Shown: positions 1 through 64,000 of the stretch, in pieces | How the letters are laid out: each line of letters starts with the position of its first letter | Numbering within the stretch: position 1 is the first letter of the stretch | DNA from: Haliotis rufescens | Lineage: Eukaryota | Direction of reading: 5' to 3' | NCBI RefSeq assembly: GCF_023055435.1 | Contig: NW_025964223.1 | Coordinates: 28,830,001-28,894,000, forward strand | Length of the DNA: 64,000 nt | Made by a program: the position numbers and the translations under genes | Notes under the pieces: generated by a model | What the model saw: only the letters and a program-made list of their open reading frames with translations | Told to the model about the DNA's origin: nothing | The model's database searches: none

Positions 1-301
1 ATTAAACTTCACAAGACAATCATGATGATACATGTATACCATTTCAACTGTATTTCTTGTTATGCCAGGCATTGTTTAATATGCAGAGATTAATATTGCT
101 GAGTGTATTGTCTTGTAAAATAAGCTGGAAATAGCAATCATCTGTACACACGTTTCCTCCATACCAGTGATTCAGCTGTAAAATACCTTAGAGTATAATT
201 TTAATTTTTTTTTAATGCAATTATTGTAAGAAATTGTATCTGAAACTATCAGGAACACTATATTCTATTATCATGTTATTTTATTTGCAGGTTTTACTAT
301 A

Positions 302-627
302 CCGTATTCGACGTAAGAAGCGCCCACAGTGATATTTGCTAATATATTGGCCAGTGAACAAACCCAAATAGCACCCTTCCAATTGATCAATGTACACAAG
401 ACTTATTTATTCGCGTATTATATGCACTCGTGTGTTATATACACCCTTAATTATGGGCAAATAAACTCTTGAAAAATATAGCTGTCGTATATAAACATTT
501 CAGGCTGTCAGCATAAACCAAGAAATTTATCTTTTAACTATGTTTTTTTCACCAAAATAATATTCAAATAAGAGCTCCCTATTTCTAATTTTGAGAGCGC
601 CCTAGGCGCTTATTGCGTCCGATACGG
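302..627. mobile_element. pogo/Tc1-mariner-like MITE, short form
   Basis: Imperfect TIRs CCGTATTCGACGTAAGAAGCGCC / GGCGCTTATTGCGTCCGATACGG, flanked by TA on both sides; homologous to both ends of 3894-5284. Confidence 0.8.
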
Positions 628-2071
628 TATATATATTTATAATAATAACCATAAGCAGGCGTATGGGATAGCACTTTAGTTTGTTCCTGAATACTTTTTG
701 TGTATAGAACAGTTTGCCATGTCACCGTTAAGGTAAGCCATTTAACTCACGAAAACCTTATTGTGACATATAATAGTCAAACTACAACAAATATGAAAAT
801 ATGACTTTTAATGTTTTGACATATCACAGTTTTGAGATATGGCAACTAAGGTTCACTGTAATCTGACTGCGGTTGCTATGAACGGTGAGTTGCCAGTTGG
901 TGCAAGCTGCTGATAAGTTCACACATAATTTCCCTAAATTCATGTTAACAATATTGAATGAAAATGTGACCAAACTTAATAAAATAGATTTCAATTGTTT
1001 GCTTTAACAAGAATAAGGATGTACATGTATAGCAAGTAGTGTATTTATTCAGTCTATAAAACATGATAGGTTGATTGACAATAACAAGTCTGTTTCGGTA
1101 AGTTATAACTATATTTCATCACTATAGTTATGTATGATATTATCAATGACACAAATTTCATATTGATCATTGTTAATAATTCTACTCATTGAGGATAATT
1201 CCGATGATCGCCGAGTTTAGCCAACCCTTGAAATCTGGTAGATTTTGAAATTTTCACATGACAAAAAGCAAGTGAAAATGTTTGGATTTGCACACCACTG
1301 TATGTTTATGTTTTATATCTGTCGCTCCTTAGAACTTGCCAAGTTTACTGTATGTACACAAACATGGATGTATGGCTTGTGAAACTGTGGGTTGTGTGTC
1401 AAGTAGAATATGCGGCTGATACACAGCTTGATAACAATAGCAGTTAACAATAATGACACCAATTAGTTTCTCCAAACTCAAGTTGAATCCAAAAGCTGCT
1501 TGATCCCCTCAGCAGGTTCAGACAGTCTGTTCAAACCCGTTAGTTATTGCACACATGCAAGGCTCGTAATGAGTTGGGGAGTATTTAACAAGATTAACAG
1601 GGGTTAAGATTATTGGGGTCCTTGAAGTTTGCCCGTGCAGTATTTAAATCTAGTAGGGAGATCCTAAATTTAAAACTTTATACATTTGAATTATGACCAG
1701 AACCCATTGACTGTCATGCTAAATTTCAAACACAGATAAAAACTTTGTCATTTCCGACTCATTTGACACATTGTACAATGCAATGACATTGAATGTTTGT
1801 CTTGCATTATGTATATTAGTATGTACACATTAGGAGGTGGCCTGTAAAGATCTTCCCATCATGTGCACATTGGTGTAAAGTCACCTTGTTTAGTCAAGTA
1901 CTTGGGTGTTCTGTATGTTCACTGTATATTTTGCAAATTGCAGTACATGATTCATCACTGAAAATATTGACTACTAAGAGCATGGACGACAAGAACATGC
2001 ATTGCACAGTAGTTGTCACAGTGCATATTAGTTCCTTTAGCATAATGTTGTATCATCGCACCTATCGATAG

Positions 2072-2975
2072 TTAATCACCTGACCTATCTATATTTAATC
2101 ACCTCACCTTTCTATATTTAATCACCTCACCTATCTATACTTAATCATCTCACCTTTCTATACTTAATCACCTCACTTATCTATACTTAATCACCTCACC
2201 TTTCTATACTTAATCACCTCACCCATCTATATTTAATCACCTCACCTATCTATACTTAATCACCTCACCTATCTATACTTAATCACCTCACCTATCTATA
2301 TTAAATCACCTCACCCATCTATATTTAATCACCTGAACTATCTATACTTAATCACCTCACCTTTCTATACTTAATCACCTCACCTATCCATACTTTATCA
2401 CCTCACCTATCTATACTTAATCACCTTACCTATCTATATTTAATCACCTCACCTATCTATACTTAATCACCTCACCTATCTATATTTAATCACCTCACCT
2501 TTCTATGCTTAATCACCTCACCTATCTATATTTAATCACCTCACCCATCTATATTTAATCACCTCACCTATCTATACTTAATCACCTCACCTTTCTATAC
2601 TTAATCACCTCACCTATCTATTTTTAATCACCTCACCCATCTATATTTAATCACCTGAACTATCTATACTTAATCACCTCACCTTTCTATACTTAATCAC
2701 CTCACCTATCTATACTGAATCACCTCACCTATCTATATTTAATCACCTCACCTATCTATATTTAATCACCTCACCTTTCTATACTTAATCACCTCACCTA
2801 TCTATATTTAATCACTTCACCTTTCTATGCTTAATCACCTCATCTATCTATATTTAATCACCTCTCCCATCTATATTTAATCACCTCACCTTTCTATACT
2901 TAATCACCTCACCTATCTATATTTAATCACCTCACCTATCTATATTTAATCACCTCATCTTTCTGTATTTAATCT
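2072..2975. repeat. 23-bp minisatellite (TTAATCACCTCACCTATCTATAY), about 39 copies
   Basis: Directly visible tandem array. Confidence 0.97.
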
Positions 2976-3255
2976 TGTTTTATTGGCTTCTTCATCATGT
3001 AGTCTTTGTCCATCAACAAAACATGATCAAGTTGCGACAATGCAGAGCATGGGGTACACAATAGCTGTTCAATGTCAGTGGACATGCTGGATATATGCTA
3101 AACTACCAAGTTATGTTAGTATGATTATATTAGCACAGGATGAAGAGATCTTTTAATATCTTTTTAATATTTTTTTCTAGGTTTCCCATCATGGTGTACA
3201 GGTAGATATTAATAGTATTATGCACAAGTATTACAAGCAACATTAGACAGAAAGA

Positions 3256-3458
3256 ATGGATCCAAAGAAATCCAAAGATCGACCATTTTATGAACTGCCT
3301 GAAAATGTTCAAGCCAGTTCAAGAATTATCCAGGATGCACGAACATCTCTCCGCACTGTTGTGACCAAGAGACCATTCACCCCCCGTGATGAGAAACGAA
3401 CTTTATTTCCTGCATCTACAGCCCGGAACCCAGAGTCGAGGCCAGCAAGTGCTTTTAG
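3256..3458 (+). CDS. ARMC2: ARMC2 coding exon 1 (MDPKK...RPASAF)
   Basis: ATG at 3256; acceptor ttttttctag ends at 3180; donor AG|gtaatg, phase 2. Confidence 0.92.
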
Positions 3459-6400
3459 GTAATGTATATTGTGGTCGATTCCTAGTATATGTTTCATATT
3501 CAATTATTGATATCATATCCAAAACAAAAGTCTTGGAAGTAAAAGTAACCTGAGTTATGTTGCTACTTAAATTAAGATGTTACTATGATTAAGCAGTCAA
3601 AATAATATCAACACTTTCTGCTTAAATCAGGACTCACCTTGAATTCAGTTAAGGCACAAACAAGTATGTGGAAGGATGTTTCTGGATCTGCTCAGAGACC
3701 AGAGGAGTGAAAACAAGTCATATTATTATAAACATGATATTGTTACCAGTGTAATTAATGTGGTGGCTTGGTCGAGGTGACTTGTATTTCACTGAGGAAG
3801 AGACTTAATTTTACATTATTGCATTGAATGCAATGTTAAAATACCTCTGACATTAGTAAGTAAGAACTAATAGAGTATCACGATCTTGAACTACCGTTTT
3901 TGACGTAATAAGCGCCCCGCTCTAATAAGCGCCCACAGCAATATTTGCTAATATATTGGCTAGTGAACAATCCAAATTAACCCTTCCGATTGATCAATGT
4001 ACACAAGACTTATCGATTCGTGTATGATACGCACTCATGTGTTTTATGCACACTTAATTATGGGCAATTACATTCTGGAAAATATATCTGTCGTGTATAA
4101 TATGTACAGACTTTTCTTTTGTTTCCTTTAAGAATTGACCTTCACTTTGTGTGAGTTCATTGGAGTATGAACCTTCATAGAGTGAGGGCCAAACTGTATG
4201 AACGTCGGAGCTTGCGACGACGTTTATACAATGTTTGGCCCTCACTCTATAAAGGTTCATACTCCAATGAACTCACACAAAGTGAAAGTCAATTCTTATA
4301 ATTTTTTATTACAATTTCTTACCTCAAAGGATGTAGGCCAAGATCTAAACACAATTTTATTTAGTACGTGTGACTTCATGTTTACACTGACAGCCAAACA
4401 ACAACCAGCTATATCGCGGAGTAAAATAGTTCCTCAAAAAGAGAGGTGACATGAGTGTATGGATGCACAACTTGCTCTTCAGAAACATCTTACGCAACAC
4501 ATGTGTTCAAATAATATCACTATTAGATGATAAAGGTCTGTAAAGAACTACCTCAATAAGTCAGTCACAATTACAGAGCGTCGTAATACATTTACATCAA
4601 GTACAAGACGTCAAAATGGCCGACACGATAAACGCGACGGGCGGATTTCCGAAGTTGTTAATGAACCTGTGGCAGTTACATGTGTTAGTCATCATTGATC
4701 AACTGACCGATTATTGAAAGGTGACGCCAAACAGACGCCAAGGTAAATTCGTAGATTGCTGGAGACGGTCAGTGTCAGCCTAGACACAGATCGAGTCGAT
4801 ACTGACGATAGTTTGGATGTGCATTTTTTCGTTTGTTCATTAGGATGGGCGGTAGCGAGGAAATTCGTGAACAATCATGCAGTCAAGTTCTCTTAGGTTT
4901 CTCAATGTATACTGAAATGCTGAGACCAAGATTAAAGGTTCTAAATGATCAGAAATAATGTTTATGTATGATTTCATGCTAGGGAATTCCCAGGAGTTTC
5001 CTCAGGAATGTGGAAGTTGTCCGTCAGTGTTTACGTCATTTCAAGAACACGGTCTCGTGACTTATGAACGTCAATTTCGCGGTCATGTGACCGACCTCTC
5101 GTCCAATGGAAAAGCCGTATATTGTGTAAACGTCAAATTAAAAAATTATTTCATGCTGTCAGCATAAACCACAGAATTTACAATCTTTCAACTCTGTTTT
5201 TTTTTCTCACAAAAAATATATTCTATAAGAGACCCCTATTTCTAATTTTGAGAGCGCCCTGGGCGCTTATTACATCGAATACGGTAGATAATATTTTTCC
5301 CATGATGTCTGCTAATCTTATTTTGGAAGCCAAGATAAAACCTTACAGTAAGGTCAGACATTATTAATTTATTTGTTAGGGTAATACCGGTATTATAGTG
5401 AGTGAATGATGTTTTACACGTGAATCAGCAGTATCACTGTACTGTGGCAGACATCAGATATCTCAGCAGCACTCATATCCTGAAGGAGAGTCAAATCAGA
5501 TACAGAAATAACATAATTAATATGAAATCAGAAAATATGTCACAACTCTTTTTGACCTATGAAATTGTCTATGAGTTAACAATGTTTATATGATCTTAAT
5601 TTAGGAGATGAACATACCGTGTTTTTAATGTAGAATAGTTTATTGAAGTGAATCTGGAGATCACTAGTGTGAACATACATACAGACATGCACTTTCGGTA
5701 AGCAATAATACAATAGTCACGTCACCTTCAAAACAAGTGGGCATTTCTGCAATATATATTCTGTGACCACGGAATCACAGAATACAGCAGGCACAGCCAC
5801 ACTGACTTAACCCAATTTTCTCACTCATTCTGTGTTGCAGCTTGAACTCCCGACACTTCGATGGCAGTGACTCTAGACCTGTGTCAGGTGCAAAGTTATC
5901 TCCTCTTGATCATGTAAGTTTTCTCTCGTTGAAAATAGGGGTGAAATAGTCACATGAACTTATACATATATGTGTCTGTGTAAAATGATACTGTTGTTCT
6001 GATTTACCCACCAATCCTGTTTGTTGTATACAAACATGTACTGATACCCCGTGCTGAAACATGAGACATATGACATTTACACAGGATCTGGATTTCAGAT
6101 CGTTTCATTTTCTTGAACATTGACCTATTGTTATCCAAATTGTCCATACGATATATAAGACTCGTCTGGCATCAAAACACGGGGCTGTGTACTCGCGGGC
6201 AGATGACCCTGGAAGACGCTGATCACTGTGTCGAATTAATGAGACTGATTAATGAGTGATTTCAGCAATTCGTTGCAAATTAGGTGTGTCGGAGTCAGAG
6301 TGCGAGACTGTCGGATTAACGAGTGTCGGATTAAATTTAAATTCCAAATTAAAATAAGATGTATCTACTCTACTGTGGGACTACATCAAATTTCAAAACA

Positions 6401-9400
6401 CAGTAGGTTTATCTCCTAATTAAATGATTATCATGGTTTTGATGTATTTGTTTTTACATGTTTCACAACTATGTATTATGTAGCCAGGTTCTGATACTAA
6501 CAATTATTATTTTGTCTTGTCTCTGATCTATCTGCCATGCATCTAGAGATGTATCTGTGTACAATCCCTGTGCCTGTTTCCATGACAACTCAACTGTTCA
6601 GTTGGGCTAAATGGGGTTATACATGGGAACAAATCTCCACATTCTATATTTTCGATTTTGTAGTTTTCATTAGTTTTTAGGTATTTAATTATTATTGCTG
6701 CAAGATACAAATGTTGCAGGATCCAGATGATATCTGTCTGGCATGAGGCATCTTTTGCTATGGTTGGTAGGTTGGTCATTACAAGGATGACTATGAGCTG
6801 TGTAAGGGTTCTAAGGTTGCTGCACCCCCTTCTCGTATATTTCAAGCATGGGAGCCAAAGCCTCAAAATGTGCAAATAAATGTACTTGTCAAGGTATTCA
6901 TGTTCATTGTATTGTATTCACATTTTCATTTGCTTTTTATTCTTCACACAAAAATGTTGGGAGAGCAGGATGTAGTGGTTTAATGTTGAATATATTGGCT
7001 GGAGGAAATTTCATGGATTTACCACCCAAGCCACTTTCACTGCCAAGATATAAATCAAAAGGGAATCCACATTATCTTTAGTGTTTCCTCCCACACCTTT
7101 CTGTCACAAAGTCACCCAACAAAGTATTAATTAACCTGGTGAACTCATACCTGACCATTTTCAGTTCGAGTCATATCGGCTTGTTCCTATATAACAGGAC
7201 CAGCATGCCCAAATAGCATCATGACCACTTTGTCCCTTTTCATTCATTACTGTACACGTTTAGGAATGACAAAGTAAATCTGCATTGAGTTGAACATTGT
7301 GGATGTAGTGATGGCAGAGATTGTCCTCACGTGTAGGTTGTGCTGAATTCTAAACGTGCTCCTATTCAACTAGTGCGGAAAAGTTCTGGGTTTACCATTT
7401 AGTTTATTTAATTAAGCAAGATTTTGCACATCCTTAAATTATGTTGTGATAACTTAATGTACAATAGTTTTCTTCAAAATAGAAATGACCTTGGCATTGT
7501 GTGTGGTACAGGAGGTGTCAGATCTATGCATGGAGAACATTTCTACTCAGTAAAGTTGAAACCATGTTTTTCTCAGTGAATGATTACTGAAGCATGGTGA
7601 AAGTATTATATTGTATTTCAAACTAGAAGCATTAGAAACGTGACAAAACTTGATGGCCCATTAGGCCCAACTTGACATCGGCGTCAGTTTGACTGGCCCA
7701 GTGGGGTAAAAGTGACTTCTGTAAGTTTTCAGTCTGCTTTTAGAATAAAGCTTTGGTTTATCAATATTTGTGATTATTTTGTAGTCTCATAGAACAGATA
7801 CATATTGTCTTTTATTCTTAACATGGTACTCATGTGTTGTTAGACATATGACATATAGCTATGGCTTCAAGAAATAAAAGCATGTTTCCAGGGCAGGTGT
7901 GTCGAAATCCAAATTGTAGACACTTGTCCTTGGGCAAGAAAATTGTTGAAATCTTCTGCCCTGGAGAATGTTGGAGGTGAACTTGTTGCTTGTTTCAGCA
8001 CAAATAGTCCATATGTGCTACCTAATGAACTAGCAGACCCCAAGTGTCAGTGACTAAAGATAATGGTGATGATCAGCAGCCAAGGCTAACACTTACAACT
8101 TATGGTGAAAATATATGAAAGAGGAACTTTTTCAGACTCAACAAGTTTTGGCCTTTTGGACAGATGTATTATATAAGTATGATGAAATTTATACTAATTC
8201 ATATATTCATACTAAATTATTATACTAAATAATTGTACTAAATTCAGGGTTCGAAATTAACTTTCATGAAGGACTACTGACATTTCCTTGTGGACTACTA
8301 GTTTTACCATTGGCAACTCTATACAGCGTTAGAAATTGGCACTAGTCCTTTAGTCCTTACCAAACTGCCCAATAGTAAAGGTATCCTAAGGACTAGTAGA
8401 AGTTGGCCCATTTTAAGGATCTGACTATATGTTATCATTATAAGGACTAGTGGACAAAAACTGTTAGTTTCTAACCCTGCTATAGCATTTCATTTTTGCG
8501 TATTAGTGAAAATCTAAATTAATTTCTAACCCTGAAATCACTCTGAATGTTATTGAATATTTTTACGAATAATGAAAAACATGTCATGCATATTGTATGG
8601 AAATCGTTAATTTCTTTTAGTATGTTTAGATCTTTAGGCATAAATGAAAACAAAGAATTTATCACAAGAAGTTATCATATGTTTAGAAATCCGGTAGGAG
8701 CCTTTGGTATTGTGTGTGTGTCTCCAACTGTTCTCCATGCATGGTTTTGGCTTGCAGTTTCCCGAAGGGTCAGATGTTCGTGCCAGGGCTGAGATTAAGG
8801 TACACACTTCATTGATTGCATTCCTTCCACTGTGCATCTTAGTATTGCATGTTGCATAGTCGATGCACGTTCCGACTGCTGCTTTCAAGTAGATATCTGA
8901 CACTTTCATGTTTGTTGATTATCAGGGTTTTCCCCAGCCATGTTTAGTCATGGCAGCAGGAAAGTAGTGCCTTTCAGAGAGGTCTGCATTTTGTTTCCTT
9001 GTTTTTTTATATCTTGTGCAGCTCTTCTTTCTTACTGTAGTTAACTACAATTGATGTTAATGTATTGTAACCCATACCTGTGTGATTATGTGAAATATGC
9101 AGAAACCCAGTGCCAAGGGAAAACCCTGAATAATACCCCATTTTAATGTTTCTTAAGTTTGTTTGTTTGATTGATTGTCACCATAATAACAGTTTATCTT
9201 TGCCGTAACATCTAAATCTGAGCTGCTATTAACTGATTACAGAAATAAAATTCACTCCGCAAATCAACAGTCGCAGGAACCTGAAGCACTTTGGTAAAAT
9301 CACACATGATCCTGATGTGAAGTTTGTGGCATCAAATTAGTTTTTTTCACCTATGTTTACTTATCATTAACTATTTTAGGAAGTTGTGTTGCACTATTTG

Positions 9401-12400
9401 TGTTATTGGTACCTCCTGTTGATATTAGGCTATATTATCCTATCCATGTTAACATTGACTGTTGTATGAATAAATCACAGTCTTGATTTATGAATGGTAT
9501 TCTCAGGTGTGTCCTACAGTACACCAGCAGGCATTAAAACAGCAGAGTTACTACTCAAAATGGGTCATGGACAGAACTTGAGATTGCATTTCTTGCCATT
9601 TTCTACAGACTTTGGAATGTTATTTGGGGTCTTGCTGCAACTGGAATTTAAAAATAATTCTACTTTGAACTGCTAAATATTGCAAGAAGTCAATGCTGGA
9701 TAGTTATATTTTTATGTTGAACTGTGTTGAAGGAGTGACAGCCTATCAGGCAAGGGTACAATATCTGTTGAGAAGGGAATGAGATAGGCTGGTGTTTCAC
9801 TTGCAAGTGATTAAGCCAGTCACATGAACAGGCTTTTCAACATTTCAAAAAGACACATCTAGCAGAGTGTACTGTAGTTGCCTGTACCAGTAGCTTACCA
9901 TCTACAAGTATATGTACATGTTTTAAATGAAGCAAAGTGTGCTGAGGTTTTGGCATGGGAAGTGGTTCAGAGGTAGTCCATGTTTGTAGACAGTATTGGG
10001 TCTTTAGTCCACAGTGTTCTAGTATTCCTGTCAAATTTCATCATGTGTGAATATCAGAGCAGACAAGTCATTTTTTAAGCTATGTGCACAATTTGGGTTA
10101 GTGTTTAGTACACAATGTAGGAAAGTGTTTTGTACACAATGTAGGATAGTGTTTTGTACACAATATAGGATATTGTTTTGTACACTATGTAGGGTTGTGT
10201 TTTGTACACAATGTAGGATAGTGTTTTATATACAATGTAGGTTAGTGTTTTGTACACAATGTAGGATAGTGTTTTGTACCCATTGTAGGGTTGTGTTTTG
10301 TACACAATGTAGGGTAGTGTTTTGTGCACAACGTAGTAGGGTTGTGTTTTGTACACAATGTTGGATCGTCTTTTGTACACAATGTAGGTTAGTGTTTTGT
10401 ACACAATGTAGGATAGTGTTTTGTACACAATGTAGGGTTGTGCTTTGTACACAATGTAGGGTTGTGTTTTGTACACAATGTAAGGTTGTGTTTTGTACAC
10501 AATGTAGGGTAGTGTTTTGTACACAATGTAGGTTAGTGTTTTGTACACAATGTAGGGTTGTGTTTTGTACACAATGTAAGGTTGTGTTTTGTACACAATG
10601 TAGGTTAGTGTTTTGTACACAATGTAGGGTTGTGTTTTGTACACAATGTAAGGTTGTGTTTTGTACACAATGTAGGGTAGTGTTTTGTACACAATGTAGG
10701 GTAGTGTTTTGTACACAATGTAGGGTTGTGTTTTGTACACAATGTAAGGTAGTGTTTTGTACACAATGTAGGATAGTGTTTTGTACACAATGTAGGATAG
10801 TGTTTTGTACACAATGTAGGGTTGTGTTTTGTACACAATGTAAGGTTGTGTTTTGTACACAATGTAGGGTAGTGTTTTGTACACAATGTAGGGTAGTGTT
10901 TTGTACACAATGTTTGGTTGTGTTTTGTACACAATGTAGGGGAGTGTTTGGCCTTATGTTGATTTGGTAGGAAGTAAAAACACCTAGCCCCATTCCTGAA
11001 GATTGATGTGTGGAATGTCTGCATACAGAGGGACTCCATTCACTTGTTTCATCACAACTTAGTTCATTTGAGAATCATTGATAATTTGACTGAGAACAGT
11101 AACAACAGGATTAATGGGACATCAATCCATTTTTCCAGATATGTTTTGACCTGTTACTTAAAAAATACCTCACTGCACACTTAACATCACAACTCATTGG
11201 AAGTTAACATTGAAATGGCTTCGGAGTTTTACCACACAACTCTTTGTATGTATTAAGTATTGAAACTGTTGGATCTGATAATTTGCAGTGTTTTCAGACC
11301 CCTCGGGCCCCTACAGCAGCTGAGATTGAGAACGCCATTCTGGCCCCCAAACCACCAGCTGACCCAAACAGACCACTGTCCCGGAAGGGGTCAAGACAGA
11401 AGCTGTACAATGCCACTAGTGTTGATGGGGGAGGGGAGTCTACGACCAGTCTTAGGCCACGCAGTGGGTCATCTGATGGTACTCATTACTTATTCTTGTT
11501 AATGAAGTTTTTATGAATCATAGAGGGATAGAAATAAAACCAATAGATAAAAAGCCAGATATTTTTATATCATTTTGTTGAAAAAAGTCAATATTTTACT
11601 TATCCTGCATTACTCCTTAATGCATTTACTGCTTACCTTATGACAAAGGATGAAAAAAAGAAATGCTGTTTTTTCCGACTCAAGTCTACTTTTTACAGGA
11701 CCACCGCCGTCAACAGACAGATTGTGATGTCACATCCAATTCATATTACTGCTCGTCGTCCCCAAGGAAGTTTGTGTGGCGCATGGCTCCTACAACTTTG
11801 GCTTAAATTTGTGGGTAGCATTCTGCTATCACACTAATTTCGTCTGTGATGGCTAATGTATTCCTTTCATATTATTTTCACTTGCAGGCGGTGAGGATGG
11901 GGATTTCTCTGGAATTCCTCTTAGCCTAGCGCAGATGCCTGAGTGGATGGCGGGCCACCTCACGCCAGTAGCACCTTCTCCCGGAGCCGTGGTCGATAAG
12001 AGAGATACCCTCTGGTCACAGACCACATCTATGCCAGCGGATCCTATGCTCAAGGATATGGTTAAGGCGCTAGACAAGGATTATTTCCAGGACAACACTT
12101 GTGCCGTCATTTAAACCACCAAAAGTTAGGACGGACGATTTCCCTATCCATGCCTTCGCTGTAGCGGACCAGGCTTGTGCTTTAGATGATGACTTGAACT
12201 GAAGAGGATGAATGGCTCTTCGAGACCAACCACACCCACATTCCCTTTCATCAAAACTGAAATCAGGCATCTGCTAAAACCATTATCCACACTAGCATCC
12301 TCAAACCATGCAATGGAGCAGGATTTATTGGAGGCTAATTGAACCACATAGACGATTTTCAGACTGTGTTTGATTTTCAACAGAGTCAAGTCAACCAGAT

Positions 12401-15400
12401 GAGGAACCACCTCCGAGTAGCCCTAGTGGAGATCACTGTTACGTGCAGGCTTGGTTACCTAGCGCTCTCTAAGTGCAATTCAGAATTTAAATGTAGGCTC
12501 CTCTGTCAACAATGGTCAGCTAGCCTTCTGTTCAGTGACCAAGTTACGGACACACCAAGGTCTGCAATTATGCTTGGGATAAGACCATGCTTAAGGCATT
12601 GGAGCATGTGTCTCATGGCAGGCAGGTCTGGCAACTACAGGCCGAGACACTCATCCCTCAAAGAGCAGGACCAGGATTTCGTTTGTTTGTTTGTTTGTTT
12701 GTTTGTTGTTTAATGCCACACTCAGCAATATTCCAGCTATATGACGGTGGTCTGTAAATAATCGAGTCTGGATCAGACAATCCAGTGATTGACATAATGA
12801 GCATCGATCCGTGCAAGTGGGATCAATGACATGCAACAACCAAGTCAGCGAGCCTGACCACCTGATCCCTTTTACGACAAGCATAGTCACCTTTTACGGC
12901 AAGCCTGGGTTGCTGAAGACCTATTTTACCCCAGAATCGTCACGGGTCGATTCCTTTCGTGGCAAAGAACGTGGCTGAAGGCCGCTTTCATATTCAACTG
13001 ACTGCGCTACAGCTACCGTTTGAACATAGAGCTAGATCCACTGTTGACCACAGCTACCCCGCTTTGGGATTATCCAAGGAAGCAACTAAAATCCAATATA
13101 GACATCTTGTCTTGCCTCGAATAGGCAGCTGTTCGTAGACGCCTCCCTACAACAGACTTGGTACATAAACAGTCTAGAGTTGGAAGTGCTCATTCTGATC
13201 ATCTCACATTGGCAGGAGCAGCTACAGTTCCCCCAAACTCAGACAATAGCACTCTCGTTCAGGTTTTTTCATCTAGTGGATTGTCTGGGACTAAACTTCA
13301 TAGTCCAGCACATCCTGGCCGATGCCCTATCCGGTCAGACAAGGTGGCTCCCATGGAGTGGAAACTTCACTCAGGGGCGTTCCAACTGGTGCTTCAGCGC
13401 TTTGGGCAACCAAACATCGACCTCTTTACAACACACCAGAACCAACTAATGACGTATGTCTCCCCGCTCCCAGATCCGCAGGCTTGGGCGGTAGACGTAG
13501 CCAGCATCCCCTGGGAAGAGCTAAAAGTGTACGCTCTTCCGCCTCTTGTACCACTTCCCAGGGTGATACAAAAGATCAAAGAAACAAAGAGCCTTTGGAA
13601 GGGATGGTTCGTCGACCTCATAAGCCTTGCAGAAGACAATCCATTACCCCTCCCAGAGTGGTCAAAGCTACTCATCCACCCACACAGCAAACTACTTAAC
13701 CCAACTCCAGGCAGATTTAATCTGCACGCTTGGTTTGTCTTCAAAAGGCGTTAAGCGCGAAGAGCTCTTCGGCGCCGGCAGCTAAGGCTAGTGCTTTTGG
13801 CACATTGTCCCTCTACATGGGGGTTATACAATGACACATGGTGGTCATTTGAAACTTTTTGAAAGGCAAAGAATCAAGATCCCACCACGGCATCACCTTA
13901 ATTCTTATTGGGATACCTCCTACACTTGCATAGTTTTCGCCAGCCCATATCTCAGCGATGTGGCGCTCAAAGACATCGAAGGCGTTCATAGTTTTGGCCC
14001 TCTGGTAGTAACCCAGCAGGTAACCAACCCCTGATGCAAATAATGAACTCGTCCTGTCCGGAGCCAGTCTTACCCTTCACGTGCAGTACTGTCTACGACA
14101 CCCGGTTGAAGGATTTTTCAATCTTTTTGTCAGCTTTGGCTTTGTAACAGAGAATATAAAGATTTTAGCTTACGCTAATCTTCCCACTTATACTCATTTT
14201 CATGTTCCGTCTGTAAATAAGATTGAACCGGCCCTACCGTCAGGCGTTTATGTTTTTTCCACCTTACAGTTTCCTTTACAACTTGTCGTTTGAAGGGTTC
14301 TTTATTATTGAGGTTTTTTTTACATCTGAAGGTATACCTACCACCATACCGCCTGATACAGATGCATTAAGGAGTAAAGCAGGATAAGTAAAAGATTTAG
14401 TAAAATCTAAATATTTATTATATTTGTATTCCTATCCTGCATTTACATCTAAGGACCCACCCCTCGTAGATTTGCCTCCCTACTATGTCTTTCAGAAATT
14501 CTTTTTGGTAGCTTGGGTGACGAGCACTAATATGGATTGGATGTGACATCACAATTTGTCACATGACAGCTGCGGTGGTCCTGTAAAAAGGGGACTTGTG
14601 TCGGAAATAGCATTTCTTTTTTTCACTCAGGACCATCGGGAGGTGCTGTCTTCTTTTTTGTAAGGTAAGCAGTAAGAGCATTAAGGAGTATTCCAGGATA
14701 AATATACATTTTTTACTTATCCTGCATTACTCCTTAATGCATTCACTGCTTACCTTGTGACAAAAAAAACCTGGGACAGCTAACCAGCGATGGTCCTTGG
14801 GTGAATGGTTCTGTTCACAATCCCACTTTTATATCCCGCCATCGCTGTCCCTGTGACCTCACGTGACCAAAGGTCAACTCTTCACATCACTGCCTGTCGC
14901 GACATAGCTAGGACGTTTCCAGCGGAGCTCTCGTTTTTGTTTTTTTATTTAGGCCTTCCATTCGTCTACCATTCTAAAATTCTTCTGCGATGGGTGATGT
15001 ATACCTTTCATATTACTTTCAACATGTTGTGAAGTTGTATTTGATGTTTTGAGGCGGAAAAAGAGACGTGTCTTTTTTTCCCGCCACGTGCTATCTGTTC
15101 CCCGCCATTTTGAATTGTGTTACAATTGTTTGCTTGGTAAAGGTAGTCAATTGTTTACAATTATCGGCTAGGTATGTATAACATATTTCATATGTTGTTT
15201 TCAATACTACTAGCTTTGGCGGTTCATTGAGTTGCGTATATTCAAGCATTTATACACTATCAACTCGTTCAAATATTTTGCCAAGAAATTATCTACGGCA
15301 GTAAATTCCAGTCCCGTTTTCTTCTAGCATATTATTGCGTAACTTATGCTTGCGCGTTGTACTAATTGTCGTGGGAAAAAATCTATTCAAGATCCTCACC

Positions 15401-18400
15401 CACGTTGTTTGTCATGTACACAAATTTGTGCACCAAATTCTAAATGTGTTTTTTGTAAAAACCTCTCTCCAACGAGTTTCGCGAGGTATAGGCAAGTTAC
15501 TCACAAACGTATTTTGCAGCAATCACGTCTTGAGAAAAGGAAAATGTCTCTATCGCTATCGCAAATGAGCGAGGGACAGGATTCGATCATTACGACGCAA
15601 CCTTTATCTATGAGGGATAATAGGTCGGCCGTAACTGTCACCGCGGAGGTGCACATGCCACCGGAATCTTCTCTCCCGGAGAATGTTGGGCGTATTATAA
15701 TTGCACCTAATTTGGAGAATTCTACATCTGTTACGTCTGCAGACAGTGCGCCAGCGTCTCAAGATGTGTTGTCGGGGATAGCGCCAAGCCAAGCTAGACT
15801 CAAGTCTACTCCATTGAGCATTGCGCCTCGTATGCCTGCGCCGAGCGCAGCCAAGCCCTACTACCCAAGCGCTTCTACAATGACATCAGCCCAAGGGTTA
15901 TCAGCGTATGATATTACGCAACCAGCGCACGATCAGCTTAGCGCTGTACCAATGTATCCAGCGCAGGCGCCTATGCCAATTCCAAACACTAATTGGATGC
16001 CAAATTTTCTACAATCAATGTGGCAGCAGTCTATGACACAACTGTATCCTGCGCCTGCGCCTATGCCTTTGCCTACGCCTATGCCTATGTATCAGACACC
16101 TGCATCAACTACATCTACGGCACATATTTTACCGCCTACTCCAGTGACTAATGTGTATAACACTCCTATTATGAGTCATAATACAGTACATTCTTCGTTG
16201 AGTAGTACCAGTACACCTGCCCGTACTTGGACATCAACTCGTGATTCCTTGTCACCAGGCAGTTCATCTAAGCCCTCGGTCAGAGGTAATACTGCACATC
16301 GGAGTAGAAGTCGTTCACCATCAAGACGTACACATCAACATCGTTCTGATTCATCAGATGGTTCTAATGGTGAGGAGGGAGATTCCGCGAACGAATGGAA
16401 TACTCACCTTAGCCTGGCTCAAGTATCTGATTGGGTAGCTGACCGCCTCATTTCAGTACCTTCCCCAGGTAGTGGGGTAGATAAAAAAGATACTATTTGG
16501 ACACATCCTACGTCGATTCCGATTGACCCTATGATGTCAGATATGATTAGATCTTTGGATGAGGGCTTCTCCAGGCTCACACTTACGCCGTCATTCAGAC
16601 CTCCCAGGTTTAGGAAAGATGAATTTCCTATTCATGGCTTTGAGGCAGCAAACCAGGCACATAGTTTGGATGAGGATATACAGAGAATGACAGGCTCGTC
16701 AAGGCCTACCACTCTTAAGGTTCAGGATACCAGAGTTGCGTTTATTGAAACAGAAATCCGAAGGGTATTAAAACCTTTAGCAGCATTAGCATGGTCTACT
16801 CGGGCGGTAGAGCAGGATCTGTCAGAGGATAATCCTAACCGACTAGATCACCTCCAAACTATAGTTGATTTTCAACAGCGTCAGATTAACCATATGAGCA
16901 ATCATCTTAAAGCTGCGTTGGCAGAAATAACTGTCACTCGGAGATTGGGTTATTTAGTAGCCTTATCTACTTGGGACTCAGAGTTTAAACGCAGATTGCT
17001 ACGTCAACCTTGGTCTTCCTCATCTCTGTTCAACAAACAGATTTCAGACACACACACGAAGGTTTCCAGTTACGCTAGGGATGAAACAGCACTCAAGGCT
17101 TTGGAGCATGTTTCTCAAAATGTTTCCCAGCGATCAGGCAAGTCAGGCAACTACAGGCCTAGACGTGAGTCGCTTAAGGAAGGACAGGTGCACGATTCTT
17201 TTCGTGGCAAAGGGCGTGGCAGAGGAAAACCCCAAGGTTCTTATCAATCCCGACGTGGTAAATACCACAGTAAGGGAGGTGATAGGAGGGGCAAACATTG
17301 AAATGTTAGACAGTCACGACTGGGATCTCCTACCCCCAGTCGTCCCAATTGTCGATACCCCTGTAGGCGGGAGACTGAATCGGTTTTGGAAGAACTGGAG
17401 CATCCTCAGGGACGATTATGTTCTCAACATTCTACGCCACGGTTACCAACTAGACATAGAGGTTTTTCCTCCGTTGACCACGGCATCCGTTCCGGAGAAT
17501 TATCCAAGGAAGCAACATGTCCTTTTAAAGGCCAACATAGACTTACTATTGGAGAAAAGAGCCGAAGAGATTATACACACCCCAGCGCTAACTCCGGGAT
17601 TTTATTCTCACATCTTCCTGGTACCCAAGAAGGGCTCAGACAAGATGAGAATGATACACAATCTCTCTGTTTTCAACGAGCTCTATCTGAAGCGTCCACC
17701 CTATTTCCGCCTCATTACATTGAGACTACTCAGAACCAGCATAAAAGCGTTCGATTCCTTGATCAGTATCGATCTACAGGATGCATATCTGCACATACTG
17801 ATTCATCCCAAAGATCGCAGATTCCTCAGGTTCCAGTTCAATGGGGTCCACTACCAGTGGGCAGTACTCCCATTTGGCATTTCAGTGGCCCCGTGGCTAT
17901 TTACATGAATAATGAAGCCCATAACTGTGTTTCTACAGCTGAGGAACATTTGGTTCCAGTCGTACATAGACGACTGTCTCCTGTGTCATCAACACACACC
18001 GACGTTAGTATGTCACCGGGAATTCACCAGAAGACTACTATATCAACTGGGTTGGATAGTCAACGAGGCGAAATCGGAGTTAACTCCATCATTTCGACTC
18101 CAGTTCATAGGAGGACTATTTCAAACAGATCAGAACCTCCTGTCGGTACCCAGGGACAGATAGCACAAGAATTTACGCCTCCTGTCACCTGCTCTTTGTC
18201 AACCACGCACACTTCACCAATGGCAAGTGTTGCTAGGGTTACTCACCTCAGCCCAGGACCTAACCAACAGAGGCCGATTACAGTTACGCCCAATACAACA
18301 ATTCCTGAATCCCTACATCAGGAGTCAGGATCCACTCAGGGCCATCATGCTACCAACGAATTTGAGACCTTATCTCCGTTGGTGGACGATAGAGTCGAAT

Positions 18401-21400
18401 GTCTTAGGAGGAATCTCTTTATCAGGGTTGTCCCCGAATCTACACCTATTCGCAGACGCCTCCCTTCAGGGGTGGGGTGCTCACCTACAAGACCAGACAG
18501 TCTCAGGGCTATGGTCAAGCGCTCATCGGAAATGGCACATAAACAATCTGGAGTTGGAAGCCGTAATTCTAGCCATATCCCATTGGCAGAATCAACTACA
18601 ATCAACCCAACTCTCCATATCCACAGACAACAGCACTGTGGTGTGGTGCCTGCGCAATCAGGGAACAACACACTCCAACTCGCTACTTCAACAGACATTC
18701 AGATTTTTCCATCTAGTGGATCGGCTGCAACTACAGTTCATAGTTCAGCACTTCCCCGGATGTCGAAACATTCTGGCCGATGCTCTATCACGCCCAGACA
18801 GGGTAGCACCCACTGAGTGGAAACTTCACACAGAAGCATTCCAATTATTGGTTCGGAAGTTCGGGCAACCAAACATCGACCTGTTTGCAACTTGCCAAAA
18901 CCACCAACTTTTGACATATGTCTCCCCGTTACCAGATCCGAAGGCTTGGGCGGTGGACGCATTCAGCATTCCTTGGGAAGGAATAAAGGCGTATGCATTT
19001 CCGCCACCAGTTCTACTTCCCAGGGTAATACAAAAGATCCAAGAGACAAGAACACTTGCTCTGACTTTGGTCGCGCCCTGGTGGCCAGCGAGAGGGTGGT
19101 TCGTCGAGCTCAGGAGGCTAGCAGGAAACGATCCACTACCCCTTCCACAGTGGTCCAACCTACTGATCCACCCTCACAGCAAATTGCCTCATCCAACACC
19201 AGACAAATTTCGTCTGCACGGTTGGTTCGTCTTAAAAAGGCATTAAGTGCAAAAGGCTATTCGGCTCGGGCAGCAAAAGCTATAACCTTAGCTCATCGTC
19301 CCTCTACTAGAAGCCTTTACGATGATAAGTGGGGATCGTTTGAGACTTTTTGCAAAGCAAAAGGTCAAGATCCTACTACGGCGTCACCTCAGTGTTGGCC
19401 GTTCCGGATAATCGTAAGATTACTAAGATCCCGGAACTACAGGCCTTATTACGCTCTTTCAGGCTTGAGGATCAGAAGACCAAGTTCCGCCCACCTGCGT
19501 GGGATCTGAACGTGGTACTTCGAGGTTTGCGAGGACCCCCATTTGAGCCCCTCAATGCATCCTCATTTTATGACCTCACCAAGAAAACAATGTTTCTCTT
19601 GGCATTAGCCACAGCGGCACGGGTGAGCGAATTACATGCAATCGACATCACCCGGGTTCGTTTTGAGCATGGGACGCACGGAGCGGTACATCTAGGGTTG
19701 TGCTGGGATTTTATTGCCAAGAATCAATTACCAGGCCAACCTGATCGTTCCTTCACCATTCCACCAATCTCGATGATTGTGGGCAGTGAGGGTGAGGGTG
19801 AACTTCTATTATGTCCGGTACGGGCACTGCGAATTTTCATCCGCCGTTCCAAGACTAGGCGTGGTTCGAGGAAGCGGTTATTTATACCCGTATCTGCTAC
19901 ATCCACGACCGAGGTCAGTCGCAACACCATATCCTTATGGTTACGCGCAGTCATCCTTCAGGCCTATTCGATCGCCAATTTGGATCCACCAAGAACCAGG
20001 GATGTGAAATCTCTGCGGAAACGCGGAAAATCGCGTTTTTTAAAACAGTAGTCCTCGGAAAAAATCATCTTCCGCGTAAAACTTAAATAAAAATTTCGGA
20101 AAAAAACACTCCGAAAGATATGATCGAAAACCGGACAAGCATCGCGGATTGTCCTGTTTTCGATCAGAGCTTTCACCAGCATAGGTTTTCGGACATCATA
20201 CATTTTCTATCATGAATACTTGCACTATAACGTGGGGTGTGGCGTCACACAGAAATTGTAAATACTCAGAGTCAGCTGATGGCTTGTTTTTAAGATAAAG
20301 TTGTCTTTTAGCCTGTAAGTGAATGAGATGTTTTACAGTTGTTCATGTGATTAGCGAGAAAACTATGAATGTTTCTTCAGCGTCCAAAACCCCATAACAT
20401 GGGGATATATGTTGTATTAATGTCTTATGTTTGCAATGGAGTTTTGTTTTTTTCGTCAAAAGGTAAGTACAAGGTAAGTTTTTTTTCAATATGCTTCAAC
20501 ATGGGGAAAGGGTCAGACATTGCACGCTTGTGACAGTTGTCCTTGTGTCTGGGGGATGGGGGTTGAAGTTTATGGCAGTACTGCTCCCAGACCTGGCGGG
20601 TAGCCAGGTGCACGAAAGCTATGCCCGATTTTATAAAAGTACTGATTCAACTTCGAAACTTTACTGCATCTGCCATCTTGTTTATTTGACTTATTGACTT
20701 TCTCCATTGACTTATTACATTTCTTGGTGTGAATGTTTTCCAAACTGCACGAAATTGCTTAAAATGCAATCAAATGTTTAAAAAAATTCGGGTGGGGCAT
20801 GCCCCCAGACCCCCCTAGACTTTTCCTCTTTTTTTCGGGAAAACCTGCTCACATCCCTGAAGAACGAATAATCCTCATGAGATCAGGGCATTAGCCTCTA
20901 CCATGGCCTTACACAGCAATTGTACTATCAAGACAATCATGGAAGGATGTTTTTGGAGGTCTGACACAGTTTTCGCTAGTCATTATCTTCGCGATGTGAC
21001 TCTCGAGGACATTGAAGGTGTACGGAGTTTGGGGCCGTTGGTTGTAGCTCAGCAAGTTACCAACCCTCGACGCAAATAATATACACACCCTATACAGAGC
21101 CTTTTCCTGTTCGGTGTAATTGATCAGAATTCGCCAAGGGAAGACAAGTTATTGTCATCAGGGCTATAATCATATAGTAAGTAAAGATTTGGCTGAGCAG
21201 CTAGTTGTCTTTATTACTAAAATGTATAGGGAACTATTCTTTAATTCCCATGTGCAATTGTTTGCCACATTGTAATACCCTACCGTATTAGCGTTTTTCT
21301 CAACTTTTCCGCTTAACGGTTTACTGACTAATCTGTGTCAGGTTGTCAGGGTGTGAATTATTGAGGTTTCTGTATTGTGAGGTTTTCCCACCTCCATACC

Positions 21401-24400
21401 GTCCGATACAGATGCATTAAGGAGTAATGCAGGATAAGTAAAAAATTTAGTAAAATCTAAATATTTTTTACATTTGTATACTTATCCTGCATTACTACGT
21501 TTAAGGCCCACCCGTCGCAGACTTGCCTCCCCACTTTGGCTTCAGAAACCTCAAAAGTATGTTTTTTAAGCTCGGGCGACAGGCAGTGATGTGAAGAGTT
21601 GACCTTTGGTCACGTGAGGTCACAGGGACAGCGACGGCGGGATATAAAAGTGGGATTGTGAACAGAACCATTCACCCAAGGACCATCGCCGGTTAGCTGT
21701 CTCAGTTTTTTTTTGTCACAAGGTAAGCAGTGAATGCATTAAGGAGTAATGCAGGATAAGTATACAAATGTAAAAAATATTTAGATTTTACTCATTTTTA
21801 ATTTTTGAATGAGGTAAGTATGATAATACTGACTCTAATTTAAAGGCCGCTTGCACCAAGACCAAGGCAGCCCTGATGCAGACGTCCCACGTCGTGTGAG
21901 TAGCGGGCCCAAGGAGAGGACCCTGCTGCCAGAGGAGCGGGGCATGGCTGATGGGAAAGAAGCTGCCCCACGGGTGTCCAGCTCCATGGGAGTCAGCAGT
22001 CCACCCAGAACGTGAGTGCTGACTGGCGGATATAGCTATTCCTTGAAACATTGGAACATGGTAAATTACGGTCTTCATTAACCCAAATCCATGTATTATT
22101 TCCAATTGAATCAGTCATCATAAAGACTGAAAAATATTAATATTTATCCAAAAAAATGAATTCTTTGTTCTTTATCAGTGGCATGACATGTTTTTCTCTT
22201 TGAAGGAAAAGAAGTTATGATTCTGACCTTGAAGAAGTATCTCTTTAAACACATTAACTTTGGTCAGTCCTTTCTTAGATGTTTTTAATTTATGTAAATC
22301 CATCAATTGCTATTGGGGAGTCCTCTTGTGATCCATGGAGCTTATTGCAAGCTTCACTGTTGCAGTGGTGGATCCCATGACGGGGAACAGAGGGTGGGCA
22401 GTGGCAGCTCACGCAAGTCCAGCAGTGCAGGGAAGAGTCGCAGTGGTCAGTGTGTTTCCCATCTTGTACACTCATCACAGATCTCCAACTGTCTTAAAGG
22501 TCTAATGTAGATCTCAGACTGACATACAAGTCTAATGGAGATCTCAGACTGACATACAAGTTTAATGGAGATCTCAGACTGACATACAAGTTTAGTGGAG
22601 ATCTCAGACTGACATACAAGTTTAATGGAGATCTCAGACTGACATACAAGTTTAATGGAGATCTCAGACTGAAATACAAGTTTAATGGAGATCTCAGACT
22701 GACATACAAGTCTAATGGAGATCTCAGACTGACATACAAGTCCAAGTCTAATTGAGATCTCAGACTTACATACAAGTCCAAGTCTAATGGCAGTCTCAGA
22801 CTTATGCAGATTTCCTCCCTTTTATGTTCCAGGCAGTGCTGGGAAAAGAGACTCAATTGACGTCGGTGATGATAACTTCTTCACAGACAAAGTGGCCCCT
22901 CTCATTGAGGCGATGTCAGCTCTTGGCAAGAGTAAGTCTTCACAAGTTGTAACAACATTTTATTGACCCACTCTGTAGTCCAAGGGGAGACAAGTTGGCA
23001 AGAGCAAGTGTTCACAAGTTATAAGAACATTTTGTTTCCCCACTGTTGTAGACAGGGACAATGAAAAGCTGGGGGAGCTGGCGGAGGAGCTGTACACTGT
23101 GCTGGACACCAACAAAAAACTGACCAAGAGCTACAAGCAGAGATCCTCCATACTCAAGGCCATCTTCAAGTTGCTGGATGTGGAAGAACCCAGAGTCATG
23201 CTCAAGTTAGCCAGGCTAATACTGGCAGTAAGTGACTTGCTCATAGCTCCATACTGTCAACAGTAATGTTTGAAACAGGGTGGGAATATTAAGGCCTGAT
23301 GGACAAAACAGGGTAGCAAAATGAGGATGTACATGTTCCTTTTGATGTGTGTTACTAGCTATGGCTTAATTTGAAGTAACATATGGGACAGACACTCATG
23401 TGTAGAAGATTTACTTAAGTGTTCTTGTTTTATTTGTGTATCAGTCAAAATCCATGCTGTGTTGTTAATCGTTCAATTGTTTAAGTCAATAGTAAATTCA
23501 ATAATTGTTTTTTTATTCACAATGGCATTACTGTATTTTCTTGAGTATAGTGCGCACCGAAGTATAATAGGGGATTCAGTATTTTAGAAAAAAAAATTCC
23601 GAGTATTATGGCTTGGAAATTTGAAATACAACAATATATCATTGACTTTAGGGGAAAATGCATTGTGTCAGTAACTTATTTTAAGCAAAATTGTTTGCAT
23701 AGCCTACAAATATCAAGGTTTCTCCTGTAGATTTAAGTACTGTATTCCCAATGTCCGAAGCTGTCTTTACTAAGCATCACATAGAGGATTCACAGGATTG
23801 TAATATTTGCTTCTTTAGAATCTAAGTAGGCAGGCTTGCTTCATCTGGGAGGTACTTTCATAGTAGCTAGTTTGACAGAAAGTTGGTAACAGGGACATGT
23901 TTTGAGGCAAAATCATGTTTCGACCCGTGAAGATCCAGGTTAAAATAGGTCGTCAGCAACCCATGCTTGCCATGAAAAGGCGACTATGCTTGTCGTAAGA
24001 GGTGGTCAGCTCGATGACTTGATGCATGTCATTTTATCCCAATGAGTGGATTGGTACATGATATCCATCACTGGATTGTCTGGTCCAGACTCAATTGTTT
24101 ACAGACTGCCGTCATATAGCTGGAATATTGCTGAATGCAGCATTAAACAACAAACAAACAAAACCATGTGACAGTAAGTTTTTCTGCATGCTTACTTGTC
24201 ACAGCCTAATGGACAAATTTCTTTTCCAGTTTAAGGTGGGAGGCAATAATCTGTTGAATGTGTGTAAGTTGGTGTTTAAAGTGAGCCGTAATGAGAAGAA
24301 CGACCAGGAGTTCCTGGAAGGCAATGTTCTAGGTGAGTTATCTGTGATGGAGGAGAAATGTCACGGAGATATGTGTACAGCTTGGCTACCACCACCATTT

Positions 24401-27400
24401 CTCAGACTTTTAACTCAGATATTTGTCACTTACTCCGTTTGTTACATCTGATCCACTCCTTTATATTCAAATCCCATTTGACAACATTTTTCAAACAATA
24501 GTGCATAATAGCTTGTAGCCTCACTCAGTCGACTCGGTTTGTGATCCAGTGGGGATAACTCTATCTATATGTTCACTTCATGTTTGCAGGTACTTCTGTC
24601 TTATCCAGTTTGTTGAAATTGTTGTATGTTCAAGACAGAGATATTATGAAAAATGTTTGTTATTTCAGATCTTCTGATAGAGACAATACAGAGTAGTGAC
24701 CATGTGGCGTCGTGTGAAGCTCTCATCTACTGTGTGGGAGCCGTCAAGTTCCTTACCGGAAACCCAACAATACTGAAGAGGCTGGCCAAGAAGGAGTGTA
24801 TAGAGACGCTTGCTGGACTCATGCACAATATAGAGAAAACTGTGAGCATAGCAAACTTTTCACACAGTATCTTTTGAGTCAAACTTGAACCCCCCGGGGT
24901 CCACAGCATCCTTGCTTGTTACGAGAGGTGACAAGGATGGAAATCAGGTGGTTGCAATGGCTGGTCAGTATGGTCAGTAATCAGGTGGTTGCAATGGCTG
25001 GTCAGTATGGTCAGTAATCAGGTGGTTGCAATGGCTGGTCAGTATGGTCAGTAATCAGGTGGTTGCAATGGCTGGTCAGTATGGTCAGTAATCAGGTGGT
25101 TGCAATGGCTGGTCAGTATGGTCAGTAATCAGGTGGTTGACAACTGTGGAAGACCAAGTCTCAGCTCTCTTATAGTAATAGCGTCAGTGTTTGCTTTGTT
25201 CAAAGCAGTAGCAGTCTATCACCTACATCATTTCAAGCCTACTTCCAGCATTAAGCTGATGTGACTGAAATACTGTTGAAAAGAGGAGTTAAACCCATCT
25301 CCTGCACTCTTTAAAACTGTCGGAGATTTTTTTATGATTCTATTTAGACAGACTTCTAAACATTGAAGGATTGAACTCTATGCGTATGTAGTTATCCCCC
25401 GCCGCGCGAAAGCGCGAAGCGGGGGATATAGTATTCACGACCGTCCGTACGTCCGTCCGTCCGTCCGTACGTCCCACCTGTTTGTTGCCGCGATATCTCA
25501 AGAACTAAACACTGGATTGTCTTCATATTTGGAACTATGGTGTATATACAGACTCCGCAGACACCAGTCGGTTTTGGTGACCTTGATCCCATTTTCAAGG
25601 TCACAGCAGACAAATCTGCTTTTAGAGTTGGAAAACGGTGTTGCCGCGATATCTCAAGAACTAAACACTGGATTGTCTTCATATTTGGAACTATGGTGTA
25701 TATACAGACTCCGCAGACACCAGTCGGTTTTGGTGACCTTGATCCCATTTTCAAGGTCACAGCAGACAAATCTGCTTTTAGAGTTGGAAAACGGTGTTGC
25801 CGCGATATCTCAAGAACTAAACACTGGATTGTCTTCATATTTGGAACTATAGTGTATATACAGACACCGCAGACACCAGTCGGTTTTGGTGACCTTGACC
25901 CCATTTTCAAGGTCACAGCAGGCAAATCTGCTTTTGGAGTTAGAAAACGGTGTTGCCGCGATATCTCAAGAACTAATTGCTGGATTGTCTTCATATTTGG
26001 AACTATAGTGTATATACAGACACCGCATACACCTGTCAGATTTGGTGAGCTTGACCCCATTTTCAAGGTCACAGCAGGCAAATCTGTTTTTGGAGTTGGA
26101 AAACGGTGTTGCCACAATATCTCAAGAACTAATCGCTGGATTGTCTTCATATTTGGTACTATGGTGTATATGGCGGGGGATATTTCGTCACTCTGTGACA
26201 AATACTTGTTTGTGTTGCTATGGAAACCTATAGCTGCTTTAAGTAATTCTTTCAGTCAGTTCATATTCACCTGTAGATTTTAATCATCAAGCGTAACATC
26301 AACAAACAGCCGTGTAATCTGTTCACAGCATCGTGATAATATCTCTCACTGATTTAAGGGGTCTTTTTCAAACTAGTTGGACCATTTTGTCTTCTTCATT
26401 GAATTAGACAACAGGATTGTTGACCCTCCCCTTCATGCCAACATTGTCTTCCTGTCTCTCTGCTTTACATGTACATTTCTTTCTGATCAGAATCGAGACA
26501 ATGGACGAGTCAGTGACCAGTTTGGACATATTTTAGTTCAGGTAAATTATTGCTTTCTTGTTATATTGAAGGCATTTGATGAAGGATGTTGTGTGCACTT
26601 GTTTATGCAATTGTTACCAAAACAGAATAGGTTATGTTTCCTTCACGTAATTAAAGTTAAATTATTGACAGTGTGAAAGGATATTTAAGATGGAAATAAA
26701 CAGTTGCTTCTCTGACATCTTTTCTATGGTGTCTTTTTTAATCTGATATTAGAATTTTCATATTTTGTCTATAAGCATTTTTGTCTGAATGTTTCTATGT
26801 GTTTTGTGTTTGTCAAAATAATACCCAAGCAACAAGCTTACTTTCTTCAGCCTTACGTTTGTTTGATGATTTACTGAATAAAAATAGAAACACCATCCAT
26901 CGTATCTAGTCATATTGGTTTAGAGGGAACTGTATGTAGCTGCCTAGTCATATTGGTTTAGAGGGAGCTATATGTAGCTGCCTAGTCATATTGGTTTAGA
27001 GGGAGCTATATGTAGCTGCCTAGTCATATTGGTTTAGAGGGAACTACATACATGTATTGCTACCTAGTCCTTTGTGACATTATGACATTGTTGTGTGTGC
27101 AGCTGTGTGCAGCCCTGCGTAACCTGGCTGATGTGGGGTCAGGGAGGGAGCGGTTCCTGCAGACCGGGGTCATAGAGAGCCTCAGTCATCTTCTCGATGC
27201 CTACCCCAATGACTGTGATCTGGTACTCTACATATCCAGAATATTCAGGTAAGCTGACGTCCCCACACATTCCACACCTCAGGAATGACTGATGTTTTAA
27301 GCAGTGTTTGCGTTTATGGCGTCCCATATACAAAAATACGCACCGAAAAAAAATAGGACGCAAAAAACCCAACCTTCACGCGTCCCTTTACACGTTTTTT

Positions 27401-30400
27401 ATTTTGAAAACAGGCATAACTTATTGTTGTTTTGTTCGTGTTCGTGTTTCTCTTGCTCCCAAAACTCATGTGATAATGTGTATCCAATATTCGCGGGGTT
27501 CCGGTGCAAGCCACAGATTTCGGCGGGAAACTGAGAGGTATCCGATGACGTTTCTCTTCCATGTCGTGTCCGTAATGGCATCGCTGATTGGTTTACAAAA
27601 CAGAAATAGAAACATAAGCCAATCGCAGACCTTGTTAACAGTATTTTGTCAATGTCAAGGACTAAAGTCCAAATGGCATCCCCGAAACTTTGTCAAAAGA
27701 AAAATAGGTTTCAAGAAAGTTTGCTTGAAGAGCCAATATACTCTTTCAACACCGTAGGCCGGTAGACCAGCCATGTCGTAGTCACGTCAAAATAAAGGGT
27801 AGATCTATATAATCTTATGAACCTACCTGTCATATCATTCATTTATTAAATCAATCACATTTCACAATGTCTAAAATACGTATTCCATTTCAATTTATCA
27901 TTTTTTATCGAAAGATTAAATGATTCACTATTTCCCGCGATGTTATTGAAAATAAAATTCACGGACACACACTTCGACAACGGTCCACATCGAACATGTC
28001 AAAGAACAAAACAAAGACGTTTTAAACAAATATTTAAATCTAGTATACAAAGTAATAAATAACATCAACCAAAATATATCAATAAGTTGTCGAAATTACA
28101 GCTAAGTTATTATTTCAATCTTTTCCTGCGATCGCGTATAATGTAAATCAAATGACATCTCGGCTTTCGTTGCCTCGATTTCTCGGCTCAGATACGATGT
28201 TTCCAATATGCCTGAAAAACCTGTGTCACAGCTCCTAACCTAGAACGATACATCCACGAAGTTCCATGTTTTTAATATAGATCGCGAGTTTCCTGCTTGA
28301 AACGTTAAGAATAACAAAAAACTTTCGTCAAAATCTTTGATTACACATGTGCCATTGCTGTAATTTGATTGACAGCCTTAGTTTGACCAATCACCACCCT
28401 CGTAGCAGATATCGACAAGAAAGCACGTGACAAACTTACAGCGACGAAAAGACATGGCGAGGTTAGTGTAGATGAAAAAATAAACTTTCTAATACGAAGC
28501 TTCGAAAACGGTCGTATTTCTTAATGTTACTGACAGCCGCAGGTATCGAGAAATTGGTGATGACAGATACTATTTACAATTATAAAATACTTTCCCGATC
28601 AGGTAAACAATGAAATAAAAAAGAAATAGGTAAGTGGATTTTATGTTTGTCTATATTTGACAAAAATCGTCAAATTTACCCTTCCTTGGTCCTCAATCTG
28701 GACGTTTGAATGTGTTAGCTTACATCTTTATTTACAACTTACTTAAGTTGTAAATGCTTTATTTAAATAATGTGATAAACATAAATATGTATAAACAGTA
28801 GGATTAGACCTTTCAAATGGTGTATAACATGTAGTTGCAAATATGTTTTACTAGACTAACATTTAGTCTATGAAATCTTATATTACACAATACCCTTCTC
28901 GACTCCAAAAATAAATATATAATTTCCCCTTTGCTGATTTCCTAGCTAGAACTGGCTTCACTTGCTTTTGTATACGTTTCTAGATTGGTGTTGTTTTCAC
29001 AAAATATATATATTCCACAGTCATGGTGCAGGACTAATGTTTTACAAGCAGATATTTTCCTTGATAAATGTTTGCTTCATCTATCACACAAGAGTCTCTG
29101 GGAACTTGGTGTCACAGCAGATAAAGCTTCTAGTTGACTGGTGTTGAAAAAGTCAAGTGGCTAATCTATGAAGATTTTAAAGATGTCTTGTGTACACACA
29201 TAAAAAGTGAGACTTAAAGATTTTAACCACACACTTATTTATGCTCAGAATGGCCTAAAGTACACCATTTCAGGTCCACATTTAACAAAATTTCGTGGGG
29301 GGGCATGCCACCAAACCCCCCTAGATAGCTTCGCGCCTACGGCGCTCGCGGCTACCGGGTCACAGGCGACCCCGTTATTTTGAAACACAACGCAAACACT
29401 GTTTAAGTATTTGTTTGTCTGTTGGTTAAGGCCACACTGAGCAATATTCCAGTTGTATGACAGATGTTTGAAAATGATAAAATCTGGACCAGACAATCAA
29501 GTGAGTGAGTTGAGTTTAATTAATGCCACTTTTAACAATATTCCAGTTATATCGCGGCGTGTCAGCTTAATGTGGGAGGAAAGCCTGAAGTGATGCAGGT
29601 CTCAGACATTTACCACTTCGGTGAAACCCACAAGCACGGGTATGGTGCTGACAGACCTAGAAACATGTGATCGGGGTGAATCGGGATTGGAACCCACTAT
29701 CATAGGTTTCTGGCGTGCCAAAGGGACGCAACTCTGCACAGCGAATTGTGGCGCCTTAGACGACTGGGCCACTCGTGCCCCCCCCCCCCAGACAATCAAG
29801 TGATTGACATCATAAGAATCAATCTACACATTTGGGATACGATGAAATGCATGAAGAAAGATCCCATTAGTCACCTCTTGCGAAAAGCATAGTCACCTTT
29901 TACGGTAAGCTTGGGTTGCTGAAAAACGATTCTAACCTGGATCTCCCTTCTTTTAAGTGGCTGTGAGCTGATCCTCAAAATTTGTTATTTGAATGCAGTG
30001 TATTTGACTTTACCAGTTACTTTGATAATTGATCTGTGGTCAGACCAATTTGAATACTTGTTGCAATGAAGACACGGGGAAAGAATAAAACCTTTTTAAG
30101 ATAAAAAAAATCATATATTAGGAAACAAATACTATCCATTTGCTTCAAGTGAATTCTTCGGAGTTGGAGAGAGCAACCCATGTCTAAATGCCAATTTTAG
30201 TACTGTAAATGTTCATTTTGGGCTCTGACAAAGTACATTCTACCTGAATTAGAAGACCTGTTAGTGGACTGTTACTAGATCTGCAACGATACACCTAGGT
30301 CACGATACGATACGTGTCTCGATACTTACATCCCGATTCGATACGTATCTCGATACACATAGTGACAAGAGAAGAAAAGAGATAAATGAATTAAACTTAG

Positions 30401-33400
30401 TTTATTAAAATGAAAAATTGAATGAAAGTGAATGAATGTTCATGAGTCATAAAATATATACTGTAATGAGTACTTTAACTTAATGAATCATCTGCCATTT
30501 CCATGTAATGGCCAGCAAACACAACGTAACAGTTCTACATATTTGTGAGTTGTGACTAGATAGTAGATTCTAGGAGTAAATACTAAATGTACCAGTGTCC
30601 AGTAACTAATGATTTGCCATTTTCATGTATAAAGGCAAAAAAAACAATTAAAAACAATTGTAGCAACAGCCATGTTATACACCATTTGAAAGGTCTAATC
30701 TTGGTGTTTATAAATATAAAAGTTATGTTTATAACATTATTTAAATAATGCATTGACAACTTAATTAAGTTCGTTGTAAATATACAAAATGTAAGCTAAC
30801 ACATTCATAACATCCAGATTAAGGACCAAGGAAGCGAAAATTTGACGATTTGGGGCAAATATAAGATTTCAAAAGATCTAGATCTACTTATTTCTTCTTC
30901 TTTTTTCATTTACATAATTGGAAAATTATTTTAAAAAGAATTATGAATAGTATCTGATTTCACCCATTTCCAGATAACAGCGGCTGTCCGCTAAGTAACA
31001 TGAAGAAATACCACTGTTTTCGAGGCTTCGAATGAATAACACGTTCGTCGAAGACTGACATATGACACATCGCTAGATAGCTTGTTGTTTCATCTACACG
31101 CTCGTAACATTGCCTGGAGTCTTTTCGTAGGTATAACATAAAGTTTCATTGGATAAAAAATGGTTCCTAATGACGCTTTCTTGCCGAAATCTGGTACAAG
31201 GTTTATGATTGGTCAAATTTGAGCACGTGACCTGAGGCAGGCAATCAAATTACAAATCCTCGTGTACGATGAATTTCAGATTTTTACGAAATATTTTGGT
31301 TTAATCGTGTTATTCTGAACGTTTTAAGCAGGAAATCTCGATCTATATTAAAAATATTGAGCTTCGTGGACGTATCATACTAGGTTACAAGCTGTGACAA
31401 AGATTTTTCATGCATATATTTTGACATTGAACATCGTGTCCGAGCCGAGAATTCGAGGCACCGAAAGCCGAGATGTCCTTTGACTATCATTTCACGCGAT
31501 CGCACGAAAAGATGGAAATAATAACTTAGCTGTAAGTTTGACCACTTTTAGATATATTTTTGTTGATTTTATTTATCACTTTGTATAATATATTTAAAGA
31601 TTTGCTTGAAACGTCTTTGTTTTGCTCTTTGACATGTTCGATGTGCACCCGTTGTCGAAGTGTGCGTCCGTGGATTATACTTTAAATAACATTGCGGGAA
31701 ATAGTGAATAACTTTGAATCTATCGATAAAAAATGATAAATTGAAATAGAATTCGTATTTCAGACATTGTAACATGTGATAGATTTAATAAATGAATGGT
31801 ATGACAGGTCGGTCCATAAAAATATAAACTATTTTGATGTGACTAAGGCTTGGCCGGTGCCTGAGGACTTGGTGCCTACGGTGTTGAAAGAGTTTAAACA
31901 CATTTAAAACGTATCTGTGATAAAAGTTTATGTACAAAAACAAAGACGTACGTATATATACGTCTTTGAAAAAAACGTATCGTGAAAAATCGAGATACAG
32001 CACCTCACAAATCGCACACCGTATCGTATGGAGTGAATTGCGATGCATCGGTGTCCCGGGATATCGTTTCAGCCCTAACTGTTACTAGTTATTTATTCAA
32101 GGATTAGTGAAGTCATGGAGGTCCCTATTCTTGCTGTGTTGTTCACTTCCAAATGTTACTGTGCCTTTAGCTAAGCAGTTTCTACAGGTATTTTGTTTGT
32201 GATTCACCAAGCACTATATTTGAACATGTTAAATATTTATAAATTCAATTAACAAGCAGGGCTTTTGTAAAGTTTCCACAGTTGGAAGAATAAATAATAA
32301 TTTTTAAACTTATCCTATCTCACACTTTGCGTTTCTCCCTTCTTCTTCGATCCTATGTCGGAACATGCTTGAATCAGGTTTCCAGCTTCTAAAACTAGAA
32401 ACCGGACCGGCTATTTACAATTCCGGCTTTTTTGGGATCCAACGACCTTGAAGACCTCTCCTTGTTCCGGGTTTGGGCGCTTCAAATATATCTCGATGCG
32501 TCACGCCTCCACAGACGTTCCCATTGTCATATCCGTCTACAAATTTCTCGGACGACGCTATCCTTCTGGCTACGTTCCATCATTCTGCGAATGTATACTT
32601 TCGCCGGGCCGCTCCACCTACAATGTCCAATCCTCACAAGACTCGTGCGGTTGCTTCCACCATGGCCCTCCACAGTAACTGCACCCTTTCAACCATCATG
32701 GAAGGGTGTTTTTGGAAGTCGGATACTGTGTTTGTGTCCCACTAACTTCGTGACATTTCAGTCACAGACGTACAAGGGCTCCACAAGTTTGGCTCGTTGG
32801 TATTGGCTCAACAGCTGTCTCGCCCCAGTTCACGCAGAACATAAACTGTTATCCTTCGTAATCCTTTGCGGGTTACAATTGTATATACAGAATAAATCAT
32901 TAAACGTTTACGTGGTATTACATGTTTTTTCATTGTTCAGGTTTCCCAGATTGAGTCCCTTTTGGAGGGTGGATTAGCTCATCTGTAGAGACTTTTTTTA
33001 GAAGAATCAATGCCCTTCTAGGATCGATTTCTAGTCATCTGCCGTTTCGCTTATGCGTTGACAGCTATGAGCTTGTTCTATATGTACGATGACATACGGG
33101 AAAAAATGTTTGGCATGTATACCCAATCTCATGCTGTTATGCGTTTGAGTAACGTATTCGGGATCGTAAACACTGATTGATCGTGTGTATTTTTTCCCCG
33201 CTCACGAGTTCATGTCTTTAGACGCTAGACATTTTTTCAAAATTCTGAAACAAAATTCAAAATTACACTGTCTAGAACCAGCTTCCTCGTGCATATCTCA
33301 CGGTTGTAGTCTATACAGGCTAGGGTATCTCTGACCCACCATCCAACCATTTAAAAATTTGGAAATTTTAGTATAAATTGTATATTTATATACTTATCCT

Positions 33401-36400
33401 ATCTCACACGCGATAGGCCCACCCGACAATGCCCGCATCTCATTTACTCTAGCCTTATAAAGCTCTGTGAGAGAGAATGAATTGGTAGAGGCGCACACGT
33501 GGTCAGTTCAAGCAGGCACTGCGTGCACAAGAGGCACGTCATTGACCTAGCTTTTGGACGTAACCATGGAGATGCAGGGGGGCTTGGGTGGCTATTTTTA
33601 GTTTTAGAAGCTGGAAACATAATTCAAGCACATTCCCACATAGGATCGAAAAAGAAGGGAGAAATGCAAAGTGTGATTATTTTATACTAAAATATCCAAT
33701 TTGTACAATATACATACTGCTCATATGTTTTTCACTTATTCTGCATTACATATTGCACATTGCTCTTCCTAGCCATGGAATTGTGGCATGGTTATTTTAC
33801 ATCCATGCATTGAAGATGCTGATTGTTTACTTATCTGCATTACTCCTTACTGGTTACTTTTGACAGAAATGAAGCTGTGTGAGATCCAGCTGAAGAAAAC
33901 CAGTTGTGAAGCCAACCCTTTTTCCCACCAGCGCCACCCACGTACCCGCATACGAGAGCACCCAATATGGACCCATTAGGGATTCATGATTTTATGCAGT
34001 CCATGTTCCAACAGAGGTTTGCGACCATCGTATGACGAGGTTATCTAAGCCGACGACTGTCCAGATGTCGGACATGTGATTGGCTTTCATACAGTGGAGG
34101 TCCGACGCTCCCTTAGGCCTTTGGCAGCTCCGCCAATTCTCCCAGTCTAATCGGTGTACTTTAACGTTGGCTGAACGATTTCACAGAGAGGGCGTTTGTA
34201 CTCTTGTAGAATTTGTATCTTATGGCTTCTGGTAGGCATGATCTGTACCAAAACTTGAAGATCATCCCAAATTCACGACCATTAGACATTTGACAGAACC
34301 ATCATATGCGACCGGGTACCCACCACTCGGGATCATCATTCACAGGACAGGACAACTTGCTCCTACATTGGCCACGTCACACATTCTTCACAGAACTCAA
34401 GAACATCACTTGTCTGTCTACCACACAGTTCACAGTGGATTATCCGTGTGTGGAGCTTGAACCTCGTACGGCTGAATGCAGAATTCAAGGTTACTGCGCA
34501 AGGTGATTTAAATGTCACGTGTCAAGAACTCTCTGACTGTCAACCAGAATTAGGTCAGTTGACCTATTGTTAGCCGTGCAGTGTATCCGACAATTTGGTT
34601 TCCATGCTCACTTGTACATAATGCTGCAACCACTGGATCCGATGCCTTCATGCGGGGTAAGGAGGCACCACCCTTCATTGTCACCTTGATATAAGAACGA
34701 GAGCGCTTATACGATGCCCAGGAGATTGAAATGATCACCTTACAATTTTCACCCTACAGTACTTCTTCCCAAGGTGATGCAGAAGTTTAGGGCAAACAAG
34801 AGCCACGATTTTGATCACGCCTTGTTATCTGGTGGCTCTAATTCAGTGTTTGCAGTTCCAGAAGATTGGAAGATGACCAAGATCCTGGAACTCCAGGCTT
34901 CTGCCTTCTGCACTCCTGCATGGGATTTAAATGTGGTACTTCTGTTGTTGCATGCTTCCCCTGTTAGAGCATCTCTACTCTACATCATTTTATGACCTCA
35001 CCAAGAAGACGTTCTTCTTATTAACACTGGCGACAGTGGCAAGGGCTAGTGAGCTTAAAGCTCTTAACATTAGCCTTGTACGCTTTGAGCAAGGTAAACC
35101 TCAGGCAGTGCTGGGATTTCCTTACCAAGAATCAACTATCAGGACAGCCCGACTGGCCCTTTGCCATCCCACCTTTATCTTGTTTGTGGAATCTGAAGAA
35201 AAGGAGGAACTCCTATTGTGCCCTGTTCGCACACTGCGAGTTTACATCAGTCACTCCAAGACTGTGTGTATTCCTGTCTCCAAGATCTCCACGACAGAAG
35301 TCAGCTGCAACACCATCATCCTTCAGGCATATAAGATCGCCAAACTTGATCCACCAGTTGGCTTGGTAAATCAGTTTCTCAACTAAAGAGCACGCTAATT
35401 TCTCATGTTGTTTTTTAACAGGGACGTCCTCATACTCTCGTACTGTCCACGGACAGCTTTGGTAAAATCTAAATATTTTTATCATTTGTATACTTATCCC
35501 ACATAAGTACAACTAAGCGCCCGGCTGTCGCAGAGCTGCCTTCAGACGAAAGTACATGTGACAAGCAGTAATATAAAGATTTCATGACATCATCACTTGC
35601 GTTTGATCACGTGGCAGCTGTAAGAGGGTCGGCTTCACAACTGGTTGGAACAACTTTTTCTTCCGCTGGTCTGCACACAGCTTCGTTTCTGTCAAAAGTA
35701 AGAAGTAAATGCATTAAGGAGTAATACAGATAAGTATACAAAAGCTATTTAGATTTTATTAAAAGCAAAAATAAAATCTCTTATCGCAAATGCCATTCTC
35801 CATGACTCCAAAAGTTTGATAAGAAATTGCATCTGCAACACTACCCTCATATGAGATGTCTGTGTAGTGACAATGCTGTGTTTGCTTTCAGTAAAGTGAC
35901 GCTCCATACGGACTGCTGCACAGTTTTGGCCAATGAACATTCCTGCTACAAGTCTTTCATTCATTTGCTCAACAGACATGTCAACAAGGAGGTAACACTG
36001 ACGCTTGATATGTAGTATTGGGAATGAGGATTATCAATCTCTTATTTTTCTTACATTGATAGTATTGCAATAACATTACCTGCCCAAGCTCAACATTACT
36101 GTGGGAACTAGTACACTTTACTGGCCCAGTCATCTCTCTTCTGTCATGTTAGAACGAAAGTCAAACCCAAATTGTATTATTATTTTCTTTCATAACATAA
36201 TATCCATAGCATTGACATTATTCAGTGCTTTATTCAAAGCATCCATTATAAAAAGTATGAATGCTTGGAGCTGATTTGCTCATATAGTTGATTGACCCAT
36301 GTAAATGGGGGTGCTTAACATGTCAGAATTGACTGCCACAGTTTCCACACTTTGAAACCATATGTTCGAGTACTTCTGGGGGATGTCGTGTACATACATA

Positions 36401-39400
36401 TCATAAAAATTTGTGAACATTGATTGGCCATGTCAAAGGTCAAGGTCATCCTCAAGGTTCTTTGTGTACTGAACAAACCCTTCATTGGGGTGACACCTGT
36501 TATCGGACTGGAAATTCTTGGTTGTATGTTATGATTTCTGGGGCCTTCTGGACATGATAGTAAAGAGGCTGTTTCTGTTTTTGCAAATATGTGTAAACAC
36601 TTTTGTAGTTTTCATGTAATGTGCAACCAGTTTCACTTACACAAACAAACAATCATGTAGTTGGGAAATAAGACAACTTGAATCTTGCTGAAATAGACTG
36701 AGAGAAGTTTCAAATAATGAACTTAGTAATTCAAGGTGTTTAGACTGGCTCCTGGAGAGTTCCTTCACCTGCTCGTTGTCTCTCATCTTCCCGAGGCAAG
36801 AGAGTTAACTGACAATAAAAGTTCAGTTTCTATCCTTGCCGAACTAGGCTGGTATTATGGAGTTACATTTTCGCTGGACTAATGAGTCTATGCATAGTCC
36901 AATCAAAATCTTGCAGCGAAATCGAAATCCGGTTTGTAAACTATTGTGCAGATTTCGGTCGATTGCAGGATTTGCAAAGCCTTTGCACCACCAACTCATT
37001 GTCAACAGATATTTTCCAAACCTTTTCATGTTTTTAATCAAGGTGCTCGCGTGATTTGATGCACTTCACATTGTAAGACCCGTTTTAGATCTTGATTATA
37101 GATCAGATCGTCTTGACAGGGCACTGCCATTTTAATTGAAACAAATGCAAGTGATGGAATCAGATTGGTCCATAGGAGAGGTTTAGAAGGAACATAACTC
37201 GTAATAACCACTGGTGGTGCTACAATCGAGCCCAGGAATTCCAGCCTAGTTTGGCAAGGGCGGAAACTGCACTTTCAAAGTCAGCTAACTCTCTTGCCTC
37301 GTGAAGATGGTTGTCTCTGTCTATGTTGATCTCTTTGGTGTATTGCTGCATGATGTTGCAGGACGTGGTCGTGAGAGTGTGTTTTGTTCTGGGGAATATC
37401 ACAGCCAAGAACGATGATGCAAGGAGAAGACTGTTCCAGGAAACTAATGCCATGCCCACCCTGCTTTCAGTATTAAAAACATTCCACAACCTGGAGTCTC
37501 AGGTAAATACCTTTCAGGAACAACCTTGATTGACAAGTTTAGAAGTAATATGTGGATTAATTTGGAATGAAAATGAATTGATCAGCTTTACGTCTTTCAT
37601 AATAGTTTTTCTGTGGTTTGAATCATTTAAAATTTATTAGCTTATGGTAATGCACCCTAGCATTTTTTAATTGAATCAAAATATGCTTTTCTGTGTACAT
37701 GTACATGTGTTTTAACCTCCAATAAAGAAAAGTAAGGAATGCACAAAGCTGAAATTAGCCTGTACTCCAAATACCAAGTGAAGTGAACAGAATGCTGATA
37801 TGCAGTAAATATAGTTTCTGTGACACAATCTAACAGTTACTAAGTAAAACATATGAATTAATTAAACATTAAAACATCCTCGTCATGAATTGCTGGACCA
37901 GCATGAAAGTACTGACTCAGGGAAGCTGTCTTGCCTGTTTTCACCAAGCAACCCTCATGCCAGGGGCCACATCTTGCACACACCGTCAAGATGCAACACT
38001 GTTGTTGATCATCACCTGGTGCCAGAATCAGATACTGACAGTCAATGACAGCTTTGCGTTATGATTATGTCTGCTTTTCACACACTGATTAAAACTAATT
38101 AAAACTGATTTTCTTCTTTCAGAAAAGGTCAAAGCCTGAGAATGTTACCACAAATGGCAGACACAACAATAATGATGGGGATGGTGCTGTCAACACAATA
38201 GATGACGTTCTGATCAAAGTCATTCGAGTAATCGCCAACTTGTCCATCAATGATTCTGTTGGGCCAATCATAGCTTCACATGTGGAATGTGTACAACTTT
38301 TGCTAGCAATTCTAGGTGTGTGATTACAGTGACTAGAATATCAGTAGAATTCATTCACTGATGTCATATCAACTATTAATTGGAAGTCTGAATAATATAG
38401 CAGTTGTTTAAGAAAACTTTAACTTGTTCAATTCTATAAAATCCAAATATTAGGAAAACATTGAGGTGGGGGGGGGCAATGTATAAATTCATTTCCATGA
38501 AATGTTGTTTTGAAACTTATTAAGTCTGGCAGCAATAATACATGCATTATGTGTACGGTCTATTTGTGTTTAGGGGAAAGCAATGATGAAATTGTATTTC
38601 TTCAGATTCTAAAGATATTGGAAGCAGCGAGGAGCTGATTCTTAACACGGTGGCTACAATCAACAACCTTTCATACTACACCACCAAGACCAGCGCCATC
38701 ACAGCCCACCAGAACACTGTAGCTCAGGGTGAGTGACCTACTTGTCACTGATTACCAGTCATTTTACAGTTCATTGTAGAGCAGTATCATTTTACTGCTT
38801 TGGACGTCTCCAGACCATTGGTGGTTCAATAGGCACAGGGGCAGGTTTAAAGTGTTCAGTTAACAGTTGAATGTGCACAGGGGTGGGTTTAAGGTGTTCA
38901 GTTAACAGTTGAATGTGCACAGGGGCAGGTTTAAGGTGTTCAGTTAACAGTTGAATGTGCACAGGGGTAGGTTTAAGGTGTTCAGTTAACAGTTGAATGT
39001 GCACAGGGCTGGGTTTAAGGTGTTCAGTTAACAGTTGAATGTGCACAGGGGTGGGTTTAAGGTGTTCAGTTAACAGTTGAATGTGCACAGGGGTGGGTTT
39101 AAGGTGTTCAGTTAACAGTTGAATGTGCACAGGGGCAGGTTTAAGGTGTTCAGTTAACAGTTGAATGTGCACAGGGGTGGGTTTAAGGTGTTCAGTTAAC
39201 AGTTGAATGTGCACAGGGGTGGGTTTAAGGTGTTCAGTTAACAGTTGAATGTGCACAGGGCTGGGTTTAAGGTGTTCAGTTAACAGTTGAATGTGCACAG
39301 GGGTGGGTTTAAGGTGTTCAGTTAACAGTTGAATGTGCACAGGGGTGGGTTTAAGGTGTTCAGTTAACAGTTGAATGTGCACAGGGGCAGGTTTAAGGTG

Positions 39401-41460
39401 TTCAGTTAACAGTTGAATGTGCACAGGGGCAGGTTTAAGGTGTTCAGTGTTTCAGCAGGACACACTGGCCACTGTTTTGTTTTTAGATTTGGCAGCACCA
39501 TCCCTGTGTAAGGCCTGCATCACTTGGGGCTTTGCTCCCACATTATGATGACATACTGTGATATAACTGAACTATTATTATAAGTGCTGTTAAACTCACT
39601 CATTAGCAGGGATCTGTTTGTGTCTGATCTGTATTGGTATTCTGATTAAAAGTCTTGTTTCACTTCAGTCTTATTGAAACTGGTGATGACAGACAACATG
39701 GAGGCCATGTTAGAAGCTTCGCGAGTGTTTGGCAATCTGACCAGACAGAGGACTGTTCGAGACCTTCTCTCCAGACAGAAAGGTGAGTGAGACTTTAAGA
39801 TCTGTTAGTGTATGGCTTAATAGTTCCCAGGGTTTGTCAGCATTGTTAGATGGTTTCTTCCCATTTTGTCAATGGGACAATCAGTATTTGTATGCAAGAT
39901 TTGTGAAGCATTTAATTCAAAGCTGTTTTAAATTTGATCCACTGTTACCAAAAAACAGATGATGTTATACCTTAACAGATATATATACAGGTTGTTTCAG
40001 TTCACAAGGAAATGGTACTACTGATGTTTCAAGTAGAAACTGTACTGTAATCTGGTGAATCTGTTTCAGTTGATGAGATCATGATCACCTTGCTGGACTC
40101 AGGGAACAGAGAGCTGGTGTTCATTGCATGTGGCGTTCTCATCAACTTCATGGCTGATGAAGATAAGCGACCTCTTCTCAAGAAAGAAGGTGGCATAAAA
40201 AAGTGAGTTATCTAAGCAACAGTGTATTCCTGCAAGTCAGTCTATTCAATTCTAAAAATTCTTCATGCTTCAGGGATATAATTTAGCCCAAGCCTGCTAG
40301 CCCAGACCAGTTTTGGTAACGTTAAAGGTATTCTAAGGGCTAGTAGAATTTCAAACATTTTAATGGTTATCGCTATGTGTTATCACTATGCTAGCAGACT
40401 TGCTTGGTTAATTTCTATGCCTGCTTTAATATTTCAAGTGTTTTCAGAGACATTTGGAGTACTTATGGTGTAAAGTATGACATTAAGATAGGAACTTTAT
40501 TGTGCTTAATACGTCTTGCATCTATTCAAGTAGGCATCTGCAAATCATTTTCCTTATTATAACTCTTTTGGAATCTAGTGCAAAATAGATCAAAGATGGA
40601 TGTTGTGGACTATGGCATTGAACAACTCACTTACTCTGTGACTGTCAGGTCCTTCAGTCTCAGTTCACATACTTATTTGGGCTGACCATTTCACAGTATC
40701 CATATCATCATTAAAGAGTACTTATTATAGAGTAGTTGTCATGTATGGGAGTTACTATTGACACTGTGGACATGTTTCAGATTGACTGAAGTGTTGCGAG
40801 ACTTTGGGCGTGAGGACTGGCAACTGGGCAGTGTTGTTTGTAAGGTGTTGTGTAACTACAGCACCAAGATCACAAGTACAAACTCATGCTTCGGTGAAGC
40901 AGAGGCACAGGATCTTGTCGATGTGCTGGTAGAGTATCTGGGTGAGTCATCTTTCTTACACATGACTTGCTTTCACTTCACTCCCTATGCTTATGAACGA
41001 GCTCAGTGATGGCTGAAACATTTCTGACATCAAAGGAAAGCCCATGATGTAAGGCTTATCTCCAATAACAGTTGATGGACTGAAAAGCATGTTACCTGTG
41101 TTTATGACATATGTTGAATACATCCCAAGATGGCTGTTGCAATGTGAAAATATCAGGCTGCACATGTGGAGATATTTCAGTAAAGAGCTACAGAATTGCT
41201 GATGCAGTGTTCACATACTACATTTGTCATCAAGGATTCATCCGGAGTTGCATGGGCAATGTTATCACGGTATTCTTCTCTCACTGCTTTCAGATAGGGA
41301 AACAGCTTTAGAAGCATCTCTGAAGGATGAAGTAGATGAGGATTTGAAGGACTACCTGTGTGAAACATGGGAGGCTGACTTCTGTCCTGTTGCATCACAG
41401 CTGTTGAAGAGGATAGAGATCCATCAGTCCTGCTTTGAACCTTTGGAAGCGCCAGGGTGA
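3256..41460 (+). CDS. ARMC2: Armadillo repeat-containing protein 2, spliced CDS of 19 coding exons (2583 nt, 860 aa)
   Basis: Exons with GT/AG boundaries join in phase with no internal stop. The translation matches recalled vertebrate ARMC2 motifs along its length: RPFTP, SDSRPVSGAKLSPL, PKPPADP, NLLNVCKLVFKVSRNEKND, DVVVRVCFVLGNITAKN, ATINNLSYY, RVFGNL, GGIKKL, DWQL, WEADFCPVA. Confidence 0.95.
3894..5284. mobile_element. Longer member of the same TA-flanked MITE family, with about 1 kb of extra internal sequence
   Basis: TA|CCGT...ACGG|TA ends; 3894-4100 and 5146-5284 align with the 302-627 copy. Confidence 0.8.
4129..4298. repeat. 170-bp near-perfect palindrome (foldback or MITE-like)
   Basis: TAAGAATTGACCTTCACTTTGTGTGAGTTCATTGGAGTATGAACCTT... 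is mirrored by ...AAGGTTCATACTCCAATGAACTCACACAAAGTGAAAGTCAATTCTTA. Confidence 0.92.
5841..5913 (+). CDS. ARMC2: ARMC2 coding exon 2 (SLNSRHFDGSDSRPVSGAKLSPLDH)
   Basis: tgttgcag| ... |gtaagt; conserved SDSRPxSG motif; not in the ORF track. Confidence 0.92.
8245..8534. mobile_element. hAT-like MITE with CAGGG ends; related decayed copy at about 40271-40423
   Basis: TIR CAGGGTTCGAAATTAA; the matching TTARTTTCTAACCCTG end occurs twice (ending 8479 and 8534); internal GGACTAG repeats. Confidence 0.6.
8923..9128. mobile_element. Small hAT-like MITE
   Basis: TIRs CAGGGTTTTTCCC / GGGAAAACCCTG; TSD not clean. Confidence 0.45.
10097..10950. repeat. 24-bp minisatellite (GTGTTTTGTACACAATGTAGGGTW), about 35 copies
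   Basis: Directly visible; accounts for the four periodic ORFs here. Confidence 0.97.
11298..11478 (+). CDS. ARMC2: ARMC2 coding exon 3 (TPRAP...PKPPADP...SSD)
   Basis: ttttcag| ... G|gtactc; PKPPxDP motif. Confidence 0.85.
11594..14708 (+). mobile_element. Decayed, internally deleted DIRS1-like retrotransposon
   Basis: ITRs at about 11594-11757 and 14519-14708; ICR at 14362-14445; remnants of gag (11890-12980), RNaseH/MT (13130-13754) and YR colinear with the 14709-21798 element. Confidence 0.9.
12681..12948 (-). mobile_element. SINE-like element family A (non-tRNA head GACCCGTGA..., (AAAC)n tail) inserted in the DIRS gag remnant
   Basis: Interrupts sequence that is contiguous in the young DIRS; GATTYC duplicated at the flanks; homologous copies at 23922, 29409 and 45390. 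Confidence 0.88.
15346..17301 (+). CDS. DIRS ORF1, gag-like (651 aa): N-terminal Cys/His zinc-finger-like cluster, P/S/T-rich linker, R/G-rich C-terminus
   Basis: Intact ATG-to-TGA ORF upstream of RT inside the ITRs; CxxC...HxxCxxC...CxxC. Confidence 0.88.
   Translation: MLARCTNCRGKKSIQDPHPRCLSCTQICAPNSKCVFCKNLSPTSFARYRQVTHKRILQQSRLEKRKMSLSLSQMSEGQDSIITTQPLSMRDNRSAVTVTAEVHMPPESSLPENVGRIIIAPNLENSTSVTSADSAPASQDVLSGIAPSQARLKSTPLSIAPRMPAPSAAKPYYPSASTMTSAQGLSAYDITQPAHDQLSAVPMYPAQAPMPIPNTNWMPNFLQSMWQQSMTQLYPAPAPMPLPTPMPMYQTPASTTSTAHILPPTPVTNVYNTPIMSHNTVHSSLSSTSTPARTWTSTRDSLSPGSSSKPSVRGNTAHRSRSRSPSRRTHQHRSDSSDGSNGEEGDSANEWNTHLSLAQVSDWVADRLISVPSPGSGVDKKDTIWTHPTSIPIDPMMSDMIRSLDEGFSRLTLTPSFRPPRFRKDEFPIHGFEAANQAHSLDEDIQRMTGSSRPTTLKVQDTRVAFIETEIRRVLKPLAALAWSTRAVEQDLSEDNPNRLDHLQTIVDFQQRQINHMSNHLKAALAEITVTRRLGYLVALSTWDSEFKRRLLRQPWSSSSLFNKQISDTHTKVSSYARDETALKALEHVSQNVSQRSGKSGNYRPRRESLKEGQVHDSFRGKGRGRGKPQGSYQSRRGKYHSKGGDRRGKH
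17304..19246 (+). pseudogene. DIRS ORF2: reverse transcriptase, RNase H and Dam-like methyltransferase domain; two premature stops (17906-17908, 18161-18163)
   Basis: Single frame. RT motifs IDLQDAYLHI, LPFGISVAPWLF, YIDD; RNase H motifs FADAS, INNLELEA, TDNST, ADALSR; MT motifs IDLFAT, YAFPP, APWWP. Confidence 0.93.
17386..21079 (+). pseudogene. DIRS ORF3 tyrosine recombinase, overlapping ORF2; disrupted by a stop (18814-18816), a deletion at about 19390 and an insertion (19997-20859)
   Basis: LLALATAARVSELHA, LLCPVRAL; after removing the insertion it reads PHEIRALAST...CFWRSDTVFASHYLRD (R...HxxR...W...Y). Confidence 0.93.
19997..20859. mobile_element. Non-autonomous hAT-like DNA transposon with a 6-bp TSD (AAGAAC), inside the DIRS YR
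   Basis: 11-bp TIR CAGGGATGTGA/TCACATCCCTG; AAGAAC at 19991-19996 and 20860-20865; excision restores the YR frame. Confidence 0.92.
21846..22011 (+). CDS. ARMC2: ARMC2 coding exon 4 (low-complexity linker RLHQDQGSPD...SSPPR)
   Basis: GC-rich open frame, phase 1 to 2; weak acceptor ttaaag|, donor |gtgagt. Confidence 0.75.
22366..22445 (+). CDS. ARMC2: ARMC2 coding exon 5 (GGSHDGEQRVGSGSSRKSSSAGKSRS)
   Basis: ttgcag| ... |gtcagt, phase 2 to 1. Confidence 0.75.
22501..22803. repeat. 30-bp minisatellite (TYTAATGGAGATCTCAGACTGACATACAAG), about 10 copies, with 36-bp variants
   Basis: Directly visible; fills most of the intron between coding exons 5 and 6. Confidence 0.95.
22833..22931 (+). CDS. 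ARMC2: ARMC2 coding exon 6 (SAGKRDSIDVGDDNFFTDKVAPLIEAMSALGK)
   Basis: ttccag| ... |gtaagt. Confidence 0.88.
23052..23227 (+). CDS. ARMC2: ARMC2 coding exon 7 (RDNEKLGELAEE...RSSILKAIFKLLDV...LKLARLILA)
   Basis: ttgtag| ... |gtaagt; conserved RSxILK and LKLA motifs. Confidence 0.92.
23922..24160 (+). mobile_element. SINE-like element family A
   Basis: GACCCGTGAAGATCC head, ATATAGCTGGAATATTGCTGA tail plus (AAAC)n; approximate TSD CAAAAYCATGT. Confidence 0.88.
24230..24332 (+). CDS. ARMC2: ARMC2 coding exon 8 (FKVGGNNLLNVCKLVFKVSRNEKND...)
   Basis: ttttccag| ... |gtgagt. Confidence 0.95.
24669..24841 (+). CDS. ARMC2: ARMC2 coding exon 9 (LLIETIQ...EALIYCVGAVKFLTGN...EKT)
   Basis: tttcag| ... 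|gtgagc. Confidence 0.93.
24942..25139. repeat. 37-bp perfect minisatellite (AATCAGGTGGTTGCAATGGCTGGTCAGTATGGTCAGT), 5.3 copies
   Basis: Directly visible. Confidence 0.95.
25392..26210 (+). mobile_element. Non-autonomous Helentron-type element (HINE / DINE-1 / pearl-like) with about 4.3 internal 159-bp repeats
   Basis: 5' TATCCCCCGCC sub-TIR with its nearby inverted partner, (GTCC)n microsatellite, 159-bp array, 3' GGCGGGGGATA sub-TIR, hairpin GTCACTCTGTGAC, CTTGTT end. Confidence 0.85.
26491..26541 (+). CDS. ARMC2: ARMC2 coding exon 10 (NRDNGRVSDQFGHILVQ)
   Basis: ttctgatcag| ... |gtaaat; GHxLVQ motif. Confidence 0.9.
26906..27069. repeat. 38-bp minisatellite (CTAGTCATATTGGTTTAGAGGGAGCTATATGTAGCTGC), about 4 copies
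   Basis: Directly visible. Confidence 0.93.
27103..27248 (+). CDS. ARMC2: ARMC2 coding exon 11 (LCAALRNLAD...ISRIF)
   Basis: gtgcag| ... AG|gtaagc. Confidence 0.93.
27302..29401. mobile_element. Non-autonomous hAT-like DNA transposon (2.1 kb) with a 6-bp TSD (TTTAAG)
   Basis: 13-bp TIR CAGTGTTTGCGTT/AACGCAAACACTG; TTTAAG at 27296-27301 and 29402-29407. Confidence 0.88.
29409..29945 (-). mobile_element. SINE-like family A copy interrupted by a family B SINE
   Basis: Tail half at 29409-29504, head half at 29789-29945. Confidence 0.82.
29505..29788 (-). mobile_element. tRNA-derived SINE family B, 15-bp TSD CAGACAATCAAGTGA
   Basis: A/B boxes on the minus strand, (ACTC)n tail, TSD at 29490-29504 and 29789-29803; homologous to 61825-62092. 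Confidence 0.92.
30276..32077. mobile_element. Non-autonomous hAT transposon with an 8-bp TSD (ACTGTTAC)
   Basis: TIRs TAGATCTGCAACGATA / TATCGTTTCAGCCCTA; subterminal CGATAC repeats; TSD at 30268-30275 and 32078-32085. Confidence 0.92.
32301..33700 (+). mobile_element. Short, internally deleted DIRS element (ITRs, YR C-terminus, ICR)
   Basis: ITRs at about 32308-32400 and 33595-33675; ICR-like region 33351-33408; YR remnant NPHKTRAVASTMALHSNC...CFWKSDTVFVSH. Confidence 0.85.
33825..35760 (+). mobile_element. Decayed, internally deleted DIRS element
   Basis: ITRs at about 33828-33920 and 35625-35737; right extension to 35760; ICR half at 35461-35500; YR remnant 34840-35355 (TKKTFFLLTLATVARASEL, LLCPVRTL). 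Confidence 0.85.
35892..35991 (+). CDS. ARMC2: ARMC2 coding exon 12 (KVTLHTDCCTVLA...HVNKE)
   Basis: tttcag| ... |gtaaca. Confidence 0.93.
37362..37502 (+). CDS. ARMC2: ARMC2 coding exon 13 (DVVVRVCFVLGNITAKN...LESQ)
   Basis: ttgcag| ... |gtaaat. Confidence 0.94.
38123..38315 (+). CDS. ARMC2: ARMC2 coding exon 14 (KRSKPE...DVLIKVIRVIANLSI...LLAIL)
   Basis: ttctttcag| ... G|gtgtgt. Confidence 0.93.
38606..38728 (+). CDS. ARMC2: ARMC2 coding exon 15 (SKDIGSSEELILNTVATINNLSYY...)
   Basis: ttcttcag| ... G|gtgagt. Confidence 0.94.
38830..39448. repeat. 42-bp minisatellite (GTGCACAGGGGTGGGTTTAAGGTGTTCAGTTAACAGTTGAAT), about 14.5 copies
   Basis: Directly visible; accounts for the 14-aa periodic ORF. 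Confidence 0.97.
39669..39782 (+). CDS. ARMC2: ARMC2 coding exon 16 (LLKLVMTDNMEAMLEASRVFGNLT...)
   Basis: cttcag| ... G|gtgagt. Confidence 0.94.
40070..40202 (+). CDS. ARMC2: ARMC2 coding exon 17 (DEIMITLLDS...ACGVLINF...GGIK)
   Basis: tttcag| ... AA|gtgagt. Confidence 0.94.
40781..40941 (+). CDS. ARMC2: ARMC2 coding exon 18 (LTEVLRDFGREDWQLG...EYL)
   Basis: tttcag| ... G|gtgagt. Confidence 0.94.
41294..41460 (+). CDS. ARMC2: ARMC2 last coding exon (RETALE...WEADFCPVASQLLKRI...EPLEAPG*)
   Basis: tttcag| ... TGA stop at 41458-41460. Confidence 0.94.
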
Positions 41461-43905
41461 TAGGCATCTGGTGGCTGAGCTACGAATGTATTAGCATGAG
41501 TTGAATGTGGTGTACTAGTCGGTGGAGTGTGAGTGAAATCCCGGAACATTATACACACTAGGATGATTGGGAAGAGTTTCAACAATAAGGAAATCACTTT
41601 CTTAGTACCTCAATTTGTGATAGCAAAGTTTTATTGTTGAAGTGTCAAATGTATAGAATTGGTTGAAGAGAAACATTTCTGAGCATATATTTGTTACACA
41701 TGTATTTGTATAAACCCCACAGGATGATCCCTGCATGATGTGAAGAGTATTAAGAAAGGTTAGTTATCTGTTGTGTGTACAAAACTACGATATTGTTATG
41801 ATGGGAGGTCAACCTATAGTCCATTGTATAAGCTTGTGATAGAGTTGGCTGTATCCTTAATACTGATAGTACATAATGGTGGAACTACTTGATGACTTGC
41901 CTGTGAATTGATGAAACATTGTGTACAATTTGCATTAAATGACTAGTCTAATGACAGAACTCAATCTTGAAGTGCATTTGTAAGGTGTGTAGAAACTGTC
42001 AGTATACCTTAGGAAGATCAAGTTGAGTTGGTTACACTACCCGTAATTGTTTGTGATGTAAGGTGGTTCCCCACGTGTTTCCCAAAGGCTCTGTGTTCTC
42101 CTAATTGGGCATAGCTATGCACATCTGTGTGCCTCTTTCCGTCCGCTTTTTTATTCTGTAACCTGTGATGTTTGCCAGTATTTTATTCTTTGCATGACAG
42201 TTGACAGAAATATTGTTGAGTCACAAAAACAATTAGTTTGGGGAGTCAATATGCATAATCACAGTCCTCATCACAGAGCATGTTAGCCTATTTGACATGT
42301 GCCTGTGTTATCTCCTTATGAATCTGCACTGTAAGTTCCTTACCAATTGAGAGGTCATTACAAGCCAGGGCAGAGTAACCAGAAAATGAAGACATGAAGA
42401 AGACTGTTTACCTCACTATCTTAGTGTACATGGGGTTTTTGTATCAACACCACCAAAGTTCTATTCTCTTCTCAGAAATATCCTTCTAGTCTTACCTAAA
42501 TACCTTTATACATGCTGAGATACATCCACGAGGAAGTCGTTAGCCTTTAAGTATCTCTGGCTCAATAACCCTATGTGTAAGGACAGGCACCGAGTTTCAG
42601 GTTCATCAGCGATTTCTGCAGGACAAGATTATCATGTTTTACCAATTGGGAGAGTTCTATGCTTTAATCATGTTAATGTTAAGACTCTTTGGTATTGCTG
42701 TGTTGCTCTTCTATCAGTTTCTTATCCGAAAAGTAATTGTATATACAAGAATATATTTATTTCTATGAAACATTCCAATGTGTGTGTGTGTGTTTGCTGT
42801 ATCACCTGTGATTCTTGTAAATACATCCTTTGTTGATAGAAACATTCCATATTTACAAGGAAACTGTTCCATCCCTTATAGAATAATGATCATATGAAAT
42901 AGATACCGATATTGACACTTGTACTTGTTGAGACAGTTCTACAAAGTTTATGATTGTTATGAACTATCTAAGAAGCCAAATTATGACATTTATTTACGTA
43001 TGGCTTTAGTGTTTTTCAACACTGGCGATGAAGATGATGAAGTTGATGACTGAATCAGTGATGAAGAATGTAATGTGGGATGTCAGGCATTTCCGTCCAG
43101 TTTTTACTGTCATTATATTTATGTTCGTAAAGAAACATACTATTTAATAACAATGTGACTTTAAAATAAACAGAAAAAATGGTACCATTCTTCGTGAAAC
43201 TCATTATTTATTTCATATGAAAAGTTCCTATGTTGAACTCCATTGTTTCCACAGCATCGCTGACTCTTACACATGTTAAGTTTTATGTTAATCGTGGCTT
43301 TTGCTATTTTTCCTGAGTTGACAGTGATGTTTACTGTTTTGCTTTTCTTGCTTGTGGAGAAGAGATGGACACAACATAGCAGTAAAAATTTGTTTTGCAC
43401 AGGTGTAAAAGTTCACTGCATAGTAACACTATGGAATGTACTAAAGTTCACTCTCTACAGTCATGTATTTGCAGTTGTGTATTTGCAGTTGTGTGTCAGT
43501 TAATCTGTACATTATTTTTAACCCAGTATAGAAAACCTGAATGGCGGGATTGTGCAGTCAAACAAAGTCTGTTAACATTTGATAGATCATACTGTGCATG
43601 CAGGATAATAGTAATGACTAAGTTTACTTACTCAACTGAAAAACTATTGGTTAAAGGTACATGCTAATTTTATTAATCAGATTCAAACCAAATCGAATAT
43701 ATTATGTTGACATCTCTTTGACATAAAAGTATGACAATGCTATTTCTCATTGAAGGATCCATTAAAAACAATGTTTAATGATATCAATGAAATTCTTAGT
43801 CATTGAGGTAATTCAATATTGGGGGATACACTTGGGTTTCAAATACAAAATTGTATTATTTAAGATGAATACTTTGTACTTTGTACAAAATGTAATATTC
43901 CGTCC

Positions 43906-43911
43906 AATAAA
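43906..43911 (+). terminator. Candidate ARMC2 polyadenylation signal AATAAA (alternative at 43165)
   Basis: AATAAA preceded by several TGTA motifs and followed by a GT-rich stretch; no transcript evidence. Confidence 0.3.
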
Positions 43912-45319
43912 TACTGAACATATGCTGTTGTGTGGTGTGAATACAAGTGAATCTGGCAGCCGGAGGACCGGAGGTCCCCTTGTACTGCCATGTATGGTGA
44001 GGCCAGGAGACGTGGACATCAGTCATGTAAGCTGGTACATTTCACCGTGTACAGTTAGGCATCCGTTGGGCAAGAAGGAATCAGAGGATTATAGGTCCAA
44101 ACCCCAGATTTGCACTGATTGTGATTCATGGCTTGTCGGCACCATCCCAATGCCAGTGGTAAAAACATCCCGCAATCAGGTGACACACGTGACATTACTG
44201 AAATACTAAAGGAAGGGGTAAACCAAACTCCCCAGTCACCAGTGAGAGACAAGCAGCATGTCACAAGGGCTGTATTATTAGTGATTGTTGTAGAAGCAAG
44301 GTTTGTTAATGTCAGATGAGTAATAATGGTTGTTTTTAGGCAAATATGAAATGATTTGATTCTCTGACTTGGCCATTAACACTGTAATAACAATTTACAT
44401 ATGTTCATTTGCAAAACCAATTATTTCAACCTCAACCTTATTTCCACGTATTGACTGAACTTTCATATCAACACTCATTTGAGGAAAGTAATATGGTTCA
44501 CGTTATAATCAACAAGAATTTCAGAAACAGTAAAATCTTACATTTGCATGTATTGCATTACACTCACCCATATGCATGTACGTCGCTATATAAGTGCAAT
44601 AATCTTGGACGTGACAAACAGAAGGTGAGAGCAGTTGATTATATGTCTGAAAACAATGACAACATGTGTATCAATGAAACTATGGACATGCACGATCATT
44701 ACGATTGGGGTCGTCTCAACATATACTAGCGGAAAAAGTTACTTTGCTTAATATTAAGTTCAATAAAAATGAATTTTTCTTAAATTAAATAATGCATCTT
44801 TCAATATATATCTATGAAGACACCTCCTTGACTTCAAGGCCGTGATTCACAATTTGCACGTGCTTGTTCATTCACAGCGAACAATTTGGATATTTGCGTG
44901 TTTGTTTGGTGCCTGATACTCACAGAGGTATTTATTTAATGTGAACTGCATGCAATGATTGTTCAGCTGTCAAGTGCTCATCAACACACAATGCCACGGC
45001 TTGCTCCAATTCGTACACGTGTGACGTCGCGTCAAGACAACATATTTGGTTGGTGCATCTGCGGAATCGCTGCCATGGAGTGTAATGGTGGCATCACAAC
45101 TTATTGGGATTGGAATGGAATACACTGCTGGGACGATATCCTTTCTAGATCACTTTGTGCAAGTTTACTGCAGAATGATAATGCCAGCCCACAAGTTGCA
45201 CTTGCACCGGTTCTAACATGTTTTGAGGCAGCATAACATAGCTGTACTACCATGGCCGGCTGTTTCTTTAGATCTCTGTCAAATAGAACATGTCCAAGAT
45301 TATTGCACTCATATAGCGA

Positions 45320-45320
45320 G

Positions 45321-45348
<28 letters not shown>
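45320..45348. repeat. (GT)n microsatellite
   Basis: Directly visible. Confidence 0.95.
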
Positions 45349-45352
<4 letters not shown>

Positions 45353-45389
45353 TCGCATTAGTCTGGACGATTTTATAGAGCTAGACCAC

Positions 45390-45585
45390 TGGTTGGTTGT
45401 TTAACGCCGCACTCAGCAATATTCCAGCTATATGACGGCGGTCTGTAAATAATCTAGTCTGGACCAGACAATCCAGTGATTATTATCATGAGCATCGATC
45501 CACGCAATTGGGATCGATGACATGCATCAACCAAGTCAGCAAGCCCGACCACCCGATCCCGTTAGTCGCCTCTTACGACAAGCAT
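45390..45585 (-). mobile_element. 5'-truncated SINE-like family A copy
   Basis: High similarity to 12700-12890; begins at ATGCTTGTCGTAAGAGGCGACTAACGGG on the minus strand. Confidence 0.88.
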
Positions 45586-48130
45586 TTGTGATAGTGAGTG
45601 TGGGTAACACCAGGACACAACGTATGTTGCACTGATCTCTCACAACAGTTACTCACAGGTCATCATTCTTGGAGAATGCTTGCTTTGTAAAATCAGAAAT
45701 AAAACGAAACGTAGATCACGGATAATTGTGATCAAGTTACGTGACACAGCCTTTTCCTCGAAATTCATTTCTGCATCATTCTGCAAAGTTTGGATAACAA
45801 TTACAGATCGTGACATCTCCAGCTGGCTGGCCCCGTGCGTCTGTCTTACGGGTGAGTATGCCTGGTTCTCAGTAAGTAGTTAGTTGTTATCTACTGTATA
45901 TTGAATGCCGGTGGGTGATCTAGACTAAAGCTGTTATTTCAAAGACCCTAATGTGATTTTCCACATGTGAACAATGCAATGCGCACAGCCCAGTCTCCCC
46001 GTTCCCACAGCAACACCGTCAGGCTCAGCGTGTATCCATATTCATTCACCTACTTCTTGATCTGCGATCTAGAAAACATGTATATTCCAGGAAACACTGA
46101 AAAGAAGTTATTTCGCATGAAGTTTTACAGAAACAAATCCTTGTGGCCATGCTGTCCAGGCCGAAAGGGTACATATTCATCTAACTACTCCATACAACTA
46201 TAAGTCGCATATTTAACGCTATGAACCGTCATTTGGAGAACCTGCAGGGAAACACTACGCTCCCAGCACGCAAATGACACTGTTTCAACGTTGACATGGT
46301 TGTTATGTTCAAACTGATTGTTGTGCCTGCTGGGCTACCCTGGTCACCGAGCATGCAGAAATAGCAGAATTCAACAACAAACAATACACCATAACAAGTA
46401 TCTGCTGACTACCAATCAGTCACCCTGCACACTCAAGTAGCCCTAAAAAACGTTCCATTACTTACCGTATATGGATTTTACTAGCACGAAATGTTACTAT
46501 TATCAGTATAAAACAATTGACTCTGTAAAAGTCATTTTTTAATCCTCGAAACTAACGCTGAATTTTTACAAATAGTTCAGCTGTGAGAATTCTGTCGAAA
46601 TATCGTCATAATAAACAACATATACATGTAACTTAGTATGACATATCAGTTGACAATCAACCAAACACCTGTGTCTACCAACCAACAAAAAGTTTTTTTA
46701 AGAGAATCACAGACACGCTTGCTCCCAGCATAGGCGCAGGAAGCACTTGTTGAATTATATGTTGCATGCAGTTTGAAGACGTGTGAATGATTTACTAAAA
46801 TTTGGGGAGTTTCTTCAGCTTGTCAAAAACAGATATTTTAAAAGATTGTTGATGGTGTATACGTGTTTGGATTAACGCAATTACAAAATACTCATTGAAC
46901 CATTTCAACGAATCACTTCTTACATATCCATAACAAATAATTCCTTAGTTAATATATCTGTCTTGTGTGATTTTTCTTTTTCTTAATTTTGTTAATATAT
47001 ACTATGCCAATCGTCTTAAACTGACAGTTTTTCTCCTTCAGAACATGATGACATGGTAAGCTCGTTAGTTAAGATGTATTAGTGCACCAGTGTGTTGACC
47101 GAAAACTTGTGTAAATCAGTATGAATGAGAAATAATATGAAAAGATTGTACACCCACACCAACAGAAAGACAGCAAACCTTTTACCTATATATGTTATCG
47201 TTTGGGACACAATACTAGTTACACCCCCTACCCCCATCGGCGTCCACCCTCGTTACCAAAAAAACATGTTAGGATCCCCCACCCCCTGTTACAAACATCT
47301 TCATTTGACAAAAAGTATGTGACAGATAGTGACTGAAACGGACGTAAAATATTCATATACATGCAAATGCATCTGTAAGTAACCGCTGCCATTTATAGAT
47401 TCAACGGAAGAACCATTACATGTGTTTTAAACAAAAAAATAACATTAATCATTTTAACACCAAAGATGGACAAAATGTTTAACGACTGATCATAATTTGA
47501 ATGCGAAAATATCGCATTTTGATTTAATAGGACACCAATATGTAAAAATTTCAATTAAGAACAATATTAAAATTTGTATTTGGAACTTTAAACCAATAAT
47601 CAGTCATCAGATATATGAATACATAAACCGTTCTGATTAGAATTGAATAGGGCAACTCTGATATGTTATTTAGGTATTTATTTCTTAGCATGCGTACACA
47701 GTATTGTAGGTTATTGCGTACTGAGGACAATATGACAGGGTTGCCACACATCTATCGCCGTGGAAAAAGCAAACACGACTTTTTGCGCAATTAATGTCTA
47801 CATTTTAACGAGGCATATAAATTATCATTTAATATAATGTAAAATATACCCAGTAAATAAGATGTGTAAATTCTTTTAATATTTATTATATTCGATTTTA
47901 TCAACGAGTATTATTAAAAACCAGTGTTGTGGGTTCTAACACTTGCGCAAATGCCGAGATCGATGTGTTGATCTGTGTAGATACTAGGCCTATAAACCGC
48001 AAACACACACACACACACATATATATATATGTATTTAGCGAGTTCATATAATGTTCGTAATCGCTGCTGATAGATCGAATAATATAACCCGTGATACCAT
48101 AACGTGTGAGTATCGTGTGCTGTTATTCCC

Positions 48131-48343
48131 ACGATAGCGTGCATATTATGGTTAATGTTTAATTATTTACACGATATCGTGCATATTATGGTTAAAGTTC
48201 TGTTATTTACACGATATTGTGCATATTGTGATAAATTGTCTGTTATTTACACGATATCGTGCATATTGTGATAAATTGTCTGTTATTTACACGATATCGT
48301 GTACATTGTGGAATATGTACTCTTTATGTACACGATATCGTGC
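48131..48343. repeat. 40-bp tandem repeat (ACGATATCGTGCATATTGTGATAAATTGTCTGTTATTTAC), about 5 copies
   Basis: Directly visible, just upstream of the Gypsy remnant. Confidence 0.9.
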
Positions 48344-48619
48344 GAATAGACACCGCCGATTAGCTGCGTCCAGTGGCCTGGCGCAAGTGAACAACGATTT
48401 GATTGGCTGTTTAGACTGGATTTCTTGAAGCCTGTGTTTTTAGTAATCGAGTTGTGTTGTTGATCTCACCTAGGACAACTCGTGCGAGGCCGATCATTCA
48501 ACTTTTGTGTCTACAGAAGCCTGTTTAAAAGTCTGCAAATAACAGACTGAGACACATCAATTGGACATATTGGCTGCCTCTCCCTGAGTTCTACCAATCT
48601 GAAACCTGCTGATGACCTT

Positions 48620-51600
48620 TTGGCGTTCATCACGACTTTAATTGAAGAAAAACATGATGTATTGGCTTTAAAGAGATTGAAAATATGGAAAACAAAATTC
48701 GGCTTAGAGAAATGGAAGCAGAAAGATTGAGAATTGAAGCAGAAAAAAGAGAAAGAAAGAAAACGAGAGACAATTTCGGCTCAAAGAAATTGAAGCTGAG
48801 AAAGAAATATTGAGATTGGAAGTTGATAAAGAAATTATGATAAAACAACCTTGAATTACAGAATGATCTCTTTCACCGTACCTCAACAGGTGATGAATTG
48901 TTTGATCGTTTAAAGCATATTAGACTTGTTCTCTTAACATCATGTTGAGAAGTTTTTCGAACATTTTGAAAAGGTGGCTATTAGTTTGAAATGGCCTCAA
49001 AATCAGTGGACCTTGTTGTTGCAAAATGTGTTTAGGGGAAAAGATCAGGAAGTTTATTCTGCATTACCTATTGATAGGAGTTCTGAATATCAGGTTGTAA
49101 CGGCTGTAGTTTTGAAGGCTTATGGATTCGTTCCTAAAGCTTACAGGCAAAAGTTTAGGTCGGCTAAGAAAAGGGATGTTCTACTTTTGTTGAGTTTGCA
49201 AGGGAGAAGGAAACTGTTTGACAGGCGGTGTACTTCAAATGACATCTATAGTGATTTTGACTGTTTAAGGCAGTTAGTTTTGCTGGAGGATTTTAAGCAG
49301 TATGTGTCAACGGATATTCGGACATATCTTGCATTAATTGATGAGCAGAAAATGGATCAAGTACACAAGGCTGCTACTCTGGCTGCTGATTATACCCAAC
49401 ACAAAGGGTTAGTTTTAAGCAGTCAGGGTTTACACACCGGAGTTTACATGGTTACAAATCAGGAAAAGATCATTCATCCTCTACTACATCTAGTTCAAAC
49501 AAGTCTGGTTCTCAGTTTGTTGACAAAAAGTCAAGTTCAACTCCAGTTGGTTCCACAAATACTTCTGGATTTTCGTCAGAGCCTACTTGTAGATATTGCC
49601 GCAAGCCAGGGCAAGTCATTCTTCCCTGATTGCTTTTGTGAATGTCACGTCACAGCCATTTTGTGGTTCAGGTAATGAGGAGTTGGCTGATATAGACCAG
49701 TCATCAAAGTCTGCTGTTGTGAGAGAGGAGTACTTACCTTTCGTTAGTTAAGTTTTAGTGTCAGCTAAAGGTGACATTTCCAACGTTAAGCCCATTGGAG
49801 ATAGAGATACTAGTGCTCTTCAGACTCTGATTTTGGATGTTATTATCCCACTTTCTGAGGAGTCGTCAGTGAACTCTGAGGTTTTTTTAGAGAGTTTTAC
49901 CAGTGCACCTCTCGATATTGTGAATTTGAAGACAGATTTGGTGCCTGTGTTGGTCAAGGTGAGGGTTGTAGAAACTCTAGCCGTTAAAGGTGTAGGCGTG
50001 CTCATTGGGAATGATGTGGCAGGGGGAAGATGTTTGGCTGATCCTATTATTTGTCTTGAGCCTAGCACTTAAGAAAGTACTGAAAATCTTGAAAAAGAAA
50101 TTCCAGGTATTTTTCCTTCATGTGTGTTACTCGTTCTATGGCTAAGCAAAGTTCTTAAGCAAATGATTCCAGTTTGGCTGGCACTTTTATGGATCATTCT
50201 CTTGACCTGTCTTAATTTTCGAGGAAGTGTGCTAAGAAATCTGACCGTTTGACTGTTGAGGAACCAGTTCTAGGTAGGGAGAAGTTAGGTTACTTACAGG
50301 GGGCTCACTCTTCAGAAAAAGCTGACAAGGTTCCCGTTTGACTATTATTTCAAGGATAGTGTTTTGATAAGGAAATGGATGCTGCCAGATGTACCTGCTG
50401 ATTATGAATGTTCAAATTGTTCTTACATATTCATATATCGAAAGCATGTTTTGAGTTGGGCACATGAAACTCCTTTGGCAGGTCATTTGGGTGTGAACAA
50501 AACATGTGACAAAATCTTTTCCCATGCCCTTTGGCCTAATTTGTGGCATGATGTGGCTGCATTTTGCAAAACATGCCACGTGTGTCAATTGGTTCGCAAA
50601 CCTAATCAGAAAATCCCAGCCACACTTTTGAAACCCATTTCAACTTTTGAAGAACCTTTCAGCAAGGCCATCATTGATTGTGTTGGCCCTTTGCCTAAAA
50701 CAAAGTCAGGAAATAAAGTACTTGCTTACTATCATGTGTGCTTGCACAAAGTTTCAAGAGGCTATTCCTTAATGGAAAAGTACAGCTCAGGTTATTATCA
50801 AGGCATTGGTAAAGTTCTTCACGATGGTTGGTTTGCCTAAGATTATACAGTGAGATCAGGGCTTTAATTTCATGTCAGGTGTTTTCCAACAGGCTATGCA
50901 CCAGTTAGGCACAACTCAGATTATGTCGAGTTCATATCATCCTCAATCTCAAGGAACTTGAGAGAGATTTCATCAGACTCTTAAGAATATGATAAGGACT
51001 TACTGTTTTGAGACTGAGAATTGGGATAAAGGCCTTCATTTGTTGTTTGTTGTGAGGGAGTCAGTTCAGGCGTCTCTAGGTTTTAGTCCTTTTGACCTTG
51101 TCTTTGGCCATGCAGTTCGTGGACCTTTAAAGCACTTGAATGATCTCAAGAGAAATTTCAGTCCTGGTGATAAAGTCTTAGTGTTTTTGCCAATCCCTGG
51201 TCAACCATTATGTGCAGTGCTAGGTACCACGGTCCGTCCGCAGGTTATTGACAGAAAAGACACAGCTTTGTCATGTCAGTATGATTAGAAAGTATCATGA
51301 AAGAAATGACAATGTACCCACTCGGTTTGTTGCCACTGTTTCAATTGTGGATGTTGTATCAGATTGTGATACTGATGAAGCCAAATACGTAAGCAAGTTT
51401 GACCTACTGAAAGGATATTCACAGATTCCACTTACTGAGTGTGCCAAATGGTTATCAGCTTTTGTGTCTCCAGATGGACTTTACCAATATTAAAATATGC
51501 CAATTGGGCACAAGAATGCTCCAGCCAAATTCCAGCATCTCATCAATGACATTACAGCCAATCTTGAGGGTGTCGAAGCCTATGTTGACGTTTTATCAAT

Positions 51601-52303
51601 CATTCCATGGAGCTGGACGAACACCTGAAAATGATGTATACATATACAATTTTTAGGAAATGTCATAGGCCAAGGCCAGGTACAGCATTTCAAGCTGAAG
51701 GTGGAAGCTATTTCAAAATTCCAAGATCCACAAACCAAAAGAAACTATGGAGATTTATGGGTGTGGCTGGCTACTACCGTAAATGTTGTGAAAATTTCTC
51801 ACATGTGGTAGTCCCTCTCACTAGTTTACGGGGCAAAAGGGTGAAATTTGTTTGGGACAGTAATTGTCAGGCTGCTCCTGAGAAAATTAAAGCCATTCTC
51901 ATATATTCTCCTGTACTCCAAGCACCAAACTTCATTCAAATTAGTTGTAGATGCTAGTGACGCTAGAGCTGTCGTGTTGCAGGAATATGCATCAGGCTTT
52001 GACCATCCTGTTTGTTATTATTCACGCAAATTTGACAAACATCAGAGAAATTATTCCACCATTGAAAAAGAAACTCTTGCCCTGTTGTTCGCTTTGCAAC
52101 AATTTGAAGTGTACTTGGATATTACTTTGTTTCCTATTCAAGTGTACACTGATCACAATCAACTGACTTTTCTCCATGAAATGAAGAACAAAAACCAATG
52201 CCTGATGCGCTGGAGCCTGTCTTTGCAAGAACCTGATTTAGACATCAAGCATATCAAAGGCAAAGACATCGTCATTGCGGATACATTGTCCCGAGTTGTT
52301 TGA
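48620..52303 (+). mobile_element. Decayed Gypsy LTR retrotransposon internal region, Gmr1-like (gag-PR-IN-RT-RH order)
   Basis: gag FEKVAISLKWP...WTLLLQ; protease-like RDTSA; integrase HHCC (HETPLAGHLG...CHVCQ), IDCVGPLP, YHPQSQG; RT FDLLKGY; RNase H VDASD, YSTIEKE, TDHN, ADTLSR. Many stops, frameshifts and deletions; LTRs not identified. Confidence 0.9.
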
Positions 52304-52509
52304 ATGTGATCAGTTCTGACTGCAAACACATTTTGAATTTTTGTAAACATTTCTCTTAATTATCATGTATAATGAATATTATCATGTACATTACTTCAGA
52401 AAGTGTCATATGGCAGTGTATTTATTCTTGAACAAGGACTGTAACTATGTAACATTGTTTTTGTTGAGATTCGGTAGACACTCATTGCATTCTTCTGGTC
52501 TGGTAAAAG

Positions 52510-53060
52510 GCAGACGTTGATAGTATAAATTAAACCTATCATTTTATATGGTTCAGATATTTGGGGTGTTAATAAATGGTTGTTGCTCGAACGTTTTCAA
52601 GTTTTGTAAATTTGTTTTGATATCTCAGTTGAACAAGATGCAGTCCAGAGAACAATAAGGGCTTCAAATATCAAGAAAATATTGTTTTCTTTCGGTTATG
52701 GTTTCGTTTGCGAATCTCAAGGTGTTGGTGAGACTGAATGAATCTGTAAGGGTGAAGATTGCCATACACAAATATGGTATTCTGAGGTGTCGAGTTATTC
52801 AAAATTAGAATTAAAGTCAGTGTTAAAGACTTTGCTTACATCAGAACCATTCTTGTTAAGTATATTATCTAAAGAAAATAGGTGTATGTTTGGTATATTT
52901 AGAATTGGTGAACTGGAAAGTAGGCATAATATTGGGAGGAGAGCGGGCAGCGATAAGAGACTTTGGAATTGTCCATTATGTAACTTACATGTAATTGAAA
53001 CTGAAATTCATGTTAATATACATTCAAAATATTTCCCATTTTCAATGTCCATGCTTATGC
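52510..53060 (+). mobile_element. Decayed 3' fragment of a non-LTR retrotransposon
   Basis: IKPIILYGSDIWG, then a C-terminal CPLC...ETEIH zinc-knuckle-like remnant. Confidence 0.6.
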
Positions 53061-53879
53061 TAATCCTTTCTAAAACATTTAGCAAATTACAATAAAAACA
53101 CTTCACAATTGTAAATATTTGCTGTTGCGCGGGTGTTCAAAAACTTCCATTGATGACCTAATCCTAAAGTAAATGACTGATTGGTTGATTACACATAATT
53201 CTGAAGAAGCTAAAGTCCCGCTCGATATCCCTGGATAAGCACTCCAGGTAGACAGTTTGGAAGGACCTGAAAGGTTCAACAGAAAGTAAACTCCTGCAGA
53301 TGTCTGCGATGGCTAGCAGGCCAGTTATGAGGAGGTTCCCGTTATTTCAATGGAAGCCAACCCAGAAGCTGTATGCCAAGAGGCACTGGGCCACACTCAC
53401 AAAGGCTGGTCTGGCTAATGTGAGAGGATGAACCAATGCCAAGCTGGAGTGGGACTCACTTCTTCCTGGTTCCTGTCCTTCCCTTGATAATATAGAAGGA
53501 AAAGGGGGATTCATTGCAAGTGACTCTGAACTTTTGACTTTTGACTGTGGTCAGAAGGTGCTCTCAAGCGAACAGTTTTCATGCTCTGTTATGAGTATTG
53601 AAGATTAGGAGGAACTTGTATACTGCATAGGGAACCATCATGTGAACACTGTTCAATGTGTAATACGAGTGCATTTATGAATAAATAAATTGATACTTTG
53701 TTTGTTGTTTTGTTTTTCATTAGACAGTTGTGTAAATGGTTATATTTCAAATTTGCCTCAGTTTGACAGCAACATATATATTTCCTTAGACCTTGGAAAG
53801 TTTGATGTCACATTGATCTGTTATATCAAGGGTCAAGCTCATGACCAGACAAACAGTTTGTTTCTTGTCACCTCTTTCA

Positions 53880-54480
53880 TTTACGAGTGACAAATCAGCC
53901 TCTTTGTTCAAAAGTAACTCTGCCACTTCTTTTTGTCCCTTTTCTTCTTCTACTTGTCATCCATGCCCTGTGAGGGGACATACTTCACCATCTCAGTATC
54001 ACCTCCCCGACCTGGCAAGTAAAGGATGTTCTCAACTCTTTGATCTACGAGTGACATATCAGCTCCTTTACCCACAAATAAATCAACCACTTCGCTATGT
54101 CCATTCTCTACTGCCAGCACCACTGGTGTTCTCCCGCACTATGCTCTATTATTGATACCCACCATGGCCTGTGAGAGGGCATACTTCACCAGCTTCACAT
54201 TTCTCCCAAACAGGCCAAGTGAAGAATGTTAACGTTGCTATGAGTTACAAATCACCTCTTTTATTTACGAGTAACTCTACCACTTCTTTTTGTCCCTTTT
54301 CTGTTGCTGCCACCAACACCTGTCTTCTTCTGTCACACTTTACTGTGAGAGGACATACTTCACCAACTCCACATTCTCTCCCCGACCGGTCAAGTGAAGG
54401 ATGTTGTCAACCGAATATACCGACGAATGACACATTAACTACTTATGAGTAACTCAACCAATGTTCTATGTCCTTCACCA
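53880..54480. repeat. Three diverged units of about 190 bp sharing CTGTGAGRGGRCATACTTCACCA
   Basis: Motif at about 53968, 54168 and 54343 with similar flanks. Confidence 0.7.
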
Positions 54481-54861
54481 GATGCCTGGTGTCCTACCAA
54501 TCCACTCTTAATGTCTGCTCTTCCATGGGACAAGATGACCTTCATCCTTGACAGGCCCCCAGCCTTGGAGGCACTATGGACGTCGCAAAACGATTTGGCT
54601 GCAACACAATGTTTTACTCAGTATCCTCCCATTATTTACGCGTCCCACTTGTCACACACCTTAAAACAACATCGCTCATGGCTGAAGGCCCTGACTGGTC
54701 TACCCTATGTTACCTAAGTATCAGAACAGAGTGGTCCAAGAAAAGCAGAAAAGTAAACTTGCACTTTATTTATGTGAAGGATAGGCACACAAAGACATAT
54801 CATGCCATAAATATATAAAAATTCTTTATTGGCACTGGTAGTAGATCTGAATAGTCTTTGT

Positions 54862-56560
54862 TTACTCCAACCCTGCATAGAAGCCTGTAGCATCCAGGAA
54901 CTGGAGTGGAGTTTTGAGTACCTTGCGAAGCTGATCTTTCAATCCCTCCAGACGGTTTTCAGACTCTCTGAAAACTCTCTTGCGGTTGGGTGCAGCTGCC
55001 TCCAAATGAATCTGGGACATCTTAGCTCGGTCAGCCCTCTCGATTATCTGGATAACTTCAATGAAGCGGTAGATGTTCGGATGGTCATGGCGAAGCTGAT
55101 CTTTCAATCCCTCCAGACGGTTTTCAGACTCTCTGAAGACTCTCTTTCGGTTGGGTGGGGCTGCTCCCTAATCAATCTGGATCATCTTAGTGCGGTCAGC
55201 CCTCTCGATTATCTGGATAACTTCAATGAAGCGGTAGATGTTCGGATGGTCATGGCGAAGCTGATCTTTCAATCCCTCCAGACGGTTTTCAGACTCTCTG
55301 AAGACTCTTTCGGTTAGGTGGAGCTGCTCCCAAATCAATCTGGGACATCTTAGCGCGGTCAGCCCTCTCGATTATCTGGATAACTTCAATGAAGCGGTCG
55401 ATGTTCGGATGGTCATGGGGTAGTTCTCGATTGAGTCGGTTGTGAAATCCTTCAAGATCGTTGTTGGTGCTTGGTCCTGTTGTCTGGTTATGGTGTTATT
55501 AAGGTGAAAATGCATCCCCAAAACCTAAGAAACTTATAACATGGTTATAGCTTTAACAACGATGGAGATAGAAAGCCGACGTGTTGGCGCAACCAAGCAG
55601 GACATCAATAGGGCGATGATAGTGACAGGATATTTCCGGATAGCTTTGGTGGTGTTGTCGCCAATTAATCCATTGACATCTTTAATTGGCTCATGAGTTC
55701 ATGGTATGATATTGTTCTTAACCAATTAAAATTATCTATGTCAAGGACAGACCAGGCCCAAACACTTTAAAATCATACAGTCAACATTAGGAGTGGAGAG
55801 TGCGGTTTCCAGTCTATCGAGTAGAACCCTGATCGTTCTAAGTTCTCCCCATTTAGTGACGAGCCTGGCTGGTCTGATCCTGTCGTGTATTGATAGATGG
55901 ACTGAGAGTAAGTAAACCTAATGTGAGTATAAAGCTGGTGTTGCGTTTCTTTATTATGCGAGTATATATGCTGATGGAGACAATAGGGAGGAAACGTCAT
56001 TAGTCCAATCACTCCTTGACTGATGCTGACAAGGCGTGCTGCAAAGTCATGGCTTAACTGACCATCATGACCAGGAACGGCAATGCGTTTAGGTAACTGT
56101 AGTAGGGTCCCACTTGACTCCCGAAAGCAGTTACGACAATGGTTCCAAAGATGAAGATGAGCCAAGATCCTGTGTCTTCCTCCATACTGCTTGGCTGAAG
56201 TGGAATTAGCAGCCCTTCACTTAAGCATTTGGGAACTCAGACTGAACAGTGCGAATTGCAACCAGTTCAAAGTCGTACAACTCATGCATGTTGGTTATCT
56301 CCCCTCTGGCCCTCTTCCTCAAGTTGCTCAGAAACTTCAGACGGTCGGCATCTTCACGGGGATGGGTGTGGCATCTTCACGGGGATGGGTGTGGTCTGTG
56401 ATATTCCGTACAAAGTTTCCGACTGTTGTACATTTTCCTTTGCAGGCTTTATGGATGCATCTCCAGTGTTGACAAGTCTGTCGAGTTGTGCTCTTGTTGT
56501 ACAAGTAATTTTTAAACAGAACCTGTTGTGTGCCTCGTGTGCCTCGCATACTCTACTAAC
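54862..56560 (-). pseudogene. Mutator-like (MULE) transposase remnant with N-terminal FLYWCH zinc finger
   Basis: FLYWCH: VLFKNYLYNK...HWRCIHKACKG...DHTHP. DDE core: DFELVAIRTVQSEFPNA*VKGC*FHFSQAVWRK. Third acidic residue region: TNNDLEGFHNRLN...HPNIY. Interrupted and partly deleted. Confidence 0.85.
54925..55417. repeat. 165-bp tandem triplication inside the MULE transposase C-terminus
   Basis: GCGAAGCTGATCTTTC at 54925, 55090 and 55255. Confidence 0.93.
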
Positions 56561-56789
56561 CTTAAACCCGCCATGGTTATGTGAGTCATGCTGTTGTTGC
56601 TTTAAGTGTTTAAGATGTCGCCTTCTGCCTTCGCAATTCCGGCTGACCTGTCGCTCTTTGGGGCTCATGTGTGTAGGATACACAAATCTATTGCGAGTTT
56701 TAGTATTCATAAATTTCTGTTTTTGTATTGATATGATTTCATTTTTAACTTTGGCTGCTCTGTTAATATACGTTCGAGTAGCCGAGCCG

Positions 56790-57155
56790 GCATGGTCTTG
56801 ACATTCTAGATAGTAACAAGTGAGTAATGAATTCAGACTGATTGCAAGATGGACATACCTAGTTATCTGCTTTTTGTGAACGAGTCTGAGACGTGAGATG
56901 GCTATTTCAACTTTATTTGGCTTGCCATCTTTGGGCCTTGGAGGCTTTGATTTTGCTTTTTATCTCTAGTTTACTAAAGGGAATAGGCTGTATCCCCGCT
57001 TTATCTAGAGCTGGCTTCGCCAGTGTGTCTGCTTTTTTCATTTCCATGAATATCTATGCGAGACGTGATCCAACAGAGCTCCACCTGTTGACCTTGGTCC
57101 GATAGTTTTGTATATTCGTATAGAATATCATTGACTGTGTTTGGCCTGGACTGTA
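56790..57155 (-). mobile_element. LINE 3' fragment (I-group-like): RNase H C-terminus plus CCHC knuckle
   Basis: VELCWITSRIDIHGNEK (WxPSHxxIxGNE-like), ISRLRL, CPSC...THLL...EC. Confidence 0.7.
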
Positions 57156-59895
57156 TGTAGCTTGAAGTGCACTTAGCGAGTCTGATAGGACGACTGTCTT
57201 TGCTTCCGGTAGTTCCGGTAGGAGTTTGAGTGCATGATGACCGAATGTGCATGGGGTTTGAAGCTATGGATACGGACCCCTTACCCAGCAGTGTATATAT
57301 GGGCCCAGCTGTCCCAGGTAGTTTGAATCTTATTGATAGCTACTGACCCCACATGAGCCGGCAAACCGTCTGTAAAAAGTTGTTACTGACCTAATATGAG
57401 ACCGTATACCGCCAGTAACAGCCATCTTGAATTTTCCAACACCCACTTCACATATTTCACATGAAAATTCAGGTACAGAAATTCGTTATTCTACACTGTT
57501 TTGTGTTTTTGGGTTTCATAACATAAATTGTGATGTGCAAGGACGTTAATCTTTTTTAAATCACGTTCGTGACTTTATTTATAAGATTATAATTAAAATT
57601 GTCAACAAGGTTTGGCCTCTAAGGTTTGAAGAGTTAGTTCCCTTTGACCCTTAACATCAGCGCACTAAGCTTAGCAGACTAATGCGATATGGCTAGCACA
57701 TAGTGTAAATATTTCGGCATAATACATTCATTATTGTGTCTTTAGTGGTTGTAAACGGTGTCATACTAGGTTAGCAGAAACACATTGTACATATGTTCAT
57801 GTACTTCGTCTAACGATAACGATAATAATGAACACAGGATGATAATGATAATCACATCTGTCATCACATTGGTGCCCTATCAATTCATCAATCTGGACTT
57901 GCAAATTTACTATTAGTGTAACTTGAGAAGATGGGAAGCAGCACTGGCATAGAGGATCACGTCCATCTCTCCTCTCTCCAGTTTCTTTCCCGGTACTTGT
58001 AGTTCTTGAAGGTGGGTGGTTCTCTGCTGTCCACTCTCCTTCACGGAGAGAGTTGACAATAATAATATAGTGAAACATACAATTTAAAGGTATTTATTTA
58101 ATTACGAAATGCAGCTTCTTAAATAATATGTTATAATGTATTTATGTATTAAACATTTTTTTCCATTTCAAAACACTTTTTTATATATGAAAGATACTTT
58201 TATGTGAACTTGTCTCCGGTTCTTGACACAAGGTCGTTTACAGTTGTGGCCGTGGCTCTACAGTCTTTGTTGGTTATTTAGCCTATACGTACAAGACTAG
58301 ATAATAAATAATAATGCTGTTACGAATGGATTCATTACACAGTCTCCATCTGTAACAAAAAGAGATCACACAATTTGAGAAAAGTTTCTGGCAGTGAATA
58401 AAATTAAATGTCTTACTTGTGACTAAAATATTGCCCCATATTCCAACAAGATCCAACGAATTTCATATCGCAAATAAATAAATCCATAAAAAACAGTTGC
58501 TACATTCACCAGTACAACCTGGGTTTACACTTTGACTATTTTCCTCTGATGTTAACTCGAATTACAGAACGTCTTTAATCCTTCTGAGTAAAATAATTAA
58601 TCTGTTTCTTGCTTTTGGTAATCCTCGTGATCGGTATAATCAGTGGTCTTGTATTGCTAAACAACTATGGGAGTATACTCAGGAGATGAAGTATTTTCTT
58701 TTATAAATCTCTTACGACTATTTTTGTTTTAGATCAGTTACCTTCATAAATATGTGACTATGTAGGCGAACTGCACTGTAGGCGAAAGTAGACCTAACCA
58801 TACAGAGCTGCGAAGACCTTCTGGAATAAATCGGAACATTACTTCCAAATACACTGCAGATATGATGGAAATTTAACATCGAAAATAAATTTACTTTTGA
58901 CACAAGAACCATAAATGTTTGAATACAATAAAATTTGAGAAAATTAAGCTTAAATGCAATTTCAATTGATGTTAGCTTTTAAACTCTTATAATTAAAAGA
59001 TAAGTATATTTATTTGTGTTAATGTTATCCAGTTAAGTTGATTAAAATATAACTGAATATGTTCTCTTGTACATTTTACATTACATCACTGCACATATTA
59101 ACAGTTGCAGTAGCTTGTCTTGTCTGTCTGTTCAGGATTAACAATGATGATCACACAGCCCCGCGCTCAAATTCACTTGGCCATGACGAGGCCATTACCG
59201 CCATGTAATTACATTTAGTGCAGTCCATTCCGACACTGGGAAGCCAGCTTGGCGCGTCTACTTCCGCCTACAGTGTTACCAAAACCACTTTATGTACCAT
59301 GTGTCCATGGATCAGCAGCCTCCACGTGCACACGGCGTCCCAGAAGTGCACTGCAGGTACATGCAATCCTTGCCGAAGTTCACATTGGAGTCATTGTTGT
59401 CCCCTGGTCACACACTGTGTGCAACCATGTTCGCATAATGCAGTGCCGCGGCAGATGTGGGTCACGTCGTGTCTGTTGACGAGAGTATGTCATGTGGCCC
59501 AGTAAATACACATGCAATATGTCACTGTTCCGCGCCCTGGGGAAGTGAACTGAGCAATACCCCCAGATTTACTGTGCGATATGACCACCTGTCCTGGTGT
59601 CTCCCAGCTCCCAGTGCAGTTTGCTATGTAATCGACATGTATAATAGAAGATGAGGATATTTTCAAGTGAAAATTATACTACGTATTTCGGGTGGATACA
59701 TTCAGTGACCAACTAGACCTACGAAGAAGCATAAACATGTAATGATTAAAGGAAACACTTTAATAAAAAAACACAAAAACATCAATACAAGCACACCCAC
59801 TCACACAACCCCGACTCCGCATGTCCTTGAATGTATCCGTACTCATAGGCATGCATACATACATACACAGCCCTCGCATCGTTCCCACCCATAAC

Positions 59896-60937
59896 CCTAC
59901 AACCACCTCACTATATCTACAACCACCTTACTATATATACAACCACCTCACTATATCTACAACCACCTTACTATATCTACAACCACCTCACTATATCTAC
60001 AACCACCTCACTATAATTACAACCACCTCACTTATATCTACAACCACCTCACTTATATCTACAACCACCTCACTATATCTACAACCACCTTACTATATCT
60101 ACAACCACCTCACTTATATCTACAACCACCTCTCTATATCTACAACCCCCTTACTATATCTACAACCACCTCACTTATATCTACAACCACCTCACTATAT
60201 CTACAACCACCTCACTATAATTACAACCACCTCACTTATATCTACAACCACCTCACTTATATCTACAACCACCTCACTATATCTACAACCACCTTACTAT
60301 ATCTACAACCACCTCACTTATATCTACAACCACCTCTCTATATCTACAACCCCCTTACTATATCTACAACCACCTCACTTATATCTACAACCACCTCACT
60401 ATATCTACAACCACCTTACTATATCTACAACCACCTCACTATATATACAACCACCTCACTATATCTACAACCACCTCACTATATCTACAACCACCTCACT
60501 ATTATTACAACCACCTCACTTATATCTACAACCACCTCACTTATATCTACAACCACCTCACTATATCTACAACCACCTCACTATAATTACAACCACCTCA
60601 CTTATACCTACAACCACCTCACTTATATCTACAACCACCTCACTTATACCTACAACCACCTCACTGATATCTACAACCACCTCACTTATATCTACAACCA
60701 CCTCACTATATCTACAACCACCTCACTATAAATACAACCACCTCACTTATATCTACAACCACCTCACTATATCTACAACCACCTCACTATATCTACAACC
60801 ACCTCACTTATATCTACAACCACCTCACTATATCTACAACCACCTCACTTATATCTACAACCACCTCACTATATCTACAACCACCTCACTATATCTACCA
60901 CCACCTCACTATATCTACCACCACCTCACTATATCTA
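59896..60937. repeat. 20/21-bp minisatellite (TACAACCACCTCACT[T]ATATC), about 50 copies
   Basis: Directly visible; accounts for the 435-aa ORF. Confidence 0.97.
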
Positions 60938-61129
60938 GTCAACCCTCGTGTATCCGAACTCATACTCCAAGTTTGTGTCCAAGGTCCAAGAGCGTAAGTT
61001 GTGCCCTCGGATGGTTCAGGGTGGACGCCGGAAGACAACACTCAGGTGTGAGGTTTAAGACGACAGCTGCCATGTGTATTGTTAATGGGCTGAAAGGCGG
61101 GGTTCGTAGCCTGGAGTCCACTCAATGAC

Positions 61130-64000
61130 TAGGATTAGGGTTTTTTGGTGTGTTTTTTTATTTGGGCGCTGTGCAGGGCTGATACTATAACCTTTTGGAA
61201 TTTGGTGTTGTGTTTAGTTTTAAATCATTAAGGTTGTGTGTGTTTACGTAGTTTAGTATGCGTTGGGAAATGAAGGTTTTTGCGAAGCAGCGTTTGCAGT
61301 GATGTGCGCGGTATGCCTTTTTGTGTGCATGTGATTATTATCTTTAGTGCTTGATATTAGATTGAGATTAGTTTATCGCTTAATGATGAGTTTAGGGTGT
61401 TGTATAATGATAGTAGGGTCTCCTTGGAGGCCCCCCAGTTGAAACCTTGTCAGGCAGCGTGGTTTGTTTAGGTCTTTACTGCATCTATTTTTTAGATATT
61501 TAATGTGAGCACCACAGGTTAGATTTTCATCAAAGATTAGTCCAGATATTTGGTCTGTTTGGGGAATTGTATGGGATTATTGTTAAGTTGTAGTTTGGGA
61601 GTGTTTGCACGCATATTTTTGTGTTTGAATACTGTCCCTGTAGTTTTTTCGGTATTCAGTGAGAAGCCCATTTATTTGCCCATATTTGAAGTTTGTTTAA
61701 TTGTTTAATGCCTTCTGCAATAATTTTTAGCCATATTTATGCTTCTGGTGCGGATCCAGAGGGCTCCGTCATCCGCGTATTTAGAAGTTATTTGATATTC
61801 CCTCAAATAGGTCATTAATCATACGGGGGCACGGGTGGCCCAGTCGTCTAAGGCGCCGCGATTCGCTGTGCAGAGTTGCGTCCCTTGGGCACGCCAGAAA
61901 CCTATGATTGTGGGTTCGAGTCCCGGTTCGCCCCGATTATGTTTCTAGGTTTGTCAGCACCACACCCGTGCCCGTGGGTTTCACCGAAGTGGTAAACGTC
62001 TGAGACCTGCATCACTTCGAGCTTTCCTCCCACATTAAGCTGACACGCCGCGATATAACTGGAATAATGTTAAACCAAACTCACTCACTCACTCATTAAT
62101 CATACTGTTGAAAAGTGTTGGGCTTAGAATGCTGCCTTGGGGTGTGCCATTCTCTAGGGGACACTGAACCGATAACGTTTGCTCGATTCCCACGGTTATT
62201 TTACGATTTGTTAGGAAGTCTTGTATATAGTTTATTATGTGGCCTTGACTTTTTGAGTTTTTGTATTAGCCCGTTATGCCATACCATATCCAAAGCTTTA
62301 GAGAAATCTAGGAATATGCCTACTGTCGGTCCAACTGCCCTGTGTTAATGTCTGGCTCTAAGCTGGCGATGTTGTCTAAAGTTGAGCGGCCTGGGACGAA
62401 TCAGCTATTGTCCTGTTTTATTATAATGTTTTGGTCTAGGTAGTGTTGGAGCCTATTTTTGACAACTTATCCATTATGTTACATAACTTTGAGATTAGGG
62501 AGATTGGTCTGTATGAATTTGCCTCGTCTGCCGGTTTGTTCGGCTTTGGTATTTGGATGACCAATGCCTCTTTCCTTGAAGTAGGAACCTGACTGTCTTG
62601 GTAGATGAGATTGTATAGTCTTAGAAGTGATTCCCGTAGAATTTTGGGTAGCTGTTTAACTATTCGGTATGAGGTTACGTCTAGTCTGGGGCTGTTCTTT
62701 TTTCCGATTGTTTAATACATGGAGTTGTTCCTCTATTGCATATGGCTGGTTTATTTCTAGGTTATCGTCTTTGGGTAATTTGGAGAATTTATTTTCATTT
62801 ATTAATTGTTTTTGGAATTTCTCAGTGAAGTTACTATTGCTACTAATGGCTGAGAAATTGTTTGCTAGGTTAGTTGCTTTTTGTTTAGGGTTTGTTGAGT
62901 TATTTATTTTTGGTGTTTTTTTGGTTCTTTTAATGCCTCGTATTACGTGTATTTTGCGTCATTCTGTTCTTCCGTGTGTTTCATAGTTTATTTCTTCGCA
63001 GAATTTTTCCTCCAGTTTTTGGCTTTTGCTGTTTTCACGAGATTTTGTACTTGGTGATTTTGTTGATGTGCTATCTTTAGATATGCGTGGTCTCGTTTAG
63101 CTTTGTTAAATGCGCTTTTGCGTTTTTTCTAGTCTTTTTTATTTCCTCGGTCCACCAAGGTACCCGGATTTTGCCTATTTTTTTGTGTTCTGAAGGGGAT
63201 AGTCTTTTTTCTATGCATTCTGTTTTGGCAGTATTTGTCGGGGTCTTTATTTTCGAGGTCCGTTTGGTAAACCTGTTTACATAATGCTTTCTATTTGTCC
63301 CAGTTTTCCTTGTTGTTAGGAAGTTTGGTTCTTGGTGTTCCTTTTAGATTTGGATATTTATGTTTCCTATCGTTATGTGTATTGGAAAGTGGTCGCTGTC
63401 AAGCGACTACTCACGCACTTCCCACAAAGTGCTTTTGGCGAGATCAGGGGTACAGATTGTCAGGTCTATAGCCAACATATTTTGATCATATCTAGTTGGT
63501 TGGTTGTTATTTAGTAGTATTAGTTTTTTTTTGTTCGATCCAGTTGGCCATGAGTTTCCCGATTTGGTCTGTTTTATCTTTAACACCCCGCGAGGGGTGG
63601 TGGGCGTTGAAGTCCCCAAATAAGATGGTGGATTTTTGGCCTATTTGATTCAGGACTTTTATGTCTTTGGGTTTAATTTGTTTCAATATCCAGTGGTATA
63701 TGTTTACAACGTTTTTGTTTTTTATTGTGATTAGTTATTTGTATACCATTAGCTTCTAGATTTGGTGTTCTTATTAGTATTTCCTTATAGTTTATGTCCT
63801 CTCTGACATATATGACAGGCCACCGCCTGCTCTACCTGGGTGAGATTTGACTCTGTCGAGTCTTACCGAGTTATAATTAGGAAGGGTTCATTTGTATTTT
63901 AGGGGTCTCCTGAACGCATCTGACATGAGGACCTGGTTTTTTCCTAAATTTGGAGTTTAGTTCGTGGACGTGGGGGGCCAGTCCGTTGGCATTCCACTGT
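61130..64000 (-). mobile_element. Decayed non-LTR retrotransposon (Jockey/I-group-like) ORF2, APE endonuclease plus RT; continues past the window end
   Basis: Minus-strand motifs QWNANG, CVQET, GDFNAH, IDLTIC, SDHF (APE); YRPISL, FLDFSKALD, GTPQGSILSP, YADD (RT). Confidence 0.9.
61825..62092 (+). mobile_element. tRNA-derived SINE family B inserted in the LINE RT, 13-bp TSD TCATTAATCATAC
   Basis: A box TGGCCCAGTCG at 61836, B box GGTTCGAGTCC at 61913, (ACTC)n tail; TSD at 61812-61824 and 62093-62105. Confidence 0.93.

Follow-up and report, generated by a model that had tools for sequence, protein, structure and literature searches.

How a retroelement without a recognisable promoter of its own obtains a defined 5′ end is the question raised by a short interspersed element (SINE) of Haliotis rufescens. 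The accepted answers for promoterless retroelements are internal promoters and self-cleaving ribozymes. For the copy at position 23922 in a 64-kb stretch of genomic DNA (the window), the original prediction proposed a pseudoknotted RNA at the 5′ end, acting as a self-cleaving ribozyme or else as a structured element by which the SINE is freed from host transcripts.

The SINE family and its LINE-derived head

The element is about 250 nt long and is present in tens of thousands of copies with a sharp 5′ end, AAAC repeats at the 3′ end and a head not derived from a tRNA. In the 1.33-Gb genome, exact matches amount to 37,644 for a 24-mer of the body and 12,773 for a 24-mer of the head. The predicted absence of A and B boxes was borne out, as none of the four scanned copies carries an A box followed by a B box, and the SINE does not fit the definition of a Pol III SINE with a small-RNA-derived head bearing both boxes. 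No tRNA gene was detected in the 64-kb window, and the SINE copies were without a match to any Rfam family. A B-like string at the 5′ junction was discarded, because it relies on bases of the flank, and these are random in copies picked without bias.

Judged by its sequence, the head appears to be the already published LINE-derived “LP” head. LP-SINEs (“LINE promoter”) have been defined, Haliotis included, as elements flanked by target-site duplications (TSDs) and lacking a tRNA head (Matetovici 2016, PMC4758252). Their head of about 70 bp is shared with the Nimb LINEs Nimb-17_LMi and I-3_DR as well as the RTE LINE RTE-9_CPB, and its suggested role is that of a promoter, put forward as a hypothesis (PMC4758252). 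The SINE studied here combines a head of about 70 nt homologous to a Nimb/RTE 5′ UTR with TSDs, 3′ tandem repeats and no coding capacity. By eye, its head matches the segment labelled “Nimb-17 homology” in scallop SINEs (PMC4758252); the hexamer AATATA, reported for the LP-SINEs of Haliotis, reads AATATT in it. Compared with the heads of six LINEs from the same genome, its head matched at 79% over 61 nt in three and over 23 nt in two, with no match in the sixth (L486). The original prediction had suggested looking for the head on autonomous LINEs and in other phyla, and it was found in LINEs of the same genome, in a LINE from a record labelled bacterial (L351) and in published scallop rows. 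The element type itself is published. In the literature covered, with most subscription journals and Repbase outside its scope, no paper was found on the fold, the viral occurrence, the HDV pairing or retroelement ends defined by exoribonuclease-resistant RNAs (xrRNAs).

The window contains four copies, and a covariance model that draws mostly on other families recovers all of them. As predicted, the copies at 23922 (+) and 12948 (-) both open with GACCCGTGA and the other two are partial, the one ending at 29944 (-) without the first 9 nt and the one ending at 45585 (-) without about 64 nt. The features are as follows (window coordinates).

23922..24159, + strand: whole SINE copy with LP-type head, body, I/Nimb-type tail and AAAC repeats; decayed
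23908..23918, + strand: left TSD, 11 bp with 1 mismatch; 3 extra nt before G23922
24159..24169, + strand: right TSD
23924..23927, + strand: 5′ strand CCCG of stem S1 in the predicted pseudoknot
23928..23928, + strand: loop L1, a single U (U in 18/21 families)
23929..23935, + strand: 5′ strand GAAGATC of stem S2
23936..23939, + strand: 3′ strand of S1, CAGG in this copy vs CGGG in most copies
23940..23947, + strand: A-rich loop, TTAAAATA in this copy vs KTAGAATA in most copies
23948..23954, + strand: 3′ strand of S2, GGTCGTC in this copy vs GGTCTTC in most
23959..23962, + strand: 5′ strand ACCC of stem P3; the pairing GGG, which follows CTAAC, has been lost here by deletion
23964..23986, + strand: first of the 22-nt modules, bearing hairpin P4; decayed and with 1 nt inserted
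23987..24002, + strand: second module, shortened by an internal deletion
24106..24146, + strand: 3′ tail resembling tails of I-group LINEs of the same genome by eye, a likeness not reported by blastn
12681..12948, - strand: second full-length copy with two modules, the second shortened
45390..45585, - strand: 5′-truncated copy beginning at the second module
29410..29944, - strand: copy without about 9 nt at the 5′ end, interrupted by another SINE
29489-29504 and 29788-29803: 16-bp duplications bordering the SINE inserted in the 29944 copy

The copy at 23922 is decayed, with mismatches in S1 and S2 and a deletion that takes out one strand of the predicted closing stem; the interval 23922-24005 has no ACGGG strand at all and folds no better than shuffled sequences (energy z 0.27). 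The tandem duplication of the 22-nt module holds for many copies of the family and is absent from others. Directly downstream of the copy, the + strand holds two coding exons, one at 24230-24332 and one beginning near 24670, the peptide of which may resemble ARMC2; the copy is probably intronic and in sense orientation. A second SINE family with a related tail and, by eye, a tRNA-like head occurs at 29505-29787 (-), where it is nested inside the 29944 copy, and at 61825-62074 (+); ARAGORN reported no tRNA in its head. Elsewhere in the genome, a satellite array of about 640 bp holds an amplified old variant of the LP-type head (L550-L559; G000 C57 near 2.18-2.23 Mb), and an 82-bp tandem repeat consists of this head alone (L541-L543).

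Predicted fold of the head and its distribution

Base-pair covariation between families supports a fold of the head that starts with a 5′ H-type pseudoknot, in which S1 (4-5 bp), one U, S2 (7-8 bp) and an A-rich loop follow each other. S1 would pair the 5′ CCCG with CGGG of the loop and S2 GAAGATC with GGTCTTC. The same kind of evidence supports a subsequent stem P3 with a small internal loop, bearing the hairpin GTCGT/GCGAC (P4). When 166 of the matches listed were grouped into 38 clusters and used unfiltered, matched strands exceeded strands swapped between clusters with z 4.3 for S2, 3.8 for S1 and 3.9 for P3; in the 14-cluster subset with strong S2, p was 0.065 for S1 and 0.054 for P3. Of 22 hand-picked intact rows tried, 21 were used; these rows are related, and the register of S2 was fitted. 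Depending on the position, S2 is paired in 18-20 of the 21 rows and S1 in 18-19, and the first and last pairs of S1 show compensatory changes (C-G/G-C swaps, p 5e-5). A MAFFT alignment showed double changes in 7/7 S2 pairs, a result equalled in 0/500 shuffles.

The head is thereby supported as structured and pseudoknotted, as originally predicted, but with the pseudoknot and the closing stem swapped relative to the original four-pairing fold. Its pairing of TGAAGATC with GGTCTTCA is strongly backed by covariation across families, and its hairpin GTCG-TAAGAGG-CGAC is present and invariant, an invariance that stems in part from the use of this motif as search query. Its closing stem CCCGT:ACGGG and its pseudoknot GGGT:AACCC reached only z 1.0 and -0.6 across families, and these two helices were paired in 48.4% of cases versus 47.6% in shuffles of the MAFFT alignment. 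We assign the H-type pseudoknot because pairing of S1, S2 and P3 is backed across families while that of these two helices is not. In favour of the original closing stem, the minimum-energy fold of an intact copy (L026) includes CCCGU:ACGGG (z -1.25), a weak signal from a single-sequence method that is blind to pseudoknots. Since P3 is cut to about 3 bp in the window SINE family and the L026 fold uses this pairing, an alternative fold may be adopted in that family. In LINEs found by protein search, P4 keeps its stem and varies in the loop; a dedicated pattern search returned no stem variants of the hairpin. The head fits no Rfam family; a clear match had been named as evidence against the original prediction.

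The 18-nt core of the motif matched 10 contigs of the viral collection, 7 of them with the full fold. Two-part patterns returned 29 viral, at least 122 metagenome and 14 prokaryote-collection stretches, and one further RNA virus was found separately; a looser viral pattern gave at least 120 rows, chance matches except for one already known. The fold is present in seven RNA-virus contigs representing six distinct viruses, and in 7/7 it lies on the sense strand 3′ of the last stop codon, with 26-222 nt between the stop codon and the AGAATA loop. From this position in the sense-strand 3′ UTR, it can be deduced that the motif probably works as RNA. The contigs are continuous across the 5′ edge of the motif. 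Pfam identified an RdRp in four and a capsid in four of the seven, and nothing on the long second frame of L192. A tandem second copy of the motif is carried by L192 and, by eye, by L527.

Outside RNA viruses, the fold was found in SINE-like families, at the front of the LINE in L351 and upstream of reading frames in L348 and L300 that may encode RTE endonucleases. In a DNA-virus contig of 212,482 bp, the motif (L195:7977-8056) lies between genes, and the frame that follows 141 nt downstream of it has 1056 aa and matches a phosphodiester glycosidase weakly. A bacterial distribution was rejected: most of the 14 prokaryote-collection matches score low with the covariance model (13-25 bits, six low scorers tested), and those bearing the fold are read as contamination, because they are situated in eukaryote-like DNA near contig ends or in a LINE. 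Eukaryotic LINE/SINE sequence in records labelled as bacterial genomes or bins (L351:2976-6044; L346, L350, L352) is likely due to contamination or chimeric contigs.

A protein search led to intact I-group LINEs in the same genome, and 19 of the 20 fetched carry the motif. All 22 heads in these 19 LINEs have, directly upstream of the motif, a 57-nt sequence that can be threaded onto the HDV fold and marks where the element starts. Its G1 start, 7-bp P1, 7-nt L3, GG, catalytic-strand CTAA and P2 were all threaded by eye, and its score against Rfam RF02682 (26.2 bits, E 0.011) lies below the gathering score of 44. This candidate ribozyme is kept in 30/30 LINE copies picked by the motif and in 794/835 exact matches. 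It is compact with almost no P4 of its own (L478:1892-1948 and 794+ genomic copies), heads a large, young family of I/Nimb-like LINEs and has GCAAA in place of GCTAA in the catalytic strand of a few copies. The I-group LINEs occur in genomic patches, often one inside another (L474-L493; G000 C445 ~31-32 Mb, C46 ~5-6 Mb). L478 is a candidate partner of the SINE, with endonuclease, RT and RNase H domains in ORF2. By eye the LINE tails resemble that of the SINE but end in ACTC repeats, in contrast to AAAC in the SINE, and no exact partner was found among the I-group LINEs of this genome that were compared. The first 12 nt of the SINE (23922-23933) resemble the start of the HDV-like head (L478:1892-1905), CGTGAAGA being common to both, and in topology the S1/S2 knot corresponds to the outer P1/P2 knot of HDV; the likeness of the two starts would be due to chance or recombination.

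Formation of the 5′ end

The 5′ ends of the SINE are sharp, whereas heterogeneous ends had been named as evidence against the original prediction. Among 30 copies picked by a body motif, 21 start at positions 1-8, 12 of them exactly at position 1; the others start at positions 55-62 (4), 109 (4, from a single tandem array) and 126 (1). Truncated 5′ ends form a second group between the two modules, at positions 55-65 (45585 in the window; L359, L364, L367, L369), which may result from stalling of the reverse transcriptase at hairpin P4. For a sample with exact heads, 40 stretches were fetched, of which 5 with the match on the opposite strand were dropped and 35 were kept. TSDs were called in 20/35, ending right at the G of position 1 in 11 and at most 3 nt away in the rest.

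In elements without an upstream ribozyme, the start lies 6 nt before the U of L1, whatever the base or the loop length. The base at this offset is G in 25/35 copies from this genome, where it precedes ACCCG, A in 22/32 of one metagenome family and G in 23/31 of another set; farther upstream the flanks are near random in the own and metagenome sets. The offset is kept both with a short loop (10/12) and with a loop about 11 nt longer (9/10). A purine forms the first base in every SINE family counted, but not in viruses, and likewise in 6/7 full-length rows of the scallop supplement (PMC4758252). An enrichment of TTC before position 1 among the best matches proved to be query bias and was gone in pattern-picked copies. 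A cap-derived G at position 1 was also rejected, since other families begin with A and the preceding base is G in 6/21 of one family. Small-RNA reads from three runs of a related organism (139 on the SINE, 53 on the LINE head) were mostly antisense and formed no pile-up at the head.

Our favoured reading, to which we give a probability of about 0.5, is that the head may act as an xrRNA-like roadblock for exoribonucleases, by which host transcripts would be trimmed to the 5′ end of the SINE; the fallback of the original prediction, a structured releasing element, would thus be taken up in a specific form. The first 70 nt or so of the SINE would form the LINE-derived head with its H-type pseudoknot and hairpin-bearing stem, and the knot would block the 5′-to-3′ exoribonucleases Xrn1/Xrn2. 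Degradation of a host transcript that includes the element would then end at a constant position shortly before the knot, and the shortened RNA would be copied by a LINE reverse transcriptase of the I/Nimb type. In viruses, subgenomic RNAs from the 3′ end would remain after such a block, and in LINEs headed by an HDV-like ribozyme the motif would be a second line of protection. The three-dimensional fold is inferred, as are the resistance to nucleases, the use of host promoters for transcription and the mobilisation by I/Nimb-type LINEs. A single function would account for the site in viral 3′ UTRs, for the motifs in tandem, for a SINE end tied to the structure and for the retained ribozyme.

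The retained ribozyme bears on the alternatives. If RNA were efficiently cut or started at the edge of the motif, the ribozyme upstream would be gone within one cycle; its presence in 794/835 LINE copies therefore suggests that, in these LINEs, RNA is not usually cut or started by the motif at its edge. A roadblock predicts an unused motif edge where the 5′ end is made upstream, which an efficient cutter or start site does not. HDV products bear a 5′-OH and are poor substrates of Xrn1.

The ribozyme proposed originally, which would represent a new self-cleaving class cutting just ahead of the pseudoknot, has in its favour the sharp 5′ end anchored to structure, conserved unpaired residues and the precedent of other non-LTR elements (PMC6765202). 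In the LINEs, the would-be cut site falls within the P2 strand of the HDV-like fold and might be masked there. We nevertheless regard it as improbable: besides the LINE copies, six RNA-virus genomes, the contigs of which run through this point, would lose their final 100-250 nt by a cut, and no Rfam ribozyme matched the motif, although the same tool weakly detected the neighbouring HDV fold. Hammerhead, twister, pistol and hatchet gave no Rfam match in the window (E<=1) or on 8 loci (E<=5). What stands of the original claim is a conserved, pseudoknotted RNA outside the Pol III class, with self-cleavage disfavoured. An HDV-like ribozyme forming the SINE head itself was rejected, because the topology of S1/S2 followed by P3/P4 contains no nested double pseudoknot and Rfam gave no match.

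The purine at position 1 across the counted SINE families fits a transcription start and speaks against a roadblock. It would be accounted for by a dual element, in which an internal promoter at the DNA level sets the start at position 1 and the folded RNA serves as a binding site for ribosomes, initiation factors or LINE proteins, this binding being what viruses retain. A promoter role has been put forward for the LP head (PMC4758252), Pr77 combines promoter and ribozyme in one (PMC4758252; PMC3383444), and LINE RNA cleaved by an HDV-like ribozyme requires cap-independent translation (PMC6765202); the motif ahead of the long frame in the DNA-virus contig points the same way. However, LINE copies do not start at the motif edge (794/835), and the distance from the 5′ end to AGAAT and the hairpin shifts by about 11 nt, that to S1 being constant. 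As it also requires two functions where one suffices, we consider a dual element unlikely, if less so than the new ribozyme.

It is very improbable, in our judgement, that the fold is a passenger in the SINE, of importance in LINEs and viruses only, with the 5′ end simply inherited from a few source copies. The weak P3, the variable number of modules and the decayed window copies would agree with this, but several unrelated SINE families keep the knot by compensatory changes and at the same start offset, and every cycle must still make an RNA 5′ end at position 1.

The roadblock itself has to face that LINEs in which a block looks redundant preserve the motif best, and that P3 is short, L026 has a rival fold and S1 and P3 reach only the p values given above in the 14-sequence subset. 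Moreover, Xrn1 is not stalled by ordinary H-type frameshift pseudoknots (PMC10321173), so a roadblock would need extra docking of the 3′ domain.

If it holds, trimming by an exonuclease to a roadblock would be a third route to a 5′ end, and the SINE would need no promoter of its own. A further step, that the motif is a new class of xrRNA swapped between unrelated RNA viruses and host LINEs/SINEs and making retrotransposon 5′ ends, is put forward tentatively, as somewhat less than an even bet. Whatever its function, the occurrence of one RNA module in LINE clades, in SINE families and in viruses unrelated to each other implies that sequence has passed between host transposons and viruses. Being compact (about 70 nt) and having many natural compensatory variants, the motif allows the role of the LP head, which the 2016 account did not settle, to be tested.

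Relation to known systems

The head of the SINE corresponds by eye to that of the published LP-SINEs in sequence; the structure, the viral occurrence and the upstream HDV ribozyme are absent from the parts of that account consulted (PMC4758252). HDV-like ribozymes (R2, L1Tc/ingi Pr77, RTE) likewise mark the 5′ ends of non-LTR elements and cross LINE clades (PMC6765202). In contrast to them, the motif has no P3/L3, P1.1, catalytic C element or nested double pseudoknot. A complete HDV-like fold adjoins the motif in LINEs of the same genome, whereas the SINE is without such a fold.

With viral xrRNAs, for which viral 3′ UTRs are the main location (PMC10321173), the motif shares the position in the 3′ UTR after the stop codon, on the sense strand in 7/7 RNA-virus contigs, and the knotting of the 5′-most strand (for S1, p 5e-5 in 21 hand-picked rows and z 3.8 unfiltered). 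Its end at the base of the first helix is also comparable, as Xrn1 comes to a stop exactly at P1's base in plant-virus xrRNAs (PMC12397905). Like coremin, it has a 5′ knot followed by a second stem (PMC10520033). Judged by the descriptions available in PMC12397905 and PMC10520033, it matches neither xrRNA classes 1-3 (flavivirus classes 1 and 2, plant-virus class 3) nor coremin in structure or consensus, as it lacks a three-way junction, a P1/P2/L2B scaffold and the coremin consensus; Rfam gave no match on six virus-type loci. Finally, xrRNAs are described from viruses only in the parts of PMC12397905, PMC10321173 and PMC10520033 consulted, whereas the motif, with a resistance that is predicted here, is also found in host retroelements.
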